Source: Thermodesulfobacteriota bacterium
Lineage (GTDB): Bacteria > Desulfobacterota > Desulfarculia > JACQYL01
Assembly (NCBI GenBank): GCA_963675595.2
Contig: CAXXLZ010000002.1
Span: forward strand, 1,728,001-1,792,000
DNA: 64,000 nucleotides
Direction of reading: 5' to 3'
This document shows positions 1 to 64,000 of the stretch, one piece after another. Position 1 is the first letter of the stretch. Each line of letters starts with the position of its first letter. The notes under the pieces were generated by a model, which saw only the letters and a list, made by a program, of their open reading frames with translations, did not search any database and was not told where the DNA came from. A program made the position numbers and the translations under genes.

Positions 1-312
1 TTGCCCTGTAAAGAATGGGGCGGTTTCGAATTCCCGATGGACGAGATGTGAAATGATAACGAGGGCCTTTGTATCGGCTGAGAGGAAACAACAAGGTCGG
101 CGGGACAATCGGTCGCACCGGAGATTCCGCCTTTCGGTGCATTGACAGGGTCCAAAACGGAACCCACATTATGAGTAAGGTTTCGGATTCCCCGGCTTCT
201 CATATGTGTGAAACCGAAACGTCCCTTCTATCGCCGGCTTGGCTCTAACCATCAAAAAGAAACACTTCGTTGGGCAAGTGCATGTGTTTGTGGGAAGGTA
301 TTAGGGAAGGTA

Positions 313-636
313 ATGATTGAGTACATTTTCAACGAATGGGGATTTATCGCTTATCCCGTGGTTATGCTCTTCGCTCTGGTTGGAATGATTTACCTTGATC
401 GAAGGACGGCAAAACAACGAGTTCTGACGGACGAAGACTATATAGCCATCATGGCGAGACAGTCCGAATCCAGTGAATACAATATATTCCACATGGCCGC
501 CAAGGATTGGAACGTTTCAAAGGAAAAGGTGGAACAGGACTTCAGGGACTATTTGCTGCGTAGCCAACTGCCCTACTACATGCGAGACTTCGTTAGAAGG
601 AAAAAAGAGGACGTCAGGAACCGCAGGTTCGCTTGA
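313..636 (+). CDS. Hypothetical membrane-anchored protein (107 aa)
   Basis: ATG at 313 preceded by GGGAAGG; N-terminal hydrophobic segment WGFIAYPVVMLFALVGMIYL followed by a charged domain; same frame as ORF 208..636. Confidence 0.6.
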   Translation: MIEYIFNEWGFIAYPVVMLFALVGMIYLDRRTAKQRVLTDEDYIAIMARQSESSEYNIFHMAAKDWNVSKEKVEQDFRDYLLRSQLPYYMRDFVRRKKEDVRNRRFA

Positions 637-1175
637 TCTCCATCAAGTCTCCAAAGTAACCCTCTCCGTCTTGTGGGAAGGCTTCGGTAGGGTACGGAGG
701 GAGGAATTCGGTTCGTTCTCTTCGACCACGGCATGAGGTCGGGTATATCGCCTACCCGCTCACCTCGACGGATTGTTTTTCCCTGCATGCGGGCCCGGGA
801 GATCGTAAGAATTGCGGTTCACCGTACCGGACGCGTGCCGGGGTTGTGCCCGCTCGCGTATTTCCGCGCACGATTCGGCAGACTCGAAGACACGCGCAAA
901 GAAATTGTGAGCATTCAGAGGGGTATTCGCAAGAGCGAAACGGGGGTCCGTTCTTTCCGGGACGAAGCCGAACTTGGGAACATCTGTGCCGATTCAGCAG
1001 ATGTAAGAAGCGCCAGGAATGAGAGAGGAAACCGGATTTCTTCCTCAGATTCTCCGCCGGAGGCGGTGAGGCCCGTCCAACGTGCTTTGGGAGCAACTGT
1101 GGTCTTTGTCAACTGAGTTGTTTGTCAATGATTCCTATCAAGCTGTGACACGACGCTTGCTAAGCGCGGAGCCCG

Positions 1176-1203
1176 GGGGAGGACTTTCCCGAAAGTCCTC
1201 CCC
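1176..1203. terminator. Perfect GC-rich hairpin downstream of cheX (possible terminator or REP-like element)
   Basis: GGGGAGGACTTTC-cc-GAAAGTCCTCCCC; no clear U-tract on either strand. Confidence 0.4.
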
Positions 1204-1281
1204 AGTGAGTGAATACAAGAAATTTCCCCTAAATGGACGGCGAAGGCGCTTCGGTGATCCCCACGCTCGTATCCCGTAAGA

Positions 1282-1752
1282 TCAGGCTTCGGTCCTGAAG
1301 CTCACTTCCACGGTGAAATCACCAAATTCCGTGCTGAAGGGGATCGCCACACAAGGCGCGGAACGATCCAGATGCTGAACCACGTGATTTTTCCCGGAAA
1401 TCACCGTCGGCAGGGGCGAAGTCACCTTGTATCCCATGCTTTCGAGCTTTCGTCTCGCGTCCCCGCTGGCCATGTTCGTGATTTCCCCCACGGCGTCACG
1501 AGCGTTGTCGTCGATGGTGTCGACCTCTTCCCCAAGCATCCTCGAAATGACCTGAGAGATACAGCTCTCGGAAAAGGTTACGGAAAGCGTGCCCGTCATC
1601 GCTCCACTCAACCCGATAATACCCGTGACGTCGCCCCGCGCCGTCCTTTCTTTCTTGATATAGGGTTTTCCGGCTTTGGCCTCCACAAAAGCCATGGTCT
1701 TCAGTACGTTGAGCATTGCCTCCAGAAACGGGTTGATAAGCTTGACTTCCAT
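1282..1752 (-). CDS. cheX: Chemotaxis phosphatase CheX
   Basis: INPF N-terminus, GDVTGIIGLSG, DAVGEITNMASG (E-x2-N phosphatase motif), PTVISG; 156 aa. Confidence 0.92.
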   Translation of the reverse strand: MEVKLINPFLEAMLNVLKTMAFVEAKAGKPYIKKERTARGDVTGIIGLSGAMTGTLSVTFSESCISQVISRMLGEEVDTIDDNARDAVGEITNMASGDARRKLESMGYKVTSPLPTVISGKNHVVQHLDRSAPCVAIPFSTEFGDFTVEVSFRTEA

Positions 1753-2123
1753 GTTCGAGAGTCTCCTTAGGACCTCTGAGTTTTCAGGAAAAACCGCCGG
1801 TCCGGCTCCGGAATCCTATGAAGACCGTCCGAACGTGCAAATATCGTAACTTCTTTATAACCTTTTTTGCATCGCGGATGACACAAAAAATATAGAGATA
1901 CGCAAGATCGTTTCCGGTTCCACAAACGACCGGCAGTTTCGTCGGTACGGTCGTGATGTGAATGTCACGGGGCTGCGACCACGGAGGCGGCGGTTAAACG
2001 ATCCGCTTGGATAAGCGTTCTTAATGTTGGAGTGATGCGCTCGGGTGGAAAGCTGTGATTGCAGGGAAGCGGACACTCTTCCGTTCCCTTCCGCCCGTAA
2101 ACCAAAAGGAGGAAAAGGCCGTT

Positions 2124-3047
2124 ATGGGAAACACGTTCAGAACCGCTCTGCTGCTTGGCGCGCTGACCATTTTCCTCGTCTGGATCGGTGGACTGCTCGG
2201 AGGACGACAAGGAATGGTGTTCGCCTTTGTCCTGGCCATGGGAATGAACTTTTTCAGTTACTGGTTTTCGGACAAGATCGTATTGAAGATGTATCGAGCC
2301 CAAGAGGTTACCCCCTCCCAGGCGCCGGACTTGTACGGCATCGTAGGGGAGCTCGCCTCCAGGGCCGGCATGCCCATGCCCAAAGTGTATATCATCCCCG
2401 GAGATTCACCCAATGCTTTCGCCACGGGTAGAAATCCGGAACACGCCGTGGTGGCGGTCACTCAAGGACTGATGAAACTCATGGACCGGGAGGAGTTGAA
2501 AGGAGTCCTGGCTCATGAAATGGCCCATGTGAAGAACCGGGATATCCTCATCGGCACCATTGCAGCCACGCTGGCGGGAACCGTCATGCTGCTGGCCAGC
2601 ATGGCCCGTTGGGCCGCCATCTTCGGCGGCGGAAGGGACAATGAGGAAGGAGGAATGGGCGGGGTGGGACTGATCGTCATGTCCATCCTGGCACCCATCG
2701 GAGCCATGTTGATTCAAATGGGCATTTCCCGAACACGGGAATACGAAGCCGACGCCAGGGGCGCCCAACTGGCCGGACGTCCGGACGGTCTGGCCGCCGC
2801 CTTGCGAAAACTGGGACAATATTCCAAAAAGATCCCCATGCAGGCAAGTCCGTCCACCGCTCATATGTTCATCGTCAATCCCTTGAGCGGTCGCGGCATG
2901 ATGTCCCTGTTCTCGACCCATCCGCCCCTGGAAAGCCGAATTGCGCGCCTGATGGGCCGCAAGGACCCATCCGAAGATCAAGAGCCGCGGGGCCGATCTC
3001 CGAGGGGCAACTCCGGAGAAGACTTCTGGAAGAATCTTTCTTCTTGA
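2124..3047 (+). CDS. htpX: Zinc metalloprotease HtpX (M48)
   Basis: [15 protein letters not shown] zinc motif, [15 protein letters not shown]; RBS AGGAGG at 2107-2112 before ATG 2124. Confidence 0.95.
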
Positions 3048-3143
3048 TCCCGAGCCTCGGAGCCGGCCGGGAGCGGATGCGCGTAAACCGCTTCGGATGA
3101 CGACACAAGGGAGTCGATGCAACAACATCGGCTCCCTCGCGTT

Positions 3144-4319
3144 TTAGGCCCCTTCGCTCGTTCGCTCCTTCATAAATTCGAGAATCGCAGACCGAGCCAC
3201 GAGTGGGGCATTGCCCCCGGCCCGGTTGTTGGCGATAAGATGCGCGTTCACGCCTTCCGCAACCGCACGTCTCAGGATCATCGCCGAGTCCCGAAGCATG
3301 GCGGGTTGGAGCATGCCCTCCACGAGTCCATCGAAAGGATGGGCCTTTGCGTAGGCCGCCTCATATCGCATCCCTCGCGGGGTCATCAGTCTGATAATCG
3401 CATCGCCGGCCGCATTGAAGAACCGGCCTTCGGATGCCCGAAACTGGTCTCTCAAGGAAGGAAGCCAAGTCCAGTGTGACAACACCTGCCCGATCCCGCG
3501 CTTTCGAAACAACTGGAAGACGGGTTCCGACAAATAAGCGTCGGTCCGCAATTCCACATGGTAAAAGGGTTCCTCTGGTACACTCGCGAAAAAGGAGTCC
3601 AACTCTTCGGCAACCTTTTCCGGGGAATCACGGTCTTTTTTTCTCCGATATTCCTGTTCAAAGATGATGCCCCGCAAATGATCCCCCAGCAAGGCTTTCA
3701 AGGGGTTCAGAAACCGACCGACAAAGGCTTCTCCGTTCAGGTATAATTCATTTTCAAGGAAGACCCCTTTGCGAAACAGTCTTCGGGCGAACAGGACCTG
3801 CGGGGCCTTGACAATGATCAGGTCCCCCGGGCCCAGATATTTCCGATATTCGGAAAGCACCCGAAAGGCGCGGGTGGGGGAGCCTTTGTCGTCGAGCAGG
3901 AATTGGTAGAACGTATAATCCACTTCCAGCACCCTGAAATGCTTGAAGTATTCTTCCACGCATTCCACGGGCAGCGTCCGCTCCTCGAAAGACTTGCCAC
4001 CGATCTTCCGAGTTCTAGATTTGATCCGGCCTGCGTACCGGTCCCGCGAGTAGATTTGTCCAATCCACCCCGCGTACCGATCACTGGCTGTTCCCACAAA
4101 AACATGGGGATCCAGGCCGTGGAAAAGAAACCGTTCCAAGTCGCTCTTGTTCAAAGGGCATCTCCCGTGCACGGCGGTCGAAACGTGCGAGTGCCGAACG
4201 AAATCCTTTTCCTCGGACACACCGTACCGTGCACCCGCATGGTTTCCCGGGGAACGAGGATACGAAGCCGGTTCATTCCGCCCGGACCACAGGCAGTCGA
4301 CGACAGATTGGAGGTTCAA
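3144..4319 (-). CDS. DUF72 family protein (true start probably downstream of the ORF start)
   Basis: FVGTAS..Y.GW.G.IY, EY..HF..LEVDYTFY, VKAP, YHVELR, IANNRAGGNAP motifs typical of DUF72. Confidence 0.8.
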   Translation of the reverse strand: MNLQSVVDCLWSGRNEPASYPRSPGNHAGARYGVSEEKDFVRHSHVSTAVHGRCPLNKSDLERFLFHGLDPHVFVGTASDRYAGWIGQIYSRDRYAGRIKSRTRKIGGKSFEERTLPVECVEEYFKHFRVLEVDYTFYQFLLDDKGSPTRAFRVLSEYRKYLGPGDLIIVKAPQVLFARRLFRKGVFLENELYLNGEAFVGRFLNPLKALLGDHLRGIIFEQEYRRKKDRDSPEKVAEELDSFFASVPEEPFYHVELRTDAYLSEPVFQLFRKRGIGQVLSHWTWLPSLRDQFRASEGRFFNAAGDAIIRLMTPRGMRYEAAYAKAHPFDGLVEGMLQPAMLRDSAMILRRAVAEGVNAHLIANNRAGGNAPLVARSAILEFMKERTSEGA

Positions 4320-5077
4320 TCCTGAAAATTCCCGGACAACAAACCAAAAGCGTTACGCCGCCCGTAGAGGTTCCCCTGCTGCCCACGCCCCCCGGCTGGG
4401 TGGAAGCAGAGCTGGTGAGTCGGAAAAATCGATTTCACGTGACGGCGCGACGCGGAGCCGAAATCCTCGATGCCCATTCCAACAATTCAGGCAGTATGCT
4501 GGGGCTGATCCGCAAAGGATCTCCGGTGATCCTGTCGCCGGCCGCGAATCCGGCCCGCAAGTTGCCCTACACCCTGGAGATGATCCGAATCCACGGGTTC
4601 TGGGTCGGGGTGAATACGAGTACCCCCAATCGCCTGCTTCGGAAGGCCTGGGAAACGGGACGGCTCAAGGAGGCGATGGGATATGATCGATTCACTCCGG
4701 AAGCCGTCGTGGGAAAGAGCCGACTCGACGCTCTTCTCGAAGGGCCGCGAGGCCGTCTTTGGATTGAGGCGAAAAACGTGACACTGGTCGAGGAAGAAAT
4801 CGCCTATTTCCCCGATGCGGTGACGGCAAGGGGCCTGAAGCACTTGAGAGAACTTATGGACTTGGCCGGAAAAGGCGATCGGGTGGCCTGTTTCTATCTG
4901 ATCCAAAGACCGGACTGCGCCTGCTTCGGACCCGCGGATTTCATCGATCCCGACTTCGCGAACCAGTTTCGGGAAGCCCTTAAGGCAGGCGTGGAAGCAT
5001 GGCCCTACCAGGCTCCTGTGTCGCCCGAAGGCGTCGACCTCGGCCCCCGTCTTCCATTGGCGCCTCAGCCGGCTTGA
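4229..5077 (+). CDS. sfsA: DNA/RNA nuclease SfsA (start uncertain, probably about 4320-4370)
   Basis: RKNRF, AHSNNSGSMLGL, RKLPYTLE, SRLD, IEAKNVTL, FPDAVTARGLKHLREL, PADFIDPDF. Confidence 0.92.
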   Translation: MHPHGFPGNEDTKPVHSARTTGSRRQIGGSILKIPGQQTKSVTPPVEVPLLPTPPGWVEAELVSRKNRFHVTARRGAEILDAHSNNSGSMLGLIRKGSPVILSPAANPARKLPYTLEMIRIHGFWVGVNTSTPNRLLRKAWETGRLKEAMGYDRFTPEAVVGKSRLDALLEGPRGRLWIEAKNVTLVEEEIAYFPDAVTARGLKHLRELMDLAGKGDRVACFYLIQRPDCACFGPADFIDPDFANQFREALKAGVEAWPYQAPVSPEGVDLGPRLPLAPQPA

Positions 5078-5166
5078 GGTAGATGGGCACATCGGTTAGC
5101 CGCAACTCCTTCAGCGGTCGAATCGTCTCTCCGAATCATGAATCCAATCGGCGTTCGGACAGCCGC

Positions 5167-5340
5167 TCAGTCTTCCCGCGCTTCCTCCGTTTCCGCGGAG
5201 CAAGGGGCGTTCTTGGGCACCAGCCTTCCGAGCCTGCTGCAATACAGGGCCAAAAAAGTTCTGCAGGAACCGGAACCGTCCACGCCCTCTTCTTTGGGGA
5301 AGTCGGCCTCGGGACAACTGAGATCGCAGAATTTCAACAT
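5167..5340 (-). CDS. Small Cys-rich hypothetical protein (57 aa), absent from the ORF track
   Basis: Translated by hand: MLKFCDLSCPEADFPKEEGVDGSGSCRTFLALYCSRLGRLVPKNAPCSAETEEARED*; GGAGG RBS 4 nt before ATG; 5 Cys. Confidence 0.65.
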   Translation of the reverse strand: MLKFCDLSCPEADFPKEEGVDGSGSCRTFLALYCSRLGRLVPKNAPCSAETEEARED

Positions 5341-5596
5341 GACGCCTCCGACGGGAAGTCGTAGAAAAAAATCAACAATGCCGATCCTATCAGGGGCGTG
5401 GGGTCAAAGCCAATGTTTTCCCCATTCCTTGAAGTCGGGTGGCGCCGTTCCCGAAGGATGAGACGTCGCGCCGGGAGTGCTTCAAAGCGCCATGAGGAGG
5501 CGCAACACAGCGGATCGCATTTCAAACGAAGTGATAAGGGTTGCCAAAGCATTCGCTTCGGATTATGGGTGGCACCGGGGACGGGTGGTCCCTTGA

Positions 5597-5746
5597 CAGG
5601 CCGTTGAAAAACGCGATCTGCGGCGTTGCGCTTCATCCCTCGTCACTGCGACGTACTCTATGTGCCTCTCATTCCTCGGGATTTGCGCGCCTTGCATGTC
5701 ATCGTTTTTCATCAACCTGTGGCAACCGGCTCTTTTCAACGGGCTG
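5597..5746. mobile_element. MITE-like element copy 1 (150 bp, TIRs, 4-bp target duplication)
   Basis: TIRs CAGGCCGTTGAAAA / TTTTCAACGGGCTG (1 mismatch), flanked on both sides by TTGA (5593-5596, 5747-5750); homologous to 49987-50134 and 11967-12197. Confidence 0.8.
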
Positions 5747-5778
5747 TTGAGAATACAAAGACCTTCAGGAGCAGGCTC

Positions 5779-6708
5779 ATGCATATTTTCGTTTCAGGTT
5801 CTCTGGCGTTCGATCGCATCATGGATTTTCCCGGAAAATTCGCCGACCATATTCTCCCGGAGAAGATTCATGTCCTCAATGTATCCTTCCAGGTGAACGG
5901 CTTGAGAGAACTGCTGGGAGGAACCGCGGGCAACATCGCCTATAATCTTGCGCTCCTCGGGGAAAAACCCGTAATTCTGTCGTCCGCCGGCATGGACTTC
6001 CAGAGGTATGAAGATTGGCTCGTCCGCCATGGGCTCCCTCTCCAGGGAATTCACCGCGTGGAGGAAGAATGGACCGCCGCCGCCTACATCACCACGGATT
6101 TGGCCGACAACCAGATTACGGGCTTCAATCCCGGCGCAATGAAATACCCTTCAAAATTCCGTTTCGACGGAATCAACCCCGAACGGAGCCTCGCCATTGT
6201 GGCGCCCGGGAACGTGGAGGACATGATTTCCTATGCGCGGACCTACCGGGAACTCAAGATTTCCTACTTGTTCGATCCGGGACAGCAGATACCCGTATTG
6301 CCCCGGGCCGACCTTGAAGAAGCGATCACGGGAGCCGAGTTGCTGATTTCCAACGACTACGAACTCGAAATGATCATGAGCGCCTTGGAGATGGATATGG
6401 ACGGCCTCCTGGAGAAGACCGGAACCGTCATCACCACCTTCGGCGACAAGGGCTCCCGGGTGGTCACGAAGCAAGGGCAAGTGCATATCGGAATCTCCAA
6501 ACCGACCGGAGTGGTTGATCCCACGGGAGCCGGCGACGCTTTCCGGGCCGGACTGATCAAAGGCTTGGTGGAAGGCAAAACCCCTTCGGAGGCCTGCGAA
6601 ATGGGTGCCGTCTGCGCCGGCTTCGCAGTGGAACACTACGGTACCCAGGAACACGCGTTCACCCGGGAGGAATTCCGGCGTCGGTACGAGGAGAGCTTTG
6701 CAGGGTAG
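5779..6708 (+). CDS. PfkB-family carbohydrate/nucleoside kinase (adenosine kinase-like)
   Basis: VSGSLAFD, GGTAGNIAY, FDPGQQ, NDYE, VDPTGAGDAFRAG PfkB signature; RBS AGGAG. Confidence 0.9.
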   Translation: MHIFVSGSLAFDRIMDFPGKFADHILPEKIHVLNVSFQVNGLRELLGGTAGNIAYNLALLGEKPVILSSAGMDFQRYEDWLVRHGLPLQGIHRVEEEWTAAAYITTDLADNQITGFNPGAMKYPSKFRFDGINPERSLAIVAPGNVEDMISYARTYRELKISYLFDPGQQIPVLPRADLEEAITGAELLISNDYELEMIMSALEMDMDGLLEKTGTVITTFGDKGSRVVTKQGQVHIGISKPTGVVDPTGAGDAFRAGLIKGLVEGKTPSEACEMGAVCAGFAVEHYGTQEHAFTREEFRRRYEESFAG

Positions 6709-6888
6709 ACCCGCGAAAAGCGCCTCGCCGGTCGCCGAACGTTTTGAAAAAGAGGCGTGGAACTGAAGAAACTTGTGCGCGAAGGGCCTCACCTTCACGG
6801 GCTTCCCCGCCGGTGTCACGGCTCATGGATCCGTTCTTGACTCTCAAACGCTAAGTGGGTAATGAAAGGCGTCTCGTATCCCCAGGAT

Positions 6889-6945
6889 CAGTCTGAAGGC
6901 GAACCTCAGCCGGACTCTCGCCCCGGTGCAGTCTGAAGGCGAACC
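6889..6945 (+). repeat. 17-bp direct repeat, 2 exact copies, 40-bp period, upstream of tkt
   Basis: CAGTCTGAAGGCGAACC at 6889-6905 and 6929-6945; degenerate third CGAACCGAC at about 6981. Confidence 0.75.
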
Positions 6946-7005
6946 GACAACAGATCCTATGATCCCGACCCTAGCGGGCACGAACCGACCAAATCACTCG
7001 GGAGA

Positions 7006-9033
<2,028 letters not shown>

Positions 9034-9108
9034 TTGACCCGAACAAAGGCCCAAGATGAGGACGGCGTCACGGCCTTGAATCGCCGTGCACGCCGTTTCA
9101 AACGAAGC

Positions 9109-9522
9109 CTAAACCAACGCCTTGACCAGGACAAGAGTCCCGTCTTCCTCCCGGTCCCGGGCAACGTAACCTCGTTTCAGCCAGAATCGCAGGGCGGCGG
9201 AATCCTCCGGTCCCACTCTTACCCTGCATCGGCTTGCTTTCAGACGTTTCCCAACGAATTTCTCCAGTAGGCTCGCTCCTTCCGTTCCGAACCCTCGTCC
9301 TCGTAACTCTTTCCCCAGTACGATACCGATTTCCATTTCATCCCACCGGCCCGGCTCCGCCCCAATTTCCGCCGTCCCCAGCAAAGCGCCTGAAACGCTC
9401 TGCAAGCTGAAAACAAGGTGCAGCTTGCCGTGCAGACAGGGGGCCGACGCCAAACGCCAGGCATTCCTCCACTCCGGTTTCAGTTTGACCCGGCAGGGTT
9501 CCATGGGTCTCGTCGTCCACAT
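9109..9522 (-). CDS. GNAT-family N-acetyltransferase (RimJ/RimL-like)
   Basis: EIGIVLGKELRGRGFGTE acetyl-CoA motif, D.AALRFW.K.GY. Confidence 0.65.
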   Translation of the reverse strand: MWTTRPMEPCRVKLKPEWRNAWRLASAPCLHGKLHLVFSLQSVSGALLGTAEIGAEPGRWDEMEIGIVLGKELRGRGFGTEGASLLEKFVGKRLKASRCRVRVGPEDSAALRFWLKRGYVARDREEDGTLVLVKALV

Positions 9523-9912
9523 CGAGAGTCTCCGTCCTCCTCTCCCTGAAAAATTCCTACGATCATTTCCTCTCTACACGGTCGTCCATCGCATCCTCCC
9601 CGGACGGGTGCGACCGTCCATACCCGTTCGGAATTTTATCTAAATGTTCCGACCCCTTATCCACCTTCGGTCAACTTGACAAGCACGAAGAAAACGAAGT
9701 ACTTGTGAGTTGATTGCTCGACGAAAATCGGCCGTGCGGAGGTTTGCGTCCCCTCATTCGGATGGATGCCGTGCCTTCGACGTGTAGGGGTTCCGTCACC
9801 GAATTCCGATCGGGCGTTCGACAACGGCCCCCAGGCTCGCTGAAATCCGTCGACAGGGGCCGGAGCACCCCGGAAACGCCAGTTGATCATAACATAAGAG
9901 TGGAATCGCCCG

Positions 9913-10884
9913 GTGACACAAACGCGCATCCTCATCGTGGAAGACGAGCGGATCGTTGCGAGGGATCTCCAATATCGCCTCGAGAAGATGGGGTACCTGG
10001 TTTCCGGCATCGCCTCCTCCGGTGAAGATGCGATTCAGGCCGCGTCCGACTGCGTTCCCGACCTTATTCTCATGGACATCGTGCTCGACGGACAGATGGA
10101 CGGCGTCGAGGCCGCTCGACAAATCCGTCTGACTCGAAATATCCCGATCCTCTTCGTAACCTCCTTTTCCGACGACCAATTCGTGGAACGAGCCAAGACC
10201 ACCGAGGCTTCGGGCTACATTTTGAAACCCGTGGATGAACGTGAACTTTCCATTGCCATAGATATGGCTCTATACAAAGCCCACGCCGAGTCTCGGCTGC
10301 GGGAAGAAGAGCTGCGTTTCCGCATCGTGGCCGACTTTGCTTATGAGTGGGAAATGTGGGTTGGTCCGGAAGGTGAGTGGCTCTACAATTCTCCCTCCTG
10401 TGAACGCATCACCGGGTATACCCGTGAGGAGTTCCTCCGTGACCCGTCGTTGATGACCAGGATAGTACATCCGGAAGATCTGAAGGACTTCACCCAATTC
10501 CTGGAATTCTCCATGCATTCCCGGGACGTGGAACAGATCGATTTTCGGATCATCAACCGCTGGGGCGAAGAACGCTGGATCGGCCGCCACTGTCGCCCCG
10601 TGGTGACTTCCGACGGTGAATGGCTCGGTCGAAGGGTCAGCCACGTGGACGTAACAGAGCGAAAGCGGCTTGTCGAGGAACTCCAACAGGCCTTGGCCAA
10701 CGTCAAAGTGCTCAAGGGCCTTCTTCCCATTTGCTCCATTTGCAAGAAGATACGTGACGACTCGGGCTACTGGAACCAACTCGAGAGCTACCTGAAAGAA
10801 CACGCCGACGCCCGTTTCAGCCACAGCATCTGCCCGGACTGTATGAAGGCACACTATCGCGAATTCATGGACCCTGAAGAATGA
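9913..10884 (+). CDS. Response regulator with REC, PAS/PAC and C-terminal Cys/His-rich domain
   Basis: ILIVEDE, LILMDI, GYILKP; PAS (YNSPSCERITGYTREE, VHPED); C-terminal LLPICSICKKIRD...SHSICPDC. Confidence 0.9.
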   Translation: MTQTRILIVEDERIVARDLQYRLEKMGYLVSGIASSGEDAIQAASDCVPDLILMDIVLDGQMDGVEAARQIRLTRNIPILFVTSFSDDQFVERAKTTEASGYILKPVDERELSIAIDMALYKAHAESRLREEELRFRIVADFAYEWEMWVGPEGEWLYNSPSCERITGYTREEFLRDPSLMTRIVHPEDLKDFTQFLEFSMHSRDVEQIDFRIINRWGEERWIGRHCRPVVTSDGEWLGRRVSHVDVTERKRLVEELQQALANVKVLKGLLPICSICKKIRDDSGYWNQLESYLKEHADARFSHSICPDCMKAHYREFMDPEE

Positions 10885-11924
10885 ACAAAACACCGGCCTC
10901 GACGGCTTCATCGGATGGAACGCAACCCGAATTCCAGGCATCTCCGCCCAAAGACGGCCCCTCCTTTCCTTCCCAGGAATCGCTGCGCCGACTGGTTCGG
11001 GAATTTCTTCCTCACCATCGTCTTCCACAACAGTTCCGAATGGTTACGGATACTTCCGAGTTTATCCGAATCGAATATGACGATGTGGTGCTCCTGAACG
11101 GCCGGCCCTACCTGATTCTGCACAACGCCAAGGAGTTGCGATTCGGCCTCGAGGATGAGGTGAAATACTGGGTCAAACGGGCCATCGACCTGCAAGACGG
11201 TTCGCCGAGAATTTTGAAGCTCGTTTTCTACGAAACCTATACGGCTCATGTGGGCGCCATCGCGTTTGAATGCTTTCGGAGCCCTCGAAAAGAGGCGCGC
11301 ATACTGGAACTCGTGGCGACGCATCCCAACTTCATGCACGGCACTACGGTTGAGGACCCGAAAGGAAACCTCATCCGGATTTTGGAAGTCGTCCAAGGCC
11401 CCCCGCTATCCAACTATGTCACTGCACTGCAAGGAAACCACGAATCCTATTTTCACGATGTCTTCCCGGACATATTGGACAACTTCATCGAATGTGTCGA
11501 AGCGATTCGTTTTCTCCACGAAAACGGAGAGAAACACGGCGACATCCGGAGGGATCATATCCTCGTGGATAAGACCGATCACACGTATCGATGGATCGAC
11601 TTCGACTTTAACTACCGACACCGGGAGAACATCTATGGATATGATCTTTTCGGCTTGGGCAACGTCCTGGCCTTTCTCGTAGGCAAGGGTGACGTTCTTG
11701 TGAGAGACCTTCGACGCCGGGAAGATCCCGCCTCGGAATCCATCACGGAAGATGACCTCAACATCGTTTTTGAGAGTCGCGTAGTGAACTTGAAAAAGAT
11801 TTTTCCTTACATACCGGAAGAGCTCAACCGGATCCTGCTGCATTTCACCAGGGGGGCTCGGTGGTATTACGAGCATACGAACCAACTCCTGGAGGACCTC
11901 CGCTCCGCAAGGCTCCTCATCTGA
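10881..11924 (+). CDS. Protein kinase-like (Ser/Thr kinase fold) protein with atypical motifs
   Basis: ILKLVF (catalytic Lys), EARIL, HPNF, FLHENGEKHGDIRRDHIL, WIDFD, YDLFGLG; ATGA overlap with the upstream gene. Confidence 0.75.
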   Translation: MNKTPASTASSDGTQPEFQASPPKDGPSFPSQESLRRLVREFLPHHRLPQQFRMVTDTSEFIRIEYDDVVLLNGRPYLILHNAKELRFGLEDEVKYWVKRAIDLQDGSPRILKLVFYETYTAHVGAIAFECFRSPRKEARILELVATHPNFMHGTTVEDPKGNLIRILEVVQGPPLSNYVTALQGNHESYFHDVFPDILDNFIECVEAIRFLHENGEKHGDIRRDHILVDKTDHTYRWIDFDFNYRHRENIYGYDLFGLGNVLAFLVGKGDVLVRDLRRREDPASESITEDDLNIVFESRVVNLKKIFPYIPEELNRILLHFTRGARWYYEHTNQLLEDLRSARLLI

Positions 11925-11966
11925 CGGACGGGATGGGTGGTGCAACGCGCGATTCGGCCGTAACCG

Positions 11967-12197
11967 CAACGGCCCGCTGAGCAAAGGTCGGCTGCCGGAA
12001 GCGGGAGAAAGACGACGACACGGAGTGCGTCGCAGCGACCCGAAACGAAACGCGACGTCCAGAAATCGCGCCTTTCAACAACGGCCCGCTGAGCAAAGGT
12101 CGGCTGCCGGAAGCGGGAGAAAGACGACGACACGGAGTGCGTCGCAGCGACCCGAAACGAAACGCGACGTCCGGAAATCGCGCTTTTCAACAGCCCG
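11967..12197. repeat. Tandem duplication (2 x 112 bp) of a degenerate short MITE-family element
   Basis: Units start at 11967 and 12079 and differ at 2 positions; 3' part GAGTGCGTCGCAGCGAC...ATCGCGCTTTTCAACAGCCCG aligns with the reverse complement of MITE copy 1. Confidence 0.85.
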
Positions 12198-12213
12198 GAA
12201 AAGGAGATTTCAG

Positions 12214-12684
12214 ATGACCAAAGAAGGTCGACAATTCAATAAAGATATCCTCATTGCGGTGGATGAATCCGAAAACTCGCACAGAGCCGTTGCCTACGTT
12301 GGATTCATGCTGGGCGGTTATGGGGATTTCAACGTAACGATTCTGCACATCATTGCGGATCCGGACGAAGATTTCTTTCCCTCGAAGGAGGAAAAGGACA
12401 AGTGGCTGGCCGGCCGGAAGGTCCGGATCGACACTTTGCTGGAAGAATACCGCGGCATCCTTGTGGCCTCCGGTTTCGATTCCGACAAAGTGCGGGTCCA
12501 TTCCACCCTGAAAGACTGCCCTTCCATGGCGGAATGCATCCTCGCCGAGTGGCAAAGCACGGAATACGGCACCATTGTGGTGGGCCGGCAAGGACTTTCC
12601 CGCAGCGAGCAATTCCTTTTCGGAAGCATCTCCAGTCGTATCGTCAACCATGCTCGAGATTGCACCGTCTGGGTCGTGGAGTGA
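12214..12684 (+). CDS. Universal stress protein (UspA family)
   Basis: ILIAVDESENS.RAV, IVVGRQGLS, FLFGSISSRIV; RBS AAGGAG. Confidence 0.9.
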   Translation: MTKEGRQFNKDILIAVDESENSHRAVAYVGFMLGGYGDFNVTILHIIADPDEDFFPSKEEKDKWLAGRKVRIDTLLEEYRGILVASGFDSDKVRVHSTLKDCPSMAECILAEWQSTEYGTIVVGRQGLSRSEQFLFGSISSRIVNHARDCTVWVVE

Positions 12685-12747
12685 TCCGCATCGATTGATT
12701 CCGAAACCCATGATGCCGTGGCGCTGCGATGAGTGCCCTCATATCTT

Positions 12748-12776
12748 TGATGGGAGCTTGTGAAGAGCTCCCATCA
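12748..12776 (+). terminator. Hairpin after usp gene (possible terminator)
   Basis: TGATGGGAGCT-N7-AGCTCCCATCA followed by TTGTTT. Confidence 0.5.
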
Positions 12777-12851
12777 TTGTTCCGGGCTAGGGATTCGTCC
12801 CTTCTCACGTGAACGATCGAAGGCGATCTTTGTTCTTGGTGAAGAGAATCC

Positions 12852-14243
12852 ATGACGTCTGTAATCCTGGTGGTCCTGTTCGTTTTGTGGATCAATTTCG
12901 CCCCTCCCCTCGCCCATCTTCTTCTGGGCGACCGTTTCCAAAGGCCGGTGGACGGGGGAAGGCGATGGCGGGACGGTCTACCTCTTCTGGGTCCTCATAA
13001 GACTCTCCGAGGCGTGTCGGCGGGACTTGCGGCCGGGTGCGTCGTCGCACCTTTCTTGGGAATGACTCTGTGGGAGGGGATCGGAGGTGCGGCCGCCGCC
13101 ATGACGGGAGACCTGATCTCCAGCTTCATCAAACGCAGGCTCAACCTGGCCAGCGGTCGCGCCTTCTTTCTGTTGGACCAGCTCTTCGAAGTGGCTTTGC
13201 CCGCCTCATATTTCTTCTTCCTGGGGCGTATTACTCCCGGGGAAGCCTATGCCGTCGTGATCATCTTCATACCCATCACCCATCTGGGCGCCTGGTTCTG
13301 GAAGGACGTGCTTCAACGCGCTCCCAAAGGGTATCCCCGCCGTCCCACTCCCATTTTGCGCCTCAAGGAATGGGTCTCCTGCAGCCCTCCCCTGGTCCCT
13401 TGGCATTTCTGGCTGAACTTGGGAAGCGTCCTTTATTACCGTGTCTTCATGAACGCGATCTTCAAAATTCTGGGAATCTACAAGACCGGAGAACGAAACG
13501 TTCTCCGGATTTCCGTCCAGGAGAGGACCTTACACTTCGAAGACCTTCCGGATGCCTTTGACGGTTATCGGATTCTGCTCTTGGTGGACCTTCACCTGGA
13601 CGGCCATCCGGGTTTGACCCGCCGACTCAGCGATATGCTGGAAAAATGGGAGGCGGACCTGTGCCTCATCGGAGGCGACATCCGGATGGAGACCTACGGT
13701 TCCGCAGGACCGGCTCTGTCCGCCCTCCGGGAAATCCTCGTGCACGTTCGTTCTCGAGACGGGCTTCTGGGAGTACTGGGCAACCACGACTGCGTCGAGA
13801 TGATCCCGGATCTGACCGCCGCGGGCGTCAACCTGCTCATCAACGATTCGGTGGACATCAGGCGCGGGGGAGAAACCATCTGGATCGTGGGCCTTGACGA
13901 TCCTCATTATTACAAGGCCCATGACCTGAGACAGGCCTTCAAACAGGTGCCGGAAAAGGCGTTTACCATTCTCGTCGCCCATACCCCGGAGGCGTACCGG
14001 GAGGCCGCGGCGTTCCACCCGAACCTCTACCTGTGCGGCCACACGCACGGCGGTCAGATATGTCTCGGCCACGGCGGACGTCCCGTGTTCACCCACTGCA
14101 GAGCCCCCCGAACCATGGCTGCGGGGGAATGGTCCTACGCCGGGATGAAAGGTTACACCAGCCGAGGGGTGGGCGCGTCGGGGCTGCCGCTGCGATTCAA
14201 TTGTCCGGGTGAAATCACCCTGCTCACCTTGAGACGTGGTTGA
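12852..14243 (+). CDS. Fusion of CDP-archaeol synthase-like (CarS/DUF46) domain and calcineurin-like metallophosphoesterase
   Basis: N-term NFAPP, PVDGGR..RDG..LLGPHKTLRG, GDLISSFIKRR, LLDQL; C-term DLH, GGD, GNHD, AHTPE, CGHTHGGQI, SRGVG, RFNCPGEI. Confidence 0.85.
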   Translation: MTSVILVVLFVLWINFAPPLAHLLLGDRFQRPVDGGRRWRDGLPLLGPHKTLRGVSAGLAAGCVVAPFLGMTLWEGIGGAAAAMTGDLISSFIKRRLNLASGRAFFLLDQLFEVALPASYFFFLGRITPGEAYAVVIIFIPITHLGAWFWKDVLQRAPKGYPRRPTPILRLKEWVSCSPPLVPWHFWLNLGSVLYYRVFMNAIFKILGIYKTGERNVLRISVQERTLHFEDLPDAFDGYRILLLVDLHLDGHPGLTRRLSDMLEKWEADLCLIGGDIRMETYGSAGPALSALREILVHVRSRDGLLGVLGNHDCVEMIPDLTAAGVNLLINDSVDIRRGGETIWIVGLDDPHYYKAHDLRQAFKQVPEKAFTILVAHTPEAYREAAAFHPNLYLCGHTHGGQICLGHGGRPVFTHCRAPRTMAAGEWSYAGMKGYTSRGVGASGLPLRFNCPGEITLLTLRRG

Positions 14244-14280
14244 GAGGCACGCGGGCGGTGTTCGAGTGCGGGTCGGGAGG

Positions 14281-14298
14281 TTGTGACAAATATCACAA
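14281..14298. promoter_or_regulatory. Rex-like (or CRP/FNR-like) palindromic operator upstream of hdrA-mvhD-metVF
   Basis: TTGTGACAAATATCACAA = TTGTGA-N6-TCACAA, 16/18 to the Rex consensus TTGTGAANNNNTTCACAA. Confidence 0.55.
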
Positions 14299-14722
14299 GA
14301 TACGCCGGTTTTCATCATGCGACGGGATACCCCTTACTTGGGGCATTTTTACTCAATTCGATGAGGGCGGCTTTCCCCGCTCATCGTAACCTGCGGTTCC
14401 AAAACAAGGAATCGGGCGAACCTCCGTCCCGGCTCTTGTCCGGCGGTAAGGGGCCGAATTGGGGAGAAATTATACTTGACTTCTTTTCGACGTTGTGTGA
14501 GTACTGATTTTCACAAGCCCTGTACACGGGGTGTATAGGAATGTCTAGAAGTGTGCCCGTTTAAACCCATGGTGCGCGCTTCCGTCGCAGGATCCTTCGC
14601 CGCGCCCCCGAACCTCGTTTGCGGTCCGTGTGTCGCTTCGCGAAAGCTTCCCGCTCGATAGATTCTTCTTCCCCAAAACCCCGTTAGCCTTCTTCAACAT
14701 CTAACCGGTTCGAGAACGAAAG

Positions 14723-17700
14723 ATGCCAGAAGAAAAGACATTTCAAGCCCAAGACAGCGTACTCGTGATCGGCGGCGGCGTCGGCGGCATCCAGGCCGCC
14801 ATCGACTTATCGGAATCGGGCAAGAATGTTCTGCTCGTGGATAAGGCGCCCGCCATCGGCGGTCTGATGACCCAACTGGACCGCACCTTTCCAACCAATA
14901 ACTGCGACATCTGTACCGTGTCCCCTCACCTATCCGAAACCGGCCGCAGCACGAGCTTCCAAATGCTCACCATGACCCGGGTTTCCGGACTCGAGGGTTC
15001 CGCCGGCGACTTCAGCGTGACGCTGAAGACCGCCCCCAGGTACATCGACCTGGAGAAATGCACGGCGTGCGGCGACTGTCTCAAGAACTTTCCCGACTGC
15101 GTCCGGTACGATCCGGGCCTGGATCATCGCGCACCCACCTGTATGCGCTATCCCAAGGCCACGCCCCAGGCGTACTCCATCGACATGGGAAAATGCTCCG
15201 ATGTCCAGGCTTTGGTCAACGTATGCAAGGCGGGAGCCATCATACCCGAGGACCAGGAAAAGTCCCGGCAGGTTGCGATGGGCTCCATCGTGCTCGCCCC
15301 CGGCGCCGCAATGTTCGATGCCGACAAGCTGGACACCTACGGACATGCCTTCTTTTCCAACGTGGTCACGGGTCTCGAATATGAGCGGATTCTTTCCGCC
15401 TCCGGCCCCACTTCCGGGCAACTGGTTCGGCCTTCCGACGGCGAACAACCCAAGAAAATCGCCTGGATCCAGTGTGTCGGTTCCAGAAACATCAACCAAG
15501 CGGACGTTCCCTACTGCAACAGCGTCTGCTGCATGTACGCCCTGAAGGAAGCCATCGTCACCAAGCAACGTTTCGGCGCCGACATCGAAACCGTCGTCTT
15601 CTACATGGACATGCGGACTTTCGGTAAGGACTACGAACGTTACTATCAGCGAGCCAAGAACGAAACCGGCATCCGTTTCGTCAATTGCCGACCTCACTCA
15701 GTGGACCGATGTGCCGGCACCGACAATCTGATGCTGTCCTATTTGCTCGAAGGCGAGAGCGTGCCCCAAACGGAAGAATTCGATATGGTCGTGCTCTCCA
15801 CGGGGTTCGTCATCCCCGAAGATGTGGCGGAACTCGGCCGAACCCTGGGTATTGAACTCAACGATCACCGATTCGCGTCCACTTCGAGCTTCTCCCCGGT
15901 GGCCTCTTCCAAAGCGGGGATCTACGTCTGCGGGCTTTTCGAAAGCCCCAAGGACATTCCCGAAACGCTGATCCAGGCGAGCGCCGCCGCTTGTCTCGCG
16001 GGTCAGGGCCTGCAGAATCGGGAGGAAATCAAGGTCCCGGTCCAACTAGACCGGCCGGAACGAGACGTGCTGGGTGAAGACCCCAACATCGGGGTGTTCG
16101 TCTTTGAATGCGGTTTCGGCAACGGTTCGGTAATGGATGCGGACGCGCTGGCCAAGTACGCCGCCGCCCTGCCCGGAGTTACCTTCTCGGCCAAGATGGG
16201 CCCCGCAATCAACCAAGAATCTCTGGCCTTCGTCGAGAAGACCATCCAGGAACGAAACCTGAACCGGGTCGTTATAGGGGCGGGCTCTCCGAGAACACAG
16301 GAGCCGCTGTTTCAGGAAACCCTGAAGCGAGCCGGCTTGAACAAGTATTTGCTGGAAATAGCCAACATCCAGGATCAGGGCGCGTGGGTCCATGAATCCG
16401 CCGCGGCGCAGGCCACTGAAAAAGGTAAGGATCTCATCCGTATGGCCGTGGCCTCCGTGGCTTTGGCCAGACCCCTTGAGGACCGGTCCTTTCCCGCCAA
16501 CAAAGACGTCCTGGTGGTGGGCGGCGGTGTCGCCGGTATGAACTCCGCTCTGGCTCTCGCTTCACAGGGCCGCAAAGTCACCTTGTTGGAACGTTCCGAC
16601 GAGCTCGGCGGAATCGCCGCCAATGTGTGCAAGACCCTGGAAGGCGAAGATGTCCGCGAATACATGAAGAGCCTGATTGATCAGGTTTCCGCTCATCAGG
16701 ATATCGAGGTGTTGACCGGCGCGCAGGTGGTGGATCATTCGGGTGTACCCGGCATGTTCCAGACCGGTGTGCGTCTGTCCCCCGACGGTTCCTACCGCAA
16801 AATCGAATACGGAGCCGGCATTCTGGCCACGGGAGCCTTGGCCAACCGACCCAAGGAATATCTCCTCGGCGACCATGATGCCGCCATGACCCAACTGAAA
16901 CTGGACCGATTCATCGAATCCGATCCCGACAAGATCAAGGGCTGGAAGAACGTGGTCATGATCCAGTGCGTCGGGTCCAGAGTTCCGGAGAATCCCAACT
17001 GCTCCAGAGTCTGTTGTCAGGCGGCGGTCAAGAATGCTCTGCGCATCAAGGAACTCAATCCCGATGCTCAGATCTTCGTTCTGAATCGGGACGTGCGCAC
17101 CTACGGGTTCCAGGAGGATTATTATCGCAAGGCCCGGGAACGGGGTGTCGTGTTCGTACGTTACTCGGTGGACGCAAAACCGGTGGTCAGCGCCCAAGGA
17201 GAAACGATCCAGGTGGAATTCACGGACCCGATCCTTTCCAAACCCGTCAAAGTCGCAGCCGACTGCTTGGCGTTAAGCACCGGGTTCCTCGCCGACACGG
17301 AAGGCAACAGCGAGCTCGCCAGGATTTTCCGGCTTCCCATGACGGAAGACGGATATCTCTTGGAAGAGCACATCAAACTTCGTCCGACGGACTTGCCTAC
17401 CCCCGGCTTCTTCATCGCCGGCGCGGCTCATGCACCCAAGCTGATCCGTGAGAGCATCGCCCAGGCACAAGCCGCCGCCGGACGCGCCCTCACCGTTCTT
17501 GCCAAAGACACCATCACGGTGGGAGCGTCCTACGCCGAAGTGGAAAGCGAAAAATGCGCCGCCTGTCTCATCTGTGTGAGGGCTTGTCCCTTTGACGTTC
17601 CGGTAATCTCGGGCGGCTATTCCTTCATCGATCCGGCCAAGTGTCACGGGTGCGGAGTCTGCGTGGCCGAATGTCCCGCAAAAGCGATCCAGCTCATGCA

Positions 17701-17758
17701 GTTCGAAGATGACCGGATCATGGCCAAATTGGATGGACTCCTGGAAGGAAGGGTATGA
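14723..17758 (+). CDS. hdrA: Heterodisulfide reductase subunit A-like flavoprotein (two FAD modules, 1011 aa)
   Basis: Two GGGxxG FAD motifs, LDRTFPTNNCDIC, two QCVGSR..C..VCC motifs, C-terminal 2x[4Fe-4S] (CAACLICVRACP, CHGCGVCVAECP). Confidence 0.93.
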   Translation: MPEEKTFQAQDSVLVIGGGVGGIQAAIDLSESGKNVLLVDKAPAIGGLMTQLDRTFPTNNCDICTVSPHLSETGRSTSFQMLTMTRVSGLEGSAGDFSVTLKTAPRYIDLEKCTACGDCLKNFPDCVRYDPGLDHRAPTCMRYPKATPQAYSIDMGKCSDVQALVNVCKAGAIIPEDQEKSRQVAMGSIVLAPGAAMFDADKLDTYGHAFFSNVVTGLEYERILSASGPTSGQLVRPSDGEQPKKIAWIQCVGSRNINQADVPYCNSVCCMYALKEAIVTKQRFGADIETVVFYMDMRTFGKDYERYYQRAKNETGIRFVNCRPHSVDRCAGTDNLMLSYLLEGESVPQTEEFDMVVLSTGFVIPEDVAELGRTLGIELNDHRFASTSSFSPVASSKAGIYVCGLFESPKDIPETLIQASAAACLAGQGLQNREEIKVPVQLDRPERDVLGEDPNIGVFVFECGFGNGSVMDADALAKYAAALPGVTFSAKMGPAINQESLAFVEKTIQERNLNRVVIGAGSPRTQEPLFQETLKRAGLNKYLLEIANIQDQGAWVHESAAAQATEKGKDLIRMAVASVALARPLEDRSFPANKDVLVVGGGVAGMNSALALASQGRKVTLLERSDELGGIAANVCKTLEGEDVREYMKSLIDQVSAHQDIEVLTGAQVVDHSGVPGMFQTGVRLSPDGSYRKIEYGAGILATGALANRPKEYLLGDHDAAMTQLKLDRFIESDPDKIKGWKNVVMIQCVGSRVPENPNCSRVCCQAAVKNALRIKELNPDAQIFVLNRDVRTYGFQEDYYRKARERGVVFVRYSVDAKPVVSAQGETIQVEFTDPILSKPVKVAADCLALSTGFLADTEGNSELARIFRLPMTEDGYLLEEHIKLRPTDLPTPGFFIAGAAHAPKLIRESIAQAQAAAGRALTVLAKDTITVGASYAEVESEKCAACLICVRACPFDVPVISGGYSFIDPAKCHGCGVCVAECPAKAIQLMQFEDDRIMAKLDGLLEGRV

Positions 17759-18186
17759 TGGAACAATTCGAACCTATGATCGTGGCATTTTGCTGCCAGT
17801 ATTGTGCGTATACCGCGGCTGATACCGCCGGCTCGGAGAAGCTCTCGTATCCGCCCAACCTGCGCATCGTCCGCGTGCCCTGCACGGGAAAGGTGGACAC
17901 CATGCACCTGATGCGGGCCTTTCAGAAGGGAGCCGACGGTGTCTGGGTCGTGAGTTGTCTCGAAGGAGATTGCCACTTCAAGGACGGTAACGTCAAAGCG
18001 GATCACCGCGTGGCCCACGTGAGAAAACTTCTGAAAGAGATCGGCGTCGGCGAAGATCGCCTCGAAATCGTCTCCTTTTCCGCTGGGATGGGAGACCGTT
18101 TTGCTCAGTCCGCTACGGACTTTACTGAGCGGATTCGCCAACTGGGTCCCAACCCGGTTCAGGGCGGCTCCCAAGCGGCTGCCTGA
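17755..18186 (+). CDS. mvhD: Methyl viologen-reducing hydrogenase delta subunit-like [2Fe-2S] protein
   Basis: FCCQYCAYTAAD, RVPCTGKVD, GADGV, CLEGDCHF..GN. Confidence 0.93.
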   Translation: MMEQFEPMIVAFCCQYCAYTAADTAGSEKLSYPPNLRIVRVPCTGKVDTMHLMRAFQKGADGVWVVSCLEGDCHFKDGNVKADHRVAHVRKLLKEIGVGEDRLEIVSFSAGMGDRFAQSATDFTERIRQLGPNPVQGGSQAAA

Positions 18187-18212
18187 CGGCGTACCAAAGG
18201 AGATCGACTAAT

Positions 18213-18881
18213 ATGATCACCGCTGAACGTAAACCAATGGATGAACTCATCGCTTGCGTGGAGCCCTACAAGAAGATTCTCCTCGTGGGCTGCAATGAAT
18301 GCGTGACCGTTTGCGCCGCCGGCGGACGCAAAGAAGTGGCGATACTCGCATCCGCCCTGCAGATGGCCATGAAAATGAAAGGCAAAGACCTTCAGGTAAA
18401 GGAACTCACACTGGAACGCCAGTGTGATCCGGAATACGTTGAAGAGCTCGCCCAGGAAATCAAGGATGCCGACGCCGTGCTCTCCATGGCCTGTGGTTGC
18501 GGGGTGCAGGAAGTGGCCATGAGATACAGAAACACGCCCGTTTTTCCGGCCGTGAACACCGGATTCATGGGAGCTTCCGAGCGGCAGGGCGTTTGGGCCG
18601 AACGTTGCCAGGGTTGCGGCGATTGCGTTCTGGGCATCACCGGCGGCATCTGTCCGGTGGCCCGCTGCTCCAAGCGGCTCCTCAACGGACCCTGCGGTGG
18701 TTCCACCAAAGGAAAATGCGAAATTAGTCCGGATGTGGATTGCGCCTGGCAGTTGATCTGGGATAGACTGGTGGCGCTCGGTATGCAGGATCGCTACGAG
18801 GAGATCATGGAGGCCAAGGACTGGAGAACAAGTCGAGACGGCGGGCCCCGCAAGATCGTTAGAGAGGACATGAGCGCATGA
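18213..18881 (+). CDS. metV: Methylene-THF reductase small (Zn/Fe-S) subunit MetV
   Basis: GCNECVTVC, RQCD, ACGCGVQ, CQGCGDC, CPVARCSK.LLNGPCGG, DCAW. Confidence 0.92.
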   Translation: MITAERKPMDELIACVEPYKKILLVGCNECVTVCAAGGRKEVAILASALQMAMKMKGKDLQVKELTLERQCDPEYVEELAQEIKDADAVLSMACGCGVQEVAMRYRNTPVFPAVNTGFMGASERQGVWAERCQGCGDCVLGITGGICPVARCSKRLLNGPCGGSTKGKCEISPDVDCAWQLIWDRLVALGMQDRYEEIMEAKDWRTSRDGGPRKIVREDMSA

Positions 18882-19804
18882 AAACCGACAGTGTCATTGA
18901 AAAAATCCTGGAATCGGGACAGATGGTCGTCACTTCGGAGTGCGGCCCCCCGAGGGGTTCCGACCCCAAGAAGGTCGAGGAAAAGGCCGAACTTTTGCGC
19001 GGCTCCGTCGACGCCATCAACGTGACGGATAATCAGACCGCCGTGGTCCGCATGTCCAGTTGGGCTGCCTGTATCATGCTTAAGCAGATGGGGCTCAACC
19101 CCATTCTTCAGATGGTTACCCGAGACCGCAACCGGCTCGCCATGCAGTCGGACATCCTCGGCGCCTACGCCCACGGGGTCAACTCCATGCTGTGCCTGTC
19201 CGGGGATCATCCCCGGTTCGGCGACCACCCCATGGCCTGCAACGTCTACGACCTGGACTCCATGCAGCTCATTCAAACCGTTTATAAAATGCGCGAAGAA
19301 GGCAAGTTCCAGGGCGGCGAAGACATACAAGTGCCTCCCAAGATGTTCATCGGAGCTGCGGCCAACCCCTTCGCCGATCCCTTCGAGCTACGCGTGGCGC
19401 GTTTGGCCAAAAAGGTCAAAGCCGGTGTGGACTTCATCCAAACCCAGTGCATCTACAACATCGACAAGTTCGAGCGCTGGATGGAAGGGGTACGGGAAAG
19501 AGGATTGCACGAGAAAGTCGCCATCCTTGCCGGTGTCACTCCCATGAAATCCGCCGGTATGGCCAAGTACATGAAGAACAAAGTTCCCGGCATGGACGTT
19601 CCGGACGACGTGGTCAAGCGTTTGACCGGAGTGGCCAAAGGCGATCAGGCCAAAGAAGGCATTAAGATGTGCATCGAAACCATCCAGCGCCTCAAGGAAA
19701 TCAAGGGCGTGCGCGGTTTCCACATCATGGCCATCGAATGGGAACAAAAAGTTCCGGAGATCGTTGAAGCCGCCGGGCTTCTTCCGCGTCCCAAAATCGA
19801 CTGA
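18878..19804 (+). CDS. metF: Methylenetetrahydrofolate reductase large subunit MetF
   Basis: E..PPRG, AINVTDN, RDRNR, GDHP, KKVKAGVDFIQTQ; ATGA overlap with metV. Confidence 0.95.
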   Translation: MKTDSVIEKILESGQMVVTSECGPPRGSDPKKVEEKAELLRGSVDAINVTDNQTAVVRMSSWAACIMLKQMGLNPILQMVTRDRNRLAMQSDILGAYAHGVNSMLCLSGDHPRFGDHPMACNVYDLDSMQLIQTVYKMREEGKFQGGEDIQVPPKMFIGAAANPFADPFELRVARLAKKVKAGVDFIQTQCIYNIDKFERWMEGVRERGLHEKVAILAGVTPMKSAGMAKYMKNKVPGMDVPDDVVKRLTGVAKGDQAKEGIKMCIETIQRLKEIKGVRGFHIMAIEWEQKVPEIVEAAGLLPRPKID

Positions 19805-19827
19805 TCAAATACTCGGATAAAACGAAC

Positions 19828-19872
19828 ACGCCGCGCAAGCGCCCTTTCATGGGTGCCTGTGCGGCGTTTTTA
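19828..19872 (+). terminator. Rho-independent terminator after metF
   Basis: ACGCCGCGCAAGCGCCC-tttcat-GGGTGCCTGTGCGGCGT followed by TTTT; lies between convergent genes. Confidence 0.7.
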
Positions 19873-20016
19873 TCGTTGGTTCCTTGTTGTCGCGTCGTCG
19901 AACGCGAGAGAATCCACTGTTTTCTAAGGCCGTTCGGTTCCGCGTAGGGCTTGCCGTGGATCCGGAGGTGCACTCTCAAGCGTTCCGAGGCCTCTCGGAT
20001 TCATGCCGGATAATTG

Positions 20017-22614
20017 TCAGTTCAAAGCATGCTCAATGGCCCGGACGATTTCAGCCCGCTGTTCGGCATCGTCGATCTTGTCTCCCATCAGGTTCCTGAC
20101 ATAGAAAACGTCCGCGGCCAAATCTCCCTTGTCCGAGATGAACGCTCGGCAGATGTCCAGGTCCAGTTCACTGATCGCCCTCGCAACTTCCGAGAGGATT
20201 CCCATCCGGTCCGGCGTGAAGACTTCGATGACCGTAAAAAAGTCGGACGCATCGGGCAAAACGACCACCTGGGTCTTCATTCTGGGGGTGAGCTTCTGCT
20301 GAATCTGCCTGGGAGGCTTCACACTGGACATCTTAGCGGTCAAAGCCAATTTACCCGAAACCGCCTTTTCGAAATCCTTTCGGATTCTCTCCCATTCCTG
20401 ATAGTCATCCCAGGGCGCTTTCACCTCGAACACGTCCAAGGCGATCCCGTTGAACCAGGTGAATACTTTCGCTCTGCGGATGTCGAAATGGTTCAGCGCG
20501 AAGACACCTGCAAGCCTGGCGAACAGACCGGGCCGGTCCATGGCGGAAATCGTGACTTCGAACAGTCCTTCGCACGGTTCCACATCCACGGCGACATCAG
20601 ACGGCGATTTCACCTTTTCGGACAGATCGAAATGCTTGAAAATCGTCTCGGGAGGGAAACTCAGGACATATTCCTGGGGAAGCTGGTCCAGACGTTTCTC
20701 AGATTCTTTGCCCCATATATCTGCAGCTTTCCCACGCAACGCGACCCAACGCTCCTCCAATCCGGCAACAGCGTAAGGGTCCTTCAGCGACCCCCGTTCC
20801 AAAATCTTCAGGCTCTTCATGAAGAGCTCACTGACAAGGGACGCCTTCCAGGAACTCCATGCCGTGGGTCCCGTGGCGCGAGCATCCGCAATCGTGATCA
20901 GATAAAGCATACACAGCGTTTCGACTCGGCCGATCTCCTTGGCGAAACGGAAAGCGACCCGTTCTTCCGAAAGGTCTCTCCTCATGGCCGTTTCGGCGAG
21001 TCGAAGATGTTTCTGAACCAGGAACTTGACGATCTCCGCATCGTCTTCGCCGAACCCGAGCCAAAGGGTCAGGTCCCGGGCCACATCGGCGCCGGTTTCC
21101 GAATGAGGGGAGCCGAAGCCCTTGCCGATATCATGGAGAAGCGCGGCCACGGCTACAAGTTCAATGTCTCTGATCCTGCCGAAAACATCGTCCTCGTCGT
21201 TCTGCAGATTGATCAGTTCCTGAACCGCCAGGATGCTGTGATGATCCGCCGTCCATGTGTGGTAGACATCAAACTGGGTTTGAGCCTTGATCTTCTGGAA
21301 GGCGGGCATGAAACGCTCAAGCACTCCCGTTTCCAGCATGGCAAGCAAGGATCTCCCGACTCCGACTCCGAGAAGCGTTCTTCGAAAAGAGCTTTTAGCC
21401 TCCATCGACTCACGGGCCGCATTGGTCAGATCCAGGCGGGTGCGGACGATCTGTCTCGCCGATGGGTGCATGGCCCTGTCCAAATGGGACATGTGTTCGA
21501 AAAGACGCAGCAAAAGCGTGGGGTTCTTTTCCAACGATTCCGGTGAAGAGAAATTGATGCGGCCGGAAACCACTTCAAAGTCCTCGTCGATACCGAATCG
21601 CGTTTCATCGCGAAAACCGTCCAGCACATCTCGGGCTCGTTCAAGAAATGCTTCGCTTTGGGCCTTCACATGGAAAACTTCGTGGTGGAACACCTTCATG
21701 AACGATTCAACCGTCTTTTCCGGGGTGGGCTCACGAATCCCCATCTCTCTCGCGAGAGCCTCCTGATGCTGGAAGAAGAGCCGATCGTTCTTACGCTTGG
21801 ACAAGTGATGGAGCTTGCAACGAACCTGCAAAATGAAATCAACGCCGATTTCGATTTCTTCCCGGTCCCGCTCGGTGATGAGCCCTTTCTCCAAGAGCTG
21901 GGAAAAATTGGACAGCCCGAAAAGCGCCTTGGCGGCCCAAAGGATACTGTGATAATCACGCAATCCTCCGTGCCCTTCCTTCAGGTCCGGCTCAAGACTA
22001 TACGTGTCGTCGCCGAATTGTTCGTGGCGCCTTTCGTTGTGCAGCATCAGGTCTTCGATAAAGGAACCCCGCCTCCCCGCCAGGATTTCTTCCCGAAATT
22101 CATGGACCAGTTTGCGAAAATTCTTTTCACTTCCGTAAAGCAGTCTGGCGTCGAGGAGCGACGTCAGCAACAGAAAGTCCTTGGAAGCGTCCTCGATGGC
22201 CTCTTCCACGGTCCTGACGCTGTGGCTCGCGTCGAGCTTCATGTCCCACAAGGGGTAGACGATCTCGCTGATCATTCCCGCAATACGATCACGGCTCACC
22301 CCCTTTTCCGTGAGGATGAGCAGGTCCACATCGGAACAAGGGCAGAGCTCCCTTCGCCCGTATCCTCCCAAAGCGACCAATGAAATGCCTTGACCAATTT
22401 CAGCCGCTTTCTCTTCACAAATTCTAATGATCTGCTCGTCGACCCTCTTGCTGAGGTCGTGCACTTCCCGCCAACCGGGTAGATCTTGTACGCACTCTAC
22501 CGGATGGGTTTCCACCATGGGGTCGTAGTCGTCGAAACAACCCTCGGGGATCGTGCAGCCACGTTCCTTCTTCTTCCAAAAAACCAGACGGCTCAAACCT
22601 TTTTCCATTTTCAT
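20017..22614 (-). CDS. glnD: [Protein-PII] uridylyltransferase/uridylyl-removing enzyme
   Basis: ALGGYGRREL.P.SDVDLL, LEPDLKEG.GGLRD, YHTWTADHH, LLHDIGKG (HD domain), two C-terminal ACT domains (DRPGLF, DRMGIL). Confidence 0.96.
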   Translation of the reverse strand: MKMEKGLSRLVFWKKKERGCTIPEGCFDDYDPMVETHPVECVQDLPGWREVHDLSKRVDEQIIRICEEKAAEIGQGISLVALGGYGRRELCPCSDVDLLILTEKGVSRDRIAGMISEIVYPLWDMKLDASHSVRTVEEAIEDASKDFLLLTSLLDARLLYGSEKNFRKLVHEFREEILAGRRGSFIEDLMLHNERRHEQFGDDTYSLEPDLKEGHGGLRDYHSILWAAKALFGLSNFSQLLEKGLITERDREEIEIGVDFILQVRCKLHHLSKRKNDRLFFQHQEALAREMGIREPTPEKTVESFMKVFHHEVFHVKAQSEAFLERARDVLDGFRDETRFGIDEDFEVVSGRINFSSPESLEKNPTLLLRLFEHMSHLDRAMHPSARQIVRTRLDLTNAARESMEAKSSFRRTLLGVGVGRSLLAMLETGVLERFMPAFQKIKAQTQFDVYHTWTADHHSILAVQELINLQNDEDDVFGRIRDIELVAVAALLHDIGKGFGSPHSETGADVARDLTLWLGFGEDDAEIVKFLVQKHLRLAETAMRRDLSEERVAFRFAKEIGRVETLCMLYLITIADARATGPTAWSSWKASLVSELFMKSLKILERGSLKDPYAVAGLEERWVALRGKAADIWGKESEKRLDQLPQEYVLSFPPETIFKHFDLSEKVKSPSDVAVDVEPCEGLFEVTISAMDRPGLFARLAGVFALNHFDIRRAKVFTWFNGIALDVFEVKAPWDDYQEWERIRKDFEKAVSGKLALTAKMSSVKPPRQIQQKLTPRMKTQVVVLPDASDFFTVIEVFTPDRMGILSEVARAISELDLDICRAFISDKGDLAADVFYVRNLMGDKIDDAEQRAEIVRAIEHALN

Positions 22615-22828
22615 TCATCGGGCGCCAGCCCGACCTCATCGACGGAATATGTTTGTGAAAACCGGGAATTGATATCCGTGAGGCGATGAATCGCAGAATA
22701 GGTTCCCCTCCGGACCCTGCAAGCGGAAAAATGATCCCGGAAGGAGGGGCTCCTATTGAGCCCGCCTTCCGGTTGGACCTTGCGTAACAGCTTTAGGAGG
22801 GCTTAGCGTCCCAAAACCGCTCGATATT

Positions 22829-23221
<393 letters not shown>

Positions 23222-24442
23222 CTAGATAATCAGCGTGTAACCTGTCTCGCTGTGTTCCGCCAAATCGAGGCCCTGCTGTTCGCTTTCCTCCGAAACACGG
23301 AGTCCGAAAATCGCATCGGTGATCTTGAGTAGAATCGCGGAGACGATGAACGAGTAGAGAATTACGACCACTGCTGCAATCAATTGAATTACGAACTGGC
23401 CCGGATTCCCGTAAAACAGCCCGTTCACCGCGTCGGGATTGGCGGCCGTCGAAGCAAACAAGCCCGTAGCCAGCGCGCCCCAGAGTCCCCCCGCGCCGTG
23501 AACGGCCACCACATCAAGGGCGTCGTCATATCCTATCTTCTCTTTGGCCAGTACGAACAGGTAGCATATTACACCCGCCACAAGCCCGATGACAACCGCA
23601 GAAACCGGACTCACAAAGCCGGCCGCGGGCGTCACGGCCACAAGACCCGCCAGAGCGCCGGAGGCGGCACCCAACGTCGTGGGTTTACCCCGCAGGACAC
23701 GTTCGGCAAAGATCCAGGACACGGCCGCCGCTCCCGTAGCCACCTGAGTGTTGAAAAACGCCAGCGCCGCCAGGCTGCCCGAGGCGAGAGCACTTCCCGC
23801 ATTGAACCCGAACCAGCCGAACCACAGAATACCGGCCCCAAGAATCGTGGTGGGGAGGTTATGCGGATGGATGGGCTCCTTCCTCCAGCCTTTTCGTCGT
23901 CCGATGAGAAGCGCGGCAGCCAAGGCCGCAGCCCCCGAGTTGATGTGAATCACCGTTCCCCCGGCGAAATCCAGAGCTCCCATGGCTCCGATCCAGCCGC
24001 CGCCCCAAACCCAGTGACAAACCGGGGCATAGACCACCGTCAGCCAAAGAATCGTAAACAGAACGAAAGACTTGAACTTCATCCGCTCCGCGAATGCGCC
24101 GGTAATCAGGGCCGGCGTAATGATCGCGAACATGAGTTGGAATGCGCAGAACAGCAGGTCGGGGATGGTGTCCGAATAGGGCCCCGGTGTCAAGCCGACC
24201 CCGTTCAGCAACGCGTATTTGAGGTTCCCCACGACGCCGCCCACATCCGGTCCGAACGCCAAGCTGTATCCATAAAACACCCAGATCAGCGAGACGATTC
24301 CCAGACAGATGAAGCTCTGCATCATCGTAGCCAATACGTTCTTTGTCCGAACCAATCCGCCGTAAAACAGCGCGAGTCCGGGGGTCATAAACATCACGAG
24401 TGCCGTCGCCACGAGCATGAAAGCGGTATCACCAGTATCCAT
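23222..24442 (-). CDS. amtB: Ammonium transporter
   Basis: MTPGLALFYGG, FQLMFA, DFAGGTVIH, WFGWFGFNAGS, DDALDV..VHG. Confidence 0.97.
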   Translation of the reverse strand: MDTGDTAFMLVATALVMFMTPGLALFYGGLVRTKNVLATMMQSFICLGIVSLIWVFYGYSLAFGPDVGGVVGNLKYALLNGVGLTPGPYSDTIPDLLFCAFQLMFAIITPALITGAFAERMKFKSFVLFTILWLTVVYAPVCHWVWGGGWIGAMGALDFAGGTVIHINSGAAALAAALLIGRRKGWRKEPIHPHNLPTTILGAGILWFGWFGFNAGSALASGSLAALAFFNTQVATGAAAVSWIFAERVLRGKPTTLGAASGALAGLVAVTPAAGFVSPVSAVVIGLVAGVICYLFVLAKEKIGYDDALDVVAVHGAGGLWGALATGLFASTAANPDAVNGLFYGNPGQFVIQLIAAVVVILYSFIVSAILLKITDAIFGLRVSEESEQQGLDLAEHSETGYTLII

Positions 24443-24501
24443 GAGTCTCCCTATCCTCCTACCGTTTAGTAGTGTTATGTGTGCCTGTTGGGTAAGAGGC
24501 A

Positions 24502-24517
24502 AACAAGACTCGTGCCG
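24502..24517 (-). promoter_or_regulatory. Candidate sigma54 promoter for amtB-glnK-glnD
   Basis: Minus strand CGGCACGAGTCTTGTT vs consensus TGGCACG-N4-TTGC; the -12 dinucleotide is GT rather than GC; about 60 bp upstream of amtB. Confidence 0.4.
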
Positions 24518-24663
24518 GCTCGCATATAAGCCCCTAACGCTCTGAACTTATTTACCTTTTCAGTCCCGCAATTCCGATCCTCTCTCCCGGGAGCACCTTG
24601 TCGCGACACAAGTTTGTATCACACGATTCAAAAAGTTCGGCTCGGTAGGATTCCTGCCGGTAC

Positions 24664-24699
24664 GGAACACTGTGGGCATGGAACACTGTGGGCATGGAA
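24664..24699. repeat. 16-bp tandem repeat (2.25 copies)
   Basis: GGAACACTGTGGGCAT x2 followed by GGAA. Confidence 0.8.
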
Positions 24700-25020
24700 T
24701 TCGGTTGAAGCGAGCCGGTCTCGTTCAAACGAGGAGACCTTCTCTGCAAAAGGCGCGGATATAATATGGAAAGACGACGTGGCGCAGTAACGCTATAGAG
24801 CCGAGCGGGTTTGCTCCCGTACGCTCTCCTGAATGCGCAGGCCCGCGCAGGTGGAGCGGAATGCCTCCCCCGACGGGCCTCCTCACGCTTTCCGGCCTGC
24901 GGTAGCCAAAGATTAAAAAAAAGGAAGAAGATTGGTGAAAAGAGGAGCACGCCGCATTCAGAGGAACTCCCGTCGCAACTTGCCCGCATCACGAGACCAA
25001 GTCCCCGGAATGGACGAGCG

Positions 25021-25566
25021 CTAATCGGACAAGCGGATCACCAGCGGATTGTAATTGAGTCGATCCTGGAGCTCCTGCCTGAAACGTTTGGCGTCGTCCG
25101 AGCTTTTGAAATCTCCGCTCCGGATGACATACCAAATCTTGTTTTCGGACGTCATGGCCTGCACCCAACCCGCGATTCCCTGCTTCTTGAGCTTCTCCAT
25201 GAATTGTTGGGCACGCTCCCTGCTTCGCAAGGCCGCGATCTGGACGGTGTAATGATATTCCGACCCTCCCTCGGGGATTCGGGTCTCTTCCTGCACCCTG
25301 CTAAGGTCGTCGAAGAACTCGAGTTGGGGATTGAACAGCTCGTCCTCTTCGGGCTGATCCGCCCCCTCCCCTTCGACTACTCCGACCAAGGAGCCGGAAG
25401 CCTTGGAAAACAAGTATTTGGGCCGCAGAGAATCCGGTATCATATCCCGGTCGGCCATGACGCCGAGAACAAACATCCACCCGGACCATCCCAGGAAAAG
25501 GATGATCCACAAAAGGAACTTGGCGACGACCCCGCCCGTTCCCGCTTCTTTTCTCTTTACGGCCAT
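25021..25566 (-). CDS. SPOR-domain cell division protein
   Basis: N-terminal TM helix; YTVQIAAL, WYVIRSG.F; canonical position downstream of argS. Confidence 0.85.
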   Translation of the reverse strand: MAVKRKEAGTGGVVAKFLLWIILFLGWSGWMFVLGVMADRDMIPDSLRPKYLFSKASGSLVGVVEGEGADQPEEDELFNPQLEFFDDLSRVQEETRIPEGGSEYHYTVQIAALRSRERAQQFMEKLKKQGIAGWVQAMTSENKIWYVIRSGDFKSSDDAKRFRQELQDRLNYNPLVIRLSD

Positions 25567-25576
25567 ACGGTTGGAC

Positions 25577-27241
25577 TCACATCCTGTCCGGGGCGGTGAC
25601 TCCGAGCAACCCCAATCCGTTGCGAATCACGGTACGGACCGCGGTCACGAAATGAAGACGCGCCTGCGTCAGATCCGCGTCCTCGCTCATAATCCGGTGC
25701 TCTTTATAAAACCGGTGGAAGTCGGTGACGAGGTCGGTCAGATAGTACGTGAGACGATGCGGTTCCAGATTCTCGGCACAGGTTTGAACGATTTCCGTGA
25801 AATCGTTCATGCGCTTCAAAATGGCCAGGGATTCCTTGTCGTCCAGCAGGTCCGGATTCACGGATTCCAGCGGCCTCATCTCGATGCCGCGTTCCGCGGC
25901 AATGGCCAGTACGCTGCAGATCCGGGCATGGGCGTACTGGACATAGAAGACCGGGTTGTCGTTGGTTTGGGCTTTGGCCACGTCCAAATCGAAGTCCAAA
26001 GCGCTGTCGCCTCGCCGAGTGAGAAAAATGAATCGCGCCGCATCCCTTCCCACCTCCTCGATGACCTCCCGCAGCGTGACGAAGGTGCCGGCCCGCGTGC
26101 TCATGGAAACCGGGTGCCCGCCGCGCAACAGATTCACCAACTGGACCAGGATGACTTGGAGCCGGTTGGACCCGTCCGTTTCAAGAGCCTCCATGACCGC
26201 CTTGATACGGGGGACATACCCGTGATGGTCCGCGCCCCAGATGTCGATCAAGAGATTGAAACCCCGCTGCAGCTTGTCCCAATGGTAGGACACGTCGGAC
26301 GCGAAATACGTCGCTTCTCCGGTGTTTCGCACCAAGACACGGTCTTTTTCGTCGCCGAACTCCGTGGCCTTAAACCAAAGAGCGCCCTCCGCCTCATACG
26401 TGAGCCCTTTGGCCTTCAGGTAATCGAAGGCCTTTTCCACCGCTCCGGCCGAAGTCAGGGACTTTTCGCTGAACCAATGGTCGAACCTCACACCGAAGTT
26501 TGCCAAGTCCTCCCGAATCCCGTCCAGAATCCTTGAAGCCGCGAATCGGGAGCAGTGGGCAATTGCCTCCCCGTCGGAAGCGAACCCGGAAATAGGATGC
26601 GTACGAGCCACTTCATCGGCGATCTCCCGGATGTAGTCACCCTGATAGCACGTGGTCGGATACTCGATGGTCTCCCCGCCGGCCTCCTTCATACGAAGCC
26701 ACACGGACCTTCCCAGAGTTTCCATCTGGGTTCCCGCATCATTGATGTAATACTCCCGTTCCACGTCGAAACCGGCCGCCTGGAGCAAATTGGCGATGAC
26801 GTCCCCCAGGGCGGCTCCCCGACCGTGGCCTACGTGGAGAGGCCCTGTAGGGTTGGCGCTCACGAACTCAACCTGCACCTTGCGTCCGCCCCCCACGTTG
26901 GACGTTCCGAAACGCTCCCCCTCGCGAGCCACGGTGCGGATCACCTCCCGCCACTTCGACTCCGCGATGAAGAAATTGATGAAACCCGGACCGGCGATTT
27001 CGGTTTTCGCGATCCAATGCTCGGGGTCCTCCAAATGATCCAAGATGGTCCGGGCGATTTTCACGGGCGCGGTCTTCTGAGACGCAGCCAGCACCATGGC
27101 GGCGTTACAGGCCAGATCGCCGTGCTGCTCCGACTTCGGAGTTTCCAGTTTGTATTCGACTGATTCAAAAGGTTGGAAAACGCCCGATTCCACCAAACGA
27201 TGGAGGGTGTCGTCCAACATCCGCTTGAGTTCGTTTTTCAC
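25577..27241 (-). CDS. argS: Arginine--tRNA ligase
   Basis: HGDLACN, AGPGFINF, EFVSANPTGPLHVGH (HIGH), WGADHHGY, MSTRAG, YVQYAHARI. Confidence 0.98.
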   Translation of the reverse strand: MKNELKRMLDDTLHRLVESGVFQPFESVEYKLETPKSEQHGDLACNAAMVLAASQKTAPVKIARTILDHLEDPEHWIAKTEIAGPGFINFFIAESKWREVIRTVAREGERFGTSNVGGGRKVQVEFVSANPTGPLHVGHGRGAALGDVIANLLQAAGFDVEREYYINDAGTQMETLGRSVWLRMKEAGGETIEYPTTCYQGDYIREIADEVARTHPISGFASDGEAIAHCSRFAASRILDGIREDLANFGVRFDHWFSEKSLTSAGAVEKAFDYLKAKGLTYEAEGALWFKATEFGDEKDRVLVRNTGEATYFASDVSYHWDKLQRGFNLLIDIWGADHHGYVPRIKAVMEALETDGSNRLQVILVQLVNLLRGGHPVSMSTRAGTFVTLREVIEEVGRDAARFIFLTRRGDSALDFDLDVAKAQTNDNPVFYVQYAHARICSVLAIAAERGIEMRPLESVNPDLLDDKESLAILKRMNDFTEIVQTCAENLEPHRLTYYLTDLVTDFHRFYKEHRIMSEDADLTQARLHFVTAVRTVIRNGLGLLGVTAPDRM

Positions 27242-28470
27242 TACTTCTTTCCTTCCTGTCGCTTCTTCCCTATGCCGTCCCCTTCTGCAGCCGGCCCGTC
27301 CATGGAATTTAGAAAGGCTTTTGGATTGGCATTTCCCAGGGAAGTAAAAATCTCATAGCTGATCGTACCCGCCCGACGGGCAAGCTCGTCGGCCGTGATT
27401 TCCTCCGCCCCCTGACGTCCCAGAAACACCGCCGGATCGCCGGGCTGAACGCCTTCGATATGAGTGACATCCGCCATGGTGAGGTTCATGCATACTCGCC
27501 CGCGTACCGGGGCTCTGCGACCGTGAATCAGCAGTTCGGCGTTGTTGGAAAATCCACGAAAATAACCGTCGCTGTATCCTACGGGCAGAACGGCGATAAC
27601 CGAAGGTCGATCGGTCACGTAGGTGCGGCCGTAGGAAATGCTCGTGCCCGTCGGAACCCGTTTCACCTGGATCACGGCGGAACGCAGGGACATGACGGGT
27701 TTGAGCTCCGCCTTGCCGATGAGTGGACGCGAGGGAGCGGCTCCGTACAAGGTCAATCCCACTCGAACCATCTCGGCGCCGGTGTCCAAGTCGTTCAAGC
27801 ACGCTCCGCTGTTGGATATATGATTGTGAGCGGGGTCAAGGCCGTATCTGCGGGCCATCTCCAGCACCCGGCGGAACGCGGCCGTCTGCTCGCGCGTATA
27901 CTGGGCCTCCGTCGGGTCTTCCGAGGCGGCGAAGTGTGAAACAATGCCGTCGAGGCGCAAATGAGTCAATCGAGCGAACCCCGACAGGATTTCCTCCGCC
28001 TCCCCCACAAACGCCCCGATGCGGCACATACCCGTGTCCACTTTTAAGTGAACGTCCAAAGTCCTTCCCAACCCCTCGGCCACGGCGTTAAGTCCCAAAG
28101 CGTCCTCCCAGCGGTAGACCACCGGGGTCAGTCCGTGGGCCACACAGGTCTCCCACTCTCTCTCGAGCGCACCCATGAGTATCACAATGGGAAGCGAAAT
28201 GCCTTCCCGACGCAGAAGGAGCGCCTCTTCCACTGAAAACACGGCCAGAGCGTCGCACCCTTCCGCCTCGAGTCTCTTGGATACGGGAAGCATTCCGTGA
28301 CCATAGGCGTCGGCTTTGACCACTGCGATGACCTTCCGACGCCGGGGCGCCGCCCCGCGGATTTCCTTGAGGTTGTGAGCCAAGGCTCCCAAATCGATTT
28401 CCAGGACGTTACGAAACAGGTCCGGAAAGTGTCCGTTTTGCAGATTTCCCGTCACCACCGATTCCTTCAT
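27241..28470 (-). CDS. alr: Alanine racemase
   Basis: AVVKADAYGHG PLP-Lys motif, HLKVDTGM.R.G, SYG, VGYSDG, GRVCM, TISYE; start taken at MKESV, uncertain. Confidence 0.95.
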   Translation of the reverse strand: MKESVVTGNLQNGHFPDLFRNVLEIDLGALAHNLKEIRGAAPRRRKVIAVVKADAYGHGMLPVSKRLEAEGCDALAVFSVEEALLLRREGISLPIVILMGALEREWETCVAHGLTPVVYRWEDALGLNAVAEGLGRTLDVHLKVDTGMCRIGAFVGEAEEILSGFARLTHLRLDGIVSHFAASEDPTEAQYTREQTAAFRRVLEMARRYGLDPAHNHISNSGACLNDLDTGAEMVRVGLTLYGAAPSRPLIGKAELKPVMSLRSAVIQVKRVPTGTSISYGRTYVTDRPSVIAVLPVGYSDGYFRGFSNNAELLIHGRRAPVRGRVCMNLTMADVTHIEGVQPGDPAVFLGRQGAEEITADELARRAGTISYEIFTSLGNANPKAFLNSMDGPAAEGDGIGKKRQEGKK

Positions 28471-29044
28471 TCCCGGAGTATCCGGGATGGCCGGCCCGTT
28501 GAAGAAGCCGGAGTATTCCAGATTGTTGAAAGACCATGACATGCAAGGCCCGCAAAGCCGGCGCACCGATTCCCGCGTCTTTCCAAGACGCCCGTTCCGG
28601 GGCACACGCGAAAGATTCCCGCCAAAGGAGCCGTTGCCCTGGAAGGGAGCAAGGCTCGCCCACGCGTCAGCCTCTTTGCCCCGAAAACGAAGAGCGCTCC
28701 GGGTGCATGAAAAACAAACTGAAATCATATTTAGAAGGAAAGGTAAAGCAAAACAAGAAAGGCACGCAATAGGTGTCGATTCATCAGACTTTCGCCCCCG
28801 GCTTAAATCGTCCGGAGCAAGAAACCGCGTTCCCGATCAACTGCTGAAGCGTGTGCCCGGGACGGCATCCTACGGCAAGGCGGCGGACGGTGTCATGACA
28901 ACCGGGAGATCCGGCCACGCGACCCAAAGATATTGCCGTCTCATCATAAAAGAGGGTAATGGATGAAACATGAGAATGCCCGACCGTCCGTCGATGGAGC
29001 GATTGCCGAGCGAATCCGGTGGCAGGGAAAAAACGACGAGGGCC

Positions 29045-30082
29045 TCAGCCGCCGTTGGCCACGAGCTCAACCAATTTAGTATAGATGCGTGCGTCGAACT
29101 TGGCTTCCATGGTGTCATGCCGTAAGATTTTCAAGGCTTCCAAAGGGGGCAGTGCTTCGCGGTAGGGCCGTTTGTCCGTGGTCAGAGCTTCGTAGCAGTC
29201 CAATATGCCGATCACCTGTCCAGGCACACTGATATCTTTGATGCGGAGTGGGTACCCGCTTCCATCTTTCCGTTCATGGTGATGAAGCAGTCCCCCCTGA
29301 ATCACCGGCTGGCCGGTGTAATGGGGCGCGATTCGGCTCAGGATGTTCCAGCCGTACTCCACATGGAGCTTCATGATTTTGTACTCTTCAAGCGTAAGTC
29401 TTCTGCGTGCCTTAAGAATACCCTCGGGAATCAGGACCTTTCCGATGTCGTGCAGAAGTGCCGCGAGAGCCCATTGCTTCATGGCAAATCGTTCCAGGTC
29501 CTCCATTTCGACCTGTTTTTCCCTGGGCAGAGCAAAGGCCGCCCATGAAACTTCGCCGTTCCTCCGTTCCTTTTCGAGGTATCGTAACGTCAGGATCATA
29601 ACGTTCACGGAATGGCTGGCGGTGTTCAAATCCTTGGCCATTACCTTATGCATAAGCCGAAGAAGTGCTTCGCTGTCCTCAAGATCAATCAGGGCCACGT
29701 ATGCGTCCACCAGCCTTTCCAGTTCCCTGAGTTTCGCCAGGTTTTCGTCTTCGGCATCGACTCCGACAGCCTGGGCTGCGAAGTATTCATGCATCATCTG
29801 GATGGTCAGCCCTTTGACCAAAGCGGCCTTGCCTTCATCGAAGCGCCCCTGCAACGCCTCGATAAGCGCCTTTTCCACTTTGCCGCTCAAAAGGCGATGG
29901 TCCTCAAGTTTGACGTAGACTTGAATCCCCTTGCGCGTCAAATGATGCACGGCACCTGAGGAGAAGCTTTCGTTTCTGGGAAGGAATCGAACGAGCGCGC
30001 CTTGCTGGGGATGCACAATGTACACGGGTAGGTCTTTGTACGCGTTCAGGAGACTGGGCTGTAGGGGCATGAAACCGTTCAA
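29045..30082 (-). CDS. HD-GYP domain protein (c-di-GMP phosphodiesterase candidate)
   Basis: HSVNV, LLHDIGK, HHHERKDGSGYP, DCYEALTTDKRPY. Confidence 0.9.
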   Translation of the reverse strand: MNGFMPLQPSLLNAYKDLPVYIVHPQQGALVRFLPRNESFSSGAVHHLTRKGIQVYVKLEDHRLLSGKVEKALIEALQGRFDEGKAALVKGLTIQMMHEYFAAQAVGVDAEDENLAKLRELERLVDAYVALIDLEDSEALLRLMHKVMAKDLNTASHSVNVMILTLRYLEKERRNGEVSWAAFALPREKQVEMEDLERFAMKQWALAALLHDIGKVLIPEGILKARRRLTLEEYKIMKLHVEYGWNILSRIAPHYTGQPVIQGGLLHHHERKDGSGYPLRIKDISVPGQVIGILDCYEALTTDKRPYREALPPLEALKILRHDTMEAKFDARIYTKLVELVANGG

Positions 30083-30574
30083 CAGTTACCTCGCAACAGG
30101 AAGAAACACCGCTTCGACGTTGAGTGAGGCCGCACAACAATCCCGGGATCCGATCAGCCGCAGGTCACTTCCCGTGGAAATGAAGGCGTCTCCGACCACT
30201 CGTCGTCTGGTACTCCTCCAACGGCAAAAGGAGCGCGCCCGATCTTTGAACGAACAGAACGAAGCTGGAGCCAACCAGAGTATCGACAAGGAGTCCAATT
30301 TCTTTAGTTGCTTTTCCTGAGAGCTCATTGGGCCGCATGTTTTTTCTTTGACCCAAGCAGGACTTGGGCTATAATTTTGCCCGGAAGAGGCAAAAAGTGA
30401 GTAATCGTACAATGATGAATGAAAACGCGAAAAAAACTTACTATTATGCCTTATCCCTTATTGATTTTGTTTACGCAGATACATTTGCTCGCCAAAAACA
30501 ACGCTATGCCCAACATACATAGTACAAATTATATCCAACTGCTTTCCAAATTCCTATAAATAGGAAATAACACA

Positions 30575-31408
30575 ATGACAAGCAAGCAAAAAATGGACGA
30601 TGACAAAGACCAGCCGGTCATCAGCCAAGAAGACCATGATGCCATAAAAAAACTCGCTTCATTCAAACCGGGTGTCTACAGGCATACGTCAATGGCTACA
30701 ATAGGCACGGGTTCCACATCGAAACGAAAGGTCCAGATTATAGATTACTATATAAAGGATTTAACTCCCGGAGAAGATATGCTCATCGAAGCACAGGTGG
30801 TCGACTATATGGGCAAACCCATTCAGATGTTTGATCGCCTCAAACCGAGCCAAGTCTACCAATGCAGACTGCTTTGCGAGGATATCAACAAGCTTCCCGA
30901 AATGCTGAAGAAGCTCCACATGCTGAAGTCCCATATTGCGGTGGCGGAACAGCATTATCAACGCTCCGAGTTCCACAGCGCCGAATACGAATTCGACAAC
31001 GCGCTAAAAATCGAAGGAAAGAATGTCGAAGCCAATTTAGGTAAAGGCAAGACGCTCTTCAAACTCGAGCGCTACGAGGAGGCTAGAGAGATATTTGACG
31101 AACTTGCCGACAACACCGAATTGTACACGGAAGAACACAAGCATCTGTTCAACGAATACGGGATCAACCTCAGGCAGCTTGAGATGTACGACAAGGCCAT
31201 CGAGTCCTACAAACGAGCTATCGTGGTGAATCCCTATGATCCCAACCTGTTCTACAATCTTGCCGTCGCCTACGTAAAGAAAAGGGATCGGGACTCCGCA
31301 ATCAAAGTCTTACAGCGAGCCGTCATGATCATGCAAAAATTGGAGAAGCGCGATTTCCCGGAAGCTCGAAGACTTCTCGAAAAACTGAATGCACCCAAAG
31401 GCGCTTGA
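30575..31408 (+). CDS. Tetratricopeptide repeat protein
   Basis: AEYEFDNALKI..NVEANLGKG, LFNEYGINLR, AIESYKRAI..NPYDPNLFYNLA. Confidence 0.85.
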   Translation: MTSKQKMDDDKDQPVISQEDHDAIKKLASFKPGVYRHTSMATIGTGSTSKRKVQIIDYYIKDLTPGEDMLIEAQVVDYMGKPIQMFDRLKPSQVYQCRLLCEDINKLPEMLKKLHMLKSHIAVAEQHYQRSEFHSAEYEFDNALKIEGKNVEANLGKGKTLFKLERYEEAREIFDELADNTELYTEEHKHLFNEYGINLRQLEMYDKAIESYKRAIVVNPYDPNLFYNLAVAYVKKRDRDSAIKVLQRAVMIMQKLEKRDFPEARRLLEKLNAPKGA

Positions 31409-31465
31409 GACTGCATTCTCAAGGGGCCCTTCATCACGGTTTCGAGCGAAGCAAACAAGACGACC

Positions 31466-31503
31466 AACAAGGAGCGCAGGCATAAGCCTGCGCTCCTTGT
31501 TTT
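31466..31503. terminator. Bidirectional terminator between the TPR gene and efp
   Basis: 16-bp perfect stem AACAAGGAGCGCAGGC-ataa-GCCTGCGCTCCTTGTT followed by TT. Confidence 0.8.
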
Positions 31504-31546
31504 CATCCAATATCGAGTTGTAGCCTTTGAAACGGAAAGTCCGTCT

Positions 31547-32110
31547 TCAGCCTTTTACCCGTTCAATGTACTCCCCTGTCCGGGTGTCCACTTTGACCAC
31601 TTCTCCCTCGTTGAGAAAAAGCGGCACCTGAACCACGGCGCCTGTTTCCAGAATCGCCGGCTTTCCTCCTCCGCTGGCCGTATCGCCGCGAACTCCGGGC
31701 TCTGTTTCCTTCACGGCAAGTTCCACAAAGTTGGGCAGGTCGACGGCAATGGGCTTTCCCCGATGGAATCCGACGGTCACATCGATGTTCTCCTTCATAT
31801 AGAGCGCGCTGTCTCCCACCTGGTCGGGTGAGAGAAGGACCTGCTCATATGATTCATTGTCCATCATGCAGAACTGCTCACCCTCCTTGTAGAGGAACTG
31901 CATGCTTCGTTCCTCCAGGTCCGGCCGTTCCACCTTTTCGCCAGCCCGGAAGGTTTTCTCCAAAACCTGACCCGTTTCCATGTTCTTGATCTTTGTCCGG
32001 ACAAATGCTCCGCCCTTGCCCGGTTTCACATGGAGGAACTCCGTAATGATGAACGGTTTGCCGTCCAGTTCTATTTTGAGTCCTCTTCTAAAATCGGAAG
32101 TCGAATACAC
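31547..32110 (-). CDS. efp: Translation elongation factor P
   Basis: HVKPGKGGAFVRTK, GVRGDT, KPA.LETG, VPLF, DTRTGEY; GTG start, 187 aa. Confidence 0.97.
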   Translation of the reverse strand: MYSTSDFRRGLKIELDGKPFIITEFLHVKPGKGGAFVRTKIKNMETGQVLEKTFRAGEKVERPDLEERSMQFLYKEGEQFCMMDNESYEQVLLSPDQVGDSALYMKENIDVTVGFHRGKPIAVDLPNFVELAVKETEPGVRGDTASGGGKPAILETGAVVQVPLFLNEGEVVKVDTRTGEYIERVKG

Positions 32111-32155
32111 TGGATATTCCCCCCTCTGCAGCCCGCTTCCCACAACGGGGAAGCA

Positions 32156-33019
32156 TTATCGTTCTTCAATTTCCTCAAGAAGCTTGGTCATGGCACCCAA
32201 CAAGTTCTTGTTCTCTTCCAACTCGCGTTCCCGCAAAGTGCGAATTTCCTCCAATCTGGTCGAATAACGGGACTCCCCGGGGCTGTTTTGGGCAAGATGC
32301 TCATAGATGCGCTCGGCCTCAAGGAGCTGCCCCTGTTCCACACAAAGCTCCGCCATGGTTTCCGTCTGAATCCCTTGGAACGGAGTCCGGTCCGCATCAT
32401 CCGGCGCCTCTTGCCCTCCGTGAAGGTAAGCCTCGTAGGCCAGATGAACACGATAGGCAAGGACCGCTTCACGCGCCTTCCCCTGTTTCTTGAGAAGTCG
32501 TGCGAGTCGCTCGAAAACGATCATGTACGGTTGAATCCGCTCCGCGGCCGAGGACAGAGGATCGAGAGCGGATTCCATCTCTTTCGTTCCCCAAAGCCGA
32601 TCCCCGTAGGCCGACAATAGGCCCGGATCATCCGGGAATTCCTCAAGCCCCATGCTCAACAGGTCCAGGGCCTCTTCCGTGCGTTCCGCTTCAACAAGAA
32701 CCTTTTCCGCCGCGAGGTACAGGTCGGGCGACCGGCGACGCGGGTCCAACGCTTCGAACAGTTTTCGAATTTCCCCATCCATGGCGCCCCACCCCGTTTC
32801 AAGGCTTTTCAGTCGGCAACGCTCCTCTTCGTCCTCCGAACACGGACCTTCTACCATCAAATCTTCCTGCACCCGGGAAGGGGAAGGATTCCAACTCCGA
32901 AGACAAACCTTAACAGACGACGCTGCAAGGCGGACTGTCTTATCGCGGTACGTCTCCGGTTCCGGAGCAATGCCCACCGGAGAACGGTCGAGTTCCCATT
33001 TTCTCGGGAGATGGAACAA
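32156..33019 (-). CDS. Tetratricopeptide repeat protein (start uncertain)
   Basis: Helical repeats EEALDLLSMGLEEFPD, TETMAELCVEQG.L.EA..IY; lies in an operon between ftsB and efp. Confidence 0.7.
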   Translation of the reverse strand: MFHLPRKWELDRSPVGIAPEPETYRDKTVRLAASSVKVCLRSWNPSPSRVQEDLMVEGPCSEDEEERCRLKSLETGWGAMDGEIRKLFEALDPRRRSPDLYLAAEKVLVEAERTEEALDLLSMGLEEFPDDPGLLSAYGDRLWGTKEMESALDPLSSAAERIQPYMIVFERLARLLKKQGKAREAVLAYRVHLAYEAYLHGGQEAPDDADRTPFQGIQTETMAELCVEQGQLLEAERIYEHLAQNSPGESRYSTRLEEIRTLRERELEENKNLLGAMTKLLEEIEER

Positions 33020-33040
33020 TCGACTGGAATGGTTCGAAGC

Positions 33041-33361
33041 CTATTCGGGTGTTTCCGGATCCGAAAGGGGCGTCTTGAAACGGTAGACCAGTTCTCCTTC
33101 GCGTACCAGTCCGAGTTCGTGGCGGGCGGTCTTCTCGATATAGTTTCGGTCGTCTCGAAGCCGCTTCACTCGTTCATAGAGCTCCCGGTTCTTCTCGTCC
33201 AATTCCTGCTTGACGACGACCAGCCGATCTCGTTCCTTTTGAAGGTTGACATACCCCATCAGCCCTTTGTCGCCGTACACGATGACCCATCCGGCAAGCA
33301 CGATCACCACGGTCAGCAACAGGACGGAACGAACGAATGTACTCAATTGAGCCAGGGCCAT
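33041..33361 (-). CDS. ftsB: Septum formation initiator FtsB/DivIC
   Basis: Single TM, GDKGL, coiled coil, YIEKTARHELGLVREGE. Confidence 0.9.
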   Translation of the reverse strand: MALAQLSTFVRSVLLLTVVIVLAGWVIVYGDKGLMGYVNLQKERDRLVVVKQELDEKNRELYERVKRLRDDRNYIEKTARHELGLVREGELVYRFKTPLSDPETPE

Positions 33362-34497
33362 ACTTTTCTCAAAAAACGTCGTCTGAGTTCGGTCGCCACG
33401 TATTCGTAACTGCCCTCACCCCGGAGAATCTTGAAAAAGGCCTCGAAAATCTCGGGATAGCGCTGCACTTTTCGCACAAAATACCGGGGGAACCGATATA
33501 TCCAGCGGGTCGCCCACGCCGCGTGCCGGAATTCGCTGTAGATCTCTCGTTCAATCCGTCTCTCGTAAGCTTCCAGCGATCCGGGCCTCCCTTCCAGGTG
33601 TCCCATCACCGCTTCGGCCGCCAACTGTGCGCTGTAGATCGCGAAGTAGATCCCTTCCCCGGTGAGAGGGTCCGTCAAACCGGCGGCATCACCCAGAAGC
33701 AGGGCTCCCGGAACCGACAGGGTTTGCTTCTTTCCGATGAAACTCACCAGTGCGTGCGCATGCGTGGGGGTCTTGGGATACGATTCTCCCCTGTCGAGAT
33801 TCATGTGGAAAAGAAAGTCCCTGAAGTGGTCCTTGAGCTGTCCTTTTCGGCGTCGCAATACGGCCAAGCCCGTGGAAAGCGTGTTCACGTGAGGGAACAC
33901 CCAGCCATAACCGAAAGGGACCCAACCCAAATCAATGTGTACCCGGTCGCCCATGGAACGGGCCGCCTGGCCGTCCTCAATCTTACGTTCCAGGCTGACG
34001 TAGTCCCAAGCCTTGTTTTTCGGAATCAGACACCTGCGTACGACGCTCAACGCCCCATCCGCCCCTGCGACGAATCGGGCGGAAAAATCTCCCGCCGTGG
34101 TACGTACGTCGAATCCGCCGTTGCGCCTGACAACCCGGCGTACCGATACGTTCTGGCACACGTGCGCCCCCGCCGACTCCGCCGCCCGAGCCAATTCCAG
34201 GTCCAGGCGCTCCCGGTGAACCATATAGGCCACAGGCTCGTCGGTGTACTGGGTGGTCGTATTCTTTCCCAAATAAGAGAGGGTCGCCCCTCGGATCTCC
34301 CCCTCAACGATACCCAATGCGTTCAGGTCCAGAATACGTTCGATTCTTTTGGAAACGCATCCGGCACAGGGCTTGATACGGGGGTGAACCTTCTTTTCCA
34401 GGGAAAGAACATTCAAGCCGTTTTCGGCCAGAACCTTGGAAAGGACCGAACCGGCGGGACCAAGTCCCACAACGGCAATATCATAAGTATTGTTCAC
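33343..34497 (-). CDS. Geranylgeranyl reductase-family FAD oxidoreductase
   Basis: VGLGPAGS, PRIKPCAG, GADG..S, GYGWVFP, GDAAGLTDPLTGEGI. Confidence 0.9.
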   Translation of the reverse strand: MNNTYDIAVVGLGPAGSVLSKVLAENGLNVLSLEKKVHPRIKPCAGCVSKRIERILDLNALGIVEGEIRGATLSYLGKNTTTQYTDEPVAYMVHRERLDLELARAAESAGAHVCQNVSVRRVVRRNGGFDVRTTAGDFSARFVAGADGALSVVRRCLIPKNKAWDYVSLERKIEDGQAARSMGDRVHIDLGWVPFGYGWVFPHVNTLSTGLAVLRRRKGQLKDHFRDFLFHMNLDRGESYPKTPTHAHALVSFIGKKQTLSVPGALLLGDAAGLTDPLTGEGIYFAIYSAQLAAEAVMGHLEGRPGSLEAYERRIEREIYSEFRHAAWATRWIYRFPRYFVRKVQRYPEIFEAFFKILRGEGSYEYVATELRRRFLRKVWPWLN

Positions 34498-34608
34498 GGA
34501 CCGCCCGCCGGCTTTCCTCTTGTCTCAAAGGTCGCTTCGTGCTAGACATACCAACTTATGAATAGTTAGCATACCTCTGGAACTGATTTCAAGGGAGTTG
34601 CGTATTCA

Positions 34609-35970
34609 ATGACCCAACCGGAATCACTCTGTGATCTAAAAATCACCGGCGGCGTCGTGCTGACCCAAAACGGCGGGGGAGACGTCTTCGATCCGGGCTG
34701 CGTTTACATCCGGGGAGATCGGATCATCGGCGTCCATCCTTTGGAACGGGACCCCGACCTGCCCCGCGTCCAAGAGTGGGACGCCCGCGGGCGCCTGGTT
34801 ATGCCGGGACTGGTGAATACGCACACCCATCTCGCCATGTCTTGTTTCCGAGGATTGGCCGATGATCTTCCATTAATGACATGGCTTCACGATTATATTT
34901 TTCCGGTGGAATCCAAGTTCGTCGACGACACCCTCGTATACCGGGGCTCGTTGCTCTCCTGCGTCGAGGTTCTGCTCTCCGGCACCACCACCGTGGCCGA
35001 CGGCTACTTTTTCGAGGCCGATGCGGTTCGCGCGATGGAGGCATCCGGTCTTCGAGCCGTAGCCTGTCAGGGTGTGGTGGATTTTCCCGCTCCGGGAGTT
35101 CCCGATCCCGGGCGCAACGTGGAGGCTGCGGTCCGGTTCATGGAAACCGATGTCGCGAAAAAGGGACGAATCCGCCGAGGCGTTTTCTGTCATTCAGCCT
35201 ATACCTGTTCCCCCGAAACCTTGGTGCGGGCGAAGAACGCGTGCCGGGAGCGCAGAGCACCGCTGTTTATCCACCTCGCGGAAACGGAGGATGAAATCAG
35301 GGAGATTCAGAAACGATACGGCTGCAGCCCGGTAAAGCATCTGGAGCGACTGGGCCTGTTGGATGAAGACACGGTGGCCGTACACTGCGTCTGGCTCTCT
35401 ACGGAAGACATAGAGATTCTTGCGAAAAACCGAACCTCGGTTTCCCACAACCCGGAAAGCGGAATGAAATTGGGCTCCGGCGCCGCTCCGGTCGAAGAAT
35501 TACTGAATCGGGGAGTGATCGTGGGTTTGGGCACCGACGGACCCGCCAGCAACAACGACCAGGATCTCTTCCTGGAAATGGACACCGCGGCCAAGCTTCA
35601 AAAGGTCCGCGCCCTGGACCCCACCCGGCTTTCCGCTCGCAAGGCCCTGCATGCGGCGACGCTGGGCGGTGCCCAGGCACTGGGTCTCGGACGGGAAATC
35701 GGTTCTCTGGAGCCGGGCAAGAAAGCGGACGTTATTCTCCTCAACCTGGACCGGCCCCATCTAACCCCGGTGTACGACTATCATTCCCTCGTGGTGTATG
35801 CGGTCAAAGGCTCGGACGTGGAATCGGTGATCGTGGATGGACGAGTCTTGGTGGAAAACCGCCGTGTTCTCTCCGTTGATCCCCACGAGGCCATGGAGAA
35901 CGTTCGAAAGCTCGCCGCGGACATCCGAAAGACCCTGCACCGCCCGCTATCCTCGGCCGGCGGGGCGTAA
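34609..35970 (+). CDS. mtaD: Amidohydrolase, 5-methylthioadenosine/S-adenosylhomocysteine deaminase-like
   Basis: PGLVNTHTH, FRGLADDLPL..WL, IHLAET..E, VHCV, HNPES.MKL, GTDG.ASNN. Confidence 0.85.
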   Translation: MTQPESLCDLKITGGVVLTQNGGGDVFDPGCVYIRGDRIIGVHPLERDPDLPRVQEWDARGRLVMPGLVNTHTHLAMSCFRGLADDLPLMTWLHDYIFPVESKFVDDTLVYRGSLLSCVEVLLSGTTTVADGYFFEADAVRAMEASGLRAVACQGVVDFPAPGVPDPGRNVEAAVRFMETDVAKKGRIRRGVFCHSAYTCSPETLVRAKNACRERRAPLFIHLAETEDEIREIQKRYGCSPVKHLERLGLLDEDTVAVHCVWLSTEDIEILAKNRTSVSHNPESGMKLGSGAAPVEELLNRGVIVGLGTDGPASNNDQDLFLEMDTAAKLQKVRALDPTRLSARKALHAATLGGAQALGLGREIGSLEPGKKADVILLNLDRPHLTPVYDYHSLVVYAVKGSDVESVIVDGRVLVENRRVLSVDPHEAMENVRKLAADIRKTLHRPLSSAGGA

Positions 35971-36000
35971 CCCCGCCAAGCTCACCGCCTTTTCCGAAAC

Positions 36001-36696
36001 CTACTTGGAAAAGGCCTTCAAAGTGTTCACCAGCTCCAGCGCTTCTCCGGAGGGCTTGACCTTCTTGTCGAGCAAAATGTCCCGGGAATCCACTGCAACG
36101 CCGTAATAAGCCTTATCGGCATCCGGGTCCGGCGCCACGGCGCTGCCTTTCAGTGACACTCCCGCGAAAAATCCTTTGGTGCGGGAATAGGTCAAAATCT
36201 CGGCCGTCAATAAAACGTCGGTTTCCGCCGTCAGTGTCCGGCCCACCGGCCCCGCCGCCGCGGACACGTCGCCCCCCAGGGTCACTTTTCCCTTGAGCAG
36301 GCTGTCCAGACCTCTGCGGTTTCTGATGACCAGGAGAAAGTCGATGGCTTCTCCGCCGATTTGAAAACCGAAACTCCCTCCCCCGAGAGTGAAGAATGCG
36401 GGTGCGGTCCACTCACCCGTTTCGGAATCCCGGGCGCACATGACGCCCTGCCCGAACTGCCCGCCCACGATAAACGCCCCCTTGAGGACCCGTGGGAAAA
36501 TGGCCACCGCCGCGGCGTTCGAGAAGAGTTCCATGGGCACGGCCTTGTCGGGGCTGTTCATGAACTCCTGCAGTACCAGGGCGGCGTTCTTTACTCTCTC
36601 GCCTTCGTCCCCGCCCCACACGGGCACGGAAAAGGCGAACAGCATCGCACACAGAACGAGCCCTACCCGAAACGCTCTCCGCCTCGAGTTCATCAT
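36001..36696 (-). CDS. SYLF/Ysc84 lipid-binding domain protein, exported
   Basis: Signal peptide; GG..G.G, GGGSFGFQIG, AAAGPVGR, YSRTKGFFAGVSL.G. Confidence 0.9.
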   Translation of the reverse strand: MMNSRRRAFRVGLVLCAMLFAFSVPVWGGDEGERVKNAALVLQEFMNSPDKAVPMELFSNAAAVAIFPRVLKGAFIVGGQFGQGVMCARDSETGEWTAPAFFTLGGGSFGFQIGGEAIDFLLVIRNRRGLDSLLKGKVTLGGDVSAAAGPVGRTLTAETDVLLTAEILTYSRTKGFFAGVSLKGSAVAPDPDADKAYYGVAVDSRDILLDKKVKPSGEALELVNTLKAFSK

Positions 36697-37048
36697 GGCG
36701 TCTTTCCTCCCATTATCGCTCGAATCGACTTGGTTTGCCGGAAACAATTCCAACGACTCGGACAAGTATAGGAGGGATGGAGCAGCCGCGTCAACGCGAT
36801 CCGGCGCCGGTCGGCTCGACTATCCGCGTCCGAGCTGGAATGGATGTTGCACTGGTCAACACCCGAAGGTCGAGGTCAATCTCCGGCCGGGGCAGATTCC
36901 TTATTTTTTAAGCGGTATCAATAACCTACACCTCGGCATGGATCGTTCCGTCAAGGCAAGACTTACCTACTCTCCCCGCTCGCTCGGCATCTTGTGCCCA
37001 GGCGGTCCGACCCCAAAGGCCGGCTTTCGAACTTACGGAGGAACTGCG

Positions 37049-37552
37049 TTGGAAGCCTTGTATTCGAGACTCCATCATTTGCTTTGTCAACAAATCGACT
37101 GCCATGATTCGCTCATCGAAAGCCTGAAGAACGAACGGGAGCTTCTTAAGCGACTCGCTCCGGAAGAACTCCAAGACAACACCGGCGCCAAACAGGCCTT
37201 GCTCGACCGAATTCGTGAGCTGGAAGAGCTTAGAATGGATATTTCAGGCGAAATCGCGTATTTTCTCGGCATCTCACCCGAAGACGCCACTTTGTCCCGA
37301 ACCGCCGAAAGCGCTCCGGACCCATGGAACCGGAAGTTGTTCGAGGCAAGGGAACGATTATTGCATCTGACACGGTCGGTGATTCAGCTCAACGAAAGAA
37401 ACCGAAGGCTGTTTACCCAGGGTCGAAACCATTTCAAGCGTTTCATGTCCCTGCTGGGCGCCGCGGGAAACCCGAATCGAACCTATCACCGAAGCGGGCA
37501 AATGAGCCCAAGCGGCAAAGGACAGGGGATGCTGCTGTCTCGCAGCGCCTGA
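37049..37552 (+). CDS. flgN: Flagellar export chaperone FlgN
   Basis: TTG start with GGAGG RBS; helical, LNERNRRL, TY..SG; immediately upstream of flgK. Confidence 0.8.
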   Translation: MEALYSRLHHLLCQQIDCHDSLIESLKNERELLKRLAPEELQDNTGAKQALLDRIRELEELRMDISGEIAYFLGISPEDATLSRTAESAPDPWNRKLFEARERLLHLTRSVIQLNERNRRLFTQGRNHFKRFMSLLGAAGNPNRTYHRSGQMSPSGKGQGMLLSRSA

Positions 37553-37573
37553 GAAACAAGAGGGGAACAGCGT

Positions 37574-39283
37574 ATGAGTCTCAATGGATTGCTCAGCATG
37601 GCCGCGAGCGCCCTGCTCCGGAATCAGGTGGCCCTGTCGGTCACGGGCCATAACGTTTCCAACGTGCACACCGAAGGATACTCCCGCCAACGGGTCACCA
37701 TGGTCACCGAAGCGCCTTCCGACAGCCGCGCCGGGCAGATCGGCAACGGCGTCAATATCGACTCCATCCTTCGTCAAGTCGATGAATTCCTCATCCGCGA
37801 GGTCAACGGAAGCGTCCAGGACTTGAGTCGTTGGGAAGAACAGAATGCGATCATGGCCCAGGTGGAAACCGTGCTCACCGAAAGTGAGGATTTCGGTATC
37901 AACAAGCTGATGAACGATTTCTGGAATGCCTGGAGCGATCTGGCCAACGAGCCCTCCGGACTCACCGAACGCACCGCCCTTCTAAACACCGCGGAATCCC
38001 TGGCCGACGCTTTCCAATCAAGGGCGGAAGCTCTAGAGGAGATCAACCAGGGCATCGACAATGAGATATCGGTGGCGGTGGATGAGATCAATTCCATTAC
38101 CACTCAGATCGCCGATTTGGACAAACAGATATCCTTGGCCGAAGCGGGCAACGCCATGTCCGCCAACGATCTTCGCGACAAACGGGAAAAGCTGATGGAC
38201 GAATTGGGCGGCTACCTCGATGTCGAATATCTGGAATCCACGGGTCCCGACGGCCAACTCGAGTTTCACGTGTACCTCTCCGACGGCCGATCCCTGGTCG
38301 ACGGAGGCACGAGCTACAACCTGAACGCGGATTCGTTTCTACCCGACTCCCAATATCATGACGTTCAACTCGAAGGGTCAAGCGCCACATCCGGCAGCAT
38401 CCTTGCGGACGTGACCAAGGGAAAGCTCGTCGCCTGGATCGAGGTGCGTGATGAACACATCCCTGAGATCCTTTCCCAGCTCGATCAATTGGCAGCCAAC
38501 TTGGCCGTTGAAGTGAACAAGCTTCATATCCAAGGATACGGGTTGGATGGAAGCAGCGGAAATCGTTTTTTCGAAACCCTTCCCGTTTCCACCTGGGGCA
38601 ACAATGAAAACCAGGGCGACGTGATGATTGAAGGGGGCGTCATGGACCTTACCCAATTGACCATGGACGCCTACCGCATCGAGTTCACCTCTCCGACCGA
38701 GTTCAGAGTCATCAATGAGACGACCGGAGAGCCGCTGGCCAATCCCGACGGCGCCGTCGACGACTATACATGGGATTATACCTCGGGTGCGCCTATCCGT
38801 TTCGACGGCCTGGAAATCAACATCACGGACGGCGACACGACACCGCAGGCGGGTGACGTCTTCTACGTGGATCCGGCCAAGAACGCCGCCAAACACTTGT
38901 CGCCGGCGTCCGAAGTCCTGGCCGATACGGACAAGATCGCCGCGGGTGAGGTGCCCGAGGCCGGGGATAACGGCATGGCCATCATGATCCAGGAACTTCA
39001 GACCACCACCATCATGAAGGACGGAACCGTCACCTTCGAGATGTACTACGGTTCCACCGTCAGCCTGGTGGGCGTTCTGAAACAGGAAGCGGAACTCAAC
39101 GAAGACCACTACACCGCGGTGCACGAACAGCTGAACACGCTCAAGCTGTCCACATCGGGCGTCTCCCTGGACGAAGAAATGACGTTCCTGATGAAATATC
39201 AATACGCCTTCCAGGCGTCGAGCAAACTGGTAACCACCACGGATGAGTTGTACCAGGTTCTTCTCGGCATGCTGAACAGGTAA
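37574..39283 (+). CDS. flgK: Flagellar hook-associated protein 1
   Basis: GHNVSNVHTEGYSRQR, G.GV, ANDLRD.R, SGVSLDEEM..LM.YQ.A.QA. Confidence 0.95.
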   Translation: MSLNGLLSMAASALLRNQVALSVTGHNVSNVHTEGYSRQRVTMVTEAPSDSRAGQIGNGVNIDSILRQVDEFLIREVNGSVQDLSRWEEQNAIMAQVETVLTESEDFGINKLMNDFWNAWSDLANEPSGLTERTALLNTAESLADAFQSRAEALEEINQGIDNEISVAVDEINSITTQIADLDKQISLAEAGNAMSANDLRDKREKLMDELGGYLDVEYLESTGPDGQLEFHVYLSDGRSLVDGGTSYNLNADSFLPDSQYHDVQLEGSSATSGSILADVTKGKLVAWIEVRDEHIPEILSQLDQLAANLAVEVNKLHIQGYGLDGSSGNRFFETLPVSTWGNNENQGDVMIEGGVMDLTQLTMDAYRIEFTSPTEFRVINETTGEPLANPDGAVDDYTWDYTSGAPIRFDGLEINITDGDTTPQAGDVFYVDPAKNAAKHLSPASEVLADTDKIAAGEVPEAGDNGMAIMIQELQTTTIMKDGTVTFEMYYGSTVSLVGVLKQEAELNEDHYTAVHEQLNTLKLSTSGVSLDEEMTFLMKYQYAFQASSKLVTTTDELYQVLLGMLNR

Positions 39284-39295
39284 CCCTCGGGAGTC

Positions 39296-42200
39296 TTGTC
39301 CATGCGCGTTACACAAAACATGCTTTACCAGAATTCGTTGAGCGCCATCCTGAGAAATCAGGAAAAAGTTCTGGACTACCAGAACCAGGTCAACACTCAG
39401 AAGCGGGTCAATCAAGCTTCCGACGGTCCCCTGGATATGAGCAGAGTTCTCGCTCTCAGGGAGGAGCTTTCCGCCACGGTGCAATACGAGAGGAACATCT
39501 CCAAGGCGACGTCCTGGCTCACCGCCACGGAAACGGCACTGCAGGAGGTCACCGATCTGGTCAGAGGCGCAAGAACATTGGCCCTTGCCCAGGCCAACGG
39601 GACCCAAAGCGACGACAGCCGTGAAACAGCCATCGAGGAGGTTCTGGGAATCATCGACAGCCTCATCAACCTGGGCAACACCCAGGTGGGCAACTCGTAC
39701 ATTTTCGGCGGCACCAGAACCACGGTGACTCCCTTTAATTCGGACGGCACCTACAACGGCAACGGCAGCTCCATCCTTTCCGAGATCAACAAAGCGATCT
39801 TCGAACAGATCAATGTCGCGGGAAGTCAATTTCTGGTAGCGGATCTGAACCCGGACATCTCCGAGCCTCACAGCAGCTCGGGCAAACTCGCCTATGAATA
39901 CAGTGGAAGCGCCTCGGGCCAACGCGCCCAACTGAGCAACTGGGTGGTCTCGTCCCCTGAAGACAACTACACCTACGACTTCACGGTTACTCTGGACGAC
40001 GGAACGGAGCGCAAGATTTCCTACACCACGGACGCCTCCGCCACTCAGGACGAATTGGGCAGAGGCTTGGTGCGTGCCGTCGAGCAAGACGACGTATTGG
40101 GAGACGAAATCCAGGCCGATTACGAGGACGGCGTTCTGACCCTGACGGCCGTTTCGAGGGATTCGAGTGCGGGTTCCTACCGATTGCGAAGCGTCATCAG
40201 TCCGTTCAGCACCACCCATTCTCAATTCTCCGCAAGCTCGCAGGAGATGAAATCCAATTTCGTTTTCAACTCCACCAATTCCACCCTCAAATTCACTGAG
40301 ACGGGTTACGGGCTGGAAAACACCATTGCGGATCCTCCTTCGGGGACTTCCTTCTCTCTGACTTTCGGAATGGGAGACATCACGGAGACCGTGGAGGTGT
40401 CCTATGCCGCGGCGCCTTCGGGAGACGCGTTGGGCGCCGACTTGGCACAAGCCGTCAACGAGAACACCACATTGTCGGAATGGCTGCACGCATCCTACGA
40501 TGAGGACACCAACCAATTCGTCGTTGTAGCCAAAACCGGCGTGTCGGGAGCCGACGACTTCACCGTGACCCAGGGCAGCGGTGCGGTATTCGACGCTGCG
40601 GCGACGTTGGAGACCGAGTTCGATCTAAAGACCTTCGAGCTGACCACGAACATCATCGAAGACAGCGGTGCGGTGAGTGGAGTGGCGTACGGAGGTCAGG
40701 ACACGGCGAAGTTCTTGAACGAGGCTCTGGAAGCAACAAGCGCGGCTTATGGATTTTCCCTCTCCTATGACGTCGAATTCGATTTCGTGGATGATCAGGA
40801 AACCAAGAACCGTTTCACCATCACGAACGTCTCATCCAACGATTCCACCGTGGAACTGCTGTGGTCCGATCCGGACAGCAGTATCCGTGAAACACTGGGA
40901 TTTGCCGCTTTGGACTCATCCGACCTCGTCCCCGGGGACGCGGACACGAGCGAAGGTCAAGTGGAGTTCAACATTCTCGAAAATGTCAACGACCGATTCC
41001 GTATCAACGTGGACGGAGGCGGTTTCGTAACCATCGTTCTGACACCGGGCGCCTACACGGCCAAGGAACTGGCGGACCATATCCAGAGCACGGTGAACTC
41101 GAATCCCGCGGCGGGAGACGTTTGGGTCACCTTCTCTGAGGCCGATGGAGGTCAATTCACGTTCACCTCCAAGAGTTCCGGCACGTCTTCCACGGTGCGC
41201 TTGATGGCCGGTGAGGGCGCGGAAAGAGAGTCGGACTTTTTGAGGACCATCGGTTTCGCCTCGGAAGCGGGTCTCTCCGTAACGCCCTCGGTGATTACGG
41301 GTTCCGGATCGGTGGACGGTTTCGACGTTTTGAACCTGGAGCCGTTCGAAAACCCGGAAGCTCACGAAATTGAGTTGATCTACAGTTCGGACCCTGCGGG
41401 TTCTCCTTTAGAATGGCATGTGACCACCGACGGCGGCTACCTGAATCTGAGCGTGGTCGAATCCGACGATGAATCCGTCGAACTGGATTTCGACGGCGAC
41501 GGCGCATCGGACCTGCGTTTGAACATCAGCGGCGCTTGGTCTTCCGGGGATGTGGTTTCGGTGGAATTATCCAGAAGCTATCGCGAAAGCGTGGCCGTTG
41601 AAGACGGCACGGACTCCGTGTTCCTGAAGGACCTCAACGGCGGCCAAGGCATTGGAATGAGCCCCCCCGTGTCGTTCACCGTGGACGCTTTCAACGACAC
41701 GATTCAATACGTCGACGACGGCGCGTCGCTTTCGCTGCAAATACCCGCCGGTGACTACACGGGTGAAGAGTTGGCCGAAGTTCTGGAAGGGCAGTTCGGT
41801 TCCGGATATACGGTGAGCTATTCGGACGGACGATTTTCGATCCTGAAAGACGGCGGCACCCTCACGCTTGACTGGAACGACCCCAACTCGACCGCCATCG
41901 GGCTGTTGGGATTCGAGGCACAAGCGGCGTCGGGCGCCCTTGCCTACACCAGCGATTACCCGGTGGAAACCATCCATTTGAGCGTCATGGATCGGGCGGG
42001 CAACGAAGCCCAAGTGGATATGGCCGCCTTTGAGGTGATCGGCTCGGGGGCCGATCAGAACAACGGTATCTACTTCGCCGATGCCGGAGTGACCATCAGG
42101 ATTCCTCCGGGATATTACACCGGAGATCAACTAGCCTCGGTCATCGAAAGCCGTTTGGAGTACTATGCTCCCGGAAACGACGACTATTCGGTCACCTTTC

Positions 42201-43591
42201 GCGACGGCACATTTTCGGTCACCAACAACAGCGGCAATCCCTTCGAAATATCCATGGCCTTCGGCACCAGTGCAGCAGATCTTCTGGGATTCGATGATAC
42301 CTCTCTCTATTCCGGTGAACAGTCCTATACATCTGAAACGGTGATCCCGGAACTTACGATAAACGATCTTCTCGAACGCATGAATTCGGATTTCGCCGAC
42401 GCGGGCGTAAAAATCACCGCATCCGTCAATAAGAACGGTAACGGAATCGAGTTGGTGGACACCAACGCGGCTAAAGACCGAATCGTCAACATGCGTGTAT
42501 TCGAATCCGAATCCGCCTCGGACCTCGGGATTTATAAAGAGGACCGATTGATCACCATCGACGATCGAACGAATACGATCTACTTCACCTCCCCCGCCGG
42601 CAGCGGAGGCATTACCTATAAAGCGGAGATCAACCCGGGGACATACAACGGCAATGACATGGCCGCGGCCATCAAGACGGCCATGGAACAGGCGGTGAAC
42701 ATCGACGACCTCACCGACCTGACGACTCTGGACTTCGAAGTGGAGTACCTGCCGGAGCGCGGCGTTTTCTCCATTGTTCCTTCCGGGGAGGCGGAGTTCC
42801 ACTGGGTTTCGGGGGCTCCGGACGGGGAAGGCTCCAAAGCCGCCTCGGTGTTGGGAATCACCGAAGATTGGGTCTTCTCCGGAGCCGGTCCGTTCATACC
42901 GCAATATTCCAATGAAACCGCGGGGTCCGAGGGCATTGCAGGAACCATCGTCGGCACCGACCTGAACCCGGTTCTGACCGGCTACACCGGAATCGGCGAC
43001 CTGTATGAGGGCAAAGGACTCGACCTGGGGACCATCACCATTGTCAACGGAGAGAAGGAAACCTCCGTCGACCTCTCCGGAGTCAATAACATCCAAGAAC
43101 TCATGGAGCGAATCAACTCGGCGGACGTGGGCGTGCGGGCCGTTTTCAATTCAAGGCAGAGCGCGCTTAAGATCGAGAGTCTGGTTGACGGAACCGTGCC
43201 TGTGGTGTTAAGCGAAGGAGATGATGATACGGCTCAACTCCTGGGGCTTTCCGCCGGGTACGACCTGCTGGAAACCATGAACGATTTCGCACGAGCCCTG
43301 GAAGAAAACGACGCAAACGCGCTGCAGAATGTTGTGGCGAGTCTGGACGCAAGCCTGGAGCGGCTTGAGAATTACCTGGGCGACACGGGATCACGATTGA
43401 TCAACGTGGAAGAAACAACGTCCTATCTTCAGGAGTATACCCTGAATGTCGAGACGCTGTTGACCGATACCGAGGGTGTGGACGCCACCGAAGCCATCAC
43501 CCGTTTGCTCAACCAGGAGTATGCCTACGAGGCCGCGCTGCAGACGACGGCCAATCTTCTTTCCGTCAGCTTGTTGAACTACTTGAGCTGA
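39296..43591 (+). CDS. flgL: Flagellar hook-associated protein 3, greatly enlarged (1431 aa)
   Basis: MRVTQNM, KRVNQASD.P, N....G.YIFGG N-terminus; D.TEAIT...QE.AYEAALQ...SLLNYL C-terminus; between flgK and csrA. Confidence 0.88.
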   Translation: MSMRVTQNMLYQNSLSAILRNQEKVLDYQNQVNTQKRVNQASDGPLDMSRVLALREELSATVQYERNISKATSWLTATETALQEVTDLVRGARTLALAQANGTQSDDSRETAIEEVLGIIDSLINLGNTQVGNSYIFGGTRTTVTPFNSDGTYNGNGSSILSEINKAIFEQINVAGSQFLVADLNPDISEPHSSSGKLAYEYSGSASGQRAQLSNWVVSSPEDNYTYDFTVTLDDGTERKISYTTDASATQDELGRGLVRAVEQDDVLGDEIQADYEDGVLTLTAVSRDSSAGSYRLRSVISPFSTTHSQFSASSQEMKSNFVFNSTNSTLKFTETGYGLENTIADPPSGTSFSLTFGMGDITETVEVSYAAAPSGDALGADLAQAVNENTTLSEWLHASYDEDTNQFVVVAKTGVSGADDFTVTQGSGAVFDAAATLETEFDLKTFELTTNIIEDSGAVSGVAYGGQDTAKFLNEALEATSAAYGFSLSYDVEFDFVDDQETKNRFTITNVSSNDSTVELLWSDPDSSIRETLGFAALDSSDLVPGDADTSEGQVEFNILENVNDRFRINVDGGGFVTIVLTPGAYTAKELADHIQSTVNSNPAAGDVWVTFSEADGGQFTFTSKSSGTSSTVRLMAGEGAERESDFLRTIGFASEAGLSVTPSVITGSGSVDGFDVLNLEPFENPEAHEIELIYSSDPAGSPLEWHVTTDGGYLNLSVVESDDESVELDFDGDGASDLRLNISGAWSSGDVVSVELSRSYRESVAVEDGTDSVFLKDLNGGQGIGMSPPVSFTVDAFNDTIQYVDDGASLSLQIPAGDYTGEELAEVLEGQFGSGYTVSYSDGRFSILKDGGTLTLDWNDPNSTAIGLLGFEAQAASGALAYTSDYPVETIHLSVMDRAGNEAQVDMAAFEVIGSGADQNNGIYFADAGVTIRIPPGYYTGDQLASVIESRLEYYAPGNDDYSVTFRDGTFSVTNNSGNPFEISMAFGTSAADLLGFDDTSLYSGEQSYTSETVIPELTINDLLERMNSDFADAGVKITASVNKNGNGIELVDTNAAKDRIVNMRVFESESASDLGIYKEDRLITIDDRTNTIYFTSPAGSGGITYKAEINPGTYNGNDMAAAIKTAMEQAVNIDDLTDLTTLDFEVEYLPERGVFSIVPSGEAEFHWVSGAPDGEGSKAASVLGITEDWVFSGAGPFIPQYSNETAGSEGIAGTIVGTDLNPVLTGYTGIGDLYEGKGLDLGTITIVNGEKETSVDLSGVNNIQELMERINSADVGVRAVFNSRQSALKIESLVDGTVPVVLSEGDDDTAQLLGLSAGYDLLETMNDFARALEENDANALQNVVASLDASLERLENYLGDTGSRLINVEETTSYLQEYTLNVETLLTDTEGVDATEAITRLLNQEYAYEAALQTTANLLSVSLLNYLS

Positions 43592-43723
43592 CGGTGTCTT
43601 TTCAAGTAAAACCCGGCGGAGGGGAATCAGCCGGTCTCACAGCCTGAGCCGTGAGGCGCCCCTGCTTGTCCCCTGAGAAGCGGGTGTTGCGCATACGAGC
43701 ACAACGGGCCGCGGGGGACAAAG

Positions 43724-43984
43724 TTGCTTGTACTAACCCGAAAACCTGGCCAAACCATCACCATTGGTGACGACATCAAGGTCACCATTATGGAAATCAA
43801 AGGCGGGCAAGTAAAACTCGGCGTGGAAGCGCCTAAGAACATCGCCGTCTATCGAGAGGAAGTCTACCTCAAAGTGCAGCAGGAAAACGTGATCGCGGCA
43901 CAAGCCGGCGTTCCGGACCTGAAGCGCATACAGGAAGCCTGGTTGAAACAGAAGACTAAAAAGGGCGGCGGCGATGAAATTTGA
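43724..43984 (+). CDS. csrA: Carbon storage regulator CsrA
   Basis: MLVLTRKPGQTITIGDDI, VKLGVEAP, VYREE; C-terminal extension typical of FliW-regulated CsrA. Confidence 0.95.
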   Translation: MLVLTRKPGQTITIGDDIKVTIMEIKGGQVKLGVEAPKNIAVYREEVYLKVQQENVIAAQAGVPDLKRIQEAWLKQKTKKGGGDEI

Positions 43985-44396
43985 GACCTCTCGATTCGGT
44001 CAAGTCGACGTCCGCGAAGACGGAATCATCCACATAAAGGATGGGATTCTTGGATTCCCTGAAGATCGCAGATTCTGTCTGTTGGAACTAGACACGGTTG
44101 GCCCTTTTAAGTGGCTTCAATCATTGGATAATTCCAATCTCGCGTTTGTAATTATCGACCCCAGGCTGTTCATCAAGGAATACGCCGTGGCCTTGGAGCC
44201 CGAGGAGGCGGAAGCCATCTCGGTGGAAGACCCGGGCGAGTGCATGGTTTACTGCATTGTGACCATCGGTTCCGATCCCTCCAACGTCACCGCGAATCTT
44301 GCGGGTCCCATTGTCATCAACGCCAGGACCCGTCAGGCGAAACAAGTAGTTCTCGTGGATTCCGGTTATTCCGTACGTCATAGGATACTGGATTGA
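43974..44396 (+). CDS. fliW: Flagellar assembly factor FliW
   Basis: TSRFG, GILGF, WLQS, F.IIDP, TANL.GPIVIN, Q.VL. Confidence 0.95.
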   Translation: MKFETSRFGQVDVREDGIIHIKDGILGFPEDRRFCLLELDTVGPFKWLQSLDNSNLAFVIIDPRLFIKEYAVALEPEEAEAISVEDPGECMVYCIVTIGSDPSNVTANLAGPIVINARTRQAKQVVLVDSGYSVRHRILD

Positions 44397-44405
44397 GGTT
44401 TCGGC

Positions 44406-45320
44406 ATGATCGAGTATGTCGTTCAGAAAGGCGACACCATCGCCTCGATCACTCAACGTTTCGGCGTCACCTGGGACCGGCTTCGTAACACCAACCCCCA
44501 TGCCGTGGGGCGTCTGGAAAGTAACGGTCGCTGGTTTCTCAGAGAGAACGAAACGCTCACCCTCGACGGCGTCCCTCTGTCCGAACCCATCGGGACCTTC
44601 ACCGATGAGCTCGAAACCTGTGAGAGAGAAACCACCCTTCAAGTCCGGCCCGGCGATACGTTGTGGAGCCTTTCCAAGAAACACGGCGTCAGCGTGGACG
44701 CCATCGCCCGAGCCAACTCCATTAAGGACCCGAATACGATTTTCGCGGGTGATCTGCTCCGCATTCCTCTTGAAGAAAGCCCATCGGATTCCTTGCCCTC
44801 CGAGTCCGATGAAGTAGCGACCGCGGCCGCCTCTCCCAACGAAAATACCCCGGAGACGGTATTGGAGGCCGAAGCTCTCCCGTCTCAGGAGCCGTGGCTC
44901 GAAGACATCGGTGGAGACATCTTCCCCATGCCCCTGTACGAAGCCATGACCTCCGAGAAATCCAACGCCGTCGCTTCAACAGAGGAATCGACCGGTGCCT
45001 CGAACCAAGTCGCCGCCGCAAAGACGGTTTCTGATGAATCCTCGGAAACCTCGGAAGACGAATTCCATTTTCCACGCCTGCCGGTGGGCATTCCCGGCCT
45101 GACCTCAGAAAAAAACATTGAGTGGGGTCCCGTGTCTTTGTCGGGTCATTGCCCCGAAGGTACGGAGGAAAGGCAACTTCGTCTTCAGTACCGCCACTCA
45201 TCGAACCTCGAATCCTATCTGGGTGTGGGGCTGAAACGATATCGCCGCGACCCGGACGTCGACCCCTCGACCGAGTCTCCGGAGGTTTCCGTGCTTGTCG
45301 GATTCAAAGTGACATTCTGA
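44406..45320 (+). CDS. LysM-domain protein
   Basis: YVVQKGDTIASI and VRPGDTLWSLSKKHGVSV.AI.RAN.I.DPN.I..G..LRIP; acidic linker. Confidence 0.85.
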   Translation: MIEYVVQKGDTIASITQRFGVTWDRLRNTNPHAVGRLESNGRWFLRENETLTLDGVPLSEPIGTFTDELETCERETTLQVRPGDTLWSLSKKHGVSVDAIARANSIKDPNTIFAGDLLRIPLEESPSDSLPSESDEVATAAASPNENTPETVLEAEALPSQEPWLEDIGGDIFPMPLYEAMTSEKSNAVASTEESTGASNQVAAAKTVSDESSETSEDEFHFPRLPVGIPGLTSEKNIEWGPVSLSGHCPEGTEERQLRLQYRHSSNLESYLGVGLKRYRRDPDVDPSTESPEVSVLVGFKVTF

Positions 45321-45696
45321 CCTCCCCGTGGTCCGTGCTCCGAACCTCCTCCATAAACGTCGAGCCGAACACCCCTCCCTGTAGCCCCTCGCCGCCGTCT
45401 CGGATCCCGACGGGCCGTTCGGAATTGAACCCACCGACACGTCATGGTATGAGTAATTGAATTTTATCTTCGGCCGCCGACCTTGGCACTATTTTCGTTT
45501 TGCGGCCTTCTTCCGTTGACGAATCCGTTCACGTTTCCGGGGGATTGGTTCGTTCTATCACATCCGGATTTTCCTCGGCTCGGCACGGCTGAACGCATCG
45601 CGCAGCCCAGCTAGGGATAATCCATGCACTCGTAACCGGATCATCGGTATTCGGCTTTCCTGGGGAATGACCGAGTAACGGGGTTCGGAATCCGGC

Positions 45697-47190
<1,494 letters not shown>

Positions 47191-47226
47191 ATCCGGCGCT
47201 TGTAGCGGCCGGCAGGGAGACACGTT

Positions 47227-49818
47227 TTGAGGATCGCTTTGCTCAGGACGTCGGACAGCTTTGTCATCCACGAACTTGCCAAAGCGGTCCGGAGCCGAGG
47301 GCACACTCTCAGGGAAATTCATTTCGACACCCGAAAAGAGGCCGGCCAGGAATGGGTATTATACGACTATCGCAAGTTTCTGGATGAGGTTTTCACTTTC
47401 AAACCCCAGCTGGTGCTGTCTCTGAACCACCGCGGGCTCAACGACCACGGCGGAAAGATATCACGACTCCTGTCCTTGCTGAAAATCCCCATGTTCTCAT
47501 GGCACCTGGATAGTCCTTTCTGGAATCTGGAACCCATCCTTCTTACGGACAGCCCCTACCTCACGGTATTCTGTTTCGATCGCTCATACACCGAGCCCTT
47601 AGCGCACCTCCTGAAAGAAGCCGATGTGGCTTATCTGCCCAACGCCACGGACCCCGACCTTTTCAAGCCTCTTCCGAAAAAGCATCGAGATCGCTTCGAC
47701 CTCACTTTTGTCGGAAGTCTATGTCTGAAGACCTTCCGCAAGTTGGCCGGAAAGACGCTGGGTGTTCCACGCGATCGATTTACGGAGGTGGAGTCCTTCC
47801 TCGATGAAAATCTGGAAGCCTCGTTCTCCCTGCCCGAGTTGGCCACCAAGGCCCGAGATCGGTTTCCCGACGCCCCGCAGGACCCGGACCAGGACGCCGT
47901 GTGCCGGCTGGCGGACGAATACGAAGCCTATCGATATCGGGCACGCGCCATCACCCAGTTGCGCGACCTCAGCCTCCGTGTTTACGGTTTCGACGACTGG
48001 CTCGAAATCGTCGACCCGGAACAATTTGGCGGATGGGCCGAATATTATTCCGATCTTCCCGGTATCTACGGTTCTTCCCGAATCAATCTCAATCTATCTC
48101 GCCCGCAAGTTCGTGCGGGTCTCAATCAGCGTTTCTTCGACGTTCCGGCCGCCGAAGGCTTTTTATTGACGGATTTCCGTGAAGGGCTTCTGGAAGTATT
48201 TCCGGAAGAAGGGGAGATCGCCGTCTTTCGGGGGGAGGAAGACCTGAAACGTCAGGTCGAATGGTTTCTGTCTCATCCCGAACACCGGACACGCATGGCC
48301 AAACGAGCCCGAGAGCGGGTACTCGAAGGCCACACGTACGCACACCGAATCGACGAAATGGAACGGCACTTCAAGACGTTGGGGCCCCTCCTCAAAGGAA
48401 GGGACTTCTCCTACCTCCTGCGGTTCTGGCGTGAGGACCGGGGATTCGCCGAATCCTGTCGTATGCTGGGCCAGTTCCTTTTTCACGCCGGTGACTTCCG
48501 AGGGGGCCGTTTTCTATACGAGCAACTCGATCGGATGGGAAAGGCCGACGGCGAGGTATGGCTGCGGCTCGGGGCCATCGCTTCGAGCGAGGGAGACGTT
48601 GAGACCAGCGAGGCCTACCTGTGCCGATGCTTCGACACGGATCCGGACAGCGCCGTAGCACACTCCGTGGCCGGCGTTAACGCCGAGAAGCTGGGACATT
48701 CCGCTGAAGCGCTGGCCCATTTCCGCCGATCCATCGACCTGGGCAACGCCGACCCCAATGTGCCGAATCGAGCCGCAGCCTTAAGAGAGAAACTGCAGCC
48801 GCCCATTGCCGTTGATCCTTCCCGGCCCGGTATCGCTTTTGCGCTGGATCAGGCAAACCTGCCGTTCGGCGGCGTTCGGGTAATCCTTGAATACGTTGAC
48901 CGCCTCGCCGAACGAGGGTACCGGGTCTTTCTCCTCACCCGCCGTCCCCAGTACTCGGACTGGTTTCCCCTGCGGGTGCCCGTCGTTCCCAAGGAGCATT
49001 GGGAACAAACGTTGAACGACGTCGAAGCCGTTGTTTTCAGCCAGCATGAGCTGTACAACCACATCCCCGCACGGCACGGGCTGAAGCGCATTTTCCTGGC
49101 TCAGCACTTCTTTTCCGACGCCGGGGACCAAACACGGGCGCACCGTACCTTTTCCGATCTGTCCGTCACGCTGGTTTCCGTCTCCCGTCATGTGCGGGAC
49201 GCCGTCGAAAGCGAGATGAACCGATCATCGTTGCTGATTCACAGCGGAGTCAACCGGGATCTGTTTCATCCCAGACCTGAACTTAAGCGTGTCGCCTCCG
49301 GACCGAAAATTCTTTTCTGCTATTCCGCCAATCCCCTCAAAGGAGCGGAGCACGGCATGGAGGTCATGAAGCGGATCAAGGAGGACCAGCCGAACGTTCA
49401 GCTCCGAATGTTCGGTTTCGGGCTGAGGCCCAAAGCGGAGTTCGACTTCGAATATTTCAGATTGCCGGAGCAGGAAGCGCTCGCCCGTTTGTACGCGGAT
49501 TCCGATGTATTTCTGTCCACGTCCCGCAGCGAAGGATTCGGCCTGCCTTGTTTGGAGGCCATGGCTTCGGGTTGCGCCGTGGTTTCCACGCGCAACGGCG
49601 GCAACGCCGATTTTTGCGTACACGGAGAAAACGCTCTTCTGTGCGACTACGGAGATACGGATGAGATGGCGCGTCTTGCCGCCGGGCTACTTTACGACGC
49701 GGACCTTCAAGCAAGACTCACCGAGCGCGGCCTTGAGACCGCCCTTCGATTCTCATGGGACCGGAGCGTGGACCGCATGGAAGAAGTGTGTACGTCCGCC
49801 CACCCCTCCGACGGTTGA
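47227..49818 (+). CDS. Multidomain glycosyltransferase (CgeB/DUF3880-like + TPR + GT4)
   Basis: SRINLN, NQRFFDVPA..GFLLTD, HTY.HR; TPR middle; GG.R, EGFGLPCLEAMASG; TTG start with GGGAG RBS. Confidence 0.85.
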   Translation: MRIALLRTSDSFVIHELAKAVRSRGHTLREIHFDTRKEAGQEWVLYDYRKFLDEVFTFKPQLVLSLNHRGLNDHGGKISRLLSLLKIPMFSWHLDSPFWNLEPILLTDSPYLTVFCFDRSYTEPLAHLLKEADVAYLPNATDPDLFKPLPKKHRDRFDLTFVGSLCLKTFRKLAGKTLGVPRDRFTEVESFLDENLEASFSLPELATKARDRFPDAPQDPDQDAVCRLADEYEAYRYRARAITQLRDLSLRVYGFDDWLEIVDPEQFGGWAEYYSDLPGIYGSSRINLNLSRPQVRAGLNQRFFDVPAAEGFLLTDFREGLLEVFPEEGEIAVFRGEEDLKRQVEWFLSHPEHRTRMAKRARERVLEGHTYAHRIDEMERHFKTLGPLLKGRDFSYLLRFWREDRGFAESCRMLGQFLFHAGDFRGGRFLYEQLDRMGKADGEVWLRLGAIASSEGDVETSEAYLCRCFDTDPDSAVAHSVAGVNAEKLGHSAEALAHFRRSIDLGNADPNVPNRAAALREKLQPPIAVDPSRPGIAFALDQANLPFGGVRVILEYVDRLAERGYRVFLLTRRPQYSDWFPLRVPVVPKEHWEQTLNDVEAVVFSQHELYNHIPARHGLKRIFLAQHFFSDAGDQTRAHRTFSDLSVTLVSVSRHVRDAVESEMNRSSLLIHSGVNRDLFHPRPELKRVASGPKILFCYSANPLKGAEHGMEVMKRIKEDQPNVQLRMFGFGLRPKAEFDFEYFRLPEQEALARLYADSDVFLSTSRSEGFGLPCLEAMASGCAVVSTRNGGNADFCVHGENALLCDYGDTDEMARLAAGLLYDADLQARLTERGLETALRFSWDRSVDRMEEVCTSAHPSDG

Positions 49819-49986
49819 TACCCTGCGATCTTCATTTGCCCGGTTTCGCATTCCGGAAGATCGATTTTTTGCGACCACAAAGCCGGCTTCGATTTGGAGA
49901 GCCTTACGTAGGCCGACCCGGAGGCTTCATAGCCTCCTTGGAAAGGGAGGCCGAAACCCTCCGGAGCGGTCTTACGGCCTCTGCAA

Positions 49987-50134
49987 CAATCCGTTGAAAA
50001 AGGCCGTTTCGCAGGTTGGTGAAAGTCGAGACATGTCGAATGTGCCGATCCCGAGGACTCAAGGCGCACGTTGCGTACGTCCCGCCGACAAATGAGGAAG
50101 CGTAACGCCGCGGATCGCGTTTTTCACCAGCCTG
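49987..50134. mobile_element. MITE-like element copy 2 (148 bp, inverted relative to copy 1)
   Basis: CAATCCGTTGAAAAAGG...GATCGCGTTTTTCACCAGCCTG; colinear with the reverse complement of 5597-5746. Confidence 0.78.
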
Positions 50135-50212
50135 ATGATATGGCTGCACACGTCAATAGGGCGCAGAATTCTTCCGCCCCTTGTAACGTTGGGGTATGGC
50201 TACCATTTATGG

Positions 50213-50411
50213 AACTTCAACCTGCGGACAGAGGCGGAACCTGCATAGCGACGGTGGATCATGCTGATATTCGCGGGTTGGTTACCGCCGGACTTGGTTC
50301 GTCGCGGAGCTGCCTCTTTCTAGAGACGAGGGTTCGGCAGATGCCAGATCTCCTATCAGGTCACGAGGATTCTCCTTACCGCGGTTGCGCCCCTGCTCAC
50401 AGGTTGAAGCC
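50213..50411 (-). ncRNA. Putative bridge RNA/seekRNA of the IS110 element
   Basis: Long closing helix (CTTCAACCTGTG..GGGGCGCAACC with GGTTCCGCCTC..CGCAGGTTGAAG); contains CCTGATAG (target match) and ATATCAG (circle-junction match); boundaries approximate. Confidence 0.7.
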
Positions 50412-50475
50412 GGTGTTTTTCCCTTTTACAGTGCCGTCCTCCTTCCAAATCGAACGATATGGTGTTGATGTGAGG

Positions 50476-51582
50476 CTAAGCGGCAACGGGAACCTCTCTG
50501 GCGATCGCCCACAGAAAGGCGGCCATCTCCCTTGCAATGGCCGTGACGGCCACTTGCGACGGCTTACCCCGGGCCATCAGCCGGTGGTACCGGCCGCACA
50601 GACGCAGCTGGGCCTTCCAGCCGATCTTGCAGACCTCGGACGGCGCCTCCTCCCGCCGATCCCTCAGCCTGCGGCCCACTCGGGGCGGATAGCGATAGGT
50701 CCAGGCCCCCTGGATCAATACCCGGCGCGCATGTCCGTTGCCGGACTTGGTAATGCCTCCTTGTTTGCGCCGTCCTCCGCTGGAACTCTCCGAGGGGACC
50801 AAACCCAGATACGCCGTCAACTGCCCGGGCTCATCAAATCGCGTCATGTCGCCCACTTCGGCCACCACAGTGACGGCCACGATCAACGACACGCCTCGCA
50901 TCGATTGGAAGGCCTCCACGACCGGTTTCATAGGCCAGTGCTCCACCTGCTCGCCAATCTGCTCCACCAATCGCGCCACCCGGCGCTCGCACTCTTCAAT
51001 GGTGTCGATATACTCCTGAAAAACGATCTGCTGGGCCGGGTGTTCAAACGACTGGTCCGAAAGCCACCTCCGGTGGGCCCGGCTCCACTTCCGCGGCCCG
51101 CCGTACTTCCGACCGTGGCGCAGCAAAAAGGCGTTGAGCCGCTGTTTGGCCTTTCGCTCCGAGCTCTTGGCATCCTCCCGGGCCCTGGTCAAATCCCGTA
51201 TCGCCTCGTCCTCCACACGGGGAACATACACCCCCGTGAGTTCTCCAGCCCGATGAAGACGAGCCAGGGTGACCGCATCCCGTCGATCCGTCTTGATCCG
51301 ATCGCCGGCTCGTCGGGGCGTCAGCGAGGGCGCCACGACCGTGCAATGGATTCCCCGGGCATGCAGGTGCCGGCAAAGAACGTAGCCGCATGGGCCGGCT
51401 TCGTAGACCACCCGAAGCCGATCCTTCTTGTAGCCCAGCCGGCGAATCAATCGATCCACATCCGACGGCTCCCCGTTGATCTTGCCGTAAGATCGGACTT
51501 CTCCATCACGGGACCCTTCGGCCAGGGCAACGTCTATCGATTTCTGGTGAACATCCAATCCAACAAAGATAAAATCGGTCAT
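50476..51582 (-). CDS. IS110-family transposase/recombinase (368 aa)
   Basis: RuvC-like DEDD (GLDVH, VYEAG, KTDRRDA); C-terminal Tnp domain AYLGLVPSESSSG, ITKSGN; RBS AAGGAGG. Confidence 0.96.
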   Translation of the reverse strand: MTDFIFVGLDVHQKSIDVALAEGSRDGEVRSYGKINGEPSDVDRLIRRLGYKKDRLRVVYEAGPCGYVLCRHLHARGIHCTVVAPSLTPRRAGDRIKTDRRDAVTLARLHRAGELTGVYVPRVEDEAIRDLTRAREDAKSSERKAKQRLNAFLLRHGRKYGGPRKWSRAHRRWLSDQSFEHPAQQIVFQEYIDTIEECERRVARLVEQIGEQVEHWPMKPVVEAFQSMRGVSLIVAVTVVAEVGDMTRFDEPGQLTAYLGLVPSESSSGGRRKQGGITKSGNGHARRVLIQGAWTYRYPPRVGRRLRDRREEAPSEVCKIGWKAQLRLCGRYHRLMARGKPSQVAVTAIAREMAAFLWAIAREVPVAA

Positions 51583-51721
51583 GGCCTGCCTCCTTGGTGT
51601 TGGTTCTGTGGGCGTGCTGATTACTCGCACCATAACCCAACAACGCAGGAGATGGGCCTACTTTCCTGCACGTGCAGCCATTATGTCTAGCCTCGTCACG
51701 GCAAAGAAACCTTCACCAGCG

Positions 51722-52186
51722 CTACTTGGTTGCCGCCGCCGCTTCCCGACGATCCAGTCGGGAAAGCACACGGCCGGAGACTTCCATTGCCAGGTAAAGG
51801 ACCAGAAGCACCATGAAGACGCCGAAAAACCGCAAGACCAGCGTTCCTAGAATCCAGGTCCAGCGGTCGCCGGTGATGACCACCTTGACCGTTCCCGAAT
51901 CCCCTTCGATCAACCTGATGGAATGCCATGGCCGCGAACTCTGGTCCTCAATCAGTGTCTTTCCATTGCGCTCGCGGAATTTAACGTCTTGCTCGTTTTC
52001 CAAGACCTTCCGATAGAAATTCACGGCTTGGTCCATGCTCATTTCATAGGTGGCCGTCACACGATCTTCACTCCGAATCACGTCCTTCCCTCCTTCCATC
52101 ATTGGAACACCGAGGAAATCCTCTCCAAAGGACGCCTGTGAGCAAAGGAGCAGGGACAGCAAAACAAGAGACATGACTGTTTTCAT
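51722..52186 (-). CDS. Exported protein with C-terminal TM helix, possible OadG/gamma-like subunit (154 aa)
   Basis: Signal peptide MKTVMSLVLLSLLLCSQASFG; C-terminal RFFGVFMVLLVLYLAM resembles OadG TM; downstream of the decarboxylase beta gene. Confidence 0.6.
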   Translation of the reverse strand: MKTVMSLVLLSLLLCSQASFGEDFLGVPMMEGGKDVIRSEDRVTATYEMSMDQAVNFYRKVLENEQDVKFRERNGKTLIEDQSSRPWHSIRLIEGDSGTVKVVITGDRWTWILGTLVLRFFGVFMVLLVLYLAMEVSGRVLSRLDRREAAAATK

Positions 52187-52278
52187 AGCGATATTCCCGT
52201 TATGTGTAACCTCGTCGTCATTGCATGTACGCATACGCAAGTCTTCGGATCCGACACTTTCGGAATCCGGGGAACCGA

Positions 52279-53433
52279 TTAATCGAACATGGCGATAAAC
52301 ATCCCCGCCGCCGCCGCTGAGCCGATGACTCCGGCCAAGTTCGGTCCCATTGCGTGCATCAGAAGGTGGTTCTTCCTGTCGTACTCGAGCCCGACGAGTT
52401 CCGAAACGCGAGCGGACATGGGGACCGCAGAAACTCCCGCCGACCCGATCAACGGATTGATCTTCTCCTTGAGAAACAGGTTCATGATCTTTACCGTCAA
52501 TATCCCGCCGGCGGTGCATACGGCGAAGTCCAGCAAACCGAGAGAAAAAATCAGCAAGGGTTTCGGGCTCAAGAACGTATGCGCGTTCATGGTGGCTCCC
52601 ACGGACAGTCCCAGAAAGATGGTGACGATGTTCATGAGTGCGCCCTGCGCCGTCTCCGTCAGTCTCCCAACAACCCCGCTCTCCTTCATCAGGTTGCCCA
52701 GCATGAACATCCCCATGAGAGGAATGACGGAGGGCACCAAGACCGCGATGATGCCGCAGGCCACCAGGGGATAGAGAATCTTCTCCCTGGTCGAGACCCT
52801 GCGGAGTTGCCTCATGCGGATCTTGCGCTCTTCGGGATTGGTCAGAAGCTTCATGATGGGCGGCTGAATCAGCGGCACCATGGCCATGTAGGAATAGGCG
52901 GCCAAGGCGTTGGCCCCAAGAAGCTGAGGCGCCAGGTGCTGGGTGAGATAGATGGTCGTGGGACCGTCGGCTCCGCCGATGATGCCCACGGAAGCAGCCT
53001 CTTTCAGGGTGAACCCTGCGAGGATGGTTCCGCTGAAGGTGATGAATACCCCCAGCTGCGCGCCGGCTCCCACGATGAGCGTTTTGGGATTTGCGATTAA
53101 AGGACCGAAGTCCGTCATGGCGCCCAATCCCAGAAAAATTACGCAGGGAATGATCTCCCACTCGAGACCGTAATGGTAGATCGCCCGGATGAGTTCGGGC
53201 TGCCCTCCGTGGGCATATCCCATCAGGGGAACCAGAGGGAAATTCACCACAAAGATGCCGAAGCCGATGGGCAACAGCAGTAGGGGTTCAAAGTTCTTGG
53301 CAATGGCCAGATAGATGAAAAATCCGGCGATCACCCACATAACGACGGGCTGCCAACTCAGGTTCCATAACCCGGTGGTGTAGAAGATGCCCCACAACAT
53401 GTCGACAATGTCGTTCCATTCCATGGTCTTCAT
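52279..53433 (-). CDS. oadB: Na+-translocating decarboxylase beta subunit (OadB/GcdB/MmdB)
   Basis: [67 protein letters not shown]. Confidence 0.93.
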
Positions 53434-53928
53434 TCCGCTTGTTTAAGACAACGTTAATTCCGCGAGCCGGGTCGCCGCCCTTTACGCCGCGCCGTTCTTC
53501 GGCACGAAATGACTCCACGGCGACACCGGGACCACACCTTTTCAGCCGACGCTCAATTCCGACGTCCACTCGATGATCAGGAAATACGGCACTACTCCCG
53601 ATCGAGACGAACCTCTTCCTTGAACCGGCTCGCACGGTCCGGCCGGGTCTCCAAGGGACGAATTTCAGGTCTAAGTGAGAGTCAGAGAAGTAGGAAATTT
53701 TCTTTCCGGATTCCGGAAGAAATCAGAGGCGAGAATACAGCTCGACAACAGCTTGACGGCAGGTGGTTTCATGATGAATCCGCCCATGGGATCGCCTTTC
53801 CAAGCCGCCGAAAATCTCCTCCTCCTTCCAAGCGGGGAATTTGGATGAGATTCCGTTGCAGGGTGAAAGGTTGACTGTCAACATTTGCAGAGGCGATCGC
53901 CTCTGCCCCTATTTGCTCGAGCGTGAAT

Positions 53929-53957
53929 AGGATATATCACCATACTTTCCATGTCAA
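53929..53957 (-). promoter_or_regulatory. Candidate sigma70 promoter upstream of oadB
   Basis: Minus strand TTGACA-N17-TATCCT. Confidence 0.55.
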
Positions 53958-54182
53958 CAAAGAAAAAATACGGAAAGACAGAGTCGTATTCGGACCCGTA
54001 AAGACTTTTCTGTGATAGACTTCGGCCAAGCATCCGAGAGCTGAGCGTTGCCGGCGCATTGCCTTTTTCCCCGGACCGTTGCCCAACGGTGGAAGGAAGG
54101 GCGACGTTGCTCACACGCCGTTCCTTCCACCTGGAAATTCCCGATTTCGGAATCCCGACAAGCAAAACTGTTTCCTCGTGGA

Positions 54183-57100
54183 TCACCGGGGTACCGTGAT
54201 CCTAAAGAACGTGTTTTCGTCCACGATGATCGTGTCCTCTTTGCACGCGTCAAACCAACCGTACGATTCAGCACTGACATATTCCGGCACTTCGGCGCCG
54301 GTCACTTCATAAACGAGGCCGTCTTCGGTCCGAGAAACCAGGGGCACACCGTAGGCCCATAGTCTCGTCGGAAATAAATACGTTTCATATTCGAAGGAAA
54401 CCAGGGACGACTCGTCCGCCGAGACCTCCCCTTCAATCCTCAGAAGAAGTTCGCCTTGGATCTCCAGCCTATAGGAGAATTGGGTGCCGCTCCACACCAG
54501 TCCCTCGTATTTCTTGCATTCGTCCTCCGTGCAATTCCATTCGAGATTGGCGCTTTCGCCGACGCATTCCTCTCCGCCGGACGTATTCTTCAGCTCCAGA
54601 TCACATTCAATGATCAGGGGGCGTTCCGCGAGGGCAACGGCAACCTTCACGGTCTTGTCGTCCACGTAGCAATTTGCGATCAAGAGCGTAAGATTCGTCA
54701 CGTCCTTGTTCACCGTGACCGGAATCGGCTCGGTGATATCCGTGATCCGGAGTTCGCCTTCCTCGGCCACCATGACGCGGTCTTTGTTTTCTCGAAAGAG
54801 TACGATGCGAAGCCCTTCATCCTTCAGTTCGCCGTTCTCGATTCCTATCTTCAGCTCTAGTGTGGAATCCTCGTCGGTCTGATAGCCGGTAGGTACGGGT
54901 ATCTTCACGGCATAAGCGGATAGCGGCTCGATGGATTCAAAAAGTGCGAACTTATTGTCGGCATCGACTGTTTTGATGCCCGTGTCGGCCGTGAACAGGG
55001 TATCGGCCAGCTTGTTGGCCGTGAAGTTCTCGGAAGCACGGAAAATCGCTTCCGATGGATGTTTGTAAGCCCGATCCAGGGCGTAGTTGAAGTACACTTC
55101 CGAAAGGCTCTTTGACGTCCAGAAGGCAATCCAATTGCTCAGCGCCGTGCGGTAAAGATTTCGGTACTGCGCCATGGAAAGCCCAAATTTATTATAAGTC
55201 GCCGAATACATATCCTGAAACAAAGACCCCGTGTAGGACCAGTCGTTTTGATTGTACATCCGCGTCACGTAGACGAAGAAGTCCTGTTTGGAATAGAAGT
55301 CCTTGTTCTCGCCTCGAGCGGTGTAATCATCCACGGCCCGGTTCAAAATCGCGTATTCGTCCCCGCCTCCCACGATGTTTCGCACCACCGCTGAGGGCCC
55401 CGTGATGGACCCGTTGTTGTCCTGGTAGGACTGACCCAACGGTGCGGCCGTGCCCTCATAGTAGGGTTTGAGGGAATGGGTCGTGTTGTCCCAGGCCACC
55501 CGGATGTCGTACCCGGCCTGAACCGAATGAAACAATTCATGGATGACCACGTGAGCCAAGGTGATCCCTTTGGGCGCCAGACTGGTCTTGATGGCGTTGT
55601 AGTCCAGATAGAGGCGACCCAGGGCCAGCATCTCCTGTTCGGTCTTACTTACCGTGGTGTAGTTCGCGTTCTCCTCGGTTCCGGGTTGCCAAAATTTGAT
55701 CTTTCCCGCCACATTGTGGATCAGGCGGGCGTGGGGGTTGGTCGCTGTGGAGACCCACAACTTGGGAGCGCGGAACAGGGCATTGGAAAGAGTCGTGCTC
55801 GCCGACCCGGCCGCAGCCTGAATCTCCCGGGCGTTGACCTCCGTCAGGGTGTTGGAAGGATCCACCACGTTCCAGGCGAAAGTCTTCCAGTCGAATTCCG
55901 TCTGCCATGCCGCCGGAGTCATGCCGCCCGTGTCCGTGTAAACCTCCTGATCGGGTTGCGTCACCACTCCGAACACCCATCCGTTGTACAACTGCGCCAC
56001 GTCGGCGGAATACGTCTTGGATGTCGCGTCGTACTCCCCATACACGGGCAGCACCAGTCCGGTGGTCAACTTGGTCTTCATGGTGAGATGCGCCGGGTCC
56101 GCGACGTCGCCGGTTACCGGTAGTGATACTTTGAAGAATCCGTTTCCGGAAAGGGGCTCTTCTCCTCCGCTCACGGAAATCCGTACGGCCCCGGACACGG
56201 AGGTCTCCCCCGACTCCACCACCTCGGATGCATCGGCCGAAGACAACGTCACCGTCTTGCCGGGGGTCATCTCATCGGCCAAATCGATGGAGCTTCCCCC
56301 CGGACCCAAAACCACCCCGGGGTTGCCGCCCGTCCCCGTCAGGCTGCAGGATGCTGCCGGGGAGCCGCCGTCCGCGTCATAGGGAGCGGCGAAACAACGG
56401 GCCATGGCCGTGGTTTGCCCCGTGCTCAAAGACAGGGTCAGGTGCGCCCCCTTCCCAGCCAGATCCGACACGTCCATGCCGTCGGACAGGTCCGGGTCCA
56501 AGAATACGTAAAACGTCGACAAGTCCGACGTGACGATGGCGATTCCCGATCCGGCGGCGTAGGACTGGAGATAGTAGTTCATGGTGCCGGCTTGACAGTC
56601 GGGAGATTTCCAGATGCCGTCGTGCGTTGATACCGACGGCGTGCCGAAGGATTTGGAAATGGAGAGGTTCCGAGCTCCGGAGCCCGAAAGCGTCAGAACG
56701 GCCGAAGCTTGGTCGGAAGAGCTGAAACTCAGAGTCAGATGGTGGCCGCCGCCCGCCAGATCGTCCGTATCCACACCGTCGGAGAAGTCCGGGTCCAAGA
56801 ACACTTGGAAGTTCTGAAGGTCCGCCGTGGCGATGACCAGAGCGGACCCCGTTTCGTAGGTCTGGATGTAGAAGTTCATGCTCTGGTCGGCGTTCTTCCA
56901 GATGCCGTCGTACACGTCGGAAGTCGGCGGAGGCCCGCTTCCCGGAACGTCCGCGCACACGTTGTCGAATTTCGCTTGTGCGCTCGTTCCCCGGGCCATG
57001 AGCCAAAGGGTGTTCACCACCCAAGGGGCGAAAGTGAAGCTCCCGGAGAAGACCGCGGCAGTGTTCTGCCTGTTGAGGCGCAACACGGCTTGGTCGTCCG

Positions 57101-57587
57101 AAAGAGTAAATCCGATGGAAGTGATGGGCTCGGAAACGGATACGAAGTTCGAATCGAACCACTCTCCGGAGAGCACGTCCCGGGCAGTGAGAGCGGCCTT
57201 CCCTTGGCCGGGATACACCATGGCCCCGATGCCGTCGGTCGTCTCGCCCCCCACGTCCAGGAACGTATCCCCCGACGTGAGCGTGTAAATCCCGAAGCCG
57301 GCGTCGCCCGTCGCGTCGAGAACATCCAGGTCCACGTCGATTTGGTAGAGGTCGTCGGCATAGAACGCGGTCTCCACACCGGCCATGCCGCCCGACGGGA
57401 CCTGCAAAACGGAAAGGCCGCCGTTTTGCAGCACCCAAGAGCCTGAGAAGAACGACCACGAACGGCCGTTGCCCCCGGAGAAATCCTCAAGAAAGTAAAC
57501 GCAGTTTTCCCCGTGAACCACAGGTGAGAAGAAAACCGCAATCCATGCCCAACACACCGTGAAGAACAAAACCGACCTTGTGCCCAT
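54183..57587 (-). CDS. Large secreted multidomain protein with HEXXH metallopeptidase motif (1134 aa)
   Basis: Signal peptide; two internal repeats (DGIWK..MN.Y.Q.Y..GS...FLDPD.SDG.D..DLAG.G.HLTLS); HELFH..Q...YEGTA. Confidence 0.75.
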   Translation of the reverse strand: MGTRSVLFFTVCWAWIAVFFSPVVHGENCVYFLEDFSGGNGRSWSFFSGSWVLQNGGLSVLQVPSGGMAGVETAFYADDLYQIDVDLDVLDATGDAGFGIYTLTSGDTFLDVGGETTDGIGAMVYPGQGKAALTARDVLSGEWFDSNFVSVSEPITSIGFTLSDDQAVLRLNRQNTAAVFSGSFTFAPWVVNTLWLMARGTSAQAKFDNVCADVPGSGPPPTSDVYDGIWKNADQSMNFYIQTYETGSALVIATADLQNFQVFLDPDFSDGVDTDDLAGGGHHLTLSFSSSDQASAVLTLSGSGARNLSISKSFGTPSVSTHDGIWKSPDCQAGTMNYYLQSYAAGSGIAIVTSDLSTFYVFLDPDLSDGMDVSDLAGKGAHLTLSLSTGQTTAMARCFAAPYDADGGSPAASCSLTGTGGNPGVVLGPGGSSIDLADEMTPGKTVTLSSADASEVVESGETSVSGAVRISVSGGEEPLSGNGFFKVSLPVTGDVADPAHLTMKTKLTTGLVLPVYGEYDATSKTYSADVAQLYNGWVFGVVTQPDQEVYTDTGGMTPAAWQTEFDWKTFAWNVVDPSNTLTEVNAREIQAAAGSASTTLSNALFRAPKLWVSTATNPHARLIHNVAGKIKFWQPGTEENANYTTVSKTEQEMLALGRLYLDYNAIKTSLAPKGITLAHVVIHELFHSVQAGYDIRVAWDNTTHSLKPYYEGTAAPLGQSYQDNNGSITGPSAVVRNIVGGGDEYAILNRAVDDYTARGENKDFYSKQDFFVYVTRMYNQNDWSYTGSLFQDMYSATYNKFGLSMAQYRNLYRTALSNWIAFWTSKSLSEVYFNYALDRAYKHPSEAIFRASENFTANKLADTLFTADTGIKTVDADNKFALFESIEPLSAYAVKIPVPTGYQTDEDSTLELKIGIENGELKDEGLRIVLFRENKDRVMVAEEGELRITDITEPIPVTVNKDVTNLTLLIANCYVDDKTVKVAVALAERPLIIECDLELKNTSGGEECVGESANLEWNCTEDECKKYEGLVWSGTQFSYRLEIQGELLLRIEGEVSADESSLVSFEYETYLFPTRLWAYGVPLVSRTEDGLVYEVTGAEVPEYVSAESYGWFDACKEDTIIVDENTFFRITVPR

Positions 57588-57805
57588 TCGCTCTCCCCTT
57601 TAACTACATGGTTCTTAACACAAGAATTCTGTCACGGAGTTCATTTCCAGTCCATCGTTTTCAGACGACCGAGATACGATTTGCATTGAGGCGCTTTGGG
57701 AAAACGCCGCGTTATCGGCTGTATTCTTGACACCGGGAATAAGGTGTGTCATGCGGGAATCATGAACGTCAACGCCATGATTATCCAACCCTTGAGGACG
57801 GAAAA

Positions 57806-58657
57806 ATGACTGAAATACGGACCAAGCTTTCCATCTTATGCGATAACTTCATCAGTGCTCCCGATTTCATAGGACAACACGGCTTCAGCTCATTGATCGA
57901 ACGAGAAGACCGAAAGTTGCTCTTTGACTGCGGTCTTCGCCCTTCCTTGGAACACAACCTGGAAACCTTGGGAAACAACTTGGCGGGGCTCTCCGGGATC
58001 ATGCTCAGCCATGGGCATTACGACCACACGGACGGCCTGAGATGGGCCTTGGAGCAAGCGGGAAAGGTGGAAATCACCGCTCATCCCGGAATGTTCGAGC
58101 AGCATCTGGCCCTTCCCAGGCATGAAGGCGGAGGAGCCGTTCGGGAAATCGGATGCCCCTACAGCCGAGAAGAGCTGGAATCACTGGGAGCGGAGTTCCG
58201 GTTCCTGGACCACACCGACGGCGTGGCTCCGGGAATCCGTTTCCTTACCTCCGTGCGGCGTAAAGAGGGCCAGTCGCCCGTGGATCCGCAACTGCTGAGG
58301 CCCGGTGTATCCGGGACGCTGGAGCCGGACCCCATCGACGACGACGCCTCCCTGTTATTGGACACCACTTCCGGTCCCGTGCTGCTCCTGGGTTGCGCAC
58401 ATGCCGGACTGCTCAACATTTTGGACCATGTGAAGGAAGAATTGGGCATCCACCAACTTCACGCCGTCTTGGGAGGCACCCATCTTGTCTTTTTAGGCGC
58501 GGACGACCTGCCCCGCATTATTGAACGCATCGAGGAATTCAAACCCGACGTGGTGGGCGTGTCTCATTGTACCGGCTTTGCCGCGGCGTCGGCCCTGGCC
58601 TCCCACTTCGGTCAGCGCTTCCGTCTGGCCGCGGCGGGAAGCGTTTTCGCGTTCTGA
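57806..58657 (+). CDS. Metallo-beta-lactamase-fold hydrolase
   Basis: HGFS, LFDCG, SHGHYDH (HxHxDH), GCAHAG, GGTHL, HCTG. Confidence 0.9.
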   Translation: MTEIRTKLSILCDNFISAPDFIGQHGFSSLIEREDRKLLFDCGLRPSLEHNLETLGNNLAGLSGIMLSHGHYDHTDGLRWALEQAGKVEITAHPGMFEQHLALPRHEGGGAVREIGCPYSREELESLGAEFRFLDHTDGVAPGIRFLTSVRRKEGQSPVDPQLLRPGVSGTLEPDPIDDDASLLLDTTSGPVLLLGCAHAGLLNILDHVKEELGIHQLHAVLGGTHLVFLGADDLPRIIERIEEFKPDVVGVSHCTGFAAASALASHFGQRFRLAAAGSVFAF

Positions 58658-58749
58658 CGGGCGGACCTGAAACAGGGTGAAGAAGCCGGGGTGACCTCCC
58701 GATCTTACTTAGGTAAGGTCTCTTTGGTGCAAAGCACGGCGCCGGATAT

Positions 58750-61700
58750 TCAGACGGAGTGTCCCGGTGTTGGGACCGGCTCCGCCGAAACGTCCCCCGC
58801 ACGTTCAGAAGCGGTTTCGCGGGCGCGAGCCCGAGCATGGTCGCGAGCCACGAGCATGTAAATTGAAGGAATCACAAACAGGGTGAATACCGTGCCCACG
58901 GCCATGCCCCCCACCAGGACCAGACCGATGGAATTCCGGGCGGCCGCGCCGGGGCCGCTCACCAGCGTCAGGGGAAAGTGACCCGCAATGGTGGCACCCG
59001 AGGTCATGAGGATCGGGCGCAGCCTGGTTAAAGCGGCCTCACGCACGGCCTCCAGTTTGGTAAGACCTTGTTCCTGAAGTTTGTTGGCAAACTCCACGAT
59101 GAGTATGCCGTTCTTGGAAACCAGCCCCACCAGGGTCACCAGGCCCACCTGTGAATAGATGTTCAGGGTGGTGGTCCAACCGTGCGTCCAGAAGGGCACG
59201 TTGGGGTCCGGCATTTTGAGGAACGTGAAAAGCAGCGCCCCGAACATGGCCAATGGGACCGAGCCCGCGAGAATCACGAAGGGGTCGCGGAAGCTGTTGA
59301 ATTGCGCCGCAAGCACGAGGAAAATCAACACCACCGCCAGGGTGAAGGCCGGAAGGAACTTGTTTCCTTCCGTGCGCAACTGGCGGGACTCACCCGTGTA
59401 ATCAATCACGTACCCTTTGGGCAGGATTTCGGCGGCCCGGGCCTCCAGGAAGCCGAGGGCCTCGTCAAGAGGACGAACGGCCACGCCGCTGATCTTCACC
59501 GCGTTGAGTTGTTGAAATCGATTCAATGAACGGGGCACGGTGGAGTCTTCGATGGTCGCCACCGTGTCGAGGGGCACCAACCGGCCGCCGCCCCCCGTAA
59601 CGTAGATATTGGCCAACTGATCGGGATTGAGACGATTCTCCCGTTTGATCTGCGGAATCACTTTGTAGCTTCGTCCCGCGATATCGAACCGGTTCACGTA
59701 ATTCCCGCCCAGCATGGAGGCCATGTCCGCCCCCACCTGCTCCAGGCTGAGCCCCAAAGCCGCCGTTTTATCCCGATCGATGACGATTTCGGATTGAGGC
59801 TGGTCAATCTTGACGTCGATGAGCGGAGGAAAGGCGAACATGCCGCTTTGCATGGCCTGGAGCTGAATCTTTTGGGCGAATTCCAGAATTTGCGAACTTG
59901 GGGTGGTGGAAGCCAGCACGAACTCCACCGGAAAATCGCCTCCCCCGGGCAAAGCGGGGGGCGTCACTGCGTACATCCGGATTCCGGGAATGGCGGACAA
60001 CTTCTGCTGCACCTCGGGCAGAATCTTGAAAATGTGTCGCTTGCGTTCATCCCACGCCTTCACCACCATGCCGGCATACCCGGACGTGGGAAGGGTAACT
60101 TGAAAAGTGAAATCCGTCTCCGGAATGCTCATGTACGCCTGATTGGCCGCCTCGGTAAACCGGGCGGTCTGATCCAACGTGGCGTCGGCCGAAGCGTCCA
60201 CCAAGCTGAAGATCACGCCTTCGTCTTCGGTGGGAGCCAGTTCCGCCGGAGACATCATGAACATGGGGATCACCAACAGACTCACCCCGACCCACACCAC
60301 GTAAACCGCCGGACGCCATCGCAACGTGGCGTCAAGCTTCCGCCCATAGGCGGATCTGACTCGGTGAAAAACCCGCGAAATGCGTCCCGCCAGTCCATGC
60401 TCTTCGATGCCCGGCTTGAGCAACTTACTGGACATCATGGGAGACAGCGTCAGAGCCACCACTCCGGAGATGGTCACCGCGCCGGCCAGAGTAAATGCGA
60501 ATTCGCGGAAAAGTGAGCCCGTAAGCCCTCCCTGGAAGCCGATGGGCGCATACACCGCGGCCAACGTCACCGTCATGGCGATAATGGGCCCGACCAGTTC
60601 CCTCGCCCCGACGATCGCCGCCTCCATGGGCCGCTTCCCCTCGCTCAAGTGGCGTTGCACGTTTTCCACCACCACGATGGCATCGTCCACGACGAGCCCC
60701 ACCGAAAGCACAATGGCCAGCAAAGTCAGCAAGTTGACCGTGAATCCGAGCACCTGCATGAGGAATACGGCCCCGATGAGCGATAGGGGAATGGCCACCA
60801 CCGGGATGATCACGGAACGGACGGAACCGAGAAACAGAAAAATGATGACCATTACGATGAGCAGGGTATCGATCAACGTTTTGATCACCTCATGAATGGC
60901 GCTCCGAATGTAGTCCGTGGCATCATAAGCGATCCGGGCGTCAAGACCGGAGGGCAGCCCCTCCCGGATACCTTCCATCTCTTGTCCGACGCGCTTGATC
61001 ACGTCCAGGGAGTTGGCGGTGGGCAGCGGCCAGATGCCCATGAACACGGCGGTTTGCCCAGAAAACCGCACGTCGCTTTCGTAATCTTCCGCACCCAGAA
61101 CCACGTCCGCGATGTCCTCCAGACGAACGATGGCCCCGTCCTCTTCCCGTACCGCGAGGTTCTTGAATTCTCTCACCGACCGCAGATCCGTGTTGGCGGT
61201 CAGATTCACCTGAACCAGGGACCCTTTGGTACTGCCCACCGCCGCGAGGAAATTGTTGGCGGCCAAAGCCCTCCTCACCTGTTCCGGGCTGATGTTGAGG
61301 GCCGCCATGCGATCGGGTTTGAGCCAGATACGCATGGCGAAGTTTCGAGCACCCAGAATATCGGCACGTTGAACCCCGGAAATGGCCGACAGTCGGGGCT
61401 GCACCACCCGAACGAGGTAGTCGGTGATTTCGTTTTGCTCGAGCAGGTCCGAGGTAAAACTGAGATAAGCGGAAGCGAACTGGCTGTCCGCGGATTCCAC
61501 ATCGATGGTGGGAACCTCCGCCTCCGGAGGAAGATCTCCCCTGACCTGATCCACTTTTGCGCTGATCTCGGACAGGGCTTTGATGGGATCGTAATTGAGT
61601 TTCAGCCGGGCCTCAATGGTGGAAAGCCCTTGAGCGCTCTCCGATGAGAGGTAGTCAATGCCGTCCGCCGCCGCAATGGCCCGCTCCAGGGGCGTAGTAA

Positions 61701-61887
61701 CGAAACCCAGCACAAGATCGGCGCTTGCGCCCACGTACACGGTCTTGATGGTGACCACCGAGTTCTCGTTGCGAGGATACTGACGCACATTGAGTGTACG
61801 GACGGCCTGCAAACCGGTCACCACGATCACCAGACTCACGACCAGGGAAAGCACCGGACGACGGATGAAGATGTCGGTAAATTTCAT
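58750..61887 (-). CDS. RND efflux transporter permease (MexW/MexI-like HAE1)
   Basis: FIRRPV, RIWL.P, GLVVDDAIVVVEN, SKNGILIVEFA, RLRPILMT; about 1045 aa. Confidence 0.95.
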   Translation of the reverse strand: MKFTDIFIRRPVLSLVVSLVIVVTGLQAVRTLNVRQYPRNENSVVTIKTVYVGASADLVLGFVTTPLERAIAAADGIDYLSSESAQGLSTIEARLKLNYDPIKALSEISAKVDQVRGDLPPEAEVPTIDVESADSQFASAYLSFTSDLLEQNEITDYLVRVVQPRLSAISGVQRADILGARNFAMRIWLKPDRMAALNISPEQVRRALAANNFLAAVGSTKGSLVQVNLTANTDLRSVREFKNLAVREEDGAIVRLEDIADVVLGAEDYESDVRFSGQTAVFMGIWPLPTANSLDVIKRVGQEMEGIREGLPSGLDARIAYDATDYIRSAIHEVIKTLIDTLLIVMVIIFLFLGSVRSVIIPVVAIPLSLIGAVFLMQVLGFTVNLLTLLAIVLSVGLVVDDAIVVVENVQRHLSEGKRPMEAAIVGARELVGPIIAMTVTLAAVYAPIGFQGGLTGSLFREFAFTLAGAVTISGVVALTLSPMMSSKLLKPGIEEHGLAGRISRVFHRVRSAYGRKLDATLRWRPAVYVVWVGVSLLVIPMFMMSPAELAPTEDEGVIFSLVDASADATLDQTARFTEAANQAYMSIPETDFTFQVTLPTSGYAGMVVKAWDERKRHIFKILPEVQQKLSAIPGIRMYAVTPPALPGGGDFPVEFVLASTTPSSQILEFAQKIQLQAMQSGMFAFPPLIDVKIDQPQSEIVIDRDKTAALGLSLEQVGADMASMLGGNYVNRFDIAGRSYKVIPQIKRENRLNPDQLANIYVTGGGGRLVPLDTVATIEDSTVPRSLNRFQQLNAVKISGVAVRPLDEALGFLEARAAEILPKGYVIDYTGESRQLRTEGNKFLPAFTLAVVLIFLVLAAQFNSFRDPFVILAGSVPLAMFGALLFTFLKMPDPNVPFWTHGWTTTLNIYSQVGLVTLVGLVSKNGILIVEFANKLQEQGLTKLEAVREAALTRLRPILMTSGATIAGHFPLTLVSGPGAAARNSIGLVLVGGMAVGTVFTLFVIPSIYMLVARDHARARARETASERAGDVSAEPVPTPGHSV

Positions 61888-62076
61888 AATCCGCAATCAC
61901 ATTGACTGGTTTTGGAAAGATGCCGCCAAGTCGGCACAGGTTTCGACATCGGCTTCAAGGCTCCGGCCTCCCCGGAACGGAGGAGTCCGCTCGATTCTTT
62001 TCGACTGATGAAATAATCCTCTTGGGAGGAAGGGTTCTCACACGACCGGACGGCCGAAAGGTTCCCTTTCGTCGCA

Positions 62077-63207
62077 TCAAGTGTCGGGGGGCTTGGGCGC
62101 GACTTGGAACTCGGGCGACAAGGCATTGTCCACGGTCACCGCCTGGCCGTTGCGTAGTTTGAAAACACCGGTGCTGACCACGCTTTCCCCGCCTTCAAGT
62201 CCGCTCGTGGCGACCACGAAGTCGCCGCGCCTTTCCCCAAGTCTCACGAACTGCTGACGCACGACCTTGCCCGAAGATTTGCCGGATTCATCCTTGGAGT
62301 CTTCCACAACAAAGACCGAATCTCCGTATGGGGCGTAGAGCACCGACGTGGCTGGGATCGGAAGCACTTCGTCGCGTGTGGGCAACACCAGCGCCACGTT
62401 CACGAACATCCCCGGGCGAAGATGCTCCGCGGGGTTGGGCAGGGTGGCCTGCACACGGATGTTGCGCGTCGACGCATCCACCTGCGGATTAATTGCCGTG
62501 ATCTTCCCCTCCACCGTTTCTCCGGGCAAAGCGTCCGTGGTCACCCGAACGGAAAGCCCCCGTTGAATCCGGGACAACTGTTGTTGCGGCAGGAGAAAAT
62601 CCACGAAAACAGGGTCCAGGGATTGAAGCGACACAATGGGGTCCCCCGCGTCGAGCATCTGGCCCAGATTGACAAGCCGGATTCCCAGACGTCCGTCGAA
62701 GGGCGCTCGAATGGTCTTCTTGGCAATAAGCGCGCGCACGGCGTCCGAACCGGCCACGGCCTCTTTATACTGTGCTTCGGCCTTGTCGAATTCGGACTGG
62801 GCGACCGTTCTTCTTTCCAGGAGCTTACTCACGCGGTCCAGGTTGAGTTTGGCCAGGGTCACGGCAGCCTCATTGGCCCGAAGGTCGGCCTCTTCAGAGG
62901 AAGTATCCTGCTGCAACAGAAGGTTTCCCTTGCGAACCTTGGCTCCCGGCTCAAACTCAAGGCGCGCAACCTTGCCGGGTAATTCCGCGGTCACGGTTAC
63001 CCCCTGCACCGGGGCCAGGGTCCCCACCGCGGTAAGGAGGGACTCCCACGACCGGGGTTGTACTTCGAACGTCGTCACCGTTTCCGGAGGAGGCGCGTAT
63101 TGGGCCCCCATGCTGATCATCCGTCCGATTTGAAGCCCTTTGACTCCGCCCAGTACCCCGACGACCAGGATAATTCCAATGATCGTGAAGGCGATTCGTA
63201 GCTTCAT
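62077..63207 (-). CDS. RND efflux periplasmic adaptor (MFP)
   Basis: N-terminal TM; IRAPFDG.LG, LRPGMF, GL..GE.VV..G..KL..G. Confidence 0.93.
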   Translation of the reverse strand: MKLRIAFTIIGIILVVGVLGGVKGLQIGRMISMGAQYAPPPETVTTFEVQPRSWESLLTAVGTLAPVQGVTVTAELPGKVARLEFEPGAKVRKGNLLLQQDTSSEEADLRANEAAVTLAKLNLDRVSKLLERRTVAQSEFDKAEAQYKEAVAGSDAVRALIAKKTIRAPFDGRLGIRLVNLGQMLDAGDPIVSLQSLDPVFVDFLLPQQQLSRIQRGLSVRVTTDALPGETVEGKITAINPQVDASTRNIRVQATLPNPAEHLRPGMFVNVALVLPTRDEVLPIPATSVLYAPYGDSVFVVEDSKDESGKSSGKVVRQQFVRLGERRGDFVVATSGLEGGESVVSTGVFKLRNGQAVTVDNALSPEFQVAPKPPDT

Positions 63208-63481
63208 AAGGTCTCGCTTTTCCGTTCATGTAGACGTGTTCAAGCCCGTGACCGCAGAGCCGCGCCGCGGATCAGACGTCGCGGATGATACCCCGTCGAA
63301 AATGCGCGACTCTGTCGGATCCGCTCTTTTTTGGGGAAAACCGGAAAAAGAACGGCGGGCCGCTGAGAAAAACCCATCACATGGGGGGAATTCCACCCCG
63401 GTGACAAGGGGAACGGCAAGCGTCTCCCACCGAGAGCGAGGAGACGGATATGGGAGGATACCAGATTTGAGGTTTTGATCA

Positions 63482-63508
63482 AGTCATTGAACGACAGTCA
63501 TTGAACGA
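63482..63508. repeat. 13-bp direct repeat upstream of the efflux operon
   Basis: AGTCATTGAACGA at 63482-63494 and 63496-63508. Confidence 0.7.
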
Positions 63509-63694
63509 AGTTAATAGTGAGACGCCACAGCATCGGAGCCTCGCAGGACAATTATTCCGTTTATACGGAATAATTGTCGAGCAAGACAAGAACATCTCCA
63601 CACACGACAGTACTTTCCACGCTTCCAACGACGCAAGGCAGGGCGGATCGTTCCAACCGGCTAAACGGGACCCCGGCCCGATCCCGGTGCGGCG

Positions 63695-64000
63695 CTATTC
63701 CACAACCGTATATTCGATCAGCGCGGATTGCAGGTATTCCCCTTGAGCCCCGCCTATGTCCCAACATTCGATCTGATAGGAGTAGTTCGCATTGTTCACG
63801 GTGTGCGCCTGCGTGACGGCCGAAGTAGACACATACGTATCCCCCGACCACAGTTCCGTGCAGTTGACGTTAGCCAGTGACAGCCATCCGCCGTTTCGGG
63901 AAAGCCCGTACAGCCCGCACCAGAAGTTGACTTCGGCGCCTCCCCCCTGAGTTTGATCATCCTTGTAATACACAGTGAAACGCTTCAAACCGGCCCCGTG
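63695..64000 (-). CDS. 3' end of a hypothetical protein truncated by the window edge
   Basis: Frame open to the window end; beta-rich ...HTVNNANYSYQIECW...ALIEYTVVE*. Confidence 0.55.
   Translation of the reverse strand, partial: HGAGLKRFTVYYKDDQTQGGGAEVNFWCGLYGLSRNGGWLSLANVNCTELWSGDTYVSTSAVTQAHTVNNANYSYQIECWDIGGAQGEYLQSALIEYTVVE

Follow-up and report, generated by a model that had tools for sequence, protein, structure and literature searches.

A probable RNA-guided IS1111-type insertion sequence at the ends of a MITE family in a Desulfarculia genome

The stretch of DNA analysed here (the window; 64,000 nucleotides from a Thermodesulfobacteriota bacterium of the class Desulfarculia) contains at 50137–51688 what is, by its sequence, an active-looking IS1111-type member of the IS110 family. 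We read it, with a probability of about 0.85, as an RNA-guided insertion sequence (IS) whose two short guides would direct insertion at CCTGnT|A, a site found at the ends of a MITE family. Four of the five copies of the IS in the genome lie at MITE termini, and the putative guide follows its target where the two vary.

Results

Anatomy of the insertion sequence and the adjoining MITE

The components of the element, and of the repeat that it adjoins, are as follows.

50137..51688, minus strand: whole IS, 1552 bp (∼1.55 kb), with ends common to five copies and relatives with the same termini
51682..51688, minus strand: left terminal extension AGACATA, 7 nt
51670..51681, minus strand: left subterminal inverted repeat ATGGCTGCACGT
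50476..51582, minus strand: DEDD transposase gene, 368 aa, motif GLVPSESSSG
50140..50153, minus strand: right subterminal inverted repeat ACGTGTGCAGCCAT (transposase orientation)
50137..50139, minus strand: right terminal extension ATC, 3 nt
49988..50134, plus strand: diverged copy of a 152-nt MITE family, terminal inverted repeats CAGsCCGTTGAAAAA and TTTTTCAACGGCCTG
50135..50136, plus strand: AT, first half of the split MITE flank ATAG; right side of the target in transposase orientation
51689..51690, plus strand: AG, second half of the split MITE flank; left side of the target in transposase orientation

In transposase orientation the IS starts with AGACATA and finishes with CATATC. The first-pass annotation had the element begin 2 bp past the MITE end, in the context AT|IS|AGCCTC, and the junction sequence, ...TTTTTCACCAGCCTG(50134)-AT(50135-36)|GATATGGCTG...TATGTCT(51688)|AG(51689-90)CCTC, is as it described. 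The boundaries were set from the five copies and the consensus of empty MITE ends; as the five full-length copies align, they are fixed to within one ambiguous A (51689), which could belong to either side.

The transposase contains the N-terminal DEDD and C-terminal domains of the IS110 family (PF01548, E 1.1e-16; PF02371, E 3.3e-22), and scores 276 bits against the NCBIfam model NF033542, ‘IS110 family RNA-guided transposase' (cutoff 140). Its homologues are 368–372 aa in length at 98–100% query coverage. The IS1111 features given by Siddiquee et al. 2024 (PMC11187229) include terminal extensions of 7 and 3 nt, a C-terminal motif GL-P----S(T)G and a transposase of 330–350 aa. Both extensions are present, the motif occurs as GLVPSESSSG, and the protein, at 368 aa, differs from the stated size. 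Consistent with the ∼11–13 bp typical of IS1111 elements, the subterminal repeat ATGGCTGCAC is perfect over 10 bp and, when extended, matches at 12 of 14 positions with a 2-nt indel; relatives carry repeats of 10–18 bp at the equivalent position. Non-coding DNA amounts to 339 nt downstream of the transposase gene versus 106 nt upstream, the IS1111 arrangement, and relatives are similarly organized.

The sequence at 49988–50136 matches positions 2–152 of the 152-nt repeat model (nhmmer, E 4.5e-28). The repeat family is short, non-coding, multi-copy and bounded by terminal inverted repeats, as a MITE is by definition. A census of the genome returned 254 nhmmer hits, 139 of them near full length and 106 full-length, and a consensus of the MITE ends rests on 168 right termini and 125 left ones. 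The 4-bp flanking duplication is identical in 15 of 102 copies, compared with 1.9 expected from shuffles; most copies have lost their target-site duplication. A strict, non-exhaustive end-pattern search with 79 end words detected no pair of ends 400–5000 bp apart that would indicate an autonomous partner, the two nearest pairs being separated by 5102 and 5890 bp. The flanks of unoccupied MITEs quoted in the first-pass annotation are present in the window, CCTGTCAA and GCTGTTGA at the copy at 5596–5746 and CCCGGAAA at 12130–12197.

A conserved loop with two predicted guides

The 339 nt that follow the transposase gene are predicted to encode a structured RNA. Its elements are listed here, together with an outward-facing hexamer near the right end of the IS.

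50306..50375, minus strand: target-binding loop of a predicted seekRNA/bridge RNA; stems GGAG/CUCC and CCUC/GAGG, inner hairpin
50353..50360, minus strand: 5′-side guide CCUGAUAG, complementary to target positions −2 to +6
50319..50326, minus strand: 3′-side guide UCUCU+AGA, a repeat of the left flank's final bases and the AGA of the IS left end
50249..50304, minus strand: candidate donor-binding loop; stem CGACG/CGUCG, inner hairpin GCGG/CCGC
50270-50264, minus strand: AUAUCAG, on the 3′ side of the candidate donor loop
50151..50156, minus strand: outward-facing TTGACG, read from the sequence

The target of the 5′-side guide is CT|ATCAGG in transposase orientation, which is CCTGAT|AG in the orientation of the window. 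The string CCTGATAG, on the transposase-sense strand at 50360–50353, had been put forward in the first-pass annotation as a putative guide. It occupies the family-wide guide position of the target loop, and in copy 5 guide and target have changed together (see below); these observations support CCUGAUAG as a guide.

The evidence from the family derives from 80 metagenome loci. Ends and flanks could be used in 37 relatives among them, giving 38 loci with the window. Complementarity of at least 6 nt between the 5′-side guide and the target, spanning the junction, was evident at 31 of the 38 loci (at least 7 nt in 25 and at least 8 nt in 19), while the same test applied to mismatched RNA/target pairs was positive in 133 of 1380. 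The complementary stretches comprise 6–10 nt, are located 180–245 nt from the right end and occupy a constant place in the internal loop. By eye, five of the seven loci lacking an exact match of at least 6 nt are off by one or two mismatches. The 3′-side guide shares a run of at least 3 nt with the left flank at 25 of 35 loci, whereas 7.1% of the 1174 mismatched pairs do so; the guide of the window copy matches just the CT of the flank, a run of two.

The structure of the loop is likewise conserved. In a consensus from 36 sequences the proportion of paired cells is 96.5%, versus 41–54% when the partners are slid, and compensatory changes were found in 9 of the 12 pairs, giving a covariation score reached by none of 500 shuffles. 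A second genome (G268) harbours two variants of the IS with differing guide pairs, each matched to its own target. The region thus displays what characterizes a seekRNA or bridge RNA: a structured loop whose two sides match opposite target strands and overlap at the crossover. A permissive Rfam scan of 49000–52500 returned nothing at E≤1.

Two further RNA segments were considered and rejected. GAAAAAC (50421-50415), a potential match to the MITE repeat, is attributed to chance because copy 5 carries a mutated version yet its target retains GAAAAAC. UAUCAG (50269-50264), a possible second target guide, does not vary across the family and has the sequence of the donor junction.

The segment AUAUCAG of the candidate donor loop is identical to the junction of the right and left ends, ATATC|AG, and is nearly invariant in the family. 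There is a single covarying case (L113), in which the right end is ...ATATG and the RNA AUAUGAG, and one subgroup of nine loci (L071) has one mismatch. No 5′-side donor match was found. In a circle with abutted ends, TTGACG would lie 17 nt from CATAAT (51685-51680), and TTGAC is kept in all 35 aligned right ends. Junction promoters are described for the IS1111 family in PMC11187229, and a promoter scan revealed no promoter-like site on the transposase strand within the integrated element. The IS may pass through a circle with a junction promoter, and the second loop may bind the donor.

Copies of the element and their targets

Whole-genome BLAST identified five full-length copies (1553–1554 nt aligned, 97.8–100% identity) and, at E≤1e-5, no partial or stand-alone copies of the IS or of its RNA region. 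A check proposed in the first-pass annotation was whether flanks of the copies are enriched for MITE ends; four of the five copies, in a sample drawn from a single assembly, are at MITE termini, in one orientation throughout, and split the 4-bp MITE flank. Three of these occupy right ends and one (copy 4) a left end. As MITE ends constitute only ∼1–2% of the sites bearing the shared motif, this placement exceeds chance.

The target flanks of all five copies conform to GsCTGnT|A. Copies 1–3 carry the guide CCUGAUAG and target (C/G)CTGAT|AG, while copy 5 has the guide CCUGUUAG (U at 50356) and the target CCTGTT|A. Guide and flank thus vary together, a second proposed check, here as in the two variants of G268. 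The left flank of copy 5 matches its own 3′-side guide poorly, and the 223-nt block containing the target loop appears to have been exchanged by recombination, making this copy a mosaic. Copy 4 is situated inside one half of an intact MITE duplication, GTAG...GTAG, at GCTGCT|AC, where 5 of 8 guide positions are matched. Copy 3 has no MITE and interrupts a multi-PAS histidine-kinase gene at a look-alike site. Insertions unrelated to MITE ends had been named in advance as evidence against a link to the repeat; the one case in five does fall in a gene, yet it exhibits the same 8-nt motif.

Left junctions carry the donor AG, and right junctions carry AT, AA or AG derived from the target; a duplicated two-base ‘core' of the IS621 kind is not supported. 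Of the sequencing runs listed as containing the stretch, none is recorded as RNA. Contigs from four runs, aligned to 49700–52100, stop at the boundaries of the IS and reveal no empty site and no circle junction. One sequencing run shows the IS present at the locus of copy 2.

In the proposed mechanism, the 3′ non-coding region would encode a structured seekRNA/bridge RNA with two short guides in one internal loop. The 5′-side guide CCUGAUAG would pair with one target strand across the insertion point, and the 3′-side UCUCU-AGA repeats the opposite flank and the IS end. The RNA, if made and bound by the DEDD transposase, would direct the enzyme to insert a circular IS at CCTGnT|A, in one orientation and with no target duplication. 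CCTGnT|A consists of the four outermost bases of the MITE terminal repeat followed by the 4-bp MITE flank. The guide target being the junction between MITE end and flank would explain why four of the five copies lie 2 bp outside MITE ends. Neutrality of these ends would aid the persistence of the copies.

Targeting versus selection at MITE ends

Guide matching alone does not explain the MITE bias, as only 2 of the 126 empty CCTGATAG sites in the genome are at MITE ends. A composite two-guide target pattern that allows wobble matched too few sites for the bias to be judged by it. The remaining bias may be due to selection against insertions in genes (n=5 copies).

A rival explanation holds that the guides specify only a genome-wide motif of ∼8–11 nt and that the MITE ends are unprogrammed, the bias being a survivor effect in which genic insertions disappear and those at neutral intergenic MITE ends are retained. 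This alternative is plausible but somewhat against the odds. It is consistent with the location of 107 of the 126 empty CCTGATAG sites in crudely predicted coding sequence, the copy found in the histidine-kinase gene, and the bad fit of unoccupied MITE ends to the 9-nt guide, most commonly with four mismatches and with no more than one in only 10 of 323. The last figure also bears on the earlier suggestion that MITE ends serve as safe landing sites: four of five copies do reside there, but most ends match the guide poorly, so the ‘safe landing pad' is probably in part an outcome of selection and need not reflect pure targeting. Against the survivor effect, 2 of 4 intergenic exact 8-mer sites at MITE ends are occupied versus 0 of 17 elsewhere (Fisher p=0.029). 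For the loose motif CTGnTA the corresponding values are 4/48 and 1/713 (p=7e-5), a comparison confounded by the larger number of guide positions matched at MITE ends.

The occupation of MITE ends more often than equally matched sites could instead reflect recognition of these ends by something beyond the two guides, either recognition of the MITE terminal repeat by the transposase itself or a DNA structure formed by the MITE inverted repeats. Copy 4, at a MITE left end despite its 5/8 guide match, argues for this view and against a survivor effect. The MITE motif CAGCC, found in three of the five targets, also resembles the IS subterminal repeat GCAGCCAT; however, it is 5 nt out of register with the crossover and absent from copies 3 and 4. 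Furthermore, no extra RNA–MITE complementarity was found, the sole candidate being the GAAAAAC segment mutated in copy 5, and the numbers are tiny. Recognition beyond the guides is unlikely. The same doubt attaches to the wider proposition that the IS is a dedicated parasite of MITE ends that reads an extra feature of the terminus, with its guide module swapped between lineages so as to track MITE-end variants; the mosaic copy 5 suggests such swapping by recombination between IS lineages.

A reversed order of events (MITEs inserting beside IS ends), or spread of the IS between MITEs by homologous recombination, would account for the adjacency in four of five cases but is highly improbable: the IS copies share 97.8–100% identity, but the MITEs beside them have diverged from each other and have differing outer flanks; the GTAG...GTAG duplication at copy 4 is intact, with the IS within one half; copy 3 is free of any MITE; and unique DNA borders each IS at its other end, leaving no second homology arm.

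Discussion

The RNA-guided element proposed here shares with the seekRNA-bearing IS1111 elements ISEc11, ISKpn4, ISPst6 and ISPa11 (PMC11187229) the DEDD transposase with its GL-P----SG motif, the subterminal inverted repeats, the 7-nt and 3-nt extensions, and the long downstream non-coding region. Also common to both are two short RNA segments matching opposite target strands, with the complement of the top strand located 5′ of the match to the bottom strand, the lack of a target duplication, and natural reprogramming. The target differs, being a MITE end plus flank here and a REP, attC or linear site in the published elements, and the seekRNA is here predicted from sequence.

The first-pass annotation did not know the pairing of an IS with MITEs to be described, but it is in print: 20 of 21 copies of IS1111 in Coxiella burnetii are in the MITE QMITE2 (Wachter et al. 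2018, PMC5896051), which parallels the 4 of 5 copies in one MITE family observed here. The insertion in QMITE2 is at a GTAG REP inside the MITE, 10–20 bp from its 5′ end, unlike the site 2 bp outside the terminal repeat, in the 4-bp flank, used by the window IS; the phylum and MITE family also differ. Another IS1111-type element likewise targets the terminal inverted repeat of a mobile element, although its host is an autonomous transposon and not a 152-bp non-autonomous repeat.

The bridge RNA of IS621, from the IS110 group (Durrant et al. 2024, PMC11208160), has comparable loops whose sides pair with opposite target strands, and likewise pair with the donor strands; its natural targets, as here, are repeats. 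IS621, however, encodes its RNA in the left end and has a CT core common to donor and target, in contrast to the donor AG and target AT, AA or AG of the window IS. For 93% of IS1111 elements, the same source has a predicted bridge RNA in the right end. The transposase matches PDB 8wt6 weakly (E 6e-7), through the C-terminal domain only. Like the element described here, ISPpu9 of Pseudomonas putida (PMC12288879) belongs to the IS110 family, with copies in REPs and, downstream of its transposase gene, a gene for a small RNA; additional copies of that RNA gene are reported to stand on their own, of which genome BLAST found none for the window IS.

Among the five genomes of the order, the element is present only in that of the window. 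Relatives with 55–61% identity occur in 7 genomes of a 400-genome sample of the phylum, and one metagenome scan detected relatives at 50–63% only. A single-protein search of the genome contigs returned only one irrelevant 41% fragment. Homologous proteins at 75–90% identity exist, and homologues number in the thousands, forming a large, mostly metagenomic clade.

Both the mechanism and the IS-in-MITE pairing are already described, and the element itself is an additional IS1111-type example; the locus leaves the understanding of how such elements work unchanged. It is, rather, a tidy natural example of RNA-guided insertion, for which a single genome supplies every component: five near-identical copies with their targets, a variant guide matched to the target of its own copy, and a 223-nt block that has seemingly recombined. 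If MITE ends were indeed preferred beyond what the guides specify, the recombinase would read terminal-repeat sequence or DNA structure at the MITE terminus. For a large clade of IS1111-type elements, the conserved two-guide loop could allow targets to be predicted straight from sequence.

Structure and copies of the element

The IS lies directly beside a member of a 152-nt repeat family, here termed the MITE. As the first-pass annotation described, the repeat copy ends ...TTTTTCACCAGCCTG at 50134, followed by AT and then by the IS from 50137 (GATATGGCTG...), while the far end of the element (...TATGTCT at 51688) is followed by AGCCTC. An 863-aa ORF (47227-49818, plus strand) stops 170 bp upstream of the MITE, and the region annotated is the intergenic space behind this ORF.

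Features of the locus
49988-50134: MITE copy adjoining the IS
50137-51688, minus strand: IS1111-type element of the IS110 family, 1552 bp (copy 1)
51582-50476, minus strand: transposase gene, 368 aa
50306-50375, minus strand: target loop of the predicted seekRNA/bridge RNA

BLAST of the IS against the whole genome (6.79 Mb, 3 contigs) identified five full-length copies, 97.8-100% identical, and no partial copies at E<=1e-5. The ends are identical to the base in all five, with one A (51689) assignable to either side. The transposase contains Pfam domains PF01548 (DEDD) and PF02371, and reaches 276 bits with the NCBIfam model NF033542, 'IS110 family RNA-guided transposase' (cutoff 140); its only PDB matches are ISCro4 and IS621, both weak and in the C-terminal part. 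In transposase orientation the element starts AGACATA-ATGGCTGCACGT and ends ACGTGTGCAGCCAT-ATC; inside a left extension of 7 nt and a right one of 3 nt lie subterminal inverted repeats. Non-coding sequence extends for 106 nt ahead of the gene and 339 nt behind it, and the transposase motif GLVPSESSSG fits GL-P----S(T)G. Subterminal repeats, 7/3-nt extensions, a non-coding region and the motif GL-P----S(T)G are the traits given for the IS1111 family in the available text of Siddiquee et al. (PMC11187229), with which the IS agrees in termini, non-coding layout and motif. Of 80 metagenome loci fetched for their 50-63% identical proteins, 64 extend at least 300 nt past the stop, and most of these also have the termini AGACATA-ATG...CAT-ATC.

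Four of five copies occupy MITE ends

In keeping with the proposal that the IS uses MITE ends as landing sites, four of the five copies lie at MITE ends; copy 3 has no MITE at its flanks. Copy 3 splits the gene of a multi-PAS hybrid histidine kinase, over 1000 aa long, within a PAS domain; the two halves (L003:2-1501 and L003:3057-4562 of the fetched locus) carry PAS, HisKA, HATPase_c and receiver domains.

Insertion sites of the five copies (flanks in window orientation; slash, insertion point; G000:C2, contig of the window's own genome)
Copy 1: CAGCCTGAT/AGCC; MITE right end
Copy 2: CAGCCTGAT/AGGG; MITE right end
Copy 3 (G000:C2 around 4267805-4269356): CAGGCTGAT/AGGG; no MITE
Copy 4 (G000:C2:4106369-4107920): CGGGCTGCT/ACAG; MITE left end
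Copy 5 (G000:C2:4494744-4496295): CAGCCTGTT/AAAA; MITE right end

The right end of the IS, which carries the RNA, faces the MITE in all four MITE cases. The adjoining MITEs are mutually diverged and the outer flanks unlike, so that these copies are independent insertions. At copy 4 the MITE duplication GTAG...GTAG is unbroken, and the IS sits within one GTAG copy. Left junctions show the element's own AG throughout, while right flanks start with AG or AA in the relatives and with AT, AA or AG in this genome; a duplicated core as in IS621 was therefore not seen.

Starting from the four repeat copies next to IS copies, a two-round nhmmer search returned 254 MITE hits (187, 60 and 7 per contig), 139 of them near full length on the 152-nt model and 106 full length by a stricter definition. 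Both MITE ends share TTTTTCAACGGsCTG, followed by a weakly conserved nT/A(A/G)GG (168 right and 125 left ends). The 4-bp flanks are identical on the two sides in 15 of 102 copies, compared with 1.9 in shuffled pairings, so that the repeat behaves like an old MITE that duplicates 4 bp. A search for an autonomous partner by strict end patterns (79 end words) gave no candidate: no end pair was 400-5000 bp apart, the two nearest pairs being separated by 5102 and 5890 bp. The flanks that the first-pass annotation had reported for unoccupied MITE copies were located at 5596-5746 and 12130-12197. Two partial right halves (12018-12080 and 12130-12197), 112 bp apart with the same starting flank (aaagacgacgACACGGAGTGCG), represent a local tandem duplication taking in a MITE fragment.

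Guides of the target loop

The putative guide CCTGATAG is indeed present on the transposase-sense strand (50360-50353), on the 5' side of the target loop. Guide matching was assessed by rebuilding the target of each locus with recognisable ends and long flanks (37 relatives and the window; three short-flank loci were left out). An exact stretch of at least 6 nt complementary to the locus's own target, across the insertion point, was found in 31 of 38 loci, with at least 7 nt in 25 and at least 8 nt in 19; the target span is usually -1 to +7. The distance between the guide stretch and the right end is 180-245 nt, and a conserved GGAGAAyCCUCG directly precedes the stretch in every case. When RNAs were compared with the targets of other loci there were 133 matches in 1380 pairings, a figure inflated by several loci with similar targets. 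Of the seven loci without such a stretch, five are, by eye, one or two mismatches off.

Opposite the guide, the loop has the sequence [variable]-AGA, in which the five bases ahead of AGA repeat the end of the left flank. A run of at least 3 nt equal to the left flank was present in 25 of 35 loci versus 7.1% of 1174 mismatched pairs. The second guide of the window copy (UCUCU-AGA, 50326-50319) agrees with the flank in its last two bases only. The guide order, a top-strand complement 5' of a bottom-strand match, is the same as in the IS1111 seekRNAs described in the available text of PMC11187229. The three stems around the target loop are paired in 96.5% of cells (36 sequences), against 41-54% with partners slid; compensatory changes occur in 9 of 12 pairs, and the covariation score was reached by none of 500 shuffles.

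Natural guide variants

Copy 5 has 26 private differences, of which 22 fall within 223 nt (50323-50545) and four in the remaining 1329 nt. The variant block, given in window-equivalent positions, runs from the last part of the gene into the beginning of the non-coding region and takes in the target loop completely. This clustering suggests exchange of the guide module: copy 5 looks like a recombinational mosaic, with a diverged relative absent from this genome as the suggested donor. The guide of copy 5 is changed to CCUGUUAG and its target is CCTGTT/A; the match alone is only suggestive, because by a rough estimate of our own its chance under random substitution of such density is about 0.05. 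The second guide carried by copy 5, UCUGU-AGA, is the same as the left flank found at copy 4 (TCTGT/AG) and differs from copy 5's own; this likeness would fit guide RNAs that serve other copies in trans, but may be accidental.

In an unrelated complete genome of the same phylum, G268, a relative with 60% identity is present three times (L117, L124 and L125), two of the copies being in identical duplicated context and the third having other guides and another target. In both variants the guide pairs fit their own targets: CCGCCGCUA with UUU at TTT/AGCGGC, and ACCACCUA with GUU at GTT/AGGTGG. Ten relatives on separate metagenome contigs (L046, L056, L058, L070, L072, L077, L100, L107, L115 and L062) have the right flank T/AACGC(T/G)..., behind which comes a GC-rich palindrome (such as GCGGCTCAGCCGC), and another group is inserted at AGCCGTATAAC; both kinds of site have the look of REP-like repeats that serve as targets in other hosts.

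Candidate donor loop and possible junction promoter

Downstream of the target loop is a second conserved module, a candidate donor loop, comprising a stem (CGACG with CGUCG) and an inner hairpin (GCGG with CCGC) that at one pair has 24 C-G versus 11 U-A. On its 3' side AUAUCAG (50270-50264) equals the joined ends ATATC/AG and is almost invariant. In one relative, L113, the right end is ...ATATG and the RNA reads AUAUGAG; a nine-locus subgroup with the right end ...CATGAG has CAUCAGAG, with one mismatch.

Junction promoters formed by abutted ends are reported for the IS1111 family (PMC11187229, available text). Read from the sequence here, TTGACG (50156-50151) would lie 17 nt from CATAAT (51685-51680) if the ends abutted in a circle, and TTGAC is kept in 35 of 35 aligned right ends. 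In the integrated copy, a promoter scan of the transposase strand found no promoter-like site.

Possible MITE bias beyond guide matching

Empty CCTGATAG sites outside the IS copies number 126 in this genome; a crude gene model divides them into two MITE ends, 17 other intergenic sites and 107 coding sites. The two exact sites that are occupied are both MITE ends (Fisher p=7e-4 versus all other sites, 0.029 versus intergenic sites). MITE ends mostly match the 9-mer poorly (at most one mismatch in 10 of 323 unoccupied ends versus about 1220 sites genome-wide). When both guides are considered, with wobble, there are 42 empty sites and two occupied ones, one a MITE end and one not, which are too few to decide. 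With five copies, the bias is compatible both with genic insertions being lost and with MITE ends being recognised by something additional.

Relation to known elements

IS4321 inserts into transposon inverted repeats. Repeat targeting is also known in the family for ISPa11 (PMC11187229) and ISPpu9 (PMC12288879), which insert into REP sequences, and for 93% of IS1111 elements a bridge RNA in the right end is predicted in PMC11208160. The mechanism here is probably that of the seekRNA/bridge-RNA elements of the IS1111 type (PMC11187229). The wild-type IS621 target in the available text of PMC11208160 (ATCAGGCCTAC) resembles that of the IS in transposase orientation (ATCAGGCTG), which we take as a coincidence between unrelated repeats.

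The pairing of IS and MITE, which the first-pass annotation did not know to be described, has already been published for Coxiella burnetii, where the MITE QMITE2 harbours 20 of the 21 copies of IS1111 (PMC5896051). In contrast to that pairing, the exact site here falls within the duplicated flank of the MITE, 2 bp beyond the terminal repeat, the host is of another lineage and there are natural guide variants. The case is well documented; its mechanism and MITE pairing are known already, whereas its site, lineage and guide variants differ.

What the first reader, a model, noticed from the sequence alone, without database searches (positions are those of the whole stretch)
50213..50411. Putative bridge/seekRNA with readable target and donor guides downstream of the recombinase
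Seen: the minus-strand non-coding region is closed by a long helix. It contains CCTGATAG (+50353-50360), identical to the reconstructed empty target CCTGAT|AG, and ATATCAG (+50264-50270), identical to the reconstructed circle junction ATATC|AG. Both matches span junctions that are not contiguous in the integrated state. A further CCTCGTC (+50325-50331) equals the adjacent flank 51691-51697 but may be scaffold coincidence. Known: IS110 recombinases (RuvC DEDD plus catalytic Ser, here the ESSSG loop) use such RNAs. Inference: a compact programmable recombinase with an apparent 1-nt core and a 3'-encoded RNA. The matches are short, so chance is not excluded.
Basis: partly seen in the sequence, partly recalled or inferred. 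Interest (0 to 1): 0.85.

Follow-up and report, generated by a model that had tools for sequence, protein, structure and literature searches.

The report
IS1111-type insertion sequence with guide RNA
This is a mobile DNA element of a known kind whose recombinase is steered by a small RNA encoded just behind its gene, and the short RNA stretches that read the insertion site and the element's own ends can be picked out and change in step with their DNA partners in related elements.

Summary
The region lies in the 3' non-coding part of a 1,552-bp IS110-family insertion sequence on the minus strand (window 50137-51688). It has IS1111-type architecture: subterminal inverted repeats, 7-nt and 3-nt terminal extensions, and the non-coding region downstream of the transposase gene. 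The genome holds 5 copies at 97-100% identity.

A covariance model built from homologues found the same ~200-nt RNA behind 82 of 82 related transposase genes tested, from many phyla. 92.8% of pair cells are paired and 43 of 52 pairs show compensatory changes.

Three guide segments covary with DNA:
- RNA CCUGAU (window 50355-50360) pairs with the top strand of the right flank. 53 of 74 cognate pairs have at least 6 contiguous pairs, against 37 of 5,334 non-cognate pairs.
- RNA CUAGA (50319-50323) equals the left flank-left end junction.
- RNA AUAUCAG (50264-50270) equals the right end-left end circle junction and changes where the end changes.

One genomic copy carries a one-base guide change that matches its one-base different site. 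The third match, CCTCGTC, is coincidence.

This is a seekRNA/bridge RNA system of the published kind, so a new member and not a new mechanism. RNA expression could not be tested.

The parts
50137..51688 (-). Insertion sequence, 1,552 bp by the IS1111 convention (7-nt left and 3-nt right extension beyond the inverted repeats). The A at 50136 or 51688 is shared with the target, so the ends can be shifted by 1 nt.
   Evidence: 5 copies in the genome at 97-100% identity lose similarity at these points. Public contigs break at 51690 and at 50128-50138.
50476..51582 (-). Transposase gene (368 aa, P0001; start MTDFIFVGLDVH, preceded by AAGGAGG). It contains the motif GLVPSESSSG.
   Evidence: PF01548 (1.3e-16) and PF02371 (3.5e-22). 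NF033542, 276 bits against a cut-off of 140. Invariant residues D10, E61, D99, D102, S267 and G269 across 9 homologues.
51669..51681 (-). Left subterminal inverted repeat ATGGCTGCACGTG, preceded by the 7-nt extension AGACATA (51682-51688).
   Evidence: Read. It matches the right repeat at 11 of 13 positions, the first 10 perfectly.
50140..50152 (-). Right subterminal inverted repeat (minus strand CGTGTGCAGCCAT), followed by the 3-nt extension ATC (50137-50139).
50151..50156 (-). -35 hexamer TTGACG of the promoter that forms only when the ends are joined. With the -10 CATAAT at 51680-51685 the spacer is 17 nt across the circle junction.
   Evidence: Read. TTGAC is conserved in the right end of most homologues. 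No sigma-70-like site lies on the minus strand of the integrated element.
51680..51685 (-). -10 hexamer CATAAT of the junction promoter.
   Evidence: As above.
50211..50413 (-). The whole structured RNA (203 nt; RNA position p corresponds to window 50414-p).
   Evidence: Covariance model R1 scores 202.3 bits here.
50383..50410 (-). 5' arm of the closing helix. The 3' arm lies at about 50213-50240.
   Evidence: 26 of 26 pairs of this helix show changes on both sides; 90.7% of cells are paired.
50306..50375 (-). Target-binding module (RNA 39-108). The stems GGAG/CUCC and CCUC/GAGG enclose both target guides and a small hairpin (50336-50345).
   Evidence: Helices 2-4 are 90-99.7% paired, with compensatory changes.
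50355..50360 (-). Right-target guide CCUGAU (RNA 54-59). It pairs with the top strand of the shared A plus right-flank bases 1-5 (A TCAGG).
   Evidence: Right-flank positions 1-5 covary with five successive columns as top-strand pairing: observed 0.75-0.89 against expected 0.38-0.73, z 6.6-8.6. 53 of 74 cognate pairs against 37 of 5,334 non-cognate pairs have at least 6 contiguous pairs.
50319..50323 (-). Left-target guide CUAGA (RNA 91-95). It equals the top strand of left-flank bases -2 and -1, the shared A and the first two element bases GA, so it would pair with the bottom strand.
   Evidence: Left-flank positions -1, -2 and -3 covary with RNA columns 92, 91 and 90 as identity: observed 0.97, 0.88 and 0.70 against expected 0.73, 0.57 and 0.39, z 9.7, 8.0 and 6.2. 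At least 3 flank bases match in 34 of 67 cognate pairs against 7.7% of 4,346 non-cognate pairs.
50248..50305 (-). Donor-binding module (RNA 109-166). The stem GCGACG/CGUCGC encloses a multiloop with the hairpin GCGG...CCGC.
   Evidence: Helices 5 and 6 are 94.6% and 99.4% paired.
50264..50270 (-). Left-donor guide AUAUCAG (RNA 144-150). It equals the right end ATATC, the shared A and the first left-end base G, which is the circle junction.
   Evidence: The last three right-end bases covary with RNA 148-146 as identity: 0.87 against 0.60-0.75, z 6.8-7.5. Five end types (ATATC, ATACC, ATGAG, ATAGA, and ATAAG in ISEc45) each have the matching RNA.
50291..50295 (-). Candidate right-donor guide AAGUC (RNA 119-123), complementary to left-end bases GACAT at 4 of 5 positions. 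This assignment is tentative.
   Evidence: GUC goes with GAC ends, AUC with GAT ends (4 of 5 such elements) and GGUC with GACC ends. Left-end position 4 against RNA position 120 gives z 5.4. The signal is confounded by relatedness, and several clades do not fit.
50000..50135 (+). Copy of a dispersed repeat of about 125-136 nt whose outer end (...GCGTTTTTCAACAGCCTGN) is the insertion site.
   Evidence: 36 further partial matches in the genome. 85 BLAST hits to this stretch.

Best explanation
Window 50137-51688 (minus strand) is an active or recently active insertion sequence of the IS110 family with IS1111-type architecture.

Proposed mechanism:
- Its DEDD/serine transposase is guided by a ~200-nt RNA encoded directly downstream of the gene.
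- The RNA folds into a long closing helix carrying two modules.
- In the target module, CCUGAU pairs with the top strand of the shared A plus five right-flank bases. CUAGA pairs with the bottom strand of the last left-flank bases plus the A. Its last two bases match the element's own left end, a handshake-like extension.
- In the donor module, AUAUCAG pairs with the bottom strand of the joined right end-left end in the excised circle. AAGUC probably pairs with the top strand of the left end.
- Excision joins the ends through the single shared A and creates a TTGACG-17 nt-CATAAT promoter. That promoter would drive the transposase gene and, by read-through, the RNA.
- The RNA-protein complex then inserts the circle at sites reading ...(C)TA|NCAGG, which in this genome lie at the outer end of a dispersed repeat.

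Shown here: the element's limits and copies, the RNA fold with compensatory changes, the guide-target and guide-donor covariation, and the junction promoter geometry.

Inferred from published relatives: that the RNA is made and processed, that it binds the transposase, that a circle forms, and the order of strand exchange.
For: - Five copies at 97-100% identity with open 368-aa frames.
- Sharp ends with no duplication beyond one shared A.
- Pfam and NCBIfam membership.
- The RNA was found behind related transposase genes in 93 of 104 loci by nhmmer and in 82 of 82 chosen loci by the covariance model at E <= 1e-12.
- Structure: 92.8% of 4,178 cells are paired, against 38-44% when partners are slid. 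43 of 52 pairs have changes on both sides. 0 of 500 shuffles reach any measure.
- G-U pairs are common where 'other' pairs are rare, for example G-U 22 and other 0 at columns 22/306. So the transposase-sense strand is the one that folds.
- Guide-flank covariation lies on clean diagonals, and the cognate versus non-cognate contrast is strong.
- The donor guide changes with the end type.
- Natural retargeting inside this genome: copy c5 has CCUGUU instead of CCUGAU, and its site has A instead of T at right-flank base 1. Both RNA haplotypes are also seen in public contigs.
- Geometry and guide order (top-strand match 5' of the bottom-strand match, the two overlapping in the target) fit the description of IS1111 seekRNAs in PMC11187229 (sections read).
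Against: - No RNA evidence. No RNA run holds the sequence, which says nothing either way.
- No Rfam family matched.
- 2 of the 5 genomic copies sit in imperfect sites. c4 mismatches its own right-target guide at right-flank bases 1 and 5 and its left-target guide at position -2. c3 mismatches at right-flank base 5.
- c5's left-target guide change (C to G) does not match its own flank.
- 21 of 74 elements have fewer than 6 contiguous Watson-Crick pairs. Some of these pair through G-U, and a few fit poorly, such as L059, L062 and L028.
- Ten elements of one subclade carry AUCAGAG against an end reading ATGAG-A-G or ATAAG-A-G, one mismatch or more.
- Donor covariation rests on a few end types that follow clades, and unrelated columns reach z 5-6 for end positions.
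- The genome has 130 CCTGATAG sites but only 5 copies, all beside CAGSCTG. Something beyond the readable guides may contribute to site choice.
- The transposase is only 26% identical to IS4321 over residues 72-296.
Confidence: 0.9

Rival explanations
1. The conserved 3' region acts as DNA, not RNA. It would be a set of transposase-binding sites or a single-stranded DNA fold at the right end that guides site choice, as in IS200/IS605 elements.
For: The region lies inside the element next to the right end. Covariation counts cannot distinguish an RNA from a single DNA strand of the same sense. No RNA data exist.
Against: The fold lies 75-277 nt from the end, not at it. The protein is an IS110-family DEDD/serine enzyme. 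For this family the non-coding-region RNA has been shown to co-purify with the enzyme and to work in trans (PMC11187229, sections read). It has also been seen in cryo-EM structures (PMC11208158, passages).
Confidence: 0.04
2. The RNA is real, but this genome's copies are domesticated or dead. The guide matches are then relics, with no current movement.
For: There are only 5 copies although 130 CCTGATAG sites exist. No contig with an empty site or a circle junction was seen.
Against: All five frames are open and 98.9-100% identical. Copies sit at five different sites. One copy has a guide change that fits its own site. Contigs cannot show rare forms (note).
Confidence: 0.05
3. The region is an ordinary 3' UTR structure (stability element or terminator), and the short matches to target and ends are chance.
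For: The matches in this single copy are only 6-8 nt. No terminator-like or promoter-like site was called nearby.
Against: The joint chance of the two strings is 7.5e-5 in shuffles. The matches move with the flanks in 53 of 74 elements against 0.7% of mismatched pairings.
Confidence: 0.01

Closest known systems
seekRNAs of IS1111-family elements ISEc11, ISPa11 and ISKpn4 (Siddiquee et al. 2024, PMC11187229; Results and Introduction passages read)
   Same: - RNA encoded downstream of the transposase gene.
- Subterminal inverted repeats with 7-nt and 3-nt extensions, and no target duplication.
- A top-strand match lies 5' of a bottom-strand match, and the two overlap in the target.
- A promoter forms at the circle junction.
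- Natural retargeting by guide replacement.
- A repeat as target (ISPa11 targets REP).
- The target module here is 70 nt, close to the 82-96-nt peak seekRNAs. The whole RNA is about 200 nt, against the 154-nt long form.
   Different: The transposase is longer (368 aa against the 330-350 aa quoted for the family). It is only distantly related to the one canonical member I could compare (IS4321, 26%). I could not compare sequences or folds with ISEc11, ISPa11 or ISKpn4, because figures and supplements are not held.
IS621 bridge RNA (Durrant et al. 2024, PMC11208160; Hiraizumi et al. 2024, PMC11208158; passages read)
   Same: - Two modules, one for the target and one for the donor.
- In each module one guide pairs with the bottom strand of the left half and one with the top strand of the right half.
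- There are extra handshake-like bases.
- The enzyme is a DEDD plus serine recombinase.
   Different: - The RNA lies at the 3' end, not the 5' end.
- The order of the two target guides is reversed.
- The donor guides sit in a multiloop. Durrant et al. note this for many IS1111 members.
- Only one base (A) is shared between target and donor, where IS621 has a CT dinucleotide.
- The handshake-like bases follow the bottom-strand guide.
ISEc45 (name as annotated on E. coli plasmid NZ_CP096978.1)
   Same: - It is the closest named transposase: 48% identity over 357 residues.
- Model R1 finds the homologous RNA just behind its gene (35.2 bits, E 5e-10).
- Its right end CATAAG-A is matched by RNA AUAAGAG, and it has 9-10-bp subterminal repeats.
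   Different: It has a different host and different ends and guides. I found no paper describing its RNA. The one search for the name returned 12 papers; the 10 listed are resistance and genome surveys by title, and none was read.
IS4321/IS5075 (IS1111 group; they target the terminal repeats of Tn21-family transposons; title cited in PMC11208160, paper not held)
   Same: They also insert at a fixed point at the end of another repeated element.
   Different: 26% identity over part of the protein. Model R1 finds nothing behind the IS4321 gene (best 6 bits).
ISPpu9 of Pseudomonas putida (PMC12288879; passages read)
   Same: An IS110-family element in repeated extragenic sequences, with a small RNA gene downstream in some copies and circular intermediates.
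   Different: ISPpu9 belongs to the IS110 group, without inverted repeats. It recombines at an AG dinucleotide and forms no junction promoter. Its downstream Ssr9 RNA is not needed for transposition.

Membership tests
IS110 family RNA-guided transposase | N-terminal DEDD (RuvC-like) domain and C-terminal Transposase_20 domain | tested here: met
   PF01548 at 61.2 bits (cut-off 29) and PF02371 at 79 bits (cut-off 21.3). NF033542 at 276.2 bits (cut-off 140).
IS110 family RNA-guided transposase | Conserved acidic residues and the G(L)-P----S/T-G loop | tested here: met
   D10, E61, D99, D102 and G260-L261-x-P263...S267...G269 are invariant in 9 homologues. The sequence is GLVPSESSSG. The motif is as quoted in PMC11187229. 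The catalytic role is taken from the literature and was not tested.
IS1111 group | Subterminal inverted repeats, usually 11-13 bp, perfect or nearly so | tested here: met
   ATGGCTGCACGTG against ATGGCTGCACACG, 11 of 13 with the first 10 perfect. The same layout is seen in homologues.
IS1111 group | Asymmetric terminal extensions, 7 bp left and 3 bp right | tested here: met
   AGACATA before the left repeat and ATC after the right repeat, when the shared A is assigned once. The rule is as stated in PMC11187229.
IS1111 group | Long non-coding region downstream of the transposase gene | tested here: met
   About 340 nt lie between the stop codon and the right end, against about 106 nt upstream.
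IS1111 group | No target duplication and sequence-specific insertion | tested here: met
   5 of 5 copies show no repeat of flank bases beyond one A, and all sit at ...TA|NCAGSC.
IS1111 group | Transposase related over its full length to that of IS1111 | tested here: inconclusive
   Only IS4321 was at hand: 26% identity over residues 72-296, E 8e-14. The length is 368 aa against the quoted 330-350 aa. No tree with named references was built.
seekRNA / bridge RNA | Guide segments that covary with the target flanks on both strands | tested here: met
   (figures are given under parts).
seekRNA / bridge RNA | Guide segments that match the donor (joined ends) | tested here: met
   AUAUCAG and four other end types are each matched. 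A second donor guide is only tentative. The signal is confounded by relatedness.
seekRNA / bridge RNA | Conserved secondary structure presenting the guides in loops | tested here: met
   The guides lie in unpaired stretches between helices 3/4 and within helix 5.
seekRNA / bridge RNA | The RNA is expressed, binds the transposase and is required for movement | not testable with these tools
   No RNA run holds the sequence.
Rfam families | A match to a curated RNA family | tested here: not met
   Only two chance-level hits (E 2.5 and 5.7) in window 49500-52300 with permissive filters.

The most novel reading that the evidence does not exclude
The ISEc45-like clade, to which this element belongs, may use a recombination geometry distinct from IS621. 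Target and donor would share a single base rather than a dinucleotide. The handshake-like bases would sit on the bottom-strand guide (the constant GA after the left-flank guide). A weak extra signal links right-flank base 2 to the base just 3' of the donor guide (z 5.6). If that holds, the strand-exchange register, and therefore the rules for reprogramming, would differ from the solved system. This clade offers a compact 368-aa enzyme with fully readable guides, found across many phyla.
Probability: 0.25. Interest if true: 0.55.

Novelty: new member of a known kind. Interest (0 to 1): 0.35.

Why it matters
RNA-guided IS110/IS1111 recombinases are being developed as programmable tools for inserting DNA. 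Most structural and rule-finding work rests on IS621 and a few relatives.

This element adds a well-delimited natural example of the less studied 3'-RNA type. It has exact ends, five copies, and a one-base natural retargeting event. It also comes with an 82-member alignment that shows which RNA positions read which DNA positions.

For the biology of the host, it explains why the element sits at the ends of a dispersed repeat. It does not change what is known about the mechanism.

Tried and rejected
- **Rfam**: no meaningful match.
- **First scan of genome contigs with the single protein**: 82 pattern matches, none confirmed. I repeated it with a 9-protein alignment.
- **First version of the covariation script**: timed out without output. 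A faster version ran.
- **Automatic end-finding.** It first misplaced the right end of the window's own copies and several left ends. I tightened the rules and dropped two false left ends (L076, L116) before counting.
- **Helix 7 of the consensus fold** (AUCA/UGAU inside the donor guide). It is poorly supported, with 11-17 of 82 cells unpaired in three of its four pairs and changes on both sides in only one pair. I read it as guide rather than helix.
- **CCTCGTC as a third guide.** Rejected.
- **Extension of the target guide into the left flank** (the AG of the 8-mer). The RNA base stays A where the flank base is not T in 4 of 6 such elements I looked at by eye, and it fits in 2 (L069, L115). 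This comes from the and 43 listings and is not a formal count.
- **RNA expression.** No RNA holder was listed.
- **Laying public contigs**. No contig spans an empty site or a circle junction, and there was no cover at 51723-52227. This is not evidence either way.
- **Partridge & Hall 2003** is not held. Its statements are cited only through PMC11187229.
- **Supplementary files** of the three main papers were not opened. They are closed, and they hold the trees, seekRNA folds and bridge RNA tables that would settle the subgroup placement and whether this clade was already modelled.
- **Not attempted:** structure prediction, complex prediction, and a named-reference tree.

**Rows left out of the 82-locus model search, from the 104 loci L021-L124:**
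- L038, L041 and L043: RNA identical to the window copy.
- L039, L057 and L032: near-duplicates.
- L029, L081, L097, L108 and L103: cut or partial.
- L036 and L037: weak.
- L030, L031, L034, L035, L072, L078, L092, L093 and L104: no nhmmer hit. Several of these contigs end before the region.

Full report
**What is there**

The finding lies on the minus strand, downstream of an open frame at 50476-51633. The likely start is the ATG at 51582, behind AAGGAGG, which gives a 368-aa protein (P0001). The protein has both IS110 domains (PF01548 and PF02371). It scores 276 bits on NCBIfam NF033542, 'IS110 family RNA-guided transposase'.

The region folds into a long closing helix: -83.8 kcal/mol, z -4.7, and 0 of 200 shuffles fold as well.

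**Limits of the element**

A search of the window's own genome with window 50000-51800 found five full-length copies at 97-100% identity. It also found 36 short matches to the first ~140 bases of the query.

Aligning the five copies with their flanks shows that similarity starts and stops sharply. In the orientation of the gene the element reads flank-T|AGACATA-ATGGCTGCACGTG ... CGTGTGCAGCCAT-ATC|A-flank. The two junctions share only a single A, and no flank bases are duplicated.

The subterminal inverted repeats match at 11 of 13 positions. The 7-nt left and 3-nt right extensions are the geometry given for the IS1111 family in PMC11187229. The 340-nt non-coding region lies downstream of the gene.

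When the ends are joined through the A, TTGACG in the right end and CATAAT in the left end come to lie 17 nt apart. No sigma-70-like site is called on the minus strand of the integrated element.

**The insertion site**

The DNA beside the right end (window 50000-50135) is a copy of a dispersed repeat, with 85 BLAST hits in the genome. Its outer end reads ...GCGTTTTTCAACAGCCTGN on the + strand and is often followed by TA. Four of the five copies sit at the end of such a repeat, and the fifth (c3) sits beside a partial one.

In element orientation the five sites are:

| Copy | Site |
|---|---|
| window | GGCTA\|TCAGGCTG |
| c2 | CCCTA\|TCAGGCTG |
| c3 | CCCTA\|TCAGCCTG |
| c4 | CTGTA\|GCAGCCCG |
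| c5 | TTTTA\|ACAGGCTG |

**Relatives**

- A protein search of 401 genomes sampled from the same phylum gave 17 genomes with a match at E <= 1e-40, counting the window's own.
- A scan of one genome per species with a 9-protein alignment gave 581 confirmed relatives among 590 pattern matches. The best 80 were kept. They are 52-67% identical and come from many phyla by their record titles.
- The downstream regions align with the window's, with conserved blocks separated by variable stretches.
- An HMM of 11 such regions (A2) hit 93 of 104 loci.
- A covariance model (R1) matched 82 of 82 chosen loci at E <= 1e-12 over its full length. The 22 loci left out are listed under Tried and rejected.

**The fold**

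On the 82-row alignment, 92.8% of 4,178 pair cells are standard pairs, against 38-44% with partners slid by 1-3 columns. 43 of 52 pairs have changes on both sides, and no shuffle out of 500 reaches any of the five measures. The alignment was fitted to the model, which favours the structure, but the margin is large.

The closing helix has 26 of 26 pairs with compensatory changes. Inside it are two modules:
- RNA 39-108 (GGAG/CUCC and CCUC/GAGG stems, a large loop and a small hairpin).
- RNA 109-166 (GCGACG/CGUCGC stem, a multiloop with one hairpin).

G-U pairs are frequent at positions with no unpaired cells, so the sense strand is the one that folds. Rfam has no family for it.

**Guides for the target**

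I located the right end in 78 rows and the left end in 69 rows, of which 67 remained after dropping two false ones. I then scored every RNA column against every flank and end position, for pairing with the top or the bottom DNA strand.

The strongest signals form two clean diagonals.
- Right-flank bases 1-5 pair as top strand with five successive columns: observed 0.75-0.89, expected 0.38-0.73, z 6.6-8.6. Base 6 is weaker, at z 4.8.
- Left-flank bases -1, -2 and -3 equal three successive columns, which means bottom-strand pairing: 0.97, 0.88 and 0.70 against 0.73, 0.57 and 0.39, z 9.7, 8.0 and 6.2.
- Flank positions further out give nothing above z 3.8.

In the window's RNA the first guide is CCUGAU (RNA 54-59, window 50355-50360). 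The table is shifted by one position for this row, because the window's RNA has UAGG where most have UAUGG. The second guide is CUAGA (RNA 91-95, window 50319-50323). There C and U equal flank bases -2 and -1, A is the shared base, and GA equals the first two bases of the element.

In an alignment-free count, 53 of 74 elements have at least 6 contiguous Watson-Crick pairs starting at the shared base. That compares with 37 of 5,334 non-cognate pairings. At least 3 left-flank bases match in 34 of 67 elements, against 7.7% of 4,346 non-cognate pairings.

The top-strand guide lies 5' of the bottom-strand guide and the two overlap at the shared base. PMC11187229 describes the same arrangement for IS1111 seekRNAs.

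**Guides for the donor**

AUAUCAG (RNA 144-150) equals right end ATATC + A + first left-end base G, which is the circle junction. It is constant where the end is constant and changes with it:

| Right end type | RNA | Elements |
|---|---|---|
| ATACC | AUACCAG | L064, L079 |
| ATGAG | AUGAGAG | 14 elements |
| ATAGA | AUAGAAG | L040 |
| ATAAG | AUAAGAG | ISEc45 |

Ten elements of one subclade have AUCAGAG against ATGAG or ATAAG ends (one mismatch or more), and L087 has one mismatch. The three variable end positions score 0.87 identity against 0.60-0.75 expected (z 6.8-7.5). However, end types follow clades, and unrelated columns reach z 5-6, so this is weaker evidence than for the target.

A second donor guide is likely at RNA 119-123 (AAGUC against left-end GACAT). 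GUC goes with GAC ends, AUC with GAT ends in 4 of 5 such elements, and GGUC with GACC ends. Left-end base 4 against RNA 120 gives z 5.4. Several clades do not fit, so I call it tentative.

**Within this genome**

Four copies carry the same RNA. Copy c5 differs at several positions, including the right-target guide (CCUGUU). Its site has A where the others have T, so guide and site still pair.
- The window copy, c2 and c5 pair at all 6 positions.
- c3 fails at right-flank base 5.
- c4 fails at bases 1 and 5, and at position -2 of the left guide.
- c5's left-guide change (C to G) does not fit its own flank, but it fits c4's flank (TCTGTA|GA) perfectly.
- c4 and c5 share other variants near the right end. 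This suggests action in trans or exchange between copies, which I did not follow up.

Public contigs from two studies hold the element with both RNA haplotypes, and they break at its ends.

**What it is**

It is a seekRNA/bridge RNA system of the type described in 2024, in an element with all the architectural marks of the IS1111 group.

The transposase is 48% identical over its full length to the one annotated ISEc45, whose downstream region is hit by R1. It is only 26% identical over part of its length to IS4321, where R1 finds nothing. Placement by protein tree was not done.

Durrant et al. report predicted bridge RNAs in 93% of IS1111 members. They note donor-binding bases in a multiloop for many of them, which is what is seen here. 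I therefore rate it a new member of a known kind.

**Open points**
- Whether the RNA is made.
- Whether one base or two are exchanged.
- The second donor guide.
- Why only repeat-associated sites are used, although 130 copies of the 8-mer exist in the genome.

Noticed in passing
window 50000-50135; also window 5597-5719 and about 80 other places in the genome: There is a dispersed repeat of about 125-136 nt whose two ends look like inverted copies of CAGGCTGTTGAAAAACG. Homologous elements in other phyla are also flanked by CAGSCTGYTGAAAAA-like sequence (L119, L085, L096, L107, L046, L087, L094). It may be a widespread small repeat or MITE family serving as landing site.
   Followed up: partly
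genome copies c4 (C2:4106349-4107921) and c5 (C2:4494743-4496383): c4's left flank fits the c5-type left guide (8 of 8) better than its own. c4 shares right-end variants with c5 but left-end variants with the window copy. This hints at guidance in trans or recombination between copies.
   Followed up: partly
RNA position 151 (window 50263) against right-flank base 2: A secondary covariation signal as identity (0.49 against 0.26, z 5.6) sits just 3' of the donor guide. It could be a handshake position reading the target, or an effect of relatedness: one clade targets A|ACGTT and carries CAGCA.
   Followed up: no
L064:2625-2979 (Halomonas sp. HK25 chromosome): The right end is followed at once by a second, partial copy of the RNA gene, beginning inside its left-guide region (two hits). 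It looks like one copy inserted into the guide-encoding DNA of another. That DNA mimics a flank-TA-GAC junction.
   Followed up: no
window 51583-51668 (5' untranslated part of the left end): A block resembling CCTTGCAAACGTGGGTTA and the ribosome-binding stretch CCAAGGAGGCAGG are conserved among homologues. This may be a regulatory structure of the transposase mRNA.
   Followed up: no
window 49910-49972: A GC-rich hairpin between the upstream gene and the repeat gave a chance-level Rfam hit (mir-879, E 2.5). It is probably a terminator-like stem of the neighbouring gene.
   Followed up: no
L104 (record titled Candidatus Bathyarchaeota archaeon MAG): A 57%-identical transposase is listed in an archaeal bin, with no RNA hit. 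It could be binning contamination or a real transfer.
   Followed up: no
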